From Cladosporium halotolerans (lineage: Eukaryota), in NCBI RefSeq assembly GCF_011745625.1, contig NW_027191469.1, positions 124,001 through 188,000 on the forward strand: a stretch of DNA of 64,000 nucleotides, given 5' to 3'. Positions 1 to 64,000 of the stretch are shown one piece after another. The notes under the pieces are model-generated. The model saw nothing but the letters and a program-made list of their open reading frames with translations, had not been told where the DNA came from and made no database searches. The position numbers were made by a program, and so were the translations under genes. How positions within the stretch are numbered: the stretch's first letter is position 1; every line of letters begins with the position of its first letter.

Positions 1-1037
1 GCCGCACTGAAGACATGCCAGTCTACTGTGTGGAAGGAGATTTGCCAGCCATGAATAGGAGATCGCGAAACAAAGAGAAAACGTACAATAGGCGGGCAGG
101 CAGGATTCCCACATGGTCTACTCCTCTGTTCTTAGTCGCTCGAATCAGTGCTGTGCATGGCAGAGCGGACGGAGTGCCTCCTTTTCGCCGCACTGGGAAC
201 GCCGTACTAAGCCCGATTCACGAAGCATGGACCGCAGAAGGGATCGTGCTCTCAAGGTCGGGACTGGCTCTTATAGAGATAGACGATAGGGTTAGGGTAC
301 ATTCTAGGTATCGGCGCACGAGGCTAGTTCGTTATCGAAGTTCAAAAAGAGCCAGGGTATGCATTCCGAGGAGCGAGTCAGGTCCACGCTTCGTGAAAGG
401 GTAGTGACCCACCCACGCACGTGATGCGGGAAAGTGGGTTTCCGGAAATTGGCTTTTGATCTGTCCGCCTGCTCTACAAAAGCGAAGTCTGAAGTCTGGA
501 CTAACACCGCGATCGATGCCACGACCGATGCCAGACCAATCGTGCCAGGTTCTTAGTATGTCTATCAGATCATGTCGCCTAAGGTAGTATACGATTAGCG
601 AAGCACATGAAAGTCGAAGCGAAGAGCCTCGGAGATTAGACATTCACGAACATCCTTGCCATTCTTCCAAATCTCGAGCAAAGCCGACAGACGAGCATGG
701 GTGGTAAATGAGAACAGGCTCTGCACGGCCAGAGTGTGAACCACGGCCATAACACCTATAATCGACTGTTCGACGTGATCTGCAACTAGTAGTTCTCGTC
801 CGAGGAGCAGTTATGCAATCCAGAGACGTTCATGTGAAGCCTCGGCCGTGGAAAAGGAGAGCTTGAGCATGTATAAGGTACGTCCGTCGCCCTGCAAGTC
901 TACGATGACTTTCTCAAGTAGGCCTTCAAGTAGCCTCTGTTCATTCCCATCCGTTTAGGATAACTCCTCGTAAGCAACTCTTCACGCCGTGCTCTCGCCT
1001 GGATGCTAATGGCCTAAATCAGCATTCCTTTGCAACA

Positions 1038-3119
1038 ATGCGGTTCCAACAGTTCATCGGCTCGCTGGCAGCCTTAACCTCCCTCGCTACTGCTGTTGAT
1101 CTTCCTGGCTATGAATATATCGTTGTCGGATCTGGTGCTGGCGGAGGGTACGGGAGCCACATGCATCCACTCATGTCATGTCTAATAATCTCACAGTCCC
1201 CTTGCCGCTCGTCTTGCCCTCGCTGGCCACAAGACTCTGCTCATTGAAGCCGGAGACGACCAGGGTGACAATGTCAACTACACCGTTCCTGCCTACAACG
1301 CCAAGGTCTCAGAGGACCCCAATCTGGCATGGAACTTTTTTGTCAAGCACTATGCTGATGAGGAGCGTCAAGCTCGCGACTTCAAGACTACTTACGAGAC
1401 CCCTGATGGCGGTATTTACACTGGTCTCGACCCACCGACCGGGTCCGAGATGAAGGGCACCTTGTATCCTCGAACCGGCACCCTGGGAGGTTGCACAGCC
1501 CACAATGCTCTGATTGCGGTTTACCCCCATCGCTCGGGTACGTAGCTTGTTGAGTCAAGTGAGGAAATTTCACTGATTGATTTTAGATTTTGACAACATT
1601 GCCGCCCTTACCGGTGATGAATCATGGTCCGCCGATAATATGCGCAAGTACTTTACTAAGCTCGAGAGCAACCACTACTTGCTCCCTGGCCAGGAGGGTC
1701 ACGGATACGATGGCTGGCTCGGAACATCCTACCAACCCATCGACATTGTCCTCTCTGACCCTCAGCTGCTCAGCTTGGTAACCGGCGCCACCTTTGCGCT
1801 CGGTAACCAGACCAATGCTGTTGTCAACCTCGCCTCCCTTGTCGCTGGCGATGCCAACTCGGCCTCTGCCGATCGTGACAGCCAGCCCGCCATCTTTCAA
1901 ATTCCCTTGTCAACCGCCGATGGCAAGCGCACTGGCTCCAGAGAATTTGTTGTTGCTGTCCGTGATGCTAAAACCGCCAATGGCACAAAGGCTTTCCCTC
2001 TTGGTAAGTTCCTACTGCAACCATTTTCTAGAGGACATTCACTCTAACGTTGGCACAGATGTCAGGACGAACTGCCACGTTACCAAGATCAACTTCGATC
2101 AGTCTACGCCCCCTCGCGCCACTGGTGTTGAGTTCCTTGACGGTCAATACCTCTACAAGGCCAGCCCCAAGAACAGCGGCAATTCTGGTGTCGCTGGATC
2201 GGTGACTGCTTCTCGCGAGGTCATCATCTCCGGTGGAACATACAACTCTCCTCAGCTTCTCAAGCTCAGCGGTGTTGGTCCCGCCGACGAGCTTAAGCAA
2301 TTCGACATTCCCGTCATCGTCGACCTTCCCGGTGTTGGTACTAACCTCCAAGACCACTATGAGATCAACGTCCAGGGGAAAGCTCCCTCTAACTTCAGCG
2401 CACTCAATGGCTGTACTTTCGACGGCAGTGCCGAGGACAAATGCCTAACGCGCTTCAACACGGATGTACTCGGCAACCGTGGCATCTACGCTTCCCCTGG
2501 TGTCGGCGCCGCCATGTTCTACAAGTCCAGCGTCGCCGAGCGCGATGAGTTCGACGTCTTCGTCTTTGGTGGCCCCGTCAACTTCCGTGGTTACTTCCCT
2601 GGCTACAGTGTCAATGCCACCGCCGATCACGACTGGTTCTCTTGGGCGATTCTCAAGGCTCACCCCCGCAACAATGCAGGAACTATCAAGCTCCGCTCCG
2701 CGGACCCTCTTGATACCCCTGAAATCACCTACAACTACTTTGATACTGGTGTCGGTGACTACGAGAAGGACCTCACTGCCCTCAACGAAGCCGTCGCCCT
2801 CGGCCGTGATTCTTTCAAGCGTCAGCTCGTCGAGATCGACGAGGTCCTCCCCGGCAAGGATGTGACCACCAGGGAAGACATCTCTCAGTACGCGAAGGAC
2901 ACCGCCTGGGGTCACCACGCCTCGTCGTCGTGCCCCATTGGCGCTGACGATGACGAGATGGCTGTCCTGGATTCAAGCTTCAGGGTCCGCGGCACTGCTG
3001 GTCTGCGTGTCGTTGATGCTTCGGTTTTCCCCAAGATTCCGGGTACTTTTACTGCTGTCTCAACATACATGGTCGCCGAGAAGGCGGCTGATGTTATCTT
3101 GCAGCAGCTTAGCGAGTAA
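1038..3119 (+). CDS. Secreted GMC (AA3-type) FAD oxidoreductase, choline dehydrogenase-like; exons 1038-1147, 1197-1537, 1587-2003, 2059-3119
   Basis: Signal peptide, YEYIVVGSGAGGG FAD motif, GTLGGCTAHN, GGTYNSPQLLKLSGVG, VGTNLQDH, WGHH, LRVVDASVFP. Three GT-AG introns restore the frame. Confidence 0.93.
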
Positions 3120-3855
3120 TAAGAGAACGTTTTGGAGGTGACTGAAGAGGAGATGCCGCCTTTATGTAGCTATGTCAATACTTTATCGGTCACTGCTCCA
3201 TTGTCGACAAATCTGATTGGTAAATTCGCTGACTTTGGCCAATGTGAGTGTGGGTGATACTGTACGACTTGTTGTAATCCTTGCACAAAGCGTACTCAGC
3301 GGTCAGACCCGGCGTGCATGTTTCGCTCACGGGATGCATTGCGGCCGGCCAACATCCCACCTTCCTAAACAGTCTTCATCCGAAATCCTTGGCATTCTAC
3401 TACTCCCGCTCTCCACGAACACATTCCTTCCAATCGCGCACCTCGACCCTTCGCTACGCTCGCAACCGCTCGCCACTATCATGCACGCATGCACGCCCAG
3501 CCATTGCCTAGAAAGCCTATCGCATTGAAGCAGGCATTGGCGGGGCTTGTGCTCACGAGCTTCTTGATCAAGCATGGCGAGTGGACGGCCTGGCGAATGA
3601 CGAGTGTTTATCGACATGGAGACGCTTGGCGGAACGGTGCGATTGCAGACGACAGTATAGGCAGTTGCATTGGACCTCACGCTCATGCGATGGGTAGGCG
3701 ATTGACGATGCGGAACCGACACGGGCGACCAGGGTTGCACAATTACATTAGGGCAGATGGTGTGATGGTGAAGTATAAAACGCGCGTGCTCTGCTTCACC
3801 TTATGATCCAACAGCCGCTCCATCACTACAGCTTTAGTACAAGATCATTCTCAAA

Positions 3856-5441
3856 ATGAAGGTCACAGTCGCGCTTGCGGCTCTCGCCGCTACTGCATCG
3901 GCGACCACAGAACTTAGAGGACGTCAAGCAGGACACAATGACAAGCCCTGTAAAAAGAGGCCTGATGTGACTTCGGTTGGTGCTCATCGTGTCCGAATCC
4001 TTGAATTTGTCGGTCACTAATTAATTTGTAGAGGAAGCTCGAATCCGACATCACCTCGAAAAAGCTGATGAGGGGCGCTCAGCAACTCCAAGACTTCGCC
4101 TACAGTTACCCAGACCGTAACAGGATTATGGGCGGCAAGGCGCACAATGACACCGTCAACTGGCTCAAGGAGGAACTCGAGTCCACCTCGTACTACGACG
4201 TCACCCTTCAGCCTTTCTCCAACTATGTGATGCTGAACGGCACGATCAATAGCTTCACCGTTGACGGAGAGGCAGTCAACGCGACTCTATTCGAGTACTC
4301 CAACTCCACGGCGGGCCTCGTCAGCGCCCCGTTGGTCGCTGTGAGCAACTTGGGGTGTGAAGCATCTGACTACCCAGCTGGCCTAGCTGGCAACATCGCC
4401 CTCATCTCTCGTGGTAGCTGTGACTTCGGTCTGAAGTCTGCTCTTGCCGGAGGTGCAGGTGCTGTCGGTGCCGTCGTGTACAACAACGTCGCCGGCACCG
4501 TCTCCGCCACCCTTGGCCCTCCTCCTCGCCCTGAAGGTCCCTATGTCGCGACCGTTGGTATTAGTCAGGAGTTAGGTCAGGCCTATCTCTCCCAGCTCTC
4601 CGGCGGCGCCGATGTGACTGCATCTTTGGACGTCTTGACAGACATCCAGATCATCACCACCAACAACGTCTTGGCCACCAGCAAGTGTGGCGACAAGAAC
4701 AACCAGCTGGCTCTCGGTGCTCACACTGACTCTGTCGGTGCTGGTCCTGGTATCAACGACGACGGCAGTGGTACTGTCGGTATCCTCAACGTTGCGAAGG
4801 CACTTGCAAAATACAACGTGAAGAACGCGGTCACCTTTGGTTTCTGGTCTGGAGAAGAGTCCGGCCTTCTTGGATCGACCTACTTCGTCGAGAATCTCTC
4901 CCCTGAGGAGTCGCTCAAGATCCGTGCCTACCTCAACTTCGACATGATCGCCTCCCCCAACTACGTCCACCAGATCTACGACGGCGATGGCAGCGCTTAC
5001 GGCCTCACCGGACCTGATGGCAGCGACGACATCGAGGAGTTCTTTGAGAAATACTTCGTCCGCGCCGGTGTTCCGTCCAACGCCACCGAGTTCAATGGCC
5101 GCTCTGACTACGGTCCGTTCCTCGACGCCAACATCCCTGCTGGAGGAACCACCACCGGTGCCGACGAGGTGAAGACCGAGGAGGAGCAAAAGATCTGGGG
5201 CGGTGTTGCTGGCGAGATCCTGGATCAGAACTACCACCAGGCCGGCGACACTATTGACAACCTCAACCAGGAGGCCTGGCTGTTGCACGCCCGCGGCATT
5301 GCTGCTGCTGTTGCCAAATACGCCACCTCCTGGGAAGGCTTCCCTGCTCGCACTCCTGCAGGTAATACCACCACCAAGAGGAGTGTGTCTGAGGTCCGCA
5401 AGACTGTTGCCGGTGTTAAGCGCTCGCTCCAGCTGTTCTAA
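3856..5441 (+). CDS. Secreted M28 aminopeptidase (aminopeptidase Y/Lap2-like) with PA domain; exons 3856-3975, 4032-5441
   Basis: Signal peptide MKVTVALAALAATASA. Zn ligand motifs GAHTDSV, GINDDGSG, WSGEESGLLGS, YLNFDMIAS, YHQAGD; PA motif IALISRGSC. Intron GTTGGT...TAG joins in frame. Confidence 0.93.
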
Positions 5442-5708
5442 AGACTGCACTACAAAGCGACAAAACGCCTTCACGATAATTCATAGATGGAAATGAACAT
5501 GTCCTACACATTGGCGCTTTCGAAGTTGGAGACATGTTGGAATAGCCCATCGGAAAATTCGAGATGGAGAGCATAGGAGTTACGGCTAGCAAGAGCCACC
5601 ACAGCTGTCTCTCGTGGTAATTTAGCTGTCTGTCTATGCAAGTCCTGAAAGCATCACTTATCTTCGAGATTTGAGCAAGGCGCACTCGGGCCTTGATACT
5701 GGTCTTGT

Positions 5709-7259
5709 TTAGCCACGGCTAACAGGAAGCTCTGATATCGACGTTCCTTTCCACGACTTCCTTCCTTCGACAACGTCCGAGACAAGAGTGTAGGCCCCTA
5801 AAGCTGGACAGTTGATCGCCTCGATCTTCATGTTGCTTACATCCAGCATGCCATAACCTTCTAGAGCTTTGGTAAGCTTTTCAGTCCCTTCCATTACCCT
5901 GACTACCATGACCTCTTCGGTCTCACGTGTTTCAGCGGCATTGCTGTAAATGAAGAGCTCCTTGCAAAGATTGGGCGCGAAACGCAAACGTAGGCAGAAT
6001 GAACGCTGTGCCTCAAGCAGCTGAAGACAGAATCGATCTTCATCGTAGCCTCGCGCCGCAGTGATCCAGCCACCTGGCATGATCTTTTCATCTCCAAAGC
6101 GTCTTTGCGCTGCCCCAGGGTCTAGGCTGTTCACCAGCTTCACATCGCCGTCGGGACAAGGTGGACAGTGTGCGCCTATCAACAAATGCCTGGGTTTCCA
6201 TTTTTGGATGCCCCCTTTTCTTGCAATGGTCGCAAACAGGAATACAGCTGCCCAATTCCCGGCTTGAACCGCTGATGAGCCGACTGTCAATGTGTCTATC
6301 TTTACACTCATGCCAAGCTGTTCAAGATCTCCTTCGCTTCTGTCTTTCGTCTGAGCATCCCAGTCTAGTTCGACGAGTGTCAGGCCTCCCTGAACGAAGT
6401 TCTCGTTTTCGACTGCCAGGAACATCGTTGCGTGCAAGATGGGGTGCTTGCTGACTTGGATAGGGTGCAAAGAGGCTGCTTGTGAGACGAAGCTGATCTC
6501 GGAAGTCTCAGTCCAGTCACCACTTTTCAGTACCTTGCAGACGACCTCTGAAGGCCTCTTAATGCTCCACGAGGGCTCAATCTCTTTGATCACGGCCTCA
6601 GGGCTGATACCCTCGCGCACGTAAACGGCGATGTGGTAGCCCATTGGCGGCGCTTTGCCGAACTCGCGATCATCGTCTTCTGCTGCTTCACCGCGATCTT
6701 CGCCACCTTCTGCCTCGTTCCTGACTGCTTCATCATACAATACGCCCTCTTTCGTCTCTTCCCAGTCCGTGTTAGAGATCTGCAGGTTTACAAGTGTAAG
6801 ACCAGCATCAGCGGCCGGAATCCAGAGTAGGTCGGGCTTGCATTCCAGGTCGTCGTCATCGAGCGTTACGAGAACAACACCCTTCGTTCGCCATGCTGAA
6901 TCGGCAATGACGATGAAGTAGACCGGGTCGTAATTCTGCTCACGGCCCAGATCAGTGTGGTAAGTCACGATATCTTCCAGGCGCTTATTGAGAAAACGAT
7001 GACATGGCGCGCGAGAGACGACTCCTTCCATGTTTGCATCGTCTGCGCAAAGTTCCTCAAATGCTGCAAGGTCCTCGTCACTAGAGTCGCAGAGAGTGTA
7101 CAGTGCAAACGGGGAAGTGCTGCATAGTTCCTGATGGTACTTGATGCCAGGCACCGATTCAGGCAGTGACAAGTCAATTGACGATGCCGTGACTGATTGA
7201 TGGAGGAGTCTTTTTTGGTGCTGAGGTCCATCAACTTGTTCTTCCAGAAATTGAGCCAC
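5709..7259 (-). CDS. Hypothetical protein (~500 aa) with three internal repeated modules; start codon uncertain
   Basis: 1.55 kb open frame with protein-like composition. The ORF begins at GTG just after an in-frame stop, so an upstream exon or a downstream ATG is likely. Confidence 0.7.
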   Translation of the reverse strand: MAQFLEEQVDGPQHQKRLLHQSVTASSIDLSLPESVPGIKYHQELCSTSPFALYTLCDSSDEDLAAFEELCADDANMEGVVSRAPCHRFLNKRLEDIVTYHTDLGREQNYDPVYFIVIADSAWRTKGVVLVTLDDDDLECKPDLLWIPAADAGLTLVNLQISNTDWEETKEGVLYDEAVRNEAEGGEDRGEAAEDDDREFGKAPPMGYHIAVYVREGISPEAVIKEIEPSWSIKRPSEVVCKVLKSGDWTETSEISFVSQAASLHPIQVSKHPILHATMFLAVENENFVQGGLTLVELDWDAQTKDRSEGDLEQLGMSVKIDTLTVGSSAVQAGNWAAVFLFATIARKGGIQKWKPRHLLIGAHCPPCPDGDVKLVNSLDPGAAQRRFGDEKIMPGGWITAARGYDEDRFCLQLLEAQRSFCLRLRFAPNLCKELFIYSNAAETRETEEVMVVRVMEGTEKLTKALEGYGMLDVSNMKIEAINCPALGAYTLVSDVVEGRKSWKGTSISELPVSRG

Positions 7260-7666
7260 GGTGTTGAAGCTGACATGACTCTCATCTCCAATGAAGTGTT
7301 ACGTCATGGCCCACGAAGGAGCCTCTAGACAGTAGTGATTTTGCTCCCGGTGCACGAAGGATGAAGCCCTTGCTCTCTGGTGCGACCAGATGTAGTGCGA
7401 AAGAATTTGAAAGACCTGCCTTCGGTCACGACATGATCTTACCATCTTGACTAGAATGAGCTCTACTGTTGATGGCATAAGGCGAACTTGGGCCTAAAGA
7501 CAGTCCAACTGACACGCCTTTTGAGAGAATCTCGCAGACGAAGAATACCCAGGCCCACCGCCATTTACTCACTAGCACAAATCATTGCCCCTGGCTTGCA
7601 TCACCTGTCGAATGCAATGGCAATGTGCAGCGCAAGCAGGCCCATCTCTTTCCACCCTGTAGCCTT

Positions 7667-9594
7667 TTAGAACAGCACGCCCTTAGTCTGTTCCCGATCG
7701 AGCTTCATGTCCCTCATGACAATCGCACAAACGATAGCGATGGCCATAATCGATGTACCAGCGATCAGCATATTGCGCTGGGCAACAGCATACGATACCT
7801 CGATCGCGTAACGCGCTGCCGAACCCTTTTCATAACTGAGCTGCTGCGTCAAATCTTCGTAGATGGTGTCCAAGTCGGGCAGAACGTCGGCTGGAAGATA
7901 CTTCGCAAGTGCCTGCGGGAAACTGCTCTGCCAGACTGCGGAGCTGATTGACCCGCCGACGGCGGCACCGATGTTGCCGAAGACGTTAAGGAATGCTAGG
8001 GCACCGGCGGCGTTGTTGTGGTCGGAGGAAGCGAGGACGGCAACTTGCATTACGATGATGAGAGCGCCGCCGGAAAAGGCCATAAAGATCTGACACATGA
8101 TTAGGTAGCCGATAGACTGGTCAGGCTTGCGAAAGTGGATCATCAAGCCGACGCCGAGGATATATAGCGGGAGAATCCAGTAGAGTAGCCAGCGGTACCG
8201 ACATGTTTTGTGGATCATGTAGCCAATAGCGAAGAGCCAGACGCCAGAAACGACGTCAAAAATGTTGTTGACATATCCAGCCACGGCAATACTGACGCCG
8301 CAGTTGACTTGCAGGAAGGAGGTATAGTAGGAGGCCCAAGAATAGTAGGAGACGTCGTAGCAGACGTCGAGCAAACAGGCGGCTAGAACTGTACGTGAAC
8401 GTACAAGATGCCAAGGCAGGAATGGCACACGCGCGAAATACCGCTCGTTGACAGCAAACAGGACGAGCAGTACGACACCGACGACCAGCATTGCGGTAAA
8501 ACCGGCGCTACCCCAGCCTTTGGCGAACTCATCGTGTATGTTGAATGGTAGGAGGAAGACAACGAGGCCTGCAGTCAGAAGGAATGTCCCCAGGACTTGA
8601 GAAAGTTGTCAGCTACCAAACAGCACTCTTCCAGTCAAAGGAAGAGACTCACGATCAAATTCAACGACATAGTGCCAGAAACTTTGCATGGGCGTTCTTC
8701 CGCTGGGGACCTTCGGCGGGAGGAGACCCTTTTTCTTTGCCTGACTCTTGGCATGCAACAAGACAAACACCATAGGAATCGCAAAGGCAGGCAAGATGAT
8801 AGCGAAGGCACCATAAGCCCAACGCCAATTTTTGGCATAGAACTTCTCAGCGACGTTTGGTCCTGCGTATGCGACGATGATGTTCGGAGATGAGGTGAAA
8901 GCATAAGCAAGACCACGATTGCGCAGGCTAGAGGTATCTAGAGTGATAACATCGATAGCAAAGGTCATGCCTGCGTAGCCAATGCTGTAGAAGACCTGAA
9001 AGAAGTTAATACGACTATCTCTCGGAGCTTTGACAACCGAAGGACTCACTGTAGCTGCGCAGTAGGTCCCAAGATCGTTGCAAGATGCCGTCAAAATTAG
9101 ACCCAAAGTCGCAAGGGCCAGCATGAGAGCAAAACCAACCCAACGATCAAACAAATTGAGGATCTTGGCTAATGGCATGTAGGTAGCGGCACCCATGACG
9201 GAAGAGATGACATGGATCAGTGGGACCAAAGAATGAGATTCAAAGTCGCTCGTGATATACGGATCCAGGCTGCCGGAAATGGATTGTTGGAAGTAATTGA
9301 TGAAATAAAGCAGGAACATCCTACGCAGGGATCAGCCGCTTGTGTGGTATAGTGGAGGTATTCTCTCGGGTACACTCACAGAGCGTAAGCAAGGCCAAGT
9401 GACTTCTTCGTCCATGACATTGTAAGCGCTTCGGCTTGCTTGACGCCCTCTTGCATTGGCTCTTCCGAGGCATCGTCGCTGTCCCTGTGCTTGACATTTT
9501 CTATTGGATCCTTTGCATCAGGGTGCGCCGGCTGGTTGTCCATCTTGTTGTCCAAATTATAGGAACCAGAAGCAGATGTCTGGGTTTGCGCCAT
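7667..9594 (-). CDS. Siderophore-iron MFS transporter (SIT family, MirB/Sit1-like); exons 9594-9380, 9320-9050, 8995-8653, 8595-7667
   Basis: GVKQAEA..W, ITSDFESHSL, DTSSLRNRGLAYAFTSSP, WRWAYG, many TM segments, C-terminal IYEDLTQQLSY..G..R. Introns are GTGAGT...AG. Confidence 0.93.
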
Positions 9595-9798
9595 CTTGTC
9601 GTTGACTGAGGCCCCGATCTACACGGTCGATGATGGTCTCGTGCGTTCTGGGAACAACGAGGACGCGATCGACCTGGGGGAGCCTGCACTCTAATAAACC
9701 TTTCGAGAGTATCCATCATGCTCCGAGAGGGCATGCACTAGCTTTCACAATGAACGAAGGAATAGCCTAGTGAGACTGTTGAACCAATAAATGCCAGG

Positions 9799-10347
9799 AT
9801 CTGATAAGATGAGCGAGCGATCGTTAACCACCGAGAAGGAGGATTGACTTTGAACGGCTAGCCATTTCAGCAGCCCTAGTCCATTTTGCACACTGTGACG
9901 AGCCGCGTGAGCCGAGATCGGATGTCAGCGTCGTACGAGCGACTGGGCCGCCAAAGAGGCCCACATCCTCCTTCACGCGCCATGTTCCCAGTGTTCTGTG
10001 AGGCTCCCTCAGGGGCGTGTCTCTCATGAACCGACACGGGCCAAAGACGATTTAGCCAGATCTTCCGAATCAACTTGTAAGGCCACCCCGATACGAAAAT
10101 TGGCAAGCACGACGCTGTAAAGGCTGTCGAGCTGATGTTACATAGGGCTGAGCTGGGCGCCGGTTGAAGAATTATCAGATTGCTTTCTTCCGAAGCTTGG
10201 ACCGTTTAAGCTTTGGGCTCCGAAAACGTCTCGCTTCGATCTGATAATAAATTGCTCGCTCCAGACCGAGGTCTCGCCTTGCGCTACGCGCCCTGCTGTG
10301 ACTCCGGCATGTTTCGGGGAGCTCATCCAATGTCGCGAATCAGATAG
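9799..10347. promoter_or_regulatory. Cluster of SreA/SRE-type iron-repression GATA boxes (ATCWGATAA) upstream of the siderophore transporter
   Basis: ATCTGATAA at 9799-9807 and 10239-10247, its reverse complement TTATCAGAT at 10172-10180, and ATCAGATAG at 10339-10347. Confidence 0.8.
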
Positions 10348-10567
10348 CACGCAGTCACGGAATCGCGCGGATTGCGGATCTCACCTAGCCTGAATGATGT
10401 GGCGTTCGTATTCAGGAAACCTAACTTCTCATGCCTCTTAGTTTGGCGGGCTTAGACCAGACGAAGCGTTCCTGTCATCGGCCAATGCAGCTGTCAAGTA
10501 CAAACTAAGGCTACAGGACCTCCCGGCTGGCTTCATGTTCCATCTCTTGCAGAACATAGGTCCATCT

Positions 10568-13140
10568 CTATGAAGTAGAGTTGGCGCCTGGGGACAACGG
10601 GATTTGTTGTGACATGGCTTCCTGAGAGGGTGCTCTACGACTCACAGGCTGATCCATGACCCGATAAACCCTGTCACCATCACGCACAAGATGGTACGGC
10701 CGACGTTTCTGAGGTGGTGCATACCCAGGATAACAGCGATAGTTGCGAACGCCGTTGAGAGGCGTGGCAGCGCCGAAGCCCAGAACACCAATATCACCGT
10801 CGCCGCCCGTGGCGTCTCCGAGCACTCCAGACATCTCGTCTAGCGCTGCGATCTTGTTCGTGTCAAGCGAAATGTCAAGAGGAATTTGCTCATGCATGGC
10901 GGCACCAATGCGCATCATGGCGAAGGAATCCAAAGTCTGCGTCCATCGAGGCGTCTCGTAGCTGTACAGGGCTAGCGCTGTCAGGGATATAAGATACATT
11001 CCCAGAAGCACTGAGATGACGATCGTGCCTGCGAGAGAGATTGTCGGTACACTGGTATCGGCGCCCATGTCATAGAATACTTTCGATGTCGGGTTGGCGT
11101 TGCTTGTAGTCAGCCAGGCCTCAGTTGCAAGGAAGACTGCAGACCTGAAAGCGTTTGTCCTGCGCTCTACAGTCTCCGGAGTCGAGTCGTACCAGAAGTC
11201 ATCAATATATCTGGCGATCTCGAAGTCGAGGTCCCTCATGGTGAGAAGGTTGTCCTGGATACATTCGCTACTTGTGTCAGCTTCAGGATTGCTAAAAAGC
11301 CGGATCAGCGGCGCCTGTTCAGTACAAGCATTGGCATAGTCCGGCCAAGATCCTGTCTTCGGGTCTTCCGTGGCATTCGTTAAAAACGTTTCTGGATCGG
11401 TCAACCGGGCCGAAAGGAAAGAGCCGTGTCCAAATAAGGCCATCGCGACGATCAAAAGAGGCTAATAACATGCATCAGCCTGTGGCGAACCTAATTGAAT
11501 GAGATAAGAAACTTACGCCTTTGTTCACGACTGTGCTAAGGGACTTTGAGCCCTCAGTCTCCAGATTTGCGTCCACGTCTACGGATCTCGCAGCAATATT
11601 CTGTCTCGGCCATCCCTGAGCTTCGCAATCACTCCCACACAAATCAAATGGACTCTCTTCGATGATGGGGCCAGCTTTCTCCCCGTTCATGTAGTTGGGA
11701 AGCTCGAAGTATCCTGCAGTAGTGTTTGACGTGATCTTGACTATTCCACCACTTGCCAGAGATCTCGTGCGATCTCGAATCCATTCGTAACCCATGACCG
11801 AGATGTTCAAATACAGCACTTCTGTAAAATCCTGTCTAAGGCGCGTACTCTTCCAGGGTGAGACACTCTCGTCAGCAGGCATGCAAGCTTGCACGCTCCA
11901 ATTCTTAGGAGCCCCGTCTAGCAAGTTCCAATACTCCTCTGGTGGCCAGGTCGAGTTGGCGTAGTGTGCGAAGAAAGAACGAGGCATCTTGTCGCAGCCG
12001 GTAGGCATCGCCTCATCAGGAATGATCTCCCACGCTACTGATGAATTGAATCGGGGAATGTACTGCCTGATCAATCCGGTGCTGTAGCCAACAGGTAGCT
12101 GAGTCAGATACGGATCGATCAATTCTGAAAAGTTGCCTAAGTTGGATGCTCCCTGGCTGCAGGGTACTCCGGAGTCGTCCGTATCGTTGGAACTCTTGCA
12201 AGCATGAGAACCGTGCCATAATCGAGGCTGAGGGTCGTCATTGGAGGTCGACGAAAAAGCGCTCCGCGCTTCCGTTACGGCAAGATTGTTGTCCTTTATC
12301 GTATCGTCGTTGCCATAGAAATCACCTTGGGTGAATTGATCAGGTATGTCCAGTACGTAGTCCAGGAACGAGACCTCGACCGGGGTTTTAATTGTCCTTT
12401 GCGATACAAAGATGGCCTGCAGAGGCGTGATTACCGCTCCTTACACTTCGTCAGTCCCTCGCACGGTCTTGAACAGTTGAGACCGACTCACCAAACGTAG
12501 TCAGTAGGAGTGCAGCTACCAAGAATGAAGAACTAAGCTTCGCCCCTTTGCCAATCAATAATTTGCCAATAGTCGTTGGATCGCTCCAACCTTTGTCGGC
12601 AAGTGTCATCAATTGGCGCATAGACAGGTTCTGTCGCTTAGTGTTTGATTGGGCAAAGACGACTGCAGCCGCAGAACACACAGCAGAGGTTAAAGGAATG
12701 GTAACAAGGCCAACAATAGATTGCATGGCCCGCGCAATCGTATAGACCCTTTCGCTCTGGACATATTTGCTGTGGAGAGTCTCCGCCCGGTAGCCAGCAT
12801 GGCGCCCAGGCTCACGGTAGTCAAATGTGTATTGACCGACGGTAAGCGGATGCGAGGTCATAAGACAAATCAGAATCCATGAGGCTCCTGCAAAACTTCC
12901 GTAGATAAGCACCAGCCATGTGATATAGCTGGATCTTTTGAGCTTTGTACTTGGACAGCATTCTCCAATGGTAGCTTCTGCCGCCAGCGGTTTGCCTTCC
13001 TCGTTGTGCGAAAGCGGTTCACGAACATGCGACCGATCCTCGCGTGATAGTAGAGAGTTTTGCCCTTCGTCGCTCCGATTCGTGCGATCCAGTATCTCAG
13101 GAGACGATGGTCTGCTTGTATCGTTCTGTATGATCTCCAT
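10568..13140 (-). CDS. Fungal hypothetical multi-pass membrane protein with large glycosylated loop; exons 13140-12492, 12439-11517, 11461-10568
   Basis: Three ORF segments joined in frame by GTGAGT/GTAAGT introns. N-terminal TMs with LADKGW, YFELPNYMN, and a C-terminal TM followed by PRWTQTLDSFAMMRIGA. Confidence 0.85.
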
Positions 13141-13854
13141 TGAATGCGTGAAATCGAATGCGACCCGTGGTAGACAATCACAATCCCGGTGAGGAATGCT
13201 GCGAGGCCCGGCGGCGTCACATTATACTTAACCTCAGACCGTCCGAATGGGCATCGTCGAGGATTTGCCAAGACGCTGCGCCGCGCTCTGCGGAGGCGCA
13301 ATGGTGCAAGGCGCATACCATACAGTAGCTTGACCGGTCTAGTGGCTGGCTCTAAGCGCGCTGAAACCGGACTGAAGATCCTTCGTGCGTTCACAGCTGG
13401 AACCCTCCGCGGAGAGAGAGTTGTTACGAAGGCATATTCTTGACACTATGTGTTGATAGTCAGATTCTTCCTAATTAGATAGAGAGCTTTGCTTGGGCGC
13501 GGAGAGAGGTGGTGTAGGTGTCGATGAAGGCCAAGTGGGCGCTGGCGCTCGGACCCTTCATGCACAACAACAAGCCGCTCTTGGGTGGACCCAGAGCCTT
13601 CAGAAAGACCGATTGGTATATGACATCCATTCGATACACATATAGCAATAACCCCCTAAAACGAGGCTCCCTGCGGCTGCTCAGATCTGTCTAATTTTAT
13701 ACCCGTCCATTGCCCTTCAGATACAGTATGCTTGCTCCCCCGTCAGCAGAAAGAACGCCGCACAACGCCGCCCGTCAAATGCAAAACCCTCGCGATTGCG
13801 ACTTGCGACTGCGATAAAGAGAAGTTATTCAAATGACATTGAAGGCGATATCTA

Positions 13855-15108
<1,254 letters not shown>

Positions 15109-16193
15109 GGTGGTGGAGGAGGGGGGAGGATGTCGCGTGTGCTGCAGCTGGGCGTCAGACTTGTTGGTGGAATGCCATTCGCGCGTATAGAGCAGTTGGT
15201 CGCGTGTCGCAGGGCAAGTGGGTGTGCATACCTACGATGACAGGTCCGGGTTCGCGCGCAGTACGGGTCGCGGAGGGATGCTGAGCATGCAAGCTCGCAG
15301 GGAGGGCGTGGGCTTGCGGGAGCGTTTGCTACCTCGTCGACATAACCAGATGCGACGACGGCTGCAAAGTCGGTATGTTGGAGTGCGGTGGCAGCGTAGG
15401 CAAATAATGTTTGGGCGGTTACGTCTCCCTCCCTGCCGCAGTAGGACAGTCGCGCGCACGGCCACTCCGAAAGCGTTGCCCGCCAAATCTGACACGAAGT
15501 CCAATCCAATCCCGCCCTCTCTCCACCCTCCTCCTGGGATCACTTGAGTTTCAGATTGCGGGTTCAGCCGATAGGGCTGAGCTGACATGAGGATGTGGCT
15601 GCCTCTGCGTGCAAAAATAGACTTGCCTATGCGTTCAATCGTCCAGGATACTCTCGCCGTCTTCTACCGTTCGCACTGACATGACCAAGCGTTTTGGGTA
15701 TCCCCTGAGTTTCGAACACATCGACTGTCTCCAAACCGTCCACAAAGATCACCATTCCACAAACCTGACTAATCACATAGAGACCAAACCAAAGTATCAG
15801 AAAACGAGGCTCTCGCCCGTCGAATTATAGAATAGAGCTATATACCCTCATCCTCGTCCAAACCTCATCAGTCCTCCATCAGGGTCATTCATTGCTCGCA
15901 ACCCTTCCAAGGAAGAAAAAAAGCATCGTTGCTGTCGTCCCCACATGTCTCTTTACCCTCTCCGTCTCCCGGACCATAAATACACCCAGCATATGGCATA
16001 AACCGCTAGAACCATCCCTGGTAGCACTTCTACCTCACTGGGTAGTAGGCAGGGATGAGAAAAGAATCGAAATAAAACGCAAGCCACCAAACCAGCAGCT
16101 CCTGACATAGTCGCGTCGGCCGCCCTGCAGCAGGACTGCTTGTGTATTGCATGCAGAAGTCCAAAACGGTGAAGAAGAAAAGCGCCGACGAGA

Positions 16194-19100
16194 TCACGAC
16201 CTCCACCTAGCACTGCCGAGACCCGACGTCGCGCCGCCAGTGTTTGTGCCATTGACGTTCGCCATGCTCTCCCTAGCCGCCATCGCCGCTAGTCCTTGCG
16301 TGCCGCTGACTTGCCTCGAGGATGCAGCGGGAGACTGCTGCATAGTGGGCAGCGCGCTGAGATTTGTCTGCGAACCGAGCACTAACCCGTTGCTCGCGCG
16401 CTTGCTACCCGCGACCGCAGCGGCGTTGTTCGCGGAGGTGACGCTGGCCTGCCTGCGGCCGGCGATGGGCTTCGAGGGGCTAGATGCGAGAGGCGGGTTG
16501 TTGCGGACGGCGGTCTGGGGCGTGGAACGCGTGACGGCAGGCTGTTGTGCTTGCTGCATTTGCTGCTGCGCAAAAGCATTACCCTGGTTCGCTGAACGCT
16601 TGACTGGCGAAGGCACGCTGGCTGTGGAAGTGGAGCCGGTCGCGGTGGATCGGATGCGAGCTGCGCGGCGGGCTTCATCTGGGATGCCTGGGCGCTGGTT
16701 CAAGGGCGTGTTTGTGATGAACGGGTGGTTGACGGCGTCGTTAGGCTTGAGGCGGCGGTCGGGATCCCACCTCAGGCAGCGAGCGATGAAGTCGATGAAC
16801 GCCTCGTCGTCCGTCTTCAAGGCTTGCTGCAACGTCTTACTACTCGGACGTCGTCTCCTGCCCTTGCTGCTGACCGTAACTCTGGGCTTCCCGACTGAAT
16901 CGAAGAAGAGCTTCTTACGGGTGCACTTCTCGACCAAGTGCTTGTCTGGTGGGCCGAAGATCTCCATGATGCACGCCAGCTGCTCCTGTTCGTTCTCCCC
17001 GGGGAAGATAGGGTATCCAGTCCACAGCTCCGCAAGAATACAGCCGAAGGACCACATGTCAATTCCCAAGCCATAGCTGCTACCCAGAATGACTTCAGGA
17101 CTGCGGTAGAAGCGAGATTGGATGTAGGTGTACACCTTCTCCTCTTCACGGCAAGAGCTGCCGAAGTCGATGACTCGGACGTCAGCCTTGCGGGCTTCGC
17201 AAAGCAGGATGTTCTCAGGCTTGAGATCGCAGTGAATGATACGCTTCTGCTGCAAGAGTATCAGGCAAGCAATCATCTGCCTGGAGAAGCGGCGGATGAG
17301 CGGCAGGGAAAAGCCTTGGAAATTGTGCGCTCTGATAAACTCGTAGAGGTTGATCGAAAGGCAAGGCGTCACGATGCACAGATGCGAGCGGAAGTAGAAC
17401 GAGGACGTGATGGACAGAGTCGCATAGGACTCGTCAGGGTCCTGTAGTTTATTGTTAGCAAAGACACGTCATCGGAACCATGGAGCATCAGACTTACCCA
17501 GTCACGCAAACGTCCAAGAATGCCCACTTCTACGAGCGCCTGTTGGTGGAATCGCTTCTTGTTGCGGATGATCTTGACAGCGACGATGCCACCCTCTTTG
17601 TGGTCTACGCAACGCACGACTTGACCGAAAGAACCCTTGCCAAGCACGTCGACGACCTCATACCGGTAGGCAAGGTGATCGCCAAACACGATGTTATAGT
17701 CTCCCCGTTCGTCGTCGTATCCGTAATTGCCAGATTTGTCTTTATCGCTGCCAGAAAGTGACGAAACGGAGCCGATAACTTTGCGAGCGTTCTTCGTGCC
17801 GGTGAAGTACACACCTTCCTTGTCGTAGTCCATGACCTCGCCGCGCTCGAAGATGTTCAGTGAACAGTTGCGATCGTGCAAGACCTGTTCAGGGCTCATA
17901 GCGTTACGCGGAAGAGCCCGCTTCTTTAGCTCCTCAGACTCACGAGCAGCCTGGTCCACGTCGCGTCGCTTCTGACTGAGTCGGCGCATCTCATCGTCTG
18001 CGGCAAAGTCATCCTTATCCTTGATGATAGCAGAAATGGTAGTCGAAGATGCGGCAGGTTTGGGTTTCGCAATACCGTTCGTTTGAACCCTGGGCGCAGT
18101 AGAGCGATTGCTAAAGCTGAAGTTGCCCCAGCTGCTCGCCCTGTTCGAAACTGGCTGCGGCTGTTCGGAATGTAGGCTTCTGGTCTTCGGCGGTGGCGCA
18201 GGTGGTTTTTGTTCTTGCTCGCTGCCAGAGCCTGAGGCGCCGTTGGCGAGATTGACGCCAGCATTTGACTTTTTGCGAGTTGACTCTCCGCTCGGCCGGG
18301 CACTACTCGGCAAGGATGGAAGGTCGCCGCTCCATGTCGCGCTGGCAGGCAGTTTAGGTGGTGGCATTGCGCCAGGCTTTGGTATGGCCCGAATCGTAGC
18401 CTTCGGCTTTTCTGCAGGTGCCTCTTGAGGGCTGGACTTGTTCTCAACATTGTTCGTACCTTTGCTGGAAGTTCTCCGCCAGCCCAGGCTCAACTTGCGC
18501 CGCAGCCCGCCGCTCTCTTTCTTCACTTCAAGAGGCGGAGGGGGAGTCTGATCTGTGATTGGACTGTCGCCGGAGCCTGGTGTCTCATTCGCCGTTTTGT
18601 AGGTCGTCACAGTCCCACTGGTGACCGGGCGTGGGCCTTGCGGCTTATCAGGCTGCGTGCGCTGGTCGTATGTGGCTAGGGTGAAAGGCTGAGCCTCCGC
18701 CTTGTACTCGCCACTTGGACGACCACGTAGTCGCAAGAATTCGTTCGAGTGCTTCGGAAGGGAGCCAGAGGCGAATGGCGTGATTGCCGACCTTTGCTGT
18801 TGCTGCTTCGCGGGTCCAATGTCGATTCCTGCACTCAAAGGCTCCGGGTCGCTGTCATCGAAGAAGCGAGATACAGATTCGTCATATCCCATCAAATCTC
18901 TCAAGGCGTGTTGCGACGACGCACTACGGAGCTGCTTCTGCGCTGCCTCTTTCTCTTTCTCTTGTCGTCGGAAGAATGTCGCTTTGCTAGCAGTCATCGG
19001 CGTTGAAGGCGTTTTCGGCGGCGCACGTTTTGGCTCAGGGGTCTGTGCTGCGGTATATTGGTCACGCTTCTCGACCTCTTGAGTGGGCATGGGTCGGTTG

Positions 19101-21324
19101 GGATCACGGCTGGCCATAGAGGCGCTCAGTGGGAGCAAGTTCAAGGGCGGCAACCGCAAAGGCTGCAAGGTGTTATTCTTGCGTCCCGTGGGCTCAATTT
19201 GCGGTTTAGGCTTGGCTGCCCGAGTCGTGGAGTGTGCAGTCGGGCTTCCCACGGTCTGATTGCGCTTGTGTGTGGCTCTCCGAGGCGTTTCGAGAGCTGG
19301 CGCTTCAAAACTTGAACGAGAAACGTGTCCAGCATCCGCAGGTGGTGGCATCAGCGTGCTATTCCCTTCGAGGGTATTGCTCGCGTGCTCGCCGAATGTG
19401 GTAGTACTGCTCTTGCGGCTGTTTGAGAAGAAAGAGTGCTCATACTCCTTGGGACTTTCGTAGTTCTTGGGTATTGCAGGAACCGGTGGAATGACTTCAG
19501 AGTCTTCGCCATATTGAGCCGAGCTTGAGTGCACGTTTCTGTTCTTCAACTGCGGCAACCTTGAAGCTGAAGTGTTGGCATGTGACATCAAAGACTGATA
19601 GCTAGACTTGTTGCTCAAGGTGTGATCGCCGACTTTGTTTGCAGCTTTGGCCTCTGGCGATGCGCGTGCCGAGGTTGGAGTGGTACTGTGGCTGTTGCTT
19701 GCTTTTCGAGGGATCAGACTCGGAGATTGCTGGGCAAATCGAGGAAGGTCGGGAAGTCGAGCGGGCATAATCGGATCATCATCGTGAGGCGTTGGCGGAG
19801 GTCTCTGTGTGTTTGTTGGCATAGGCGGTGCGTTGGCGGTTGAAAGTCGCTTGAGTCTTCGTGCATCCGTAGGACTGACGGTCCTGGCTCCCAAGCCGCT
19901 CATGCGACCAGAAGCAATCGATTGACGCTTGTTCCCTGATGACGATGTTGGTGTCGTTGCACGATTGACAGTGACCTTCGCAGGTGACCTCCCTCCCACT
20001 GCGATTGAATCAATCTCTCTGGTCGTAGGCTGTACGCTCCTAACCTTTGCCTGCCGTGACTGCGTGGTCGCGGTAAGTGTTGACACACGTGGAAGCTCCG
20101 CTCCGGCTGACGCAGATGGCTGGACGGTTATGCGCTTCCCTTTCCCAATGCTGGCGCTCCGTGTCACCGTTGGCTTGGACGACTCTGGTGGTACGGGTGG
20201 CCCCGCCTGTGGCACGGGCTTCCTGTCGATGAAGCTGCTGAACAATCCTGGACCAATAGATTTCCTCGGGGCTTTTGTAGGATTCGCCGGAGCGGGCTGG
20301 CCAAGGGTAGATGAGCTTTGTGGCACTGTCGATTGCCTCCTTGTCCGCAAAGATACAGTAGCCTGAGGTGGTGCTGGGGTTTCCTTGTTGTTGACCTGGC
20401 CAGCTGTCACCCTTGGTGGCACCGCAGAGCCGTACGTCTCTTTGTAACTCGCACTCCTTCCAAGGCCCACTGTACTCCTTTCACTCTGCTGTTCGTGCGG
20501 GCGGCCAGTCGATGGTCGAGCATCTGCGAAGCCAGCGCTCCTAGCTGCCATTCCGCTGCTCTTTTTCTCATGTGGAAGTACACGCCCTCCACCAATCGCT
20601 GGAAATTCGCTCAGTAGAGATGAAGAGCCGTCGAAGTTGGCGAGTCGGGATTGGAAGTCGTCAAAGTTGACTGGCGGAATGAAATCAAAGTCTGTGCGCG
20701 TTCGTGCGGCAGGCGCAGTCGGCGAACCGGAGCTGGCATTGGCGGCAGTGCTCCTGAAAGGAGCTCGGCCGGGCTCCTTTGGCTTTTCGAAGATGGAGGT
20801 TGAGGGTGGGAGGGAGCGATTTGAGGACGCATCACTGGCGGCAGGAGCGTCGGGGTTGGAGTTACCATACCTATTGTACTCGTAAGCTTTCCGTTCTTGC
20901 TTCACCCTCACTATCAAGATATCTGCTGATCTCATGTTTGGCGTGTGCGTGCATACCTCTTCCCAGGGCTGCCAGGAAACTCTCGTGGTCCACTGGGCAC
21001 CCTCATACCCTCTCTTTGATTTACGCTCCTTCTGCGAGCGCTTTCGCTTGGCCGCCGCTCACCGAGCCTGCGGGTGGCAGATGCAGGTACCGAAGGCTTC
21101 CGGAAGTGCTCGTTGCTATCGGGGTTGTTCGCGGTCCGCTGGAACTTGCGGCGCGTTAGGGACTCGGCTGTCTCTGATGTTAGTGCGCCAATCATTTGGT
21201 TCGCCAGGTCCGAGGCGTGAGGCTTACACTCCGGCCCAGAGTCTTCAGCGGTGGGGGCATTGGGCTCGCGGTCGAGGTATGTTTGGGCGCGCACGCGGGG
21301 TTGATAGCGAGCTGCTACGTCCAT
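16194..21324 (-). CDS. pom1: DYRK-family dual-specificity kinase, Pom1/DYRK2-like; exons 21324-20957, 20870-17498, 17441-16194
   Basis: DH box NYGYDDERGDY, LGKGSFGQV, IHCDLKPEN, DFGSSC, activation loop YTYIQSRFYRSPE, and a long S/P-rich N-terminus. Confidence 0.92.
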
Positions 21325-22250
21325 GGTGGCCTGGTGCTAAGCCACCGCATTCGGCACGCCGCGACAGGTCAATAGAGAGGGTCGGAGTTGAAGAATACAG
21401 GTCCAGGCGTGCACGTGTCGGGCAGGGTGAAACAACCGTAAGCGATCCCCTCCTCCGAAGTCACGCAAAGTAAGAAGAGACCCTAGCGATTAGATGTCGG
21501 CGGAGTGTTGGGCCGTTCAAGTTGCCATGGCTGAAGACAGCGGTGCCGCGGGCGATCCACCAGGGACTGGGCGTGAGGGCAGAGAGGGAATCTTCACGGC
21601 GGCGTAGATGGTTCAGGCCGTAGTGCCGTGCGATGGGCGGAGGTGAGGGTGTCTCCTGGTCCGGCAAACAGTAAACGTCCCGCGCACGTCCTCGATCGTG
21701 GTGTAGCGTGGTGTAGTCTGGCAAGCACGGGCAAGCAGTAGTCCCTTCTTGGCCCGCGCTCCTTCAAGCCAGCAAGTCAGCGCCCGAGCCCTTCGATCTT
21801 CAGTCAATTCTTAATCAGCCCTGCGCTCGTATTAATCAAAGTGCCCCTCCGCGCTTCTGTGCTTTGTCGTGTCACCCACAGCAGGGTATACGAATGATAG
21901 CTAACACAGCCAGCTCGAGCACGACACAGGGCAGATCACATGAGCGCCCGATCTGCCCTCCCACCGGACAGTACACCGCGGGCCGCACATCCTCCGGCCC
22001 TCGCTTGTGCTTGCCGGGCAGCGGGCGCCCCTGAGCGTACCGCAGGCGGAATGGGCTTTAGGGTTACGGGCCGAGGCGCAGCCCGCTGGACGATCGCTGG
22101 CGGCGTTTTTTCGACCCCGCCGGCGCTGTGACAGAGGCGCCGTGACGATGTCTTGTCCCGCCATACGCGCTCGCTCTTCAGCCTGTCTTGCGCTGGTCGC
22201 GTACGTACAACGCTGTACCGACATACCCACTCGCATACCTGCCTTCGACC

Positions 22251-23727
22251 ATGCCGCGTGATCCTCTCATCGGCCTGGTCGGCAAGCCCAGCTCAGGTAT
22301 CAGGCGTCGAATGGCTGCTGTGCGATGATCGAGCTGCTTACATTCGCCCAGGCAAGAGTACCACACTCAACAGCTTGACCGACACCACAGCCAAAGTAGG
22401 TGCGCGTAGTCGTTCCCGCTCTATATGAGCTGGCATTGACCCGTCCTCCCAGGCAACTTTCCCTTCACGACCATAGATCCCAACCGCGCCGTTGGCTATC
22501 TCCAGATACCATGCGCCTGCTCGCGGACGAACCTCACTGGCAACACACCTCCTTCACCTTCCGACGAGCCTCCCTTACAGACGCGCTGCAAGCCCAACTA
22601 CGGTGTATGCCAGAAAGGTGTGCGAAGTGTGCCGATTGAGCTGCTAGACGTCGCTGGTCTGGTGCCCGGCGCGCACATGGGCAAAGGCTTGGGCAACAAA
22701 TTCTTGGACGACTTGCGGCACGCCGACGCTCTCATTCACGTCGTCGACGCCAGCGGTACCACCGATGCCGAAGGAAAAGCTACGCGCGGCTACGATCCTT
22801 CCCAGGACATCCTGTGGCTGAAATCAGAGATTGTGAACTGGGTGCTTGGCAATCTGAAGCAGAAATGGGGAGGTATCAAGCGCCGGCACGTCGCGATCAA
22901 GGCAGGACCGGTAGAGACTCTGCAGGGTCAGTTCTCAGGATACGGTGGCACAAGTGTGATCGTCGCACGCGCTTTGGACAAGCTTGCTCTCAAGCAACCG
23001 CTGCAAGATTGGGATGACGACACCATCGCGGCCGTCGTGAACGCCTTCGTCGATGAGAAGTTTCCCACCGTCTACGCACTGAACAAGATAGATCACCCGG
23101 ACGCCGATAAGAACATTTCCAAGATCGCAAAGCAGGAGCCGCCCGAGCGCATTGTTCTGTGCTCCGCCATCTCAGAGGTCTTCCTCCGCCGACTAGCCAA
23201 GCAAGACTACATCCGCTACATCCCTGGTTCTGAGTTCGTGGATACGCGGGAAGACCTCATTGACAATGGCGAGGCCGACGGTGGTGGCCTGAAAGAGATG
23301 GATGAGAAGCTCAAGTCGCGCATCGAGAACATGAAGGATATGGTGCTATACCGCTTCGGCAGCACCGGTGTGAACCAAGTGCTTTCGCGCGCTTCGGAAT
23401 TGCTGGGTCTCGTTCCAGTGTTCCCGGTCAGAAACATTGGCACATTTGGGTCGGGCGAGGCTGGCACGAGCGGTGGTGATAGAGCCGCGGTCTTCAGGGA
23501 TTGCGTGCTGGTAAGGAAGGGAGCCACGGTCGGCGATGCGTATAGGAAGATTATGGGAGACGCGCCGCTTGCATACGTCGAGACTGTTGGAGGTGTCAGG
23601 GTATCGGAAGATGATGAGGTTAGAGTTGGCAAGAACGATGTAAGTCTCTCACAGCAGTTCACGAGTGAGACGAATAAGATCGCTGACCAAGATGTAGATC
23701 TTATCGTTCAAGGTCGGGAGGGCATAG
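22251..23727 (+). CDS. Obg/YchF-superfamily GTPase (YGR210C-like); exons 22251-22296, 22352-22399, 22453-23639, 23698-23727
   Basis: Spliced [12 protein letters not shown] (G1), [11 protein letters not shown] (G2), DVAGLVPGA (G3), NKID (G4). Terminal exon is ILSFKVGRA*. Confidence 0.92.
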
Positions 23728-23879
23728 AAATCACTAGGTATGCACTCATCAGCCTCGGTCCAGCGAAACCCGCAAGGCATGAGCTGCGAATCGAGACATC
23801 AAACTTTTGGTCAAGACGTCCATACACGCCTAAGGCGGCGCCTTCGTACTGTGTCGCCTCTTCATGTAGATACCTTGAC

Positions 23880-25310
23880 CAAACCTCCAACCTTGCGACT
23901 TCCCACAACAGCATCAGTCTGTGGCGAAACAATCGTGGCCAATCGTGGCAACATCACGAGGAACACCTCCCTTCCCATTTTCCTCAGAAAGTATTAGACC
24001 AAGATCACAACCCCACGACCCCTCCATGCACGCAACCCGCTACCAAGCCTCCCAGTGCGCCTCGTTTTCGCCAAACTGCACGCCTCCGGCCAGGCGAGCA
24101 CTCGCATCCTGCATGTCCCGCGGCATGCCTAACCCGGAAGCCCGGCGGCTCTACCAAGCAACCGAGCCGCAACATCGATCCTCCTGCCGCCAACATCTCG
24201 AGGCTAATTTCACCATCACGCTTGTTGACTCTCCTAGTGGTCTGTTGCTGTCAAACCCCGCGTGACCCCGCGTCTTTTCTTGTCTAGACGGTGCCGATCC
24301 GGAGAAATGGACCACTGAAGGATGGTGAGGCGTTCGTCCATCGATGCTGGACTGTCACATATTCACGCAGCTAGTAGTAATCGGGTTCGGGCGGTGTCCA
24401 AGCCCCAGGCGCGCATGTCTTCACGTGGGCGGTGGGGGCGGTCTGGGTTGCGATGAGACATTTCTGGGTGGTGAGTAGTGAGCCGTGGTCGTCGGACACG
24501 CCTGGCCGCAATGCACGCTTAGATCAGGTCTCTGAGACCATTCTGTTTCCGGCCCATATCCTTTTTGGAGCGAATATGTTGCCAATGATAATGAATCGAC
24601 TTCAACGCCGCAACTCAGCCCCAGCCGTCACGTGGCGGTCCTGCAGGCACCGATCGCGCCCAGCCGGATCTTCAGGGCCCGATTAGGCGAGTCATTTGCG
24701 TGGAATCTAGGGCTATGAAAACGAGTACATTCCTGCACATGCTGTAAACGACTGCCACCCACGTAGCCAAGTCAAGCCCGAAAGCCAGTTCCCGGAAGTC
24801 GGGCATGTCGTCACAGAAACTTGGCTGGCCGTTTTTGCCCCTCGGGAAGGCGAGGTGGAGGAGGAGCCGCGTCTTTTCGGCCTCTACTCGGCCTCATACA
24901 GCACGGCGATGATATTCGGCATGTTGCTTCGCGTGGACGTGGAGGGCGGTGGGCCGAACGCCTATGTATAGAGATGTCATGATGTGATGCGACATGGTCC
25001 TTGCTGAGGCTGCGCAGGCGCCGACGGGGCGGCGGGGCGTGGCCGTGGTCTGGAAGCTGGGCATCGAAGATGGCGGGTGCGAGCGGATGGACGGTGGGGT
25101 GGTTGCTGTGGCGTGGTGACTTCAGGTGTGTACGAGGTGGAGCGAGTCTAAGTCGACATGATTCATGGCAATAGCACGTGAATAGGTATGGGATGTATGG
25201 AAAGGACAACTGATGAGTCGGGGATGTGGCTTGTGGATCATGAGAACATAGCATTCATCTAACCGTCTAACTCGGCGTGTATAATCCACCACATGGGTGT
25301 TTTTTATCTG
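23880..25310 (+). ncRNA. Candidate telomerase RNA (Pezizomycotina-type TER); ends approximate
   Basis: Template CCTAACCC 24128-24135 directly after hairpin 24111-24128. H-type pseudoknot 24216-24316. Core-enclosing helix 24093-24110/24319-24338. Several further long helices and 5'/3' pairing. U-tract at 25299-25306. No credible ORF in the interval. Confidence 0.8.
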
Positions 25311-25504
25311 TGGTTTCTTCCTTTATTTCCATCATGCTCTCGTCTCAATCTGTGTCTTTGTTCATTGACAACGCGGCTTGCGGTAAATGTTCCCGCCCCG
25401 CGAAAGTGGTATCCAGATCTCCATCATAAAATCAAGCCTGATAGCGCCTCGGAATGAATGCAGCAACGCCCTTTTTTCAAATGCCGTGTCATGTTTCCTA
25501 CCCC

Positions 25505-26958
25505 TTAGTTAACCCTTTGAGCAGTGGCGTGTGCGTTTTGGAAAGCAATCTTCTCGATCGGGTCGTCCTTGACGGTGGTCGGGCTTCCAAGAGCGGGAGT
25601 CGGGGGCGCAGTGTCGGCGATGGCAGTGCCCTCAAGTTTGCCGCTAATGTCAAGAGTTGCACGGAGCTGCCTCTTGTTCTCGCGGTCGATGCCGTGGTTG
25701 ACAGCATCAAGAACATGGTCGACAGTGTGGTTCGGGATGTACTTCGGTTGAGTGCCCTCCTGGTAGACGCCGGTACGGACGAGAATGGAGTACCAAGTGT
25801 TGGCGGCGTGCTTGTTGTACTCGTTGGTACCACGAATATCAGACTCCGGGGTGTCACCGACAAAGTAGACAGTCTCCGGGGGAGCATCAATTCCGTGAGT
25901 GGCCCTGCGCCACTGCTTCAGAAGGCGAGTCGCAAACTCGAAAGTTCCAATTTGGGGCTTGCCGAAAGCAGTGGTCTGAAGCTCCTTGCCAGTGACGGCT
26001 TTGAACATGGCCTCGAGAGAGCATCGGAGAGCACCCATACCAAGACGAGTGAGGTCGTGAGACGCAGACCAGACAACGTCATTGTGTGAGAAGAAGACAG
26101 GCGGGCCTTCGTCGAAAGTCTCCGAGCGGGTACCAAGCACACCACCCTTGGACAACAGCAAATCAAGAATGATCTGTTGGTCACCAGCCCAATCTCTGCT
26201 GTCGGCGAAGACAAAAATGGCCTCGATCACGGTGTTGGAGAAGTCGCGGGTCCTGGAGTTCTCCCACTCTTCCTTGGTGAGCTTTCTGAAAGGAGTGGTG
26301 TCGGGGTTTTCCTTGATGATATCGCCAGGGGTAACGACGTCAGTGAAGCCGTAGCCCTCAGCGACTTCTCTGCACTTCTCGCCCTCGCCACCAACGACCA
26401 GCACGGTCTTGTACTTGTCAGCCATCTCCCTCATAGGAGTGTGGCCGCAAATAAACTGTCCGGGAGAAACCTCGATGTTCATCTGCTGACTGAGCTGGAT
26501 GCAGCGTTCCTGTTCTGTCTTGCCACCACCATTGGTGACGAAAATGTAGGGACTGTGCAAATTAGTTTTAGTCTCATGATCTGTGAGCAATGGCTATCTT
26601 ACATCTTGATTCCATAGGGATTCTTGCCATTCAGGACTTGCATCGCCTCCACGGCCTCAGGGATGGGACGGCCACCCCGAATCAAAACGCCGTCAATATC
26701 GAAGGCAAAGGCAAACTTGTCAGTGACGGTGGTCTCGGCCGGTGTCTGCGGGTCCGAAAGCGAGGCGGAGGCTTCCTCAAGATCCATTCTCGCCAACTCC
26801 ATGGCAGCGGCGACTTCGTGAGCATCACTGGGGTCCATGAGGTGCTCCGGAGGCACCACGACCGTAGGCGAGCGGAGGCTGAAGTCGGCGGTGGTCGCAT
26901 CGCTGGAACTCAGCCTGCGGAAAGTCCGCGGCCTGGAAGGAGGAACAGATTCCGACAT
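25505..26958 (-). CDS. HAD-superfamily class IIA hydrolase (CECR5/HDHD5/YKR070W-like); exons 26958-26603, 26552-25505
   Basis: FAFDIDGVL motif I, FVTNGGG motif II, FGKP motif III, FVGDTPESDIRG motif IV. Confidence 0.92.
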
Positions 26959-28938
26959 CGTAGCGGCTGGTATGAGCTGGATTGATGAGCCAGGTGTTGT
27001 GGGCAAAGAGTCCTTGGGAGAATAGGAAAGCTGCGAACGATGAGAAAGGGAGGGCGAGGGCGTTCACCCAGAGCACGATTGGCTTAAATGACAAACACAG
27101 TGGGGCGCAGTTAGCACCGTGGGATAGTCTGTGGAGAAAAAGTGGTCTCGCGAGTCTGGGTCTGCTGAGTGGCACGGTCCAGTATATAAGGCTCCTCCGT
27201 AGCGCGGCCTCGGTCATGCCCAGTGATGGCACTTTGCGCGGCAAACTCTTCGTCTGCCCACGGTCCTTCACCGCGCGATCGTGGCACATTGGAGGGGCAG
27301 ACACGGTACGTGACGGTGGCGGGCCCCACTACGGTTGCGAGCAAAGTTCCTATCAGTAGCCTACCTACTGCGGCTAGTGGACAGGAGATACTGCTGTTAG
27401 TGGCGACTGCGCTGGAATTGCCGGCCGGGGCAAGCAGCGCGGTGCAATAGCATGCTGCGTGATTTTGAAGGGACTTGTGACTTCCGTACTCAATCCTCCA
27501 TCTGGTCGATGTCCTTGCTCTTGGCCGGTTCGTCTGGCGATGTCATTCGTCGAGAAGCCGTTGGGCTCCGCGCACGGTGATCCCGGCCAATGGCGTGCCC
27601 AGAAGACATCCAACGTTTTGCATGACGTCTCACCCTTAAGCCGCAGGTGCGGCTCATGGTGCCAGGCACACGCACTTTGCATTGGCTGGCTAAGCGGAAG
27701 CAACACACGCTTTCGAGGCTCTCCAGGGATTGGCAACCGACCCGCACAGGTGATTCATGGCTTTCGAGGAGGCGGTTTTGCATCGGAGTCGAGTCCGAAG
27801 AAGCCGCGCTCGGTCGCTGGCGTTCGTTGTGCAATCCACTTCGCCACGCTTACCCAAATGACGTGCAAATGTGTGGTGCATCGAGGAAACGCGTAGTCGG
27901 CCTCAGCGCCCGGCGCGAATCGCCTGACTCACAAAGATGGGCGCTATAGTTGAATAGCCGTTTTGCGGCCGCCTAGCGAAGCTCAACGCCTTTGACGCCT
28001 CCAGGCGCACGCTATGCAGCCCATCGGTGCTCTAGCGACTTTGGCGCGCTGCGTCTTCACATGCTTGCACGCTTGGCGCTGGTTTGTTGGAGCCTGCAGC
28101 TGCAGTGAGCGTCATCAGCGCTATTTCCTAGTCGATAGAACTGCGCTTAACTGCTCGTCGTTCTGCAAGAAGTGGCTTGCGGAAGTACATACGTCGAGGT
28201 CAGCCACCTGATCTCATCATGCATTCTCAAGCAAAAGACGAGCATGTTGATTGATGGATGCAGCATGCTGGCCGCGGCTCACGTCGTGATAGGATTCTCA
28301 CCCCTCAAATGGGACAGGTGCCTCGCGGAAGTCGGCAGCCATGGGTCGCATCCTGGCCGTGTATCCCTCAAAACACGATGACTTGGGACGTAGCTTAAGC
28401 AGGGCTCGAAATCAACCGCAGGGGTGAGATCCTCCGCCGCATTGTGCCGGCCTGCCATGTGTAGGTGCAGGAGGTTCGCATCGCTCAAAGCGGAAACCCG
28501 GGCTTTGGCGTGCTGGTGTGGTCTTGGTTCTGCAGCTGCCCTCACTCTCCACTTGCCATGCTGCTTAAGGGCGATCAGCCTGGAGATGCGGAGATCCTGG
28601 GGTCATGTGGGCACTTGTCGAGAGCATACTGAAAGTGTTGGTGTGCCGTATGGTGAGTGACCTGAACACTCGAGCGATTCATGGGCGATGTGAAGGCAAC
28701 AACTGTGCGAACCGCCGTGCGAGATGTGCTGTTGTATGAGGAAGTTGACGACGGCGAATGGAGGGAAGCAAAAAGGCCTGAAGTGCAGCAATGTGAGGGA
28801 GCACAGAAGGCAGGCACGCCAAAGGCTGGGGACGTCGCTCTTTATGCTTAATCCAACCTCACCGACTCCACCCTGTACAACCACCAACGCTATCGCGCAC
28901 CGGTCTACGGAACAAGTGGGCCTCTCCGCGGGATCAGC

Positions 28939-30951
28939 ATGGATTGGACGGGAGGTACGAGACGAAGGTATGCTGGGGCTAAGAACAACAACGCAGGCTT
29001 GCAACGACAGAAAGCCCACTTCGCAAGGGTGAGGGCAGCCAAACAGAACTCTCACATCAAGGATCGCCAGCGGACTATATCTTGGAACGGACACAAATTG
29101 TCTCTAGATGAAGATAAGTCGAGTGTGAAGGATGATCGTTCTCTGCGTGTATCGCAACCCCAGGCCCACGCGACGAGGCATGAGCATGGCACCGCTCACA
29201 GTGACGACACAGCTGCATGGCCTTACAAAAGTATGACCGTGTGCTTCTGTAAGATAACCGTAATCTCTTTTCATTGACCCGCGCTAGATGGCCATGAACA
29301 CGTTCGCGATCATCGCTCTATATATACGCCTCGTGATCGGACGCAACCCCAGCGCTTTCCGACAGGATTGAAGACTATCAACGACGACGAATTGTTGGTG
29401 CTCGCCAAGCGGCGCAAGCTATTCGCTCGAAATGACTGGCTTTCTCTGGAGCCCACGAGGCCTTTACGCCTGGAATTTCCTGCCGGTACAGGTGACAGCT
29501 CAGTTGGACGACGAAAAAGGATCAAAACAGTGAAAAGGTCCGCTCATAGGGCTGTACAGCGACCTATCTTCAGTCCAGTCTTCAGGGGACCCCTAGGGAA
29601 CAATGATATCTTCATGAGCGGTGCACTCCCTTCATCTCCAAACGAACCAATCCACATCAAGGTCGGCACCAGCGCATTTGGTAGTCCTCACCGCGCGCGT
29701 CCAAAGTCGAGCGCATCGAGCCGCTCCAGCATCGGTCATGCTACTGCCGTCAGCTGTCTGTCTGAAGAGTTGATGTTGCTCGGAGCTGACGGCGACTACT
29801 TCGATGCCACGCAAGTTGAAGTGCCGATATTAAAGCAGACCTTGCATCGCAGCACAACGGATCAACAGCTCGCGGTCGCCTCGGGCAGCCGGACGGAATC
29901 TTCTTGTGGACGAGAGTATGGCGGAGGTACGGCCAACGTCACCTCGCTACGGGGAGAGTACAAAGAAATGCCCCAAAGCCGAAAAGTCGCCTGCAGAGAA
30001 GATCGGTATTCAGCAGCAACATTCCAGTCCTTGATAGAGTCTCGAAGCAGTCCGGAAGTCACGAGAAGCCCGCATTTGTACCGCCCTGATGCTAAATCAT
30101 CGAAACAACAGGACGCGACTATCTATCAGATCCGTCACCCAACTCACAATGATCGGAAAGACAATGCAATGGGTTCTGGGGATCAATATGACGTTGACCC
30201 AGACTCGGAGTCCATCTGGAGGCGGTTGATGGGCGTGCGTACTCCAGGAGAAAACGTTACATCCACCAGAGTCATTAATCCAACGGGCACTTATTCCGAC
30301 ACCTCTGACAGAGCACTTTTATCTATCTCGCATCGTCTGGTAGATGGGCAAAACTATGTCAGACACACTTCGTGGCAACACGCGACGATCGACCCATGTC
30401 ATGAGCACAATGCGTTTTTGCACGCGCAACACCAGCCTTTGCTCGCGCCCTCTCAAGTGCCGTTGAGGCAGCCGGAATGTGCATTGCCAGAGAACCAGAA
30501 TCGCAGTAAGATAGACGATGCTGAGAGTTTATGGAGAGAGTTCATCACTGATAGTCCCAACACAGAGGACGACAGTGGTTTTCCAATCTCCTCGGAATGC
30601 ATACCGACAGGCGCAAAGCATTTCGTCCAGCCTGCCCCATTAATAATCAATGACTCTGGTGCATCGGACAGAGCTACTCAAGGCGATCCAGTCATTTCAG
30701 GATCTCCAGAAACACCGCAATATCTAAGTCACGTCGGCACAGACGCTGCGGCGAAGGATAGTGATAGCATCGATGACCTCTCAATTGACGATGAAACTGA
30801 ACACCGCAGTCCGCGCAACATCCACACTATGCCGGGGGCAGTCACTGGCCTTCGGGGGTTCAAACCACGCGATCGGCAGCCTGCTCACATTGAGCATGGA
30901 AATCGCAATCAGCCATCGAAGAGGTTCGTTCGGAGCCGAGCTCCCAGATGA
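28939..30951 (+). CDS. Largely disordered protein with HEIP1/REDIC1-like N-terminal motif; exons 28939-29230, 29288-30951
   Basis: MDWTGGTRRRY...LQRQKAHFARVR N-terminus. Intron GTATGA...CTAG joins the two ORFs in frame. Confidence 0.75.
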
Positions 30952-31253
30952 TGCAGACACACGAAAGCAGTTAGGCAGACTGTGGAAGGTTGCTAGTCTC
31001 CTGACTCTGGAACCTTGTTGTTAGCTGTCTATTTAAGCATAGCTCCATAAGAGTTCAATGCCGATCTCCGAAAGATCGACAAAGAGCGTTTGCCTGAAGT
31101 CCATGTGGCATGTGCCAATAGTATGCAATACAACGAGAAGCTCAAGTGGAGTTTCACAGTATTCATTACAGCGTAACACATAATGCTAGCTATTCAATCA
31201 ATTCATAAAACCATGTTCTTCTAATGTAATCATTCCTTCACGCTGCAAAGCTT

Positions 31254-31584
31254 TTACGCGCTGGTGTCGCCACCAGTAGCAGCGAAAGAGTTGTTGTTGT
31301 CGACCTTGTTGCCACGGTCACCCTGGACGCCAGCCGACGGAACATCGGCCTCTTGCATGCCGTTCAGAGCGGCCCTGGCGGGGTCCTTCTTGGTGCGGAC
31401 CTCGTTGTTGAAGCTGGCGTTGGGCGCGCCGGAGTCGAAGCCGCCTTCAGTGATGTTCTTGCCGTGAGGCTTGCCAGAGTTCTGGACGACCTGAGCTAAG
31501 TGTCAGATCTACTTGTTCTGGTGATTGCGCTGCCTTGTAAATTTAATTGAAGCATACCTGCTCGTGACCGGATGGGGCAGACAT
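31254..31584 (-). CDS. Small (87 aa) hydrophilic Gly/Asn/Ala-rich protein missed by the ORF track; exons 31584-31558, 31490-31254
   Basis: MSAPSGHEQ|VVQNSGKPHGKNITEGGFDSGAPNASFNNEVRTKKDPARAALNGMQEADVPSAGVQGDRGNKVDNNNSFAATGGDTSA*. CAACC-ATG context, GTATGC...CTGAC...CAG intron, strongly C-ending codons. Confidence 0.8.
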
Positions 31585-32080
31585 GGTTGTATGAGTAGAG
31601 GGAATAGGTACTGATAGATTTGAGGTGGGCTTTGTGGTGTCGAGAGGAAAGGTGGTGTGGTCGTGTGAGTATCTTAGACGTCTTCAAGAAGCACTCAGGT
31701 ACACAGCTTGAAGGTTTTGAGATGATGTCCCTCCATAATTACATGGTTATGACATACTCGCATGAAGTGATTCTCGCGTGATGTCACAACCCCGCTGCAA
31801 CAAAATTGGAGAGCACGCACTCAATTGAAGCCTGTTAGTAGAAGTAAGAGCACTAGTCATTGGGTTCGACTAAATTGCCATCGGAGATGTTTCGAGCACC
31901 TTCTGGTGGTGGAAGTCTAGACCTTCCACGTACATATGGCTGGCCCGCTAAGGTAGCGGAACAGCAAGCAGCGAATTCTCAAGCTCATGTCGATCACGCT
32001 CCCGCAATACACTGGGTATCTTTCATCTAAAATTTACAAGCTCTTCGTCGTGAGTTTCGTTTCTCGTGGCAGTTTTGCAA

Positions 32081-33387
32081 TTACGAGATGAAAACTTTGC
32101 GAATGCTGCCTTCTTCCCATTCGACGTCGTTTTCTCCAAGTTTCGTCGGATCCCTATACCAGCCCTTTTTCGTTCCGAGTTTCTCGTTGAGCAACTGCAA
32201 TCTTTCGCGACCGAAGACCCGGCCATTTGGAAGAACAACCGGATCATCTTCCATGGAGCTGGTAGTGTGATGGGCATAGGGCACGTTCTTGGCAAGCTCA
32301 TTGAGCTCTGTAGAACAGATCGGACAGACAGGTGCTCCAGTATTCGCGGTCACGGAGAGAGCGTGCTGCGAGTGACAAGCAGGAGTCTTGAGTGCGCTGA
32401 GGCCTGCAGACAGAGCGATGTGTAACAGAGGTGTTGGTGGGAGAGAGAATAAGTTATGGTGAGTTTGTACGAATAGGTCCGCCAGGTGAGGATAGCGTTC
32501 CTGTGAATACAGTGTCTGAAGGAAAAAACGTTAGCTTTTGGAACTGCATGCAAAAACGAGCATCGCGAATTACCTGGTATGGTTCCACAAAGGTGTCTGG
32601 AGGGTATGCCATGAGTCCACCAGCCTGCAGACCAAATTTCGAGCTCTGGTCCCCGGCGAGATGCTTCCGAGCATGTACAATCGCGTCCACGAGCTTGTCG
32701 ATGTCTCCGCTCCGTGCTAACTCGATGAACTGTTGTAACCGTAGTTCAAGTTCAAGTTCACTCTGCCATGAATGTCAGTAGAATGCCAATTCTTCGTCTT
32801 TCAGACCAACTCACATTGATCTTCTTCAAGGCGTTCTTGTTCTCCCCGCACCATGTCAATGCATCTTTCACTTCGCCCTTGCGCAACGCCTGCTCAATTC
32901 TCCCAGCCTCTTCAAATACGCCCACATCTACCAAGTCTCCCAGCTTATTCTCTTCTGCAAGCTCTTTCGCGCTTTGCGTATAACCCTGCCTCAATAGATA
33001 ATCAACAAGCAGCCGATCCAGTCGTACGTGTGCCCATCGGTCGTAAGCTACATCGCCCAGGCTCGGAATCTCGTGCAGCGTCTGCAAGTGCTGAATCCGT
33101 GCCTTCTGCTGTGAATGTAACGCCTGCTCCTCTGTATGTAAGGCTTCCAATTTTCGCTTGAGGTTCTGTGCTTTCTGTAATGTGGCGTCCAGACTCGCGA
33201 GGGTCTCGGCGGGATTTTGCTTCGTGCTGCTCTGAATTGCGGATGTGATGTTTTTGTTGACTGGCTCTATCGCGCGCTGCGCGGATTTGAGATTCTTCTT
33301 CAATAGCTCGTGAGGAAGTCGGAGGAGCGGCTGCTCGAGGAGAAGGTGTGAGTCTGGGTCCATCTTGGAGACGCTGTGTTCGGCCAT
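32081..33387 (-). CDS. FYV10: GID/CTLH ubiquitin ligase subunit Fyv10/Gid9 (MAEA); exons 33387-32815, 32762-32574, 32515-32081
   Basis: LLLEQPLLRLPHE, LisH (RLDRLLVDYLLRQGY), CTLH, LSAGLSALKTPAC, degenerate RING CPICSTELNELA...PYAHH...LPNGRVFG. Confidence 0.93.
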
Positions 33388-33850
33388 GGAAGATAGCTCG
33401 CGGCTTTTGAGTAGGGTCGAAATGGTCGCAAGGAATGCAGAGGTCAAAAGATCGTGGCGTTGGTACTGTGCCGGAGCCGTTTGCTCCGGACGTGGTCGGC
33501 AGGTCGTGTTGCACAGAGAAGGGTAGGGTCGTAGAGGCAGAGGTCCGGGTCCGATGCAGCAAGGGCCAACTGCGTCAGCGCAGCTCGGTCTCGCCGTGAG
33601 CTGTGAGCGCGGGGGCGGAGATCAGGGTGCAACGGTCCTGGTGAATTTGGAGCTGTCCAGCTGCAGGATCATGAAAGTTTAATCAAATGTCAACCAACTT
33701 TCTGCGGTTGCTAACCGCGCCAATCAACGCGATGTCTAGCATCACTCAGCCACGCTTGTGCATGCCTTCATAGCGTCAACGATGTTGACTCAGCTTAACG
33801 GAAGAGAACTTCTATCATGCTACAGCACTTTGTGAAAAGTCAAGTCCAGC

Positions 33851-35806
33851 ATGCCAGCCCAACCGCGAGGCCGGGCGTGTCAAAACTGCCAGTCTATCAA
33901 GATCAAATGCGAGCTGGGCGCTCACGGCGGCGAGCCGCCTTGTGAACGGTGTACGCGGCTGAACAAGTCATGCGTTCTTGCTCTGCCAAAGCGACAAAAA
34001 GATAAAGTAGCCGAATTGGAGGCAAAGGTGGCAGCCCTTACAAAGCTTCTCGGATCACAAGGTCTCGAAGATGCGTCCGATGAAGCGAGACATCTTCGGA
34101 CGCCCAGTACGCAGTCTTCAGGGCTATCTGACGGTGCGCATGATTCATCTTTCAGGAAGAAACGCAAACTGGAGCAGCCCGCTGGGAGAACTGACAGCGA
34201 ATCAAATGGGGTCTACTCATCGCCAGAAGGGGGAACCAGCACCGATGTTGACGTTCCTGACGGTACTGACTGGCTTGATCGCATGATTTCCATCGACCAG
34301 CAACAGCTTGTACTGAACGAATTTGTGAACTCCTATCAGTCGATCTTCCCAGCCATTCCTTTGGAGCCTGGCGTTGAAGCAAGAGTCATGCGAGAAACAG
34401 TGCCTCATACATTTCACGCCATCATCTACATCGCCAGTGCCGGTATACTCTCGTGGGACCTCCAAGACAAGATCAACCTGACACTTATCGAAGAATTAAC
34501 GTCTATCACTCTTGTGCAATGTAAGAAGTCACTCGATCTCCTCCAGGCTTTGCAACTTGTTTGCCTCTGGTATAGAAGCCCGAGAAATGCGACACAGATA
34601 CCACTCTTCCAGCTTATCACCATCACTTCTGATATGGTTGTGGACCTGGGCTTCGGCGGCTTGGATTATCCTCCAGCCTTGACAATTGAAGGAGCGGCTG
34701 AGGAGGGGCTGCTTAATAGCGTCGATGCGCATCGAAGGTGGCTTGTGTCATTCGTCATTACAGAGACAGCAGCTCTTCTCAAGCGGAGAGCTAACGGGCA
34801 GAAATGGTCTTCGCATCACGATCTGTGCTTGCATGAGTTGGAACTAAGCGGACAATCTCTCGAATCTGATGCATTGCTAGCGCAACATGTCCGCGTCACC
34901 CGAATGCTAGCCTTAATCTGCGATAACATGGAGCTCAATGTGACATCGACGTCTCCGGTTCTCGGCACACCATCCTGTCAACAAATCATGCAGAACCTAC
35001 AGGCCCAGATCATGACCTGGAGGCTCCAAGTCCCCTACGAAATCTGGCCATCAAGCCTTGCTTTCACGGGATTTTTCGCTGAGGTACTCCTCTATGAAGT
35101 AGTCTTGCAGACGCCCACCAACAAAGCAACTTTCGCGGCACCTTTCATGGTCGAGAGGCTTTCAACCATCGACGTGCCGAGCCCAATTTTGACACAAGAC
35201 CACATCAACTCTGTCCACTGTCTCAAGACAGCTTGCCATAACTTGCTAGATACCGCTGCAACTTTCACAGAATCCGAGTTGATCACTCTCCCAACGTCAG
35301 TCTACGCGCCGCGAATAGCACATACCGTGGTGGCCTTGTTGAAGTTACACATTGCCATCACGGCGCCTGGCAACACTTACGGTCAGACGCTTTCTCCCGA
35401 AAATGTGCAGACGGAAGCATACATCAACAAGTGCCTGGACATCGTGAACCGAGGAAGTAGGATTGACGCGGAAGCCGTGATGGTCCGGATCGTGAAGTAT
35501 GTGCAGAAGCTGAAAGATTGGCTGCAGGAGTACGAGGCTTCAAGGCTCCATCCAGAGAAGCCTGGGAATGCCCATCTCGCGTGCCACTACACAGTCCATG
35601 ATGGATCTGGCTGGACAATACGGAGAAAGGAATGCAGCAATGCCGAGATACAAAATAATCCTGCGCAGCATCGCAGCGCTCTGGGGGCACAAGTGGCGGT
35701 GGATGCTGATGTGCCGTTCATGGATTTCTTCATCACTGAATTTGCGATAGGCGACATCGACTTGTTTGATCTTCTTTCAGAGCCTGGCAAGAGCCTAGAA
35801 CTGTGA
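33851..35806 (+). CDS. Zn(II)2Cys6 transcription factor
   Basis: CQNCQSIKIKC...CERCTRLNKSC cluster, coiled coil, basic NLS RKKRK, fungal TF middle region, acidic C-terminus. Confidence 0.9.
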   Translation: MPAQPRGRACQNCQSIKIKCELGAHGGEPPCERCTRLNKSCVLALPKRQKDKVAELEAKVAALTKLLGSQGLEDASDEARHLRTPSTQSSGLSDGAHDSSFRKKRKLEQPAGRTDSESNGVYSSPEGGTSTDVDVPDGTDWLDRMISIDQQQLVLNEFVNSYQSIFPAIPLEPGVEARVMRETVPHTFHAIIYIASAGILSWDLQDKINLTLIEELTSITLVQCKKSLDLLQALQLVCLWYRSPRNATQIPLFQLITITSDMVVDLGFGGLDYPPALTIEGAAEEGLLNSVDAHRRWLVSFVITETAALLKRRANGQKWSSHHDLCLHELELSGQSLESDALLAQHVRVTRMLALICDNMELNVTSTSPVLGTPSCQQIMQNLQAQIMTWRLQVPYEIWPSSLAFTGFFAEVLLYEVVLQTPTNKATFAAPFMVERLSTIDVPSPILTQDHINSVHCLKTACHNLLDTAATFTESELITLPTSVYAPRIAHTVVALLKLHIAITAPGNTYGQTLSPENVQTEAYINKCLDIVNRGSRIDAEAVMVRIVKYVQKLKDWLQEYEASRLHPEKPGNAHLACHYTVHDGSGWTIRRKECSNAEIQNNPAQHRSALGAQVAVDADVPFMDFFITEFAIGDIDLFDLLSEPGKSLEL

Positions 35807-36755
35807 ACCCTTTGGCTAGAGCGGTGCATAAGTGCGATTTAGATCTGTGATAATGACAACCTCCCGGTTCTGTCCAATGATTTTGCTGATAACGCTAGAG
35901 AAGGTCTGTTCGATCGTCTCACGTACTCGTTTCCAGGGTCGCGAAAAACCTACCTGGTAAATAGCCAGCCACGGCAACACGGGTCAACAGACGCGAAGTC
36001 AAGGAAGGTCGCTATTGTAATTACCATCGTCTGCGGTGTCGCCGTCTCCAGCATTTGAATCCCCCCGTGCCCCCGCAATCGGACGTCTCCGCTGCAAGCG
36101 GCCACCCTTTCACGCATCTCCATAATGCATGAGAAGAGCACTCTTGCACGATCCGCCAACCCTAGCGCGATCCTTGCATTTAAATGTGTCCCTGCCAGAT
36201 GAAAAGGTACTCAGGCCGGGTATCTTTGTTCACGACATCTAGGACCGTGAAACGACGTAATGATTCCCCGGCAGTAAGAGTTCCACTGCCGGGCCGGTTC
36301 TACCCACATCTGCGACCCTTGGCCTGACCCTGGCCCTACGTTTACTCGATCACATCGAGTCAGCGGGGGAGAATTATCGCCTGGAGCCGGGGCGCCTCTA
36401 TCGCACTCTATCTCGGCTGATAAGGTTCGCGTCCTCTCGGCCAACGAATTCGCAGCATCAACACGATCAACTTACGCGGAATAGGTAGAGTTCACTGCAG
36501 TCTCGTGGGCGGAGATCTGTGGCCTTACGCACCATGCGGCTGGATCGCCATGGCACGCGGTGCCGTGAAGGCATAAGAGCCACGGGTTCCCACACAAGGG
36601 AGGTACCTTGAACGCATCAGACTTTCCTTGTACCACAAAATCGGCCGAAGTGTTCAGTCAATTGCCGGGTCTGCTACACCTTTTAAGCCTTGGTGGACAA
36701 CAACGTCGTTCCCTTCCGGCCTATCTCTTTTTCGCTTGCCTCTTGATCCTCCAAC

Positions 36756-38738
36756 ATGGAGCGGGTCAAGAGCTCGAAGCTGGCCCATTATGCAGAGAAG
36801 TTCGCGGTCGAGTCTGAGCCCGGGCTCACCACAACACAACTACTGCTCACCAATGGTAACTACTTACCCTCTGCCGAACATCCTGCACACCACCTGACAT
36901 AATCTCTTAGAGGATCTGAAACCAGTAGAGCCGGCACGTAGAGAATGGCGCAGTCGAAATTTTGGTAAGTCAAATATTCTTTATGGTGCATGAGAAGGTA
37001 GACAATATGCTAACGATTTAACAGTACGTATCATATCCTCTATCCAAAAGACAGGCAATCCAACCTCCCATGGAGCACGACGCTGATTGTTTTACCAATA
37101 GGTCGCGTTCTGGATCGCAGACTCGTTCAACATCAACACATGGATGATTTCTTCCGCTAGTATCATCAACCCCGGCCTTGCATGGTGGCAGTCTTGGCTT
37201 TGCGTGTGGATCGGATATTCCATTGCCGCCATGTTCATCTGCTTGACCGGTAGGATTGGTGCAAAATATCACATCTCGTTCCCAGTCGTTGGAAGAGCGT
37301 CTTTCGGAATCTGGGGATCACTATGGCCTGTCTTGAATCGCTCAGTCATGGCTTGCGTCTGGTATGGTGTCCAGAGTTGGATTGGAGGTAAGTATCATTC
37401 GTCGAGATCATATCCACATCCACCTAACAACGTTAAGGTGAATGCGTCTTCCTCATGATCCGATCAATCTGGCCATCGTGGGACAACTACGCTGCTGGAG
37501 GCAGCAAGAACACGATTCCGGAGTCGACAGGAGCCAACACGGCTGGCTTCGTCTCGTTCTTCCTGTTCTGGCTCGGCTCGCTGCCATTCCTATGGTTCCC
37601 AGTGCACAAGCTTCGCCACCTCTTCACCGTCAAGTCGTACGTTGCACCTTCTGCGGGTATCGCACTCTTCATTTGGGCTATCGTCCGCGCGGATGGTCTC
37701 GGACCCATTGTCGACCAACCAGCCAAAGTTGGAGGCAGCGCCCTCGCTTGGGGCATCATCAAAGGGTAAGACAACGCTCTCGCATTGTCACGATGGACAT
37801 AGGCTGACGACTGTTGTAGCATCATGTCCTCTATTGCGAATTTCGCTGCCCTGATTATCAACGATCCTGATTTCAGTCGTTTTGCTCGTCGCCCTAACGA
37901 TGCACTATGGTCTCAGCTCCTCACGATTCCATGCTCGTTCGGGCTCACCAGCTTTATTGGCATCATCGTGTCGTCTTCCGCCGCCGTGATTTACGGCGAG
38001 CCTGTTTGGTCTCCATTGGAGCTTTTGGGGAACTTCCTGCGCGATCCCACAGTGGGCGGCGCCACAAGGTTCGGCGTCTTTGTCATCGCGGCTGCTTTCG
38101 TCCTTGCGCAGCTGGGTACAAACATCGCAGCCAACTCCGTCTCCGCCGGTACCGATCTCACAGCACTGCTCCCTCGGTACATCAACATTCGAAGAGGCTC
38201 CTACATCTGCGCGATCGTCGGCATCGCCATCTGCCCATGGAACCTCCTGAAAGACAGCAACTCCTTCACAACCTACCTCTCGGCCTACTCGGTCTTCCTG
38301 TCGTCGATCGCCGGCGTGATGGTCTGCGACTACTACTGGGTTCGCAAAGGCTACCTAGAGACGCAGAACCTGTACTCCGGGCTGAAGACAGGACCCTACT
38401 ACTTCACCTACGGCTTCCACTGGCGTGCGTTCGCGGCCTACGTCGCCGGCATCATCATCAACGTGGTCGGCTTCGCGGGCGCGGTTGGCACTCCCGTCCC
38501 GATCGGAGCGGAGTACATCTACAACCTCAACTACTTCTGCGGCTTCATCGTGGCGGCGGTCGTGTACGCTCTGCTTTGCCGCATCTCGCCCATCCCGGCT
38601 ACCAGCAAAGTGTGGCTCGAGGTGGACGATGACCTCGATGGGAGAAACGGAAGTGTGGTGGAAGGCATGATACCTCCCGACGAGGAGACTTCCGTGGGAG
38701 TGCACGCCTACAACAAGGGTGATGACATGCGGGATTGA
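36756..38738 (+). CDS. NCS1-family (Fur-type) uracil/allantoin permease; exons 36756-36855, 36911-36963, 37102-37387, 37438-37765, 37820-38738
   Basis: [73 protein letters not shown]. Confidence 0.93.
36964..37102 (+). other. Spliceosomal twin intron (stwintron), [D1,2] with alternative [A2,3] route
   Basis: TTT|G GTAAGT..GCTAAC..ACAG TACGTA..GCTGAT..AATAG|GTC. Only two-step excision keeps RNF|VAFW in frame. Confidence 0.88.
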
Positions 38739-39549
38739 ACTAGATGCAGCAAGGATCGCGTGGGCGGACGTTTCGGGGGGTTGGTTAAGAGAGCCACTTG
38801 TTAGGCGGTTTTAAGTTTCAATGGAGCTCACCAGAGAGTCCTCGATCATCGGCGAAGGCCCATATACCCGTACATACGATTTGCACTGCGTCCACTGCGC
38901 TGAATGAGACATAATGGCCTACTCGTGCTCTGGTTGTGTCACAGCGAATTGCGCAAGCTTACATATGTGAAAACGATGGCAGGTGATGCGCAAAGGGGTA
39001 AGGGAGGGTATGGTGGTAATCTGGTGAAGGTAGGTCATCCGAGACTATTATCAGACATCAGACATGTCTGCTTACGTTTCAGTGATCTGTATCCATCGTA
39101 TCTCGGGGCGTTGGCCTTGACCGAGCAGGATGTAGAGTGAAGTGAAGTGATTTGGCGTCAGTCACGTGATAATAGTCGATTGTAGAGGGTGACCGTAGAA
39201 CATCAGGATGACTACAAGATCCTCAGCGGCCTTTATGTATTGCATGATCCGCACGACACCAGCTCTACTTTGGCGCAAGTACCTGCAAGTCATCTGCCCT
39301 CGTAGAATCCTCAAGCGAGCCGGTCACGTGCGGTCGTGAAACAAATGTTTCAAACCTGACCCCCATCACGTGGCACCCACGAACGACCAATTCCGCACCC
39401 GACCAGATCATCTCGGTTCCTGACTATCATCCGCGACCATGACCTCGAGCGGCGAAAGAAAGCCAATTCCCCTCCTTGGCTCCTCCCTTTCGAGTAAGTT
39501 CATCACCTCCCAGCCAGCGCATCAAGAATCGCAGCCAACGCAGCCCAAC

Positions 39550-39813
39550 ATGCCCGCCTCAGAGTACCCGCCTTACACCAATACGTCGTACAACTACCCT
39601 CTGCCCAACGATGAGAACAACCGCCACGTCCACTTCCCAGACTCGTTCTCGCCGTCGTCGTTCTCGATGAAGATCAAGCTGGGCCCCAGAGACCATCCGA
39701 CGAGCGTAATCACGATTTCGATCCGGTTCGAGCCAGGCCGGTTTCCGAGGATCAAGTTCCGAACGAAGAAGCCGAGAGAGGGGCATCATAGGAGGCGGCG
39801 GAGGAGATTTTGA
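39550..39813 (+). CDS. Possible small basic protein (87 aa; alternative start 39439)
   Basis: CAAC-ATG context, C-ending codon bias, Arg-rich C-terminus. No family recognised. Confidence 0.45.
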   Translation: MPASEYPPYTNTSYNYPLPNDENNRHVHFPDSFSPSSFSMKIKLGPRDHPTSVITISIRFEPGRFPRIKFRTKKPREGHHRRRRRRF

Positions 39814-41926
39814 GGTGTCGAACGATTGTGGGTTCCCGTCAACGCAGGCTGTCCCGACTGTGTCCTATTTGTCAGATCTGGTCACCGCTGAGAAATCCTC
39901 TATCTCAGGCAGGCCCGGCGGATTTCGATCAGCGCGAGCGAATTCTTTAGTCGATCGTTGCCGGAGACCAATGTCAACTTCGAATAGGCTTCCTTCTGGA
40001 TCACTGACGAGTGGGAGATTGGTTCAATACCTAAGAGCTCGAGGCGGACGAGCGCTCTCATCATTGCTTAGTTGAGGAGATTTTCGATCGGGCTGGAGAA
40101 ACAGTGAGAGTCAGGAGCATTCCTTGTCGTTGTCGACTCCTTGGGTACCCGGGCATGACGAGATGGGATGGACGAAATAGTGGAAACTATCATTACCAAT
40201 GCATTCTTCGAAACTCCAGAGTAATGGCAGTCGTTCTCACACATCGGCCTTCTCGTCTCCAATTTTCTCATCGCCTGACCGTCCTCAGTGCCGCATTAAA
40301 CACACTTCCCAATTCCAAAATGCTTTTATGGCCCGGAAAGGTTTAGACAATGTGTAACTTCAAGATCTAAAATCGCCACGTGCCTTGGTGAAGGCTTCGA
40401 TTAGAGATAGAAGTGAGTGCATGGCTGGAAGACACCTTTTCTGCCACCATGCTCGGCGCCATTGCGCGATTCACATCTCTTGCGCCATGCCCGAAAGCAT
40501 ACGTGAATGCCCGCATGCGTCGAGACAAGTCCTGACCGGCTGGGAGAGTGGTTTTTGTCTTCACGCGTATGGCTTCGTAGCGGTGAGCTTCAGGGCAGGC
40601 TTCAAGGCATCGAAAAAGTCAGAAATTGCCAAATAATTGCGCCAAAGAATCCATCAGACGATTCTGCAACGACCATACAGGTACTGGCAGAATTATTGTT
40701 CCTACCGATCGAAGAGGGTGTTTTCGCGCTCGATCATCTCTACTTCTTCAAGTCGGCAGCAATGTGAGACAAGCAGATGTCCCATCACACCTCGCGTGGC
40801 GTTTGTCTCGCGCGACTGCGGGCTTGAAGCTGTATGACCAAGGATCAGTAGTAATATCAGTGGTTCTGCGGGTATAACGGATGGCAAAGCGCAGCGATAA
40901 GCCGGCGCGGAGGGCCCACAAACGTCGAAACCCACTCGGCGCAACAGAGCAGAACGGATCGCCAGGTCCCGAGCCGCACGTTCCAGACACCTGACGTTCG
41001 CTGGTGGGATGCTGTCCCTTGGTCTGGGCGATGATGCGCTTGACTAGAGCCGCCGAGGGATCCTCCATAGCAAAAGACGCAGCAGCGCCCCGAGGCTTTT
41101 GTTTGCTTTTGTCTGAGTGCACCCGCTGTGCTGATCGGTGCAGAGTTGGAGGCATGATTGCCTTGTTTCCAGTGATCACGGTAGCCAGACCAAGGCCGCA
41201 GCATCTCGCCAGGACGGTAGTGTTGCCGGAAATATATAACCAGAGCATCTCGAGACCCACGGCGTGACCCCAGGGCTGACACGTACGACGAGCGCGCGAG
41301 GCTGTGCCTGAGCAGCGAACGGGCCGGCATGTGCCGCACGCCTCGAGGTACACACTACCTTATGTACACACGTTGCGATCGTCTCGAGTGCCGGGTCCGC
41401 CGGACAGCTTCGAGTCTTCGAGACAGCACAGCGTCACGCTCGCCCGCTGCACTGAAGGCTCCCCTTGCTCGCTTCCTCTGCCCTGAGCTGCGGCAACGTT
41501 GGCCCTCCCCTCCCCTCCCTCCCCTCCCCGTCACCGTCACCGTCTCGTCGCTGCCCCGGCGCTGCCCCGCAGGCCTGAGGACGTCCACCTCCCCGCCCGC
41601 ATCCATCCACTCCCAAAGCCCCAAACCTTGTTTCCTACCTACTGCCCACGCGGCCGCACATCCGCCGTCAGCCCATCAATATCTACCTGGGCAATTGACC
41701 TGCGTCAGACCAGACCTGCTTCCACCTCCTGCTCGTGCATTGCTGCCGCCGTGCTGCACCGCCAGAGCCTCCGCCACGTGGCACCACACCCCTCGCCGCC
41801 CTGCTGCCCTCAGCCATTGTCCTCCTGCATCCCGGGCCCGCCGATCCTCGTGATTGGCGGCGTTGGCTTACTACTTGAACACCACAAGCAAGGAAGCGCG
41901 AGCACCCGGCCGCCCACCTGGCAAGC

Positions 41927-44900
41927 ATGCCGCGTCCGCACTTGACCTCGCATCTGTCCCTCAATCGCTTCAAGCCCGGCAACTCCAACACTCCCTCCCT
42001 CAACAGCACCGCCGCCTCCACCCCGCTTGCTGGCAGCCGAAACGTTTCGCCCACTAGGAATGGCAACATGAAAGCTCCCACGAGCTCGGCGGATGCGAGC
42101 AGCAGCCTGCCGCAACAGGGAGACCACAAGGGCATGGGCCTGGTGTTGAAGGTGGAGGTGCAGAAGGGCAGGAACCTCGCAGCGAAGGACAAGAGCGGCA
42201 CCTCCGACCCGTTCCTCGTCCTCACTCTGGGCGATGCGAAAGAGGCCACCAGCGTCATAAGCAAGACGCTCAATCCGGAATGGAAGCAGACCTTCGAAAT
42301 GCCGATCACCACGGCGGACAGCGCTCTGCTCGAGGCTGTCTGCTGGGACAAAGACCGATTTAGGAATGATTACATGGGCGAGTTCGACGTTGTGCTCGAG
42401 GACCTCTTCAGCTCCGGCTCCACCACGCCCGAGGCCAAATGGTTCCCCGTGAAAGCTAAGAGGAGCGGGCGCAGAAAGAGCAAGAAGGACAGCAACATTT
42501 CCGGAGAGGTGCTGCTCAAGTTTACCATTTACGACCCGCTCAATGCTGCCGCGACACCGAACCAGATCCTCCAGAAGTTCTACGGAGTAGTCGCGGAAGA
42601 TGATGACGACGAGGAGGACGACGAAGACCTTCTGGCTAGGATCCAGACTAGGGATCTGGATGATCTGAGCGAGGAGGACGACGAGGACAAGGAGCCTTCT
42701 GACGAGACGGACGAAGGACCCCCGACACCGTCTGGAGAAGCAGAGGAGAAGCAGAGGAAGCGAAGGCGGGCGAAGATCAAGAAGCTGAAGAGGAAGAGCA
42801 AGCTGAAAGCATACGAGTTCAGTAACACAAGCGAGGTTGCAGGCGTGCTCTTCCTGGAAATCAATCGTATCACGGACTTGCCGCCCGAGAAGAACATGAC
42901 GCGCACGAGCTTCGATATGGATCCTTTCGTCGTGGCCTCCCTGGGCAGGAAGACTTACCGGACGAAGGTCGTCAGGCACGACCTCAATCCTGTTTATGAT
43001 GAGAAGCTGGTCTTCCAGGTCATCAGGCAGGCCGTCAATTATTCATTGAACTTTGCTGTGGTCGATCGGGACAAGTTCAGCGGCAACGATTTTGTCGGAA
43101 CAGCAAGCTTCCCTTTGAGCAAGGTCATCGAGCTGCAGCCGGAAGCGGATCCAGAGACTGGACTGTACGCACTCCCTGATTCTGACAACCTTCAGATTCC
43201 TGGAGGTGAGAACGAGCGTGAACGCAAGAAGCGATTCCGAATTCCTCTGTCGCGGACCACTAGTCGTGACACGCTTGGGAGGAGTAGTCGCAACAGCTCG
43301 TCCACGAACTTGAACAAGCCCCATCGTAGCTCGAGCAGTAACAGCCTCAGCTCTCAAGCAAGGCCGGCTCTTCAAGAACGGGAGAGTTCGGGGGGTCCCA
43401 CTTCCGAGCCTCAAAGTCGGTCCATGCAAGACGTCTCTGATAGCCAAGCCATTTCCGATACCGAAGATCACAGCCTCGTCGCCTTCGAGGTCCCTCTCGA
43501 GCTGAAGAACAAGCAGCGATGGGAAGACAAACACAACCCGGTCCTCTACATCCACGCGAAGTACATGTCATATCAAGCTCTTCGGCAGCAATTCTGGCGA
43601 GCAATGCTTCGCCAGTACGACACCGACGACAGCGGAACCCTCGACAAGGTAGAGCTCACAACCATGCTGGACACACTTGGTTCAACACTCCACAACAGCA
43701 CGATCGACGGGTTCTACACGCGCTTCAAGCGACAAAACAACGACGAGGAGATCCTGACCATGGACCAAGCCGTCATCTGTCTCGAAGAGCAGCTGCAGAA
43801 GTCGCAAGAGACGCAGAAATCCATGCACGTTCCGCACTGGAGGAAGTCGAGGGCGAACCAGGTGAAGACGAGCGAGAGTTCGCCGAACGAAAGCCCTGGC
43901 GGCACCACGCCTTACCTCGACGGTGGCAAGACTGCCAACCTGAACCCGAGCAATACTGCCGTTCCAGCTCTCGAGGTCAGCGACCTGGGCGAGAAGGGCG
44001 AGAAGGGCGAGGAGCTTCCAGACGACGACCTCAACGCAGAAGAGCCGGACTTGGATCTCGACGAGGACAGCGGCAAGGAAGAGCACGTTGTGGAGATCCA
44101 GGAGTGTCCCATTTGTCATCAGCCGCGACTTGCGCGTGGCAGCAAGACTACAGACGCGGACATCATCACTCACATCGCTACATGTGCGAGCAGCGACTGG
44201 AGGGCGGTGAACAACTTGGTCATGGCTGGGTTCGTGACCAGTAGTCAGGCCCAGAGGAAGTGGTACAGCAAGGTGATTTCGAAGGTAGGCTGGGTCCTGT
44301 CGTGTATCTTAGTCTCGACTCTTGGTGCTGACTTCGAAAACAGGTCTCATACGGTGGCTACAAGCTCGGCGCAAACAGCGCGAATATTCTCGTCCAGGAC
44401 CGCATTACTGGCATGATCAATGAGGAGCGTATGAGCGTTTACGTCCGTTTGGGCATTCGATTGTTGTACAAGGGCCTTAAGAGCCGGCGTATGGAGAAGG
44501 AGAAGAGTAAGTTCCGCTTTCCACATCCATTGATTAAATCCCTGTGGCGATTGGGTTCTCGACATGCCAATATTTTGAATAAACCTTCGACATATATGCT
44601 GACCGTATTCCTCAGTCCGCAAGCTTCTCCGCTCCATGTCGTTCAAACAAGGCCGCAAATACGACGATCCAGCTTCCGCCGCGCAAATCCCCGGCTTCAT
44701 CAACTTCCACCAGCTCGACATGAGCGAGGTCCTCGTCCCAACAAACGAGTTCAAGAACTTCAACCAATTCTTCTACCGCGAACTCAAACCCGGCGCCCGC
44801 CCCTGCTCCGCCCCCAACGATCCGCACATCGTAGTCAGCCCCGCAGACTGCCGCTCCGTCGTCTTCAACCGCCTCGACGAAGCCCAGCGCATCTGGGTCA

Positions 44901-45538
44901 AAGGCCGCGAATTCAGCGTCGAGCGCCTCCTCGGCGACGCTTACCCGCAGGACGCCAAACGCTACCACGGCGGCGCGCTCGGCATCATGCGCCTCGCGCC
45001 GCAGGACTACCACCGCTTCCACATCCCCGTCGACGGCACGCTGGGCGAGCCCAAGCTCATCGAAGGCGAGTACTACACCGTCAACCCGATGGCGATCCGC
45101 TCCGCGCTCGACGTCTACGGCGAGAACGTCCGCTACGTCGTCCCCGTCGACTCCGACGCCCACGGCCGCGTCATGGTCATCTGCGTCGGCGCCATGATGG
45201 TCGGCAGCACGGTCATCACCCGCAAGGCCGGCGAGCGCGTGCGCCGCGCCGAAGAGCTCGGCTACTTCAAGTTCGGCGGCAGCACGCTGCTGCTGCTCTT
45301 CGAGCCCGGCAAGGTGCACTTCGACGACGACATGGTCAGCAATTCCAACACGGCGCTCGAGACGCTCATCCGCGTCGGAATGAGCATCGGCCACACGCCC
45401 GGCCACGAGCCGCACAAACCGGACATGCAGAAGAAGGACCCGACGCAGGCGGAGAAGCAGGAGGCCAAGCGCAGGATCGAAGGCAGTCTGGCGCCGAGTA
45501 AGGGCGCGGGCGTCGATCTTGCTGCTACGTTGCAGTAG
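41927..45538 (+). CDS. PSD2: Phosphatidylserine decarboxylase 2 (two C2 domains, EF-hand, PSD domain); exons 41927-44284, 44344-44506, 44616-45538
   Basis: C2 motifs DKSGTSDPF and FDMDPF, EF-hand [33 protein letters not shown], self-cleavage motif FKFGGST. Confidence 0.96.
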
Positions 45539-46388
45539 GTTGGTGTAGAGAGAGAGAGGCCCATTGGAGGGGCGGGAAGGACGGGATGGTGAGGAGGAAA
45601 AAATCGTTGGAGGGGAGGGAGGTTCCCGGAAAGGGTTTGTGCATTTGAGAAAAACAAAAAGGACCGGCATGAGCAATCTTGAGTTAGCGGCATATTTGTT
45701 GTTGTTGTTGAGCTGAAACGACCGAGACGAGACGAGACGTACAGTAGCATATTTCCGATTTTTATAGGGCGTTTTTTGCGAGAAATGTCAGCCTCGTCAG
45801 GCACGGGTTACGGAGGAGTCCTGTCCAGTATCAAATTTCACGATATCAATTTGGATGAACGTAGCCCTGATGGCTCATAGATGAAATCCGCAACCGTACG
45901 GAATATCGTCCTGATGAAGTTCGCCGAAAGGGCGTCCTGTCCATCGGCAAGAGGCGAAAAGACTGTTTACGTAGCTTCGTTTGGTTGACGCTGAAGTATT
46001 GACTGGCCGACGGCGACTGTGTGAGGGGATTGTTTCTCTCTGGCTCCGCAGGAGCTGGCACTCCTATTCGCGCAGATACTAGCGTGTGGCGCGATTGAGT
46101 GCTCGGTCAAAATCAATTGAGAAACCACGCTTCCGCTACGGCACAACGATCAGGAGCTAGTATCATCGCCTTCCGCTCGCTTCCATTCAACATCACCGTT
46201 GAGAAGGGTGGTGAGTTTCCATTGTCTACAGGTCATTGGGTGGCCCAATCTTTGCGTTAAGCTGCAAGAAGAACACTTGGACTTCTGTCCACAATATGCA
46301 GTAGTGGTCTCTGTTCCTAGCTCTGTAGACTGAGCCCTTGCAGTTACTTAGTTCTAATTCGTCCCTTCGTTTACTCTTTCGTGTGCGT

Positions 46389-48582
46389 CTAAGCCTTGAA
46401 GTTGTGCATGAAGACCGCCGCCGCGCTGCTGGAAGCCGAGGCAGACATGGAAGTCGACGACGGCAGGGCGATGTAGGGCTCAGTATGCGTGAAGTTCGCA
46501 GGGCCCGAGGTGCTTAGGTCAGCCGTGACCTTCTGAGAGCCGTCTGCAATGTTCAGGTGCTCGAGAGTACGCTGGAACATGGCCAGACTGGCCTTGGGCT
46601 GGTAAAATGGAACCTCATGGCCGGCCTCGTAGATACGAAGGAAGCTGACTGTAGGGACGTTAGTAAGTCTGTCATGGTTCGTCAATGATCAGATCGATCT
46701 GTTTGACTTACAGTTGCCGTACTGCCTGACTTCGCCGAATTCCTCGCCGTCCACCATGAATTTCTCGTAGCCGGCTGCTGCAAACTGTTCCGAGTGCGTA
46801 TAATTGATGTTTAATGAAACGGCCTCTCCTCCCATGACGTTGCAGATGAAATCCGCGTCACTATTGTATTTATCAGTGTTCTGAACGATTGTGCGTTGTT
46901 GGGACATGTTTTGGTGGATTCTGGGCCCGAAAACCGCCTCTCCAGCCATGAGCGGACTTACCCGTAGAACAAGTTGACCCGCAGTCCCTGATCAAGCAGA
47001 TACTCGAGATCTTGACGGAAGTTAGGAAAAATGAAGTCTCCAGTGTTCTGGAATTGCCTGGAGAGCTGTCAGCATAAGGGCATGCAAGTGAAGCTTGAAG
47101 ATCACCATACCAGTAGATGTCCGAGTTCGAAGTGGTGTAGTTCAGGTTAACTCCAATGGCGTTCTGAACGTGAGCCTGGTTGAGGTACGGCTCGATGTAA
47201 GGTGGCGGTGTCGGGTCATCGCTGGGGTGACGGATGTCGTACGTGCCGCGGCCGGAGAAACTGTTGGCAGAGTCAGCTTGTGTTCTAGTGGGACGATCGA
47301 TTTTTTCGTACGTGTAGTAGGTGCCCTCGACATTGTCACGGCACATAGACTGTGCCTCACTGCAGATCGAGAAAACTGACGGGTCGGAGTAGGAGGAGAT
47401 GGGCGTGCTGTAGTTGTACTCTCCGTTTGCGGCGGCGTAACGGCAGGTCTTGATCTGGTCAAGGCAACCGTTGGGCATGTTGAGAGCAAACTTGGAGTAC
47501 TGGTAGACGGTGTCGTTGTACGCCTTGATGCCGTATGAGTTCTTGGTCGCAAATTCTGTGATCTCGAGGTTAGATTGCTATCACCATCGCCGGTACGAGC
47601 GAAAAGCCGCGCTCGAGAAACTCACCAGGGTACCACTCGGCCTGAATTGCTTCATCAATAATGCCGTTGCCAATGCTCAAGGTGTTGAAGTTGAGTGCGA
47701 CGCCGTCAATGGTTCCATTGCGGATGAGCTGGTTCTGCGAATAGAAAAGATCAAAGAAGCCAGGTCCGTAGTGACCTTTCAAACATTAGCAATGCCATTT
47801 TACCAGAACTAACCATCTGTCTCACCTCCGTAGCTCTCCGTAGCCAAGTTGAACTCTTTTTCCTTGTTGCCCTTGCCGACACCAACTTCGGGGTCGAGCT
47901 GCGGCAATCCGCCCAAGAAACCTTGCAAGATGTGCCATGTTGCCACCGCGGCAAGCTCGGTGGTATCGATTTCGCCCTTGTTGACGGGATCGAGGATCGG
48001 GTAACGACCAGTCGGAGGCGCAGCGGAAGCATTGACGAAACCACCCGTAACCTCGTTCAAGCTTCCAATCTCCTCCTCTTGGTAAGAAAAGCCCACACCA
48101 ACCGGCTGCGAGAGGAACAGCATGTTGCTCACGTTGGTCCAAGAGTACTCGTTGACAACGCTGGTGAGGTTCTCGGTCAATCTGCAAGGGCCAAGTTCTT
48201 CAAACAGTCCAATGAGACTGTCACTTCCTGGTCCGCCATTAAGCCAGAGTGTGATGGGGTCGTTGGCCGGATCCCGACGTGATTCGAAGAACCAGAAGAA
48301 CGCGTGAACGTTGGGTGCCAGGTCAATGTAACCACTGTAGCTGTTGACACCAGGTGTCGTCTCGCAAACGCCTTCCTTGCCAGGCTCTTTGTATCTGATG
48401 GTCACATTCGAGGGTGTGGTGAGAGTCTTGACGTCGGTAGCGTCTGCCGGGTAGTATTGACGCTTGAGATGAGTCGCTTTGCTGCCAGTGCTTTCGCGGA
48501 ACAATCTTGGGTTCAACGCAGAGCTGGAACCAGCGAGCGTCAAAAGGCCCGTGGCCGTGGCCAGGAAAGATTTGGAGAGCAT
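46389..48582 (-). CDS. Secreted serine carboxypeptidase (S10, CpdS/S1-like); exons 48582-47826, 47775-47626, 47555-47312, 47260-47111, 47057-46962, 46860-46712, 46648-46389
   Basis: Signal peptide, WLNGGPGSDS, catalytic ESYGGHY, GDADFIC, EAGHEVPFYQP. All six introns restore the frame. Confidence 0.94.
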
Positions 48583-49515
48583 ATTGAACCACCCAACCCT
48601 GGAAATGATACAGGAACTTGAAGGAGACGTTGGGATCATAACAGAGGGATGCGAGTTACTTAACCATCACCGGCCGGGATCAACTTGATAGTAAGCCTTG
48701 CTTTATGCCGCCCACCTTCCTCATACCGTAAGGTAAATTGGAGAAGTTCGTACTTAGACATCCCCGGTCGCATGCTCATCGACGCTTGCGTACCTGAACA
48801 ACGATCGCCAGTTTTAGCATTGGAGAAAATGGCCCATTATCCGTGACAAGCCGGAGGTCACGCACAAACAAGCACGTAAAAACATGGTAGCATTGCAGCT
48901 TAACCGTCTTAGCTCTGTGATGCGGCGCAAAGAAGCATAGCTAAGAGGCGGTGGCATGGCTAGCGCGGGCATACCATTGCCAGCGACAAGGATCTAGCTT
49001 TGGGGCATGACGACGATGATAAGACAGTCAAGTATCGATCTTACCCAAAGAAGAAGCTCGATGTGTGTGACGTTGCATCCCCATCGTGTCGCGTAGCAGC
49101 CCGTGCAAAGACGCGGCCCGGATTCCGCTTGGCGAGCTGATTACGACGAGAAGAACGAGGACCGAGGTCAACATCTTATGAAGCACACGTAGATGTATTT
49201 ATGGTAATTCCAGGAGATTTCAGAAGATGAAAGCACATCGCCAATGAAACACAAGTCTAACGTGGGACATTAATCGGATGCGGATGGACATGTTCTGATA
49301 CGATTAGCGACGACGGTCCCGAACCACGATACCTCAAACAATGATATATATTGTGAGATTCGCACAGTAGATCAAGAGCGCGTATACTCGTGCGATCCGT
49401 CATACTTGATTAAAGGTCTGGACGCCAGCATCATAACAGCCGACATCGAATGAAGAGTAACAGCAGCATTTTGTGAGGCATTTGGCATGACTCTATGCTC
49501 AGATTCTGTGTAAAG

Positions 49516-49567
<52 letters not shown>
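49516..49567. repeat. Perfect (AATC)13 microsatellite
   Basis: 13 uninterrupted AATC units read directly. Confidence 0.97.
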
Positions 49568-50664
49568 TTTTCCTCGTCATCGAATAGTTGTACAGTGAAG
49601 GTGCATTAAGAATCAATCAGTCAACTCTGTTGGAAAGCTTGGGCATGCACTGTGATTCTGATCTTTTGCATGGATGGATTGGTGCAACTTCATACCGCTG
49701 AAGGTTAAGGCAGGTCGCTCGTGTCCATCAAGGAAATGAGAGGGGAGATAGCGCCACAATACGCTTGTAAATATGCCTCACACACTCCGCTGAAAAAAAT
49801 CCGCGGCGCATACACAACGACAATTTCGCGAAAATGAATCCAATGTTGCAAGTCCTCTACGAACCATTTCGATGGCTTACATCGCCGTCTGAACTTTCGC
49901 CAAATTCTAGGCATGATGACGGAGGCCTGAGAGTGCCAAAGCTCGATTCGCAGGCCCAAGCCTGGTCATCAATCAAGTTCTTTGCTGGTGGCTGTCCTTC
50001 AGGAGGACGAACCAGTTGAGCCGCCGGGCTAGTCGACCAGGCCATTGATTGATTTCACTACGGTCAGGCTTTACATGATAGTCCAATTATTCTCATTCGA
50101 GAATATCTCCCGGAAGTGTGGAACTCCTGGCGAAGCTATCAGCCATCCCAGCGAACATAAAGGGAAAGAATGAGATTGCTTATGCAAGCTCGCTTGTTAT
50201 CTCTCCGCGAAAGCAGGCGCATCTGAGCTGTTCGCGGAAGCTTCTGAGGCCGTTAAGTATCGGCGAAGGCGTTCCTCAGGAGTGGTCAAATGCCATGCCG
50301 GGAGGCTCGAATAGCTTGGTTCATTTGAACTCGCGTCGCATAACTCACTGCCGGGTTTGCCGTTGTGCCATGTCCGAGTGCCGAAACAAGCTCAATCTTG
50401 GTGACGCATCGTGCATGGTTTTCAGGGACAAGAAAGACTAATACGTTCGTCAATTGCTTCCCCAAGCTCTCCAGTAATCACATGTCATAGCATCACGAAG
50501 CTCCCATGGAAAAGCTAAAGCTCTTCTTTCGAACCGGCCTCACATTGCTTTACTACATAGGAGATGGCTGTTTCGAGACGCCAATTCCAATCTCAGGACC
50601 TCCCAAGATACCCGGGTCATGTACAAACTCCTCTCTTCAAAATGCATTCTGGCAGATTCGCAAC

Positions 50665-51075
50665 CTAGTGGTCCTTGGAGGGGCCCGACCTGTAGAGACG
50701 GAGGGTCGAGTCGGTGTAGAACTTGCGGATGATGCTGTAGCCAGCGGCGCCGAGGGCGACGGCCAAGACGGCGGCAATGGGAAGCAGCTCGACGGGGATC
50801 TTCTTGAGAGAGCGGATGCGCTGGGAGATGGTGTGCGCTGGGACGCAGCGTTAGTTCGGGTGCTGGCGGACTGCCGTAGATATCACATACCGGAGTGCTC
50901 CTCCTTCTGCGATGCTGTTAGCATTGGCCTTGCTGGTCCACGGTGGCGCTATACATACGGGAACGGGAGTCCTCATCTTAGGCGAAGCCTGGAGGCGGAG
51001 GCCCCTGGTGGGCTGGGCGCGGAAGGCGGGCGCGGCGCGCTGCCTGAGCATGTTGAAAGCACGGGTGGACTGCAT
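50665..51075 (-). CDS. MLRQ/B12D (NDUFA4/COXFA4-like) single-TM mitochondrial protein, 101 aa; exons 51075-50959, 50906-50891, 50837-50665
   Basis: Arg-rich presequence, then KEEHSAHTISQRIRSLKKIPVELLPIAAVLAVALGAAGYSIIRKFYTDSTLRL. Two GTATGT..CTAAC..CAG introns. Confidence 0.8.
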
Positions 51076-51338
51076 TGTGTGTGTGGTGGGTGAGCGGAGA
51101 GACGGCGAGCTTGAGGCGTTCAAAGCAATGGTATAGGGCACTCCGCTGCAGTTGTCGCTGTCGCAGCTCGCCAGGTGAACTTGGCGATGTGGCTCGTGCG
51201 CAAGCAAGCGCGGCTTCCGGCGAGTCGCTTCTCCTTCGTCGACCTCATTGCTCGGAGCGCATACAGCAGCAGACACCAGCCCGCCGCCACCGCTACACCA
51301 CCACAAACCGACCTTACCCCCCGAGAAATACCGCAAAC

Positions 51339-51821
51339 ATGTCTGACGACGAGGAGCGCGTGACCATGCCCTTCAAGTTCGTGACTGGTGCGTTCCACTT
51401 GCCCGCTTTGGCGATAGCTTTAGACCAGAGACACTGACAGCTTCACAGCCGGTATGACCGCACCCACACCCCAATGCCTTCGGAATACCTCGAAAACGCG
51501 ATTGCAGCGCTGTCCAAATACATCTTGCTAACCCCAGCCCGCACCCAGGCTTCGACGCCCGCTTTCCGAACCAGAACCAGACCAAGCACTGCTGGCAGAA
51601 CTACGTCGACTACCACAAGTGCATCAACGCCAAGGGCGAGGACTTCAAGCCCTGCCGCCAGGTACGCACGCCGAAATCGCAATCCCCGACCGACCACGCG
51701 ACTCTTCCTAACAATCCCGCAGTTCTACCTCGCCTACCGCTCTCTCTGCCCGTCCGGCTGGGCGCAGCGCTGGGACGACCAGAGGGAGGCCGGCACCTTC
51801 CCCGCCAGACTGGACGACTAG
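51339..51821 (+). CDS. COX12: Cytochrome c oxidase subunit 6B/Cox12; exons 51339-51387, 51449-51451, 51549-51661, 51723-51821
   Basis: [31 protein letters not shown]...[30 protein letters not shown], with the twin-Cys pattern. Confidence 0.95.
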
Positions 51822-52389
51822 ACGCGCAATTGGAGGGCTGTAAGAGTGAAGCAGGGAGGAATGTTGGGCGATCTAGTGGCAGAGGCGCGCGATGCGGAGG
51901 GCTCTGTATAGAAAGTCACGGGATAAAGAAGTCTGTTCAAATCACGCACCGCACACGTTTCTCGAATCTTTGCGATCCCCGAAGCTCAGAATCCTACACT
52001 CTTCCCGGCCCATGACACCGGGCATCTTCTGCAGTGGACGTGAAGCAGCTCAGCCTGGGCCAATGGCTTCGAAGATGCTTACCTATAGTAAACGCGGCAG
52101 TACTCCAGTACTGCGTACCTTCCTAAAGTAATGCACAGCGCCAAAAAGCCTCGCACTATTAATTAAGCTCGATTAAAGACATCATTGAAGATTGCCAACA
52201 CGACTCTGCTTAATCTAGAACTCCCTCGACCGGCATCACAAACCAGCCCGAGGTAGGAATCCTGAAGCCGAAATCACGTGATACAGCGGTCCAAAGCAGA
52301 GTAAGCATCGTTGACGTGTTGAACACTTGATGCAGATTTACGAAGTTCAGTTTCTTCCTTATATCCATGAATTGCCCTGCCTAAATGCC

Positions 52390-54096
52390 CTAAACCTTAT
52401 AAAGCGAGTTAAGGAACCCCGCCGCAAGCTCATTGACAATGCTCTTGTCCGGCAGCGCGCCAGCAACACCATACAGCGCCGCGGCATCACCCTTCTTGCC
52501 ATCCTCCACCTGGCCCTTGACGCTTTCGACAACATCCTCCAGATCCTTCACCAGCTCCTCCACAGCCGCCACAATCGGCAGCGTGACCGCGACGTGGATC
52601 GCAGGCGGGTCCTGCAGCGCGTTCAAGTGCCAGCCCTTGGCCGACATGCCGTCCGCAACACTGTAGATGTCGACGAAGTCCGGCCCGTTCTTAGCGCCCA
52701 CAGGCGATCGGAACGCGACGACGGACACCATGGGCTTGCCGACGATCTGCAGCGAGTGCTTGAGCTTGGGGGACTCGCGGACGGCGTCCTCGACGCGCTT
52801 GGCAGCGCCGACAACCTTATGGCACGTGTCGATGTACCCGCTCTCGCCCATGTTCATGAGCGAAGCCCAGCAGCCAGCGATGAGGGCACCTGGGCGCGAG
52901 CCAGCCATGTTGGGCGACGCGTAGACGCCGCCGGACCAATCTGGGCAGATGTAGTACTGGAAGGAGCGCATGGCGGAAGAGCGGTAGAGGACGCAGCTGT
53001 TTCCCTTGGGCGCGAAGCCGTACTTGTGGGTGTCGACGGAGATGCTGGTGACGCCGGGGACGCGGAAATCGAAGTCCGGGGCGTCGAAGCCGGCGCGGGC
53101 GAGGAAGGGGATGACAAAGGAGCCGAGGCAGCAGTCCACGTGGAGGGGGAGGTTCTTGGAAACGGCGAGGCGGGAGAGCGCGGGGATGTCGTCGACGATG
53201 CCGTGCGGGAAGTTGGGCGCGGAGCCAACGAGCATGATCGTGTTGCTGTTGATCAGGCGGGAGACGTGGGAGGTCGAGACGCGGTAGGACGGGTGGGGGC
53301 AGGGGACCAGGTGGATCTTGATCTTGAAGTATTCGCCTGCTTTGCGGAACGCGGTGTGTGCTGTCTCCGGGAGGATGATCTCAGGCTCACGGACGCCACG
53401 CTCGTGATACGCCTTTTGCCTCGCGGCCAGAACAGCCATGAGAATCGACTCTGTACCACCGCTCGTGGTAACACCAGCACCAGTCTCCGGGGCATTGAAA
53501 AGCGCAAGGGTCATCGCCACCACCTCGGCCTCCATCTTCCTCACAGCGGGGAAGACATCCGGGTGAATCGGGTTGCTCACGCCAAACTTCCTAAACGCCT
53601 CGCCCTGCAGATCCGACAGCTCGTCGCCGCCGTGGTATACAGCACCGCTCACGCGTCCGTCCTCCCACCTCGTGTGCTTCATCTCTCCCAGCTTCTTCAG
53701 CTCCTCGCGGACCTGCTCAGCCGTCCAGCCCGAAGCCGGCAGCGCTGTGTACTTCGTCACGCCCGGCCCTGAAGGCACGAGCTTAGTCTCCAGCTCCATG
53801 ATCGCCTTGTCCACATCCGCTCTGACCTTTGCTTGCACGAAGGGGAGCTTCAGGAAGAGGCCGTAGAGGCGCTTGTAGACGTCCTTGTAGAGTCGCTCGA
53901 TCGCCCCAATGAGGCCGTAGCCGCGCAGGTGTATCCATGTCTTTCTCGTGTATCGCAGAATGAAAAGGACCAGGAGGAGATTGCGGATGATGTCGAGGCC
54001 CTGTGTCACGGCCTGTTGCCGCGAGCTGGGCCGGCTGAAGCTGTACTGCTTGCGGAAGTTCGGCAGGCTCACGGGGAGCCGCGAGGAGCCTGGCAT
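52390..54096 (-). CDS. DPL1: Sphinganine-1-phosphate lyase (PLP-dependent)
   Basis: N-terminal TM, GRVSGAVYHGG, TSGGTESI, HVDCCLGSF, PLP-lysine motif SISVDTHKYGFAPKG. Confidence 0.95.
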   Translation of the reverse strand: MPGSSRLPVSLPNFRKQYSFSRPSSRQQAVTQGLDIIRNLLLVLFILRYTRKTWIHLRGYGLIGAIERLYKDVYKRLYGLFLKLPFVQAKVRADVDKAIMELETKLVPSGPGVTKYTALPASGWTAEQVREELKKLGEMKHTRWEDGRVSGAVYHGGDELSDLQGEAFRKFGVSNPIHPDVFPAVRKMEAEVVAMTLALFNAPETGAGVTTSGGTESILMAVLAARQKAYHERGVREPEIILPETAHTAFRKAGEYFKIKIHLVPCPHPSYRVSTSHVSRLINSNTIMLVGSAPNFPHGIVDDIPALSRLAVSKNLPLHVDCCLGSFVIPFLARAGFDAPDFDFRVPGVTSISVDTHKYGFAPKGNSCVLYRSSAMRSFQYYICPDWSGGVYASPNMAGSRPGALIAGCWASLMNMGESGYIDTCHKVVGAAKRVEDAVRESPKLKHSLQIVGKPMVSVVAFRSPVGAKNGPDFVDIYSVADGMSAKGWHLNALQDPPAIHVAVTLPIVAAVEELVKDLEDVVESVKGQVEDGKKGDAAALYGVAGALPDKSIVNELAAGFLNSLYKV

Positions 54097-54517
54097 TGTG
54101 TCGAATGTTTGCAGTAGCTGATAGAAAATGCTACACACGCATACCCCGAGTCGCGACGGGAGTGCTTTGGCCGGTTTATATGGGAATGTCTTTGGACAAA
54201 GGGTCTAGGCTTAGGCTCAAAGTCAAAGCCAGACGTCAGAGGCGGAGTCGCTCGTAGCTCGGTCGTTTCGCTGTTCTGAGCGCTGCGCCCTATACGAACA
54301 GCCCAATCGGGCACGCAGACAATCAATTGGGCGCTCGTGGAACTCACGAGATACTGGGAACGCAATCACAAGGCATTGATGAGTTTTGTCCAATATCGTA
54401 CGGTATCTACAAATGCTTTTCGTGCTGCGCCGCAGGCAGCAACATTACCAAACATAACTTTCATCTAGCCGAGGTCTGTACTTTTGCCTTTGCTGTTGTC
54501 GAAACAGTTTCGTTATT

Positions 54518-56944
54518 TCATATCATGATGTACTCGCCATCCACACGGTCCATAGCCCTCCGCCAGCGGAACGCTTGCCTGCCCCTACACCCCATCGGAG
54601 GCTCACTGTCTCTCCTCCTCGCGTGAATTTCCATCTCCGGGCCGAGACGGACGTCCTCGTCCATCCAAACGCGCTCGAGGACTTCGAGGCAGGAAATGTT
54701 GTTGAAGAAGCCGCTCTCGCGTTGAATCTCGATGCACCGCGCGCGAATGAGGTCTCGGTGGCTTTCATCGACGCACTCTGTGCCGGCAATGAACAGTGGC
54801 CAGAGGAGGAACTTGTTCACACACGACGTGATTGGCAGTGCTGTGATGTGGTGAAGCACGAGGCTGACCGTGTGTTGGAACTGTGTTGCCGCAGATGGCA
54901 GGAAGGGGTACGCGAGTCGAGTGACGTAGAGCAATGCAGAGTAACGGAAGGACTCCGAGATATGCAGCAGGTCCCTCTGCTCAGCTGCCAGACGCGCCGG
55001 GTCGCTCTGGCTATCTGGCGCCGACGGCATCGTCGAGAAGTCCATCTGCCACTGCGTGAGGCGAATGCGAATGTCGTGCCATTCCGCCCAGAACTCGCGT
55101 CGGTCATCGAACGCGGGTCTGGACGGGTCATCAGCAGGGAAGTCAGAGTCGTCTTCGGGGATGATAGGCGATCCCCAGCCGTTCCCGTCGACGAACTTGT
55201 AGTCCATCGCGGACATGTATCTGTCAGCCTTGCCCATGGGCCACTTGCCCTCCCGTCCTTGGTACAGGACGCTCTGGGCCCGAGGACGGTCCCTGCCCCT
55301 CTGTGGTGATACCGGTCGTCCTTGGCTCAGAAGGTTAAGTCGTCCAAGCCGGGCAATGAGCTTGAAAAGGCGTCCATCGCAGCCGGAGAACTGTTCTAGC
55401 GCGCCGAGATTGGAATTGAAGTTCAGCATGTCCATACTGTCACTCTGGACTTGTGCTTCTCTGTCGTTGACCGCGGAGGTCATGACATCAAACCAAGTGA
55501 AGAACATCTCCACCCAGTCGGTGAAAATACTTTTAGTGTTGGGATCTCTCATCGACATCAGCTTTTGGACACCGGCAAGCTGGGTTTTGAACTTGCTGAA
55601 GCCAGTGTCGCAAACATGGAATAGACACAGGACCAGCAGAGTCGCGAGGACGGAATCGTCATGTGCCGCGCGAGGATCGGCCAGTTGCATGTTTAGTTGC
55701 TCGATCGACACTTGCTTGTAGCAGCTCTCTTCAGCTGTCGGTTGGGTAAGATCGTTGCTGTCGAAGCCACCCATGATCTCAGACACGAATCCGGTCTTGC
55801 GGTTCTCGATCTGACGCATGCGCATGTTGTTCGTTGCCAGTGCTGCAATAGCATGCTGTAGTCCCTCATTTTGTGTAGATAGGTTGATGATGTGCATGCG
55901 ATATGGATTGTCCGGGCTGTCAAATGCTACCAGAAAAGGGCAAATATGCTTGTCGTAGTATGAGATGAGTGATTGCAGTCGCGGCGACACGAAGAAGAAT
56001 GGCTGGTTGAAGCTGGAGTGCACTAGAGACACTTCGTCGTTGGTATTGCAGTCTTCTTGTTGCTGGATCTCCGCATTCAGAAAGTCTTCGCTGAACAAGG
56101 CGTTGCTGAAAGACGAAATCTGCGTTGGTTCGATGTTCTCAATGTTGTGTCCGGACCCTGCACTGTGCAGGGAATCGATGCTGGAGCTGAGTGATTGCGG
56201 ATATGAATCAGTGCCGGAATGAAGTGATGGAATGTCCAAGTAAGATTCCATGTTCTGGTGATGATCTGCGTAAATCGGCGCCGCCGGAGTATGCGGGAAC
56301 TCGTTGGGCGAGTTCCATTCGTCGGCATATGAACTCATGGACATGGCGGACATGGGATATGCGTCATGCTCGAATGAAGGGCTGAAGGCCGTTTGAAGCC
56401 GGTCCGGCGGCGAGCTGCCGGATACCATCCGTCTATGGTTCAGGAATCCAGGGACATGCCAGCCATCTTGAAGTTGTGGCGGTGGGATGGGAATGCTGAG
56501 TGGCGGATACGACGTCTCGTTCGTGGGCGGCGATGCTGGTGCCTGAGATGAGGCTGGGTTCGATGTGGACGGTTTCGGCGTCGCTGCAGAATCAACGGCA
56601 GTTCCAAGCAACGAACTCTTCCTACGCTTTGCTACGCCTTTAGCAGTGCCAGAATCGCCTGCGTCTGGCTTCCTGCTCGCTACGGGGCTTGAAAGCCCAC
56701 GAAGCTTGCCTCGACTAGCTACGCCCACACCCCAGGTCAACGTCGTCTTGTATCCCGAGCAGTCCTTGCCGATCTGGATACATGGCGTGCAGTACGGACG
56801 CTTCCTGTCACAAGCTACAGCACGCTTGCGGCAGGTGAAGCAGTCGTCCTGGGCGCCCCCAGCACCGGTTCTTCTACGCCTCTTTTTGGGTGGGGCTGTT
56901 GTGGCTCCCGTATCGTGGACCGGATCCTCTGGAGGAACAGTCAT
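54518..56944 (-). CDS. acr-2: Zn(II)2Cys6 transcription factor, Acr-2-like
   Basis: KKRRRRT..DDCFTC..CDRKRPYC..C..GKDCSGYKTTLTWGVGVASRGKLRG plus C-terminal fungal TF domain (LLWPLFIAGTEC). Probable start MTVPPED. Confidence 0.85.
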   Translation of the reverse strand: MTVPPEDPVHDTGATTAPPKKRRRRTGAGGAQDDCFTCRKRAVACDRKRPYCTPCIQIGKDCSGYKTTLTWGVGVASRGKLRGLSSPVASRKPDAGDSGTAKGVAKRRKSSLLGTAVDSAATPKPSTSNPASSQAPASPPTNETSYPPLSIPIPPPQLQDGWHVPGFLNHRRMVSGSSPPDRLQTAFSPSFEHDAYPMSAMSMSSYADEWNSPNEFPHTPAAPIYADHHQNMESYLDIPSLHSGTDSYPQSLSSSIDSLHSAGSGHNIENIEPTQISSFSNALFSEDFLNAEIQQQEDCNTNDEVSLVHSSFNQPFFFVSPRLQSLISYYDKHICPFLVAFDSPDNPYRMHIINLSTQNEGLQHAIAALATNNMRMRQIENRKTGFVSEIMGGFDSNDLTQPTAEESCYKQVSIEQLNMQLADPRAAHDDSVLATLLVLCLFHVCDTGFSKFKTQLAGVQKLMSMRDPNTKSIFTDWVEMFFTWFDVMTSAVNDREAQVQSDSMDMLNFNSNLGALEQFSGCDGRLFKLIARLGRLNLLSQGRPVSPQRGRDRPRAQSVLYQGREGKWPMGKADRYMSAMDYKFVDGNGWGSPIIPEDDSDFPADDPSRPAFDDRREFWAEWHDIRIRLTQWQMDFSTMPSAPDSQSDPARLAAEQRDLLHISESFRYSALLYVTRLAYPFLPSAATQFQHTVSLVLHHITALPITSCVNKFLLWPLFIAGTECVDESHRDLIRARCIEIQRESGFFNNISCLEVLERVWMDEDVRLGPEMEIHARRRDSEPPMGCRGRQAFRWRRAMDRVDGEYIMI

Positions 56945-57442
56945 GTCGTAATGCGTGGGTGCTCGGCTCGACCGGACGTCGAAACAAAGCAAACAATGAA
57001 GGGTATCGTTAACGGAAAGATGTGAGATGCGAGATTGAGAGCTGACGGCAAGGGCTACACGCCTGGGAGGCAGAGGCGGTTGAATGGAGGGAGATGGGGA
57101 GCCATTGCTAGTAAAAGGCTCTAGATCTGCTGTACGCCAATCCCTAGTGGAAAGCAAGCTGCAATCGTCAAGTACTGGACGACAGGGCCTACGGCGGCCT
57201 ACCGTTAGCGTAGTGTCAGTGCGCGCTACTGGAGGGAGGGGAGCGTTGTGCTACTGTACAGTCGCGTGCGGGCCCGATGCGCAGCATGTCGTTCCCTGCT
57301 GATCAAATGTCACAGCCCGGGAAGAAATCGAACATACTTCGCCAGGAGCCTCTTGGGCCGCAGGGCTTCCGGCGGCTTAAGGTACTATGCAGGTGCTGCG
57401 TATGACCGACGCCCGCGAAGCGTTCGAATGTTCGATAGACGT

Positions 57443-57476
57443 GCGCCCCCTCGCGCCCCCTCGCGCCCCCTCGCGC
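57443..57476. repeat. Tandem 10-mer (GCGCCCCCTC)x3.4 upstream of the acr-2-like gene
   Basis: Read directly. Each full unit contains CCCCT, the STRE core. Confidence 0.85.
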
Positions 57477-60337
57477 ATCTCACCGACGCTTCCGCAGCGG
57501 CCGGAGGCTTGCAGATCGCCTTGCCGCGAGGCATCTTCACCCCACTGCCAGAACGTGCCTCTAGCGTGGGGCCCCTGCCGAGCGGCGCCGTTGCAGGCCG
57601 GATGGTAACCGAGAGGTCAGCCCGGGCTGCAGGTTCGAAATTGGAGCGCCACCGGCGAGTTGGCAAATTGCGCAGCGCGGCTAGAAGCCCACCAATCTCA
57701 TGGAAGCATGCACGATAGAGATGCGCCCACCGCAGCCCGGCGCACTGCCCTGCCGAGGCTGCTGGCGGACATTGTCCTCGCCGTTGATAACGCAATCATG
57801 GCCGCTGATAGTGCGATAAGCACGCGAGCCTGCTGGCCTCCTGGCCTTCGTGAAGATCCACAGCCAGGCGTCCAGCCCGCGCGAGCCCGGTGGACATCAC
57901 TTAGCCGGCGGGAGTTATACTGCTGTGCAGCCTCGAGCCCTCCAGCCCTCCACTGCCCGCCAGCAGTGAGGTCCCGACCACATACGCCATCGCCCGAAGG
58001 ACCGAACCCTGATCCTGCGGCCGACCAAACGAAGCCAGTCGCCCGAGGAAGTTCGCTGCTAAGGCGTTCGCGCCCGCCACTCCAGCCGTAGCGCCAGGCC
58101 AGCAGAGCTTGACCGACTCCATTACAGAGGGCATACCGGCTCCTACAGTCATGGAAATGCCAGACGGATCACGAGACGCCGGACGGCGTGGCGGCGGCTT
58201 GCAACCACCTCCGCATCCTGCGAACTCTCCCCAGCTCTTTGAAAGGAAACCATGACAGCAGAAATCTCCAAGCCGTGCTGGTCGACAAACGACCCCGCCT
58301 CCCCGCAATTGTTCTGGTGACAGCGCGGTTGGGGGCGATCGCATGAGGGGGCGAGGCGTGCCATAGTGCGGTTTTGTCCCGTGTCTAGCAGCGCGCAGCG
58401 GTCTCCATTCAACCTGTTCGTCGTGAGATAGTAGCGCGCGGCTCGTGCAACGGCTCGGAGGAGGGCTTTTGGCTCTGGTTCAAAGGTCGCCGCGCCGGAG
58501 CAATGTGAGCCCGGGTCACATGATCCCTTACGGTTTACAGAACGTTATGCGAGCGAGCAGACTCCACCATGGGCGCCTGATCACTGTTGTTATAGTGTAC
58601 TATGCCCGTCGTTGATGTCTCGCCAGATACTCCACTAATGATCTTCAGCTGCAGGAACGGCCTTCCTTCGGTGTTGTCGCGATTTGGCTGTGTCAGCGGC
58701 GGTGGCGGCAACTTTGCTTCGCTTGGACATCCCACCTGCGAACGCCATGTATTTGTGGAGGCCCGAGTGGCCTGAGGCTCGGATTTGCTTCGCACTTTCG
58801 ACCGCACGCAATACCTATCTCTTGCATGTGAAAGCGAATGCGGATGAATAATAAACAATTGTTCGGCCGCCGGTCCTGATCTGGCAATCATCACGGCCAT
58901 GGCATCGACATCAGTTCAAGGCCCGCGCGTCAGTGCTTCGATGTTCATTGCAAGGTGTGAAGTCTGCAGATACTTTACGCCTCAACGGCGTCGGGTTCTT
59001 GTGGTAAAAGCCCCGTTGTTTCATGTCTCGATAATTTGCCTTGAAAGCACCGACGCGACTTGATGTCGTTGAGCAAGTCCTCCCACTCTCCGTAAGCGAA
59101 GGTATAACTTAGTCCATCAGGGGAAATTGCTCACGAGAGCTGTGACGTGAGGCAGAACGAGCCGAAGTCTATTGCAATCAAAGTCGTGAATTGTGCTGTC
59201 GTTTGTGTTCTTCCACGCGAGCAGCGGTTCTGTGTAGCTCTCGTTTTGGATGAAGTGACAAAAGGGGCACTTCTCAGGCAACACCAGCACCACCAAGTCG
59301 CAAACTCCGCACAGTGTCGCCCTGCTTGAAACACCAAAGCAATGTTTGTTGGCCTGTTGAAGGCCGTCAACGTACGCACAGCAAATCAAGAAGTCTGAAG
59401 TCAAGGGACTTCTGCTGACCCTTTCAGAGGCCACCAATGCGACAGGGCTTCTTCACCCGTAGGAGGAAAGACTTGTCACCTGGGCAGCTAATGTCGACAC
59501 TACGAAACAACGGACAGCGTTCGAACTTGCAGCCATATTTTAACATTTGTTCGGACGTGATCTTTACCAGCGCCCACAGTGTTCCGAAAAAACGTTATTG
59601 GACCCGATCCATGATCCTGCCAATCAGAGTGCAAACGATGCGGTCACATTGGCATTGCCTCACGTCGATGAAATGACTGCAGGAGGCCAGACATCAAAAA
59701 CAGTACCCGCACGAAACGCCTCATCTTCCAGTGAAAACCTGCTTCTTCATCCTCGACGTGTTAACCTGTCCGCAGATGTTGCAACACGAGTCAAGTCATG
59801 TTGATCCGGCTGGAGCTTGGACCATCAGGGTATGTTCACAACGCAGCTCTTCAAACCGCAGGGAGAAGACTTTCTGCAACCAAGGAGGTGTTTTTACAGT
59901 GGTTTGAGATACCAACTTGTCTCGATCGTTGTCCACACGCAGAATCAGGGTCGCCTTGTGGATGGATCATGTCCGAGCGCCTCTACAGCTAGCGGCGGCG
60001 TCTGTAGCCCTGGAAACCTGCGGACACACGCTCGGACCGGCTACATGCCTGCTGCGCCCTCCTCCCTACTCTGCACTTTGAGTAACGTACGCACCCGCCG
60101 AGTCTCCGTTTGTGTCGGTGTCAAAATCTTCAGCACGGTGAGTACCTCATGGCGTGACGTTTTCTGATAAGGAAGGGTCTCGGATTTGCTGACATGCTAT
60201 AGCTCCTTCGTCTTAACTTTGCTGCACTGTGCCGTCATCGCACCCGCGCGATCAACGCCAGTTGTCTTTCCCCATCAATTCCACGCCGAACACAGTCGCG
60301 ACGACAGTAAATACTCCCACGCACAATACACGCCACA

Positions 60338-61207
60338 ATGCGCGCCTCTGCCGTCGTTCTGGCTCTGCCGGCCCTCTCGGTCGCGCAGCAGATCCCTATC
60401 CTTGACCAGGTGAAGGGCTGGTTCGCGCAGGCTTCTGAGACCGTCTCTTCTGCCATTCCCTCTGCGCCCTCCGTCGAGTCGATCCCGAACCCCGTCGATG
60501 CTGCCACCGCCAAGGTCGCCGACGTCCAGGTCCAGCGCCTGACCATCGACAACCACAAGGAGCTCATCAAGCCCGGCGCCGCGACGGCCACCCCTGGCAT
60601 TGAGGAATGGATGGTCTTCGTGACCGGCGGCAACAACAGCTGCTTCGGCATGTGCCAGCGCGCCGAGTCCGCCTTCAACGGCTCTGTGGCCCTCTTGTCC
60701 GCGACCCCCAACCCGCCCAACCTCGCCTACCTGAACTGTGAGACCGACGGGCCTCTCTGCAACGGCTGGTCCGTCAGCCCGCCCAAGGTTATGCACATTC
60801 AGGTGCCGCAGCCGCTCCCCGACCAGACCACCCCGGTCACCACCGTCCGCTACATCTACACCAACCGCACCACCATCTCCGCCCCGGAGGTCGCTGCCAT
60901 CCACCTTGAAGAGAAGTACAAGGAGACCGAGCCTTACGAGGGTTTCTTCCACCCGTTCAACGGCCCGCTCGCTGAGTACGGCCTCAACCTTCCCATCGGC
61001 TACGCTATCTGGGGCTTCTCCAAGATCCCCAGCTGGGCTTTCATGATCGGTGTCAGCTTCATCAGCAGGAACATCATGTAAGCGTTCCTTAAAGCTTCTT
61101 AGCATTTTCGCGCACGCTAACAATTCTCTAGGGGCAGACAGGCAGCTCGCCGCAGCGGCGCTGGTGCTGGTGGTGCTCCCGCCGCTGCTCCCGCCGCTCG
61201 CCAGTAA
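60338..61207 (+). CDS. Secretory-pathway thioredoxin-fold-like membrane protein; exons 60338-61077, 61132-61207
   Basis: Signal peptide, EEWMVFVTGG..CFGMC, LAYLNCE...LCNGWSV..P, YEGFFHPFNG, C-terminal hydrophobic segment. Confidence 0.8.
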
Positions 61208-61601
61208 AGTGCTCGAATGAGCATCCGCGCAAGGCAGCCTATTTTTGGATAATCAAACAGCTTCACACCTCTGTTCAGGCGTAGGAAACACGCCTCGCCC
61301 AGTGCTGAGCAAGCACGGGCGTCTTGTTCGGACGCACACGAACACTCTGTATACTGCGTTATATCCTTGGATCTTAGAGGTCTACAGACCGCTTATCTAT
61401 TGAAATATTGAGATGTCGAATGAAAAGTTTGTAATCTTTCCAAGATACCACAGGTGTTCCCTTCTTCTGACGATTTGCTCTCACCATGCGGATGACGTGC
61501 CTTCCGTTCTCCACAACAGCATGCCCGACCCATTCGAACAGCAACATAGAGAGTCCTCCCGAGTCTCAACCTCAAACACGCACACATGTCTCACAATCCC
61601 C

Positions 61602-62495
61602 TCAACCCCTCGGCAACCCCACGCTCGCAACCTCCACATACTCCTCCCCCAGCACCACCCCACCCTCCCCAACCACTTTCCTCGCCCCCATCTCACAAAT
61701 CGCCACGCGATCCAGCACAACTCCCGCCGCCCACACGCACCCCTCATACCTCTCCAACAACCCCCTCGCGTCAAACTTCAGCAGCGCGTTCGCGTCCGGC
61801 CCGTGCCCGCTGCCCCTCCCGCGGCCTTTGGCGTAGATCGTGTTCACCAGCGTCGCGTGCAGTTTCAGCGGGCGGGAGTCCGGGACGAGGAGGTTCTGGG
61901 CGCGGAAGAGGGATTGGAGGGCGAGGCAGAAGGGGTGCAGGCGTAGGGAGGGGTCGGCGGGGGCCGTGTAGAGGATTGAGGTGGACCGGGGGGCGTGCAT
62001 GGAGGTTAGGGATTTGAGGTCGATGCGGAGGGGTTTGGGGGCTGTTGGGGGAGGGGAGATCGCGGTCGAGAGGGAAGACGGGGGATCGGTCTGATCTGTT
62101 GGTTGGGTGTTGGGGAATTCGGGGTTTGAGGCGGCTGCGGCAGTTGAGAGGAGGTTTTCGACGTCGATGCTTTTTAGCAAGGTGATCGCTTCGTTTAGTT
62201 GTTCTTCATTGAGGCTCATTACGCCGAGAGTGCAGTGCAGTACACCGACTGGTCTGATTGCTTTCGGATGGATTCGCGTTGCTGCCTGGTTTACATCGTT
62301 CGTAGAGCCTTCGAGTGTAGGACTGGGTTCGTCCGTCTGAGTTGATTCATTGAATGAAACATCGTCGCGGAATGACTGCAGGCTAGCCTCAAGCTGAGGC
62401 TTGGAAGCAGCAGTGACTAGTGGTAGGCACAAGAAATGCGTCAAAGGAGGCTTTTTCTGCACCGGTGGCTTTCTTGGACCTCGTCCTCGCGGCAT
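61602..62495 (-). CDS. 2H phosphoesterase (AKAP7/ASCC1-like 2'-5' RNA ligase-like domain)
   Basis: LTHFLCLPL and two HxT motifs (LHCTLGVM, LHATLVNT). Probable start MPRGRG. Confidence 0.87.
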   Translation of the reverse strand: MPRGRGPRKPPVQKKPPLTHFLCLPLVTAASKPQLEASLQSFRDDVSFNESTQTDEPSPTLEGSTNDVNQAATRIHPKAIRPVGVLHCTLGVMSLNEEQLNEAITLLKSIDVENLLSTAAAASNPEFPNTQPTDQTDPPSSLSTAISPPPTAPKPLRIDLKSLTSMHAPRSTSILYTAPADPSLRLHPFCLALQSLFRAQNLLVPDSRPLKLHATLVNTIYAKGRGRGSGHGPDANALLKFDARGLLERYEGCVWAAGVVLDRVAICEMGARKVVGEGGVVLGEEYVEVASVGLPRG

Positions 62496-63009
62496 TACGG
62501 TGAAAGATCGTTGATATGGAGTTAAACGACACGTCTGGCCGAGCAAAAGGCGGCCCTGAGTCTTCAGCGCGATGAACGAAGAATACAAGTAATCGCCGTA
62601 TTCGAACTGAAGAAGCGTCTTGTATGGCCGTTTGATGCTTCTCAGAGTGACGGACATTTAATGCTCACGATGGCTCATCTCTCGACCGAAATCGAAATCA
62701 TCAGGCATTCAGCTTGATAAACGTTGATCATTACGAGGCCTGCTGGCTCCTTTTTCCCGATTGAAGACGTATAGCTCAGTCAGACGAGAAATAGCAACTG
62801 AGACCAAATTAAATGAAAAAGGTGAATGGTACATGCATGCTGATGTGTTTGTTCTTGTACTTCGCCCATCTGCAGCATACGGAAGCTGCCGAGCAGTTTC
62901 CCTGGAATGACCTCACACTCGCAGTCACACATCCCACTTTCGCGATCTAGGCCACGCGAAGTCAACACACCACTCTCTAGGCCAACAGACCCGCTCCCAC
63001 ACAACCAAC

Positions 63010-63969
63010 ATGGCCGAAACTGCGGCGACGACGGGCAACGATGTCCCCGAGAACGAGACCCCAAACCAAAAAGCCGCACGCCTGCGCCGCGAAAAACGAA
63101 ATGCCAAAATGGCCGCAACAGGCGAGGAGCGTCTGGCAAAGATCAAAGGCTTGAACGGCGGTGTCGCACCGCCCGACGAAGCTCTAGGAGGACCGACTGT
63201 CGCACCGGCTGCTCCCAAGCCTGCCACCGTGGACGACCCGGAGGAAGTCGACATTTCGGACCACCCGTATACCTCGAAGAATGTCTCGCAGACTGGAACA
63301 CCCAGAGAGAGCGCTCCTCAGCAGGGCGACCCGCTCATGCAGGCTATGATGCAGATGCAAGCTCAGCAGGCGCAGCAGAACCAGGCTCAGGGCGGCGGCG
63401 AGGAGGATCCCATGATGAAGATGATGCAGCAGCTTATGGGCATGCAGCCTGGGCAGGACCCGAATGATCCGAACGCTATGCCTCAGGAGATTCCGCAGAT
63501 GGCACAGATGCTTAGCACGATGATGGGAGGTGGTGGAATGGGAGGCGGCCAGCAGCAGCCGGTTAACAGCTCGGCGTACCTCTGGAGGATCGTGCACGCC
63601 CTGTCAGCTTTGGTCATTGCCGTCTACATCACGCTTACCACTACCTTCAGCGGGTCGAAGCTCGCCAGGACCGAGGATGTATTCGTCCAGGATGCTGGCT
63701 ACGGGCTTGGATCGAGACCGTTTCTCATATTCGCAACCACGGAGCTCATTCTGCAAACGTCAAGATATTTCATGGAGAAAGGTCAGCTGCAAGGGAGCGG
63801 CATTTTGGCGACTATCGCGAATAGCGGCTTCGTGCCTGAACCCTGGGCGCAGATGATCCGCACGATCGGAAGGTACTCTACGATCTACACCACGATTGTG
63901 GCTGATGCTATGGTTGTTATCTTCGTGTTTGGCGCGGTTGCTTGGTGGAAAGGCCTGGCGGCATCGTGA
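63010..63969 (+). CDS. GET2: GET pathway receptor Get2/CAML-like
   Basis: N-terminal ARLRREKRNAKM...ERLAKI motif, Q/M-rich linker, three C-terminal TM segments. Confidence 0.85.
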   Translation: MAETAATTGNDVPENETPNQKAARLRREKRNAKMAATGEERLAKIKGLNGGVAPPDEALGGPTVAPAAPKPATVDDPEEVDISDHPYTSKNVSQTGTPRESAPQQGDPLMQAMMQMQAQQAQQNQAQGGGEEDPMMKMMQQLMGMQPGQDPNDPNAMPQEIPQMAQMLSTMMGGGGMGGGQQQPVNSSAYLWRIVHALSALVIAVYITLTTTFSGSKLARTEDVFVQDAGYGLGSRPFLIFATTELILQTSRYFMEKGQLQGSGILATIANSGFVPEPWAQMIRTIGRYSTIYTTIVADAMVVIFVFGAVAWWKGLAAS

Positions 63970-64000
63970 AGGCAGATTTGATTCCCATTTTGCGCGTTGA

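Follow-up and report, generated by a model that had tools for sequence, protein, structure and literature searches.

Introduction

A close counterpart of the intron described here lies in the DHA1 antiporter gene dhaoS, in which Fekete et al. (2017) reported an alternatively spliced [D1,2]/[A2,3] stwintron in Trichoderma reesei, the stwintron of Aspergillus nidulans being strictly [D1,2] (PMC5587772). Among 73 DHA1 orthologues, 36 carried the strictly [D1,2] form and 28 an alternatively spliceable one, and the others had discordant canonical introns (PMC5587772). By the criterion given there, a [D1,2] stwintron is also [A2,3] if both flanking exonic positions are G. Another [D1,2]/[A2,3] stwintron, verified experimentally according to the summary given there, is that of Helminthosporium solani (Ag et al. 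2015, as cited in PMC5587772). The “sister” [D1,2] stwintrons known from Hypoxylaceae and Xylariaceae are reported to be repeated, similar in sequence and located at species-specific positions (PMC9024468, PMC12403724). When long animal introns are spliced recursively or in a nested fashion, no splice-site element is interrupted by another intron (PMC5587772).

A preliminary description of the window, the whole 64,000-nucleotide stretch of DNA analysed here, had placed a stwintron removable by two routes in an NCS1 permease gene, and had noted that such introns exist in Pezizomycotina.

The permease gene and its ordinary introns

The permease gene was delimited from the reading frames, and its parts other than the stwintron candidate were as follows.

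36756-38738, plus strand: coding sequence of an NCS1, Fur4-like uracil permease, 561 aa in 5 exons
36756-36855, 36911-36963(64), 37102(03)-37387, 37438-37765 and 37820-38738, plus strand: permease exons
36856-36910, plus strand: intron 1, GT..AG, 55 nt, phase 1; skipped by the contig of run X10 and common to the orthologous loci L001-L003
37388-37437, plus strand: intron 3, canonical, 50 nt, phase 1; skipped by the contig of run X4
37766-37819, plus strand: intron 4, canonical, 54 nt, phase 2; skipped by the X4 and X10 contigs and missing from loci L001-L006

The PF02133 profile (Transp_cyt_pur), described as permease for cytosine/purines, uracil, thiamine and allantoin (Pfam), matched exons 3, 4 and 5 with E-values of 2e-35, 1e-18 and 6e-76; the scores of 122.7, 67.5 and 256.4 bits all exceeded the curated cut-off of 23.5. 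Together these exons spanned profile positions 15-440 of 440, which places the protein in the NCS1 family. Of the 7300 candidates in the search with the last exon, 1242 proteins reached E <= 0.001; those listed, 120 in number, were nearly all fungal, and the named ones were mostly “uracil permease.” Among the matches listed, the closest named protein was P0003 of Cladosporium fusiforme (84% identity), and identity to proteins annotated as uracil permease was 65-84%.

When the first 60 of the 120 proteins were aligned with the spliced model, N-F-[VI]-x-F-W ran ungapped across the exon 2/3 junction in 54 of them. The six exceptions were P0002 and P0004 with wrong-frame N-termini, P0012, P0013 and P0026 with an unaligned N-terminal part, and the fusion model P0028. 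Across 35 homologues, F51 was invariant and V52 was at least 90% conserved. Since homologues keep N-F-[V/I]-x-F-W across the junction, the mRNA must read ..AAT TTT GTC GCG.. at this site.

Layout of the 138-nt interruption

Exon 2 ended in ..CGA AAT TTT (36961-36963), followed by G36964, and exon 3 opened with GTC GCG TTC TGG at 37102, the sole acceptor preceding which was AATAG, ending at 37101. A single GT36965..AG37101 intron retains G36964 and causes the frameshift that the preliminary description had stated, to ..RNFGRVLDRR.., with a stop after 19 codons. The elements of the interruption were the following; the coordinates 36964-37102, the unit borders and the motifs given previously all hold on the sequence.

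36964, plus strand: upstream flanking G; base 1 of the outer donor in the [D1,2] route, base 1 of the exonic Val codon in the [A2,3] route
36965-37024, plus strand: 5' unit, 60 nt; donor GTAAGT 36965-36970, branch element CTAAC 37010-37014, acceptor CAG 37022-37024
37024, plus strand: shared G (ACAG/TACGT); last base of the 5' unit acceptor and first base of the 3' unit donor
37024-37101, plus strand: 3' unit, 78 nt; donor GTACGT 37024-37029, branch element CTGAT 37083-37087, acceptor TAG 37099-37101
37102, plus strand: downstream flanking G, opening the conserved Val codon GTC; part of the exon in the [D1,2] route, completing the outer acceptor CA+G in the [A2,3] route

The branch A of the 5' unit was located at 37013, 11 nt before the unit end, and that of the 3' unit at 37086, 15 nt before the unit end; the CTGAT element of the latter was weaker than the CTAAC consensus. 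In the [D1,2] route the 5' unit acts as the internal intron, whereas in the [A2,3] route it forms, with G37102, the external one. The 3' unit has the opposite roles, being internal in the [A2,3] route and, with G36964 replacing G37024, external in the [D1,2] route. Both routes are canonical on paper, as had been proposed earlier, both flanking bases being G.

Path enumeration considered every AG/T inside the interruption and required that neither unit be shorter than 45 nt, that the donor be GTAYGT and that a branch element precede each acceptor by 10-15 nt. It left exactly one two-unit path in the window and in each of the loci L001, L002 and L003. Micro-exons were rejected as a way of dividing the interruption. 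A 3-nt TAC micro-exon was ruled out by the frameshift that had already been attributed to it, which the reading frame bears out. TA (2 nt) and TACGT (5 nt) micro-exons would be in frame, but would add a residue absent from 54 of the 60 aligned homologues; they also require non-GT donors, and the contig joint described below carries no extra letters.

The interior of the interruption was then shuffled with the outer donor and the last 30 nt held fixed, success being defined as an inner YAG/T(R)NG(Y) site, a branch point and two units each of at least 45 nt. Of 20000 mononucleotide shuffles, 102 produced such a site, as did 24 of 5000 dinucleotide shuffles (about 0.5%). The layout exceeds chance.

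No second copy of either unit was found in the 64-kb window or in the 80 related loci described below, and the folding of the units was not better than that of shuffles (z of 0.88 and 0.37). An origin from a repeated or Introner-like element was set aside on these two grounds, which are weak evidence covering 64 kb and the loci only.

States of the site in orthologous loci

Metagenome contigs were scanned with the 35-homologue alignment; 260 stretches matched, 192 encoded relatives, and the best 80 of these 192 were kept. The site was classified by a regex-based script, and the 15 of 80 loci that it left unsettled were assigned by eye. The counts below refer to loci and not to species, several being duplicates of one sequence from different samples.

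L001-L003 (n = 3): stwintron layout
L004-L006 (50-52 nt) and L030 (49 nt) (n = 4): one canonical phase-1 intron, TTTG/GT..AG/TN
L045 (109 nt) (n = 1): one canonical phase-0 intron, TTT/GTACGC..CTGAC..TAG/GTC
L053 (n = 1): locus starting inside an intron that ends ..TAG/GTC
57 loci by script, and L011, L015, L022, L024, L025 and L041 by eye (n = 63): no intron at the site
L026, L037, L047, L049, L055, L060, L070 and L077 (n = 8): site not reached or ambiguous

The stwintron layout of L001-L003 had net lengths of 156, 143 and 143 nt, L002 and L003 being identical in this region. Their 5' units measured 60, 57 and 57 nt with CTAAC 11 nt from ACAG, the rebuilt donors were GTATGT or GTACGT, CTGAC stood 10-11 nt from CAG, and both flanks were G (TTTG/GTAAG .. 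CAG/GTCGC). The motif ACAGTAYGT was invariant except for Y in the window and L001-L003. Splice-signal positions were identical to the window at 20 of 23 in L001 and 22 of 23 in L002, a count that omits the second branch element (unaligned by MAFFT), and other intron positions at 34 of 114 and 49 of 114, respectively. The upstream Zn2Cys6 gene (33850-35540 of the window) was syntenic in L001 and L003, while the L002 contig was too short to reach it. L001-L003 are positional orthologues of the window gene, and L004-L006 were also syntenic with the window.

In L004-L006 the phase-1 intron lay 1 nt downstream, and the permease gene had no other intron. Introns 1 and 3 were common to the window and L001-L003, and intron 4 was present in the window lineage only. 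The position of intron 3 was also occupied in the distant loci L017 and L023; this intron therefore predates the clade, and L004-L006 have lost it. The preliminary description had suggested surveying orthologues for one-nucleotide intron shifts, and such shifts were indeed encountered, with phase 1 in L004-L006 and L030 and phase 0 in L045 and, in part, L053. Canonical introns thus occupied both of the neighbouring positions that the 2017 model of one-nucleotide intron shifts predicts from the loss of either internal intron (PMC5587772), L045 and partly L053 holding the “5' position.” These two loci fell amid Sordariomycetes (FastTree), far from the Cladosporium-like clade and surrounded by loci lacking an intron at the site, and L030 stood on a long branch, unplaced. 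The distant cases (L030, L045/L053) may descend from a stwintron; for L045/L053, independent gain has the same likelihood as inheritance from an old stwintron.

The mature junction in transcript-like contigs

Four runs were compared, X1, X14, X4 and X10, the last two from two studies. The contigs of X1 and X14 spanned introns and intergenic DNA and are thus DNA. The X10 contig (518 nt) aligned to 36633-36854, 36910-36963 and 37102-37341. The X4 contig (1334 nt) joined 36963 to 37102 with 54 letters on the short side and continued over 37102-37385, 37436-37764 and 37819-38479. In both contigs the joint at the site ran from 36963 to 37102, which is the mature junction predicted earlier, now seen in transcript-like contigs of two studies. 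It skipped 138 nt with GG..AG ends (or GT..GG), one base being ambiguous and no letters lying in between. The net ends were non-canonical whichever side takes the ambiguous G, and the remaining three permease joints in these contigs were all GT..AG. The transcript-like contigs belong to a close relative, about 97-99% identical, rather than to the strain of the window, and as assembled contigs they are able to show the mature junction, not rare splicing intermediates. Taken alone, such a mature junction is also compatible with a one-step non-canonical splice.

None of the runs was recorded as RNA, and the run labels themselves gave X4 and X10 only as an “RNA?” guess. Both are probably RNA, because 36300-36572 was uncovered and because most of their variant letters were those of X1, whose DNA retains all introns. 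Neither X4 nor X10 covered any part of the interruption. Compared to the window, X1 differed by 73 letters and 13 gaps over about 2700 positions, with at least 7 differences inside the interruption (36970, 36975, 37032, 37043, 37062, 37065 and 37095). The listed differences avoided all GT, AG and branch elements, and only 36970 T>A touched a signal, at donor position 6.

An artefact would require either that G36964 be an assembly error in a phase-0 intron or that the “transcript” contigs be DNA of an intronless retrocopy. The guessed RNA label leaves room for the latter, as does the existence of intron-poor DNA versions of the permease gene in L004-L006. Against the former, TTTGGTAAG was found in the window and in L001-L003, and the independent X1 and X14 DNA contigs crossed G36964 with no indel listed. 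Against the latter, X4 and X10 skipped all four introns, left the upstream intergenic bins uncovered and carried mostly the variants of X1. An artefact of either kind is thus extremely improbable.

Class of the intron and its two proposed routes

Three properties define the class of the interruption. No single canonical U2 splice yields a functional mRNA, as expected of a stwintron. An internal intron with its own donor, branch element and acceptor stands between nucleotides 1 and 2 of the external donor, as in the [D1,2] class. Finally, both flanking exonic bases are G (G36964 and G37102), which agrees with the published definition of [D1,2]/[A2,3], and the two routes lead to the same mRNA, ..AATTTT GTCGCG.., matching the net junction of the X4 and X10 contigs. 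Given that a single intron causes a frameshift, that the contigs join 36963 to 37102, that the inner signals are conserved and that the layout arises by chance in about 0.5% of shuffles, we consider the interruption to be an alternatively spliceable [D1,2]/[A2,3] stwintron, made of two U2-type introns overlapping at G37024, with a probability of about 0.87.

A one-step splice of all 138 nt with GT..GG or GG..AG ends, in which the inner signals are irrelevant, would account for the contigs, since they give the net junction only, with GG..AG ends and one ambiguous base. It would be at odds with the other three permease introns, which are strictly GT..AG, and it leaves unexplained why the inner ACAG/TAYGT and CTAAC are the best conserved parts of the diverged introns of L001-L003 and why such a layout is reached in so few shuffles. 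To our knowledge, GG is not known as a splice-site dinucleotide in Pezizomycotina. One-step splicing is accordingly regarded as very unlikely.

If the interruption is a stwintron, the unit spliced first would take the shared G37024. With the 5' unit removed first, G36964 would be joined to TACGT to form the donor GTACGT, and the remaining 78 nt would be removed to AG37101. With the 3' unit removed first, A37023 and G37102 would form the acceptor CAG, and the remaining 60 nt would be removed from GT36965. Either order would give one product, ..AAT TTT GTC GCG.. (..N-F-V-A..), in the frame of a uracil-type NCS1 permease, presumably through two consecutive U2 reactions by intron definition. Excision in two steps, with both orders occurring, is what we infer from the sequence. 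The [D1,2] order is expected to predominate, given the earlier transcription and stronger signals of the 5' unit.

Under a stricter version of the two-step scheme, only the [D1,2] order is used, and the [A2,3] route is a formal possibility created by the G of the Val codon. The earlier transcription of the 5' unit and its consensus GTAAGT and GCTAAC, compared with GTACGT and GCTGAT of the 3' unit, would suit this version; moreover, G37102 is fixed by a near-invariant Val, for which selection for a second route is not needed. However, the intron of L004-L006 is exactly the remainder after loss of the [A2,3] internal intron, namely the “3' position” of the 2017 model, and in T. reesei both alternative internal introns were demonstrated (PMC5587772). 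Exclusive use of the [D1,2] order is therefore judged unlikely, and a stwintron spliceable in both orders is retained as the preferred reading.

Direction of change

The protein tree united the Cladosporium-like clade (window, P0003, L001/L002, P0002, P0004 and L004-L006) with support of 100/99, and within it P0002 and P0004 were joined to L004-L006 with support of 100/98. The protein models of P0002 and P0004 had wrong-frame N-termini, in which ..L-V-S.. (TTG GTA AGT) was followed by ..H-A-N.. or ..Y-V-N.. (the branch element); the wrong-frame stretch took 16 codons and then jumped to VAFW. These models, the form in which both genes are known, would fit a putative stwintron with a 5' unit of 49 nt followed by an annotated 3' unit. 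They also agree with the earlier remark that such introns are routinely mis-annotated, both models being wrong exactly up to VAFW.

A single grouping of all stwintron bearers, P0002 and P0004 included, was rejected (p-AU 0.0007), and a grouping of the DNA-verified bearers only was not (p-AU 0.19 for protein and 0.379 for DNA). In the codon-DNA tree, the branching of the window, L001/L002 and L004-L006 was poorly supported (40/14). The DNA-verified taxa alone were set aside as a guide to polarity, given this support and the grouping that was not rejected. On balance we favour an ancestral stwintron and a derived canonical intron, possibly through a single cDNA-mediated event in which introns 1 and 3 disappeared as well, and give this about an even chance or slightly less.

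A more specific and tentative proposal, which we place somewhat short of even odds, is that the phase-1 intron of L004-L006 is the genomic fossil of a reverse-transcribed splicing intermediate of the [A2,3] route. A single cDNA-mediated conversion would then have stripped out introns 1 and 3 along with the 3' unit of the stwintron, leaving L004-L006 with the slow-to-splice external intron alone. If true, this fossil would record the [A2,3] route operating in vivo and would set the direction of the one-nucleotide intron shift as stwintron to canonical intron, a direction that could not be determined in the dhaoS study (PMC5587772).

P0121, a Logan ORF on a 14-kb contig, was 96% identical in exon 3 and had the clade-specific extra Pro. 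It read through introns 1 and 3, yet ..KNFVAFW.. was contiguous. This relative appears to have lost the whole stwintron and kept introns 1 and 3, if the contig is DNA.

Discussion

No report of a stwintron in an NCS1/uracil-permease gene or in Cladosporium was found in the main texts of the open-access literature searched, in keeping with the preliminary description, whose author knew of none in an NCS1 gene. The intron type is rare but already known; the gene family is new for it. The consequences for annotation are direct. In P0002 and P0004, the two closest JGI models, the true N-terminus is replaced by a wrong-frame read-through ending at VAFW, and because the site defeats gene callers in these two cases, uracil-permease orthologues in Cladosporium-like genomes are probably mis-annotated or truncated.

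Related fungi show forms that could be derived from stwintron decay. As far as our searches show, this is the second gene family with the full predicted series of stwintron, 3'-position intron, 5'-position intron and no intron. Part of this series is found among close syntenic orthologues, which makes both the direction of change and cDNA-mediated loss testable. The locus is thus valuable to annotation and offers a second system in which to test the one-nucleotide intron-shift model.

Fungal Fur-type NCS1 uracil/allantoin permeases (Fur4, FurD/FurE), which we take to be the family of the window protein, have the same PF02133 coverage, the substrate of the window protein being predicted from sequence. 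Compared with them the permease is ordinary, and the unusual part is the intron only.

The intron resembles the dhaoS stwintron in several ways: a pair of U2 introns has a single G in common and an exonic G on either side, two excision orders (both of them inferred for the window) lead to one mRNA, the site in orthologues is taken up by the stwintron or by canonical introns whose positions differ by 1 nt, and the host is a membrane transporter gene of Pezizomycotina. There are also differences. The window gene encodes an NCS1 permease of a Cladosporium-like Dothideomycete rather than an MFS/DHA1 transporter, and its stwintron lies in phase 0/1, whereas phase 0 or phase 2 was reported for dhaoS (PMC5587772). 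The intermediates of dhaoS were established experimentally, whereas the present case is known from sequence and the mature junction. In the window gene family, in contrast to dhaoS, syntenic orthologues with about 75% coding DNA identity carry the stwintron in some cases and the 3'-position intron in others, and the canonical form is also free of the other introns of the gene.

The H. solani stwintron, as described in the citing article, likewise belongs to a Dothideomycete and has the same overlapping configuration with two routes and an identical mRNA, but it interrupts a different gene. The “sister” stwintrons share the [D1,2] geometry; the units of the window, in contrast, were single-copy in the 64-kb window and the 80 loci, with folding not above that of shuffles. 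Recursive splicing, too, removes one intervening sequence in several steps, whereas in the window the outer donor (or acceptor) is absent until the inner unit has been removed.

Stwintron site in close relatives of the permease

Among the matches listed, the two closest annotated relatives, P0002 and P0004, are known as protein models from JGI. The N-termini of both models read as a 5' unit translated in the wrong frame, ending exactly at VAFW, with which exon 3 opens. Judging from these protein models, the stwintron would be the cause of their mis-annotation, and the wrong-frame read-through implies a predicted 5' unit of 49 nt in those genomes. Another relative, P0121, a Logan ORF of 179 aa (longest contig 14205), was located within the Cladosporium-like clade. 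Introns 1 and 3 were read through in this ORF, yet KNFVAFW was contiguous, and the stwintron site of P0121 was apparently without an intron.

Intron positions in orthologues

In many distant orthologues, an intron was located about five codons downstream of the stwintron site, after F-W-[VI], and in other distant orthologues after D-S-F-N-I. The orthologues behind both positions were L011, L015-L018, L023, L027, L029, L035, L039, L041, L050, L056-L058 and L066, from the best 80 of 192 metagenome loci encoding permease relatives. The short conserved stretch appears to be a hotspot for differing intron positions. The last intron of the permease, which was confirmed by transcript-like contigs, was as follows:

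37766-37819, + strand, intron 4 (54 nt, phase 2)

This intron was missing from all six syntenic orthologues (L001-L006), which indicated either a lineage-specific gain or repeated loss.

Permease models in public databases

Chimeric models of the permease were observed in several public entries, P0001, P0012, P0015, P0018, P0022, P0026 and P0028. The 'Verticillium albo-atrum' model of 744 aa comprised two partial copies, the Hortaea werneckii models were fused with a cytochrome P450 (PF00067), and the Lecanosticta model carried a fused Zn-cluster domain, which may be read-through out of the adjoining regulator gene. Additionally, uracil permeases of fungal type were listed under the plants Quercus suber (P0005) and Carpinus fangiana (P0125). 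These were probably contaminant fungal contigs within plant assemblies, and P0005 was placed with Capnodiales-like fungi in the tree.

Zn(2)-Cys(6) gene upstream of the permease

A fungal Zn(2)-Cys(6) cluster gene precedes the permease by about 950 nt, both being encoded on the + strand:

33836-35806, + strand, Zn(2)-Cys(6) open frame (656 codons; PF00172 at the N-terminus, E 5e-6)

The upstream placement was conserved in L001 and L003-L006. The encoded protein may serve the permease as a dedicated regulator.
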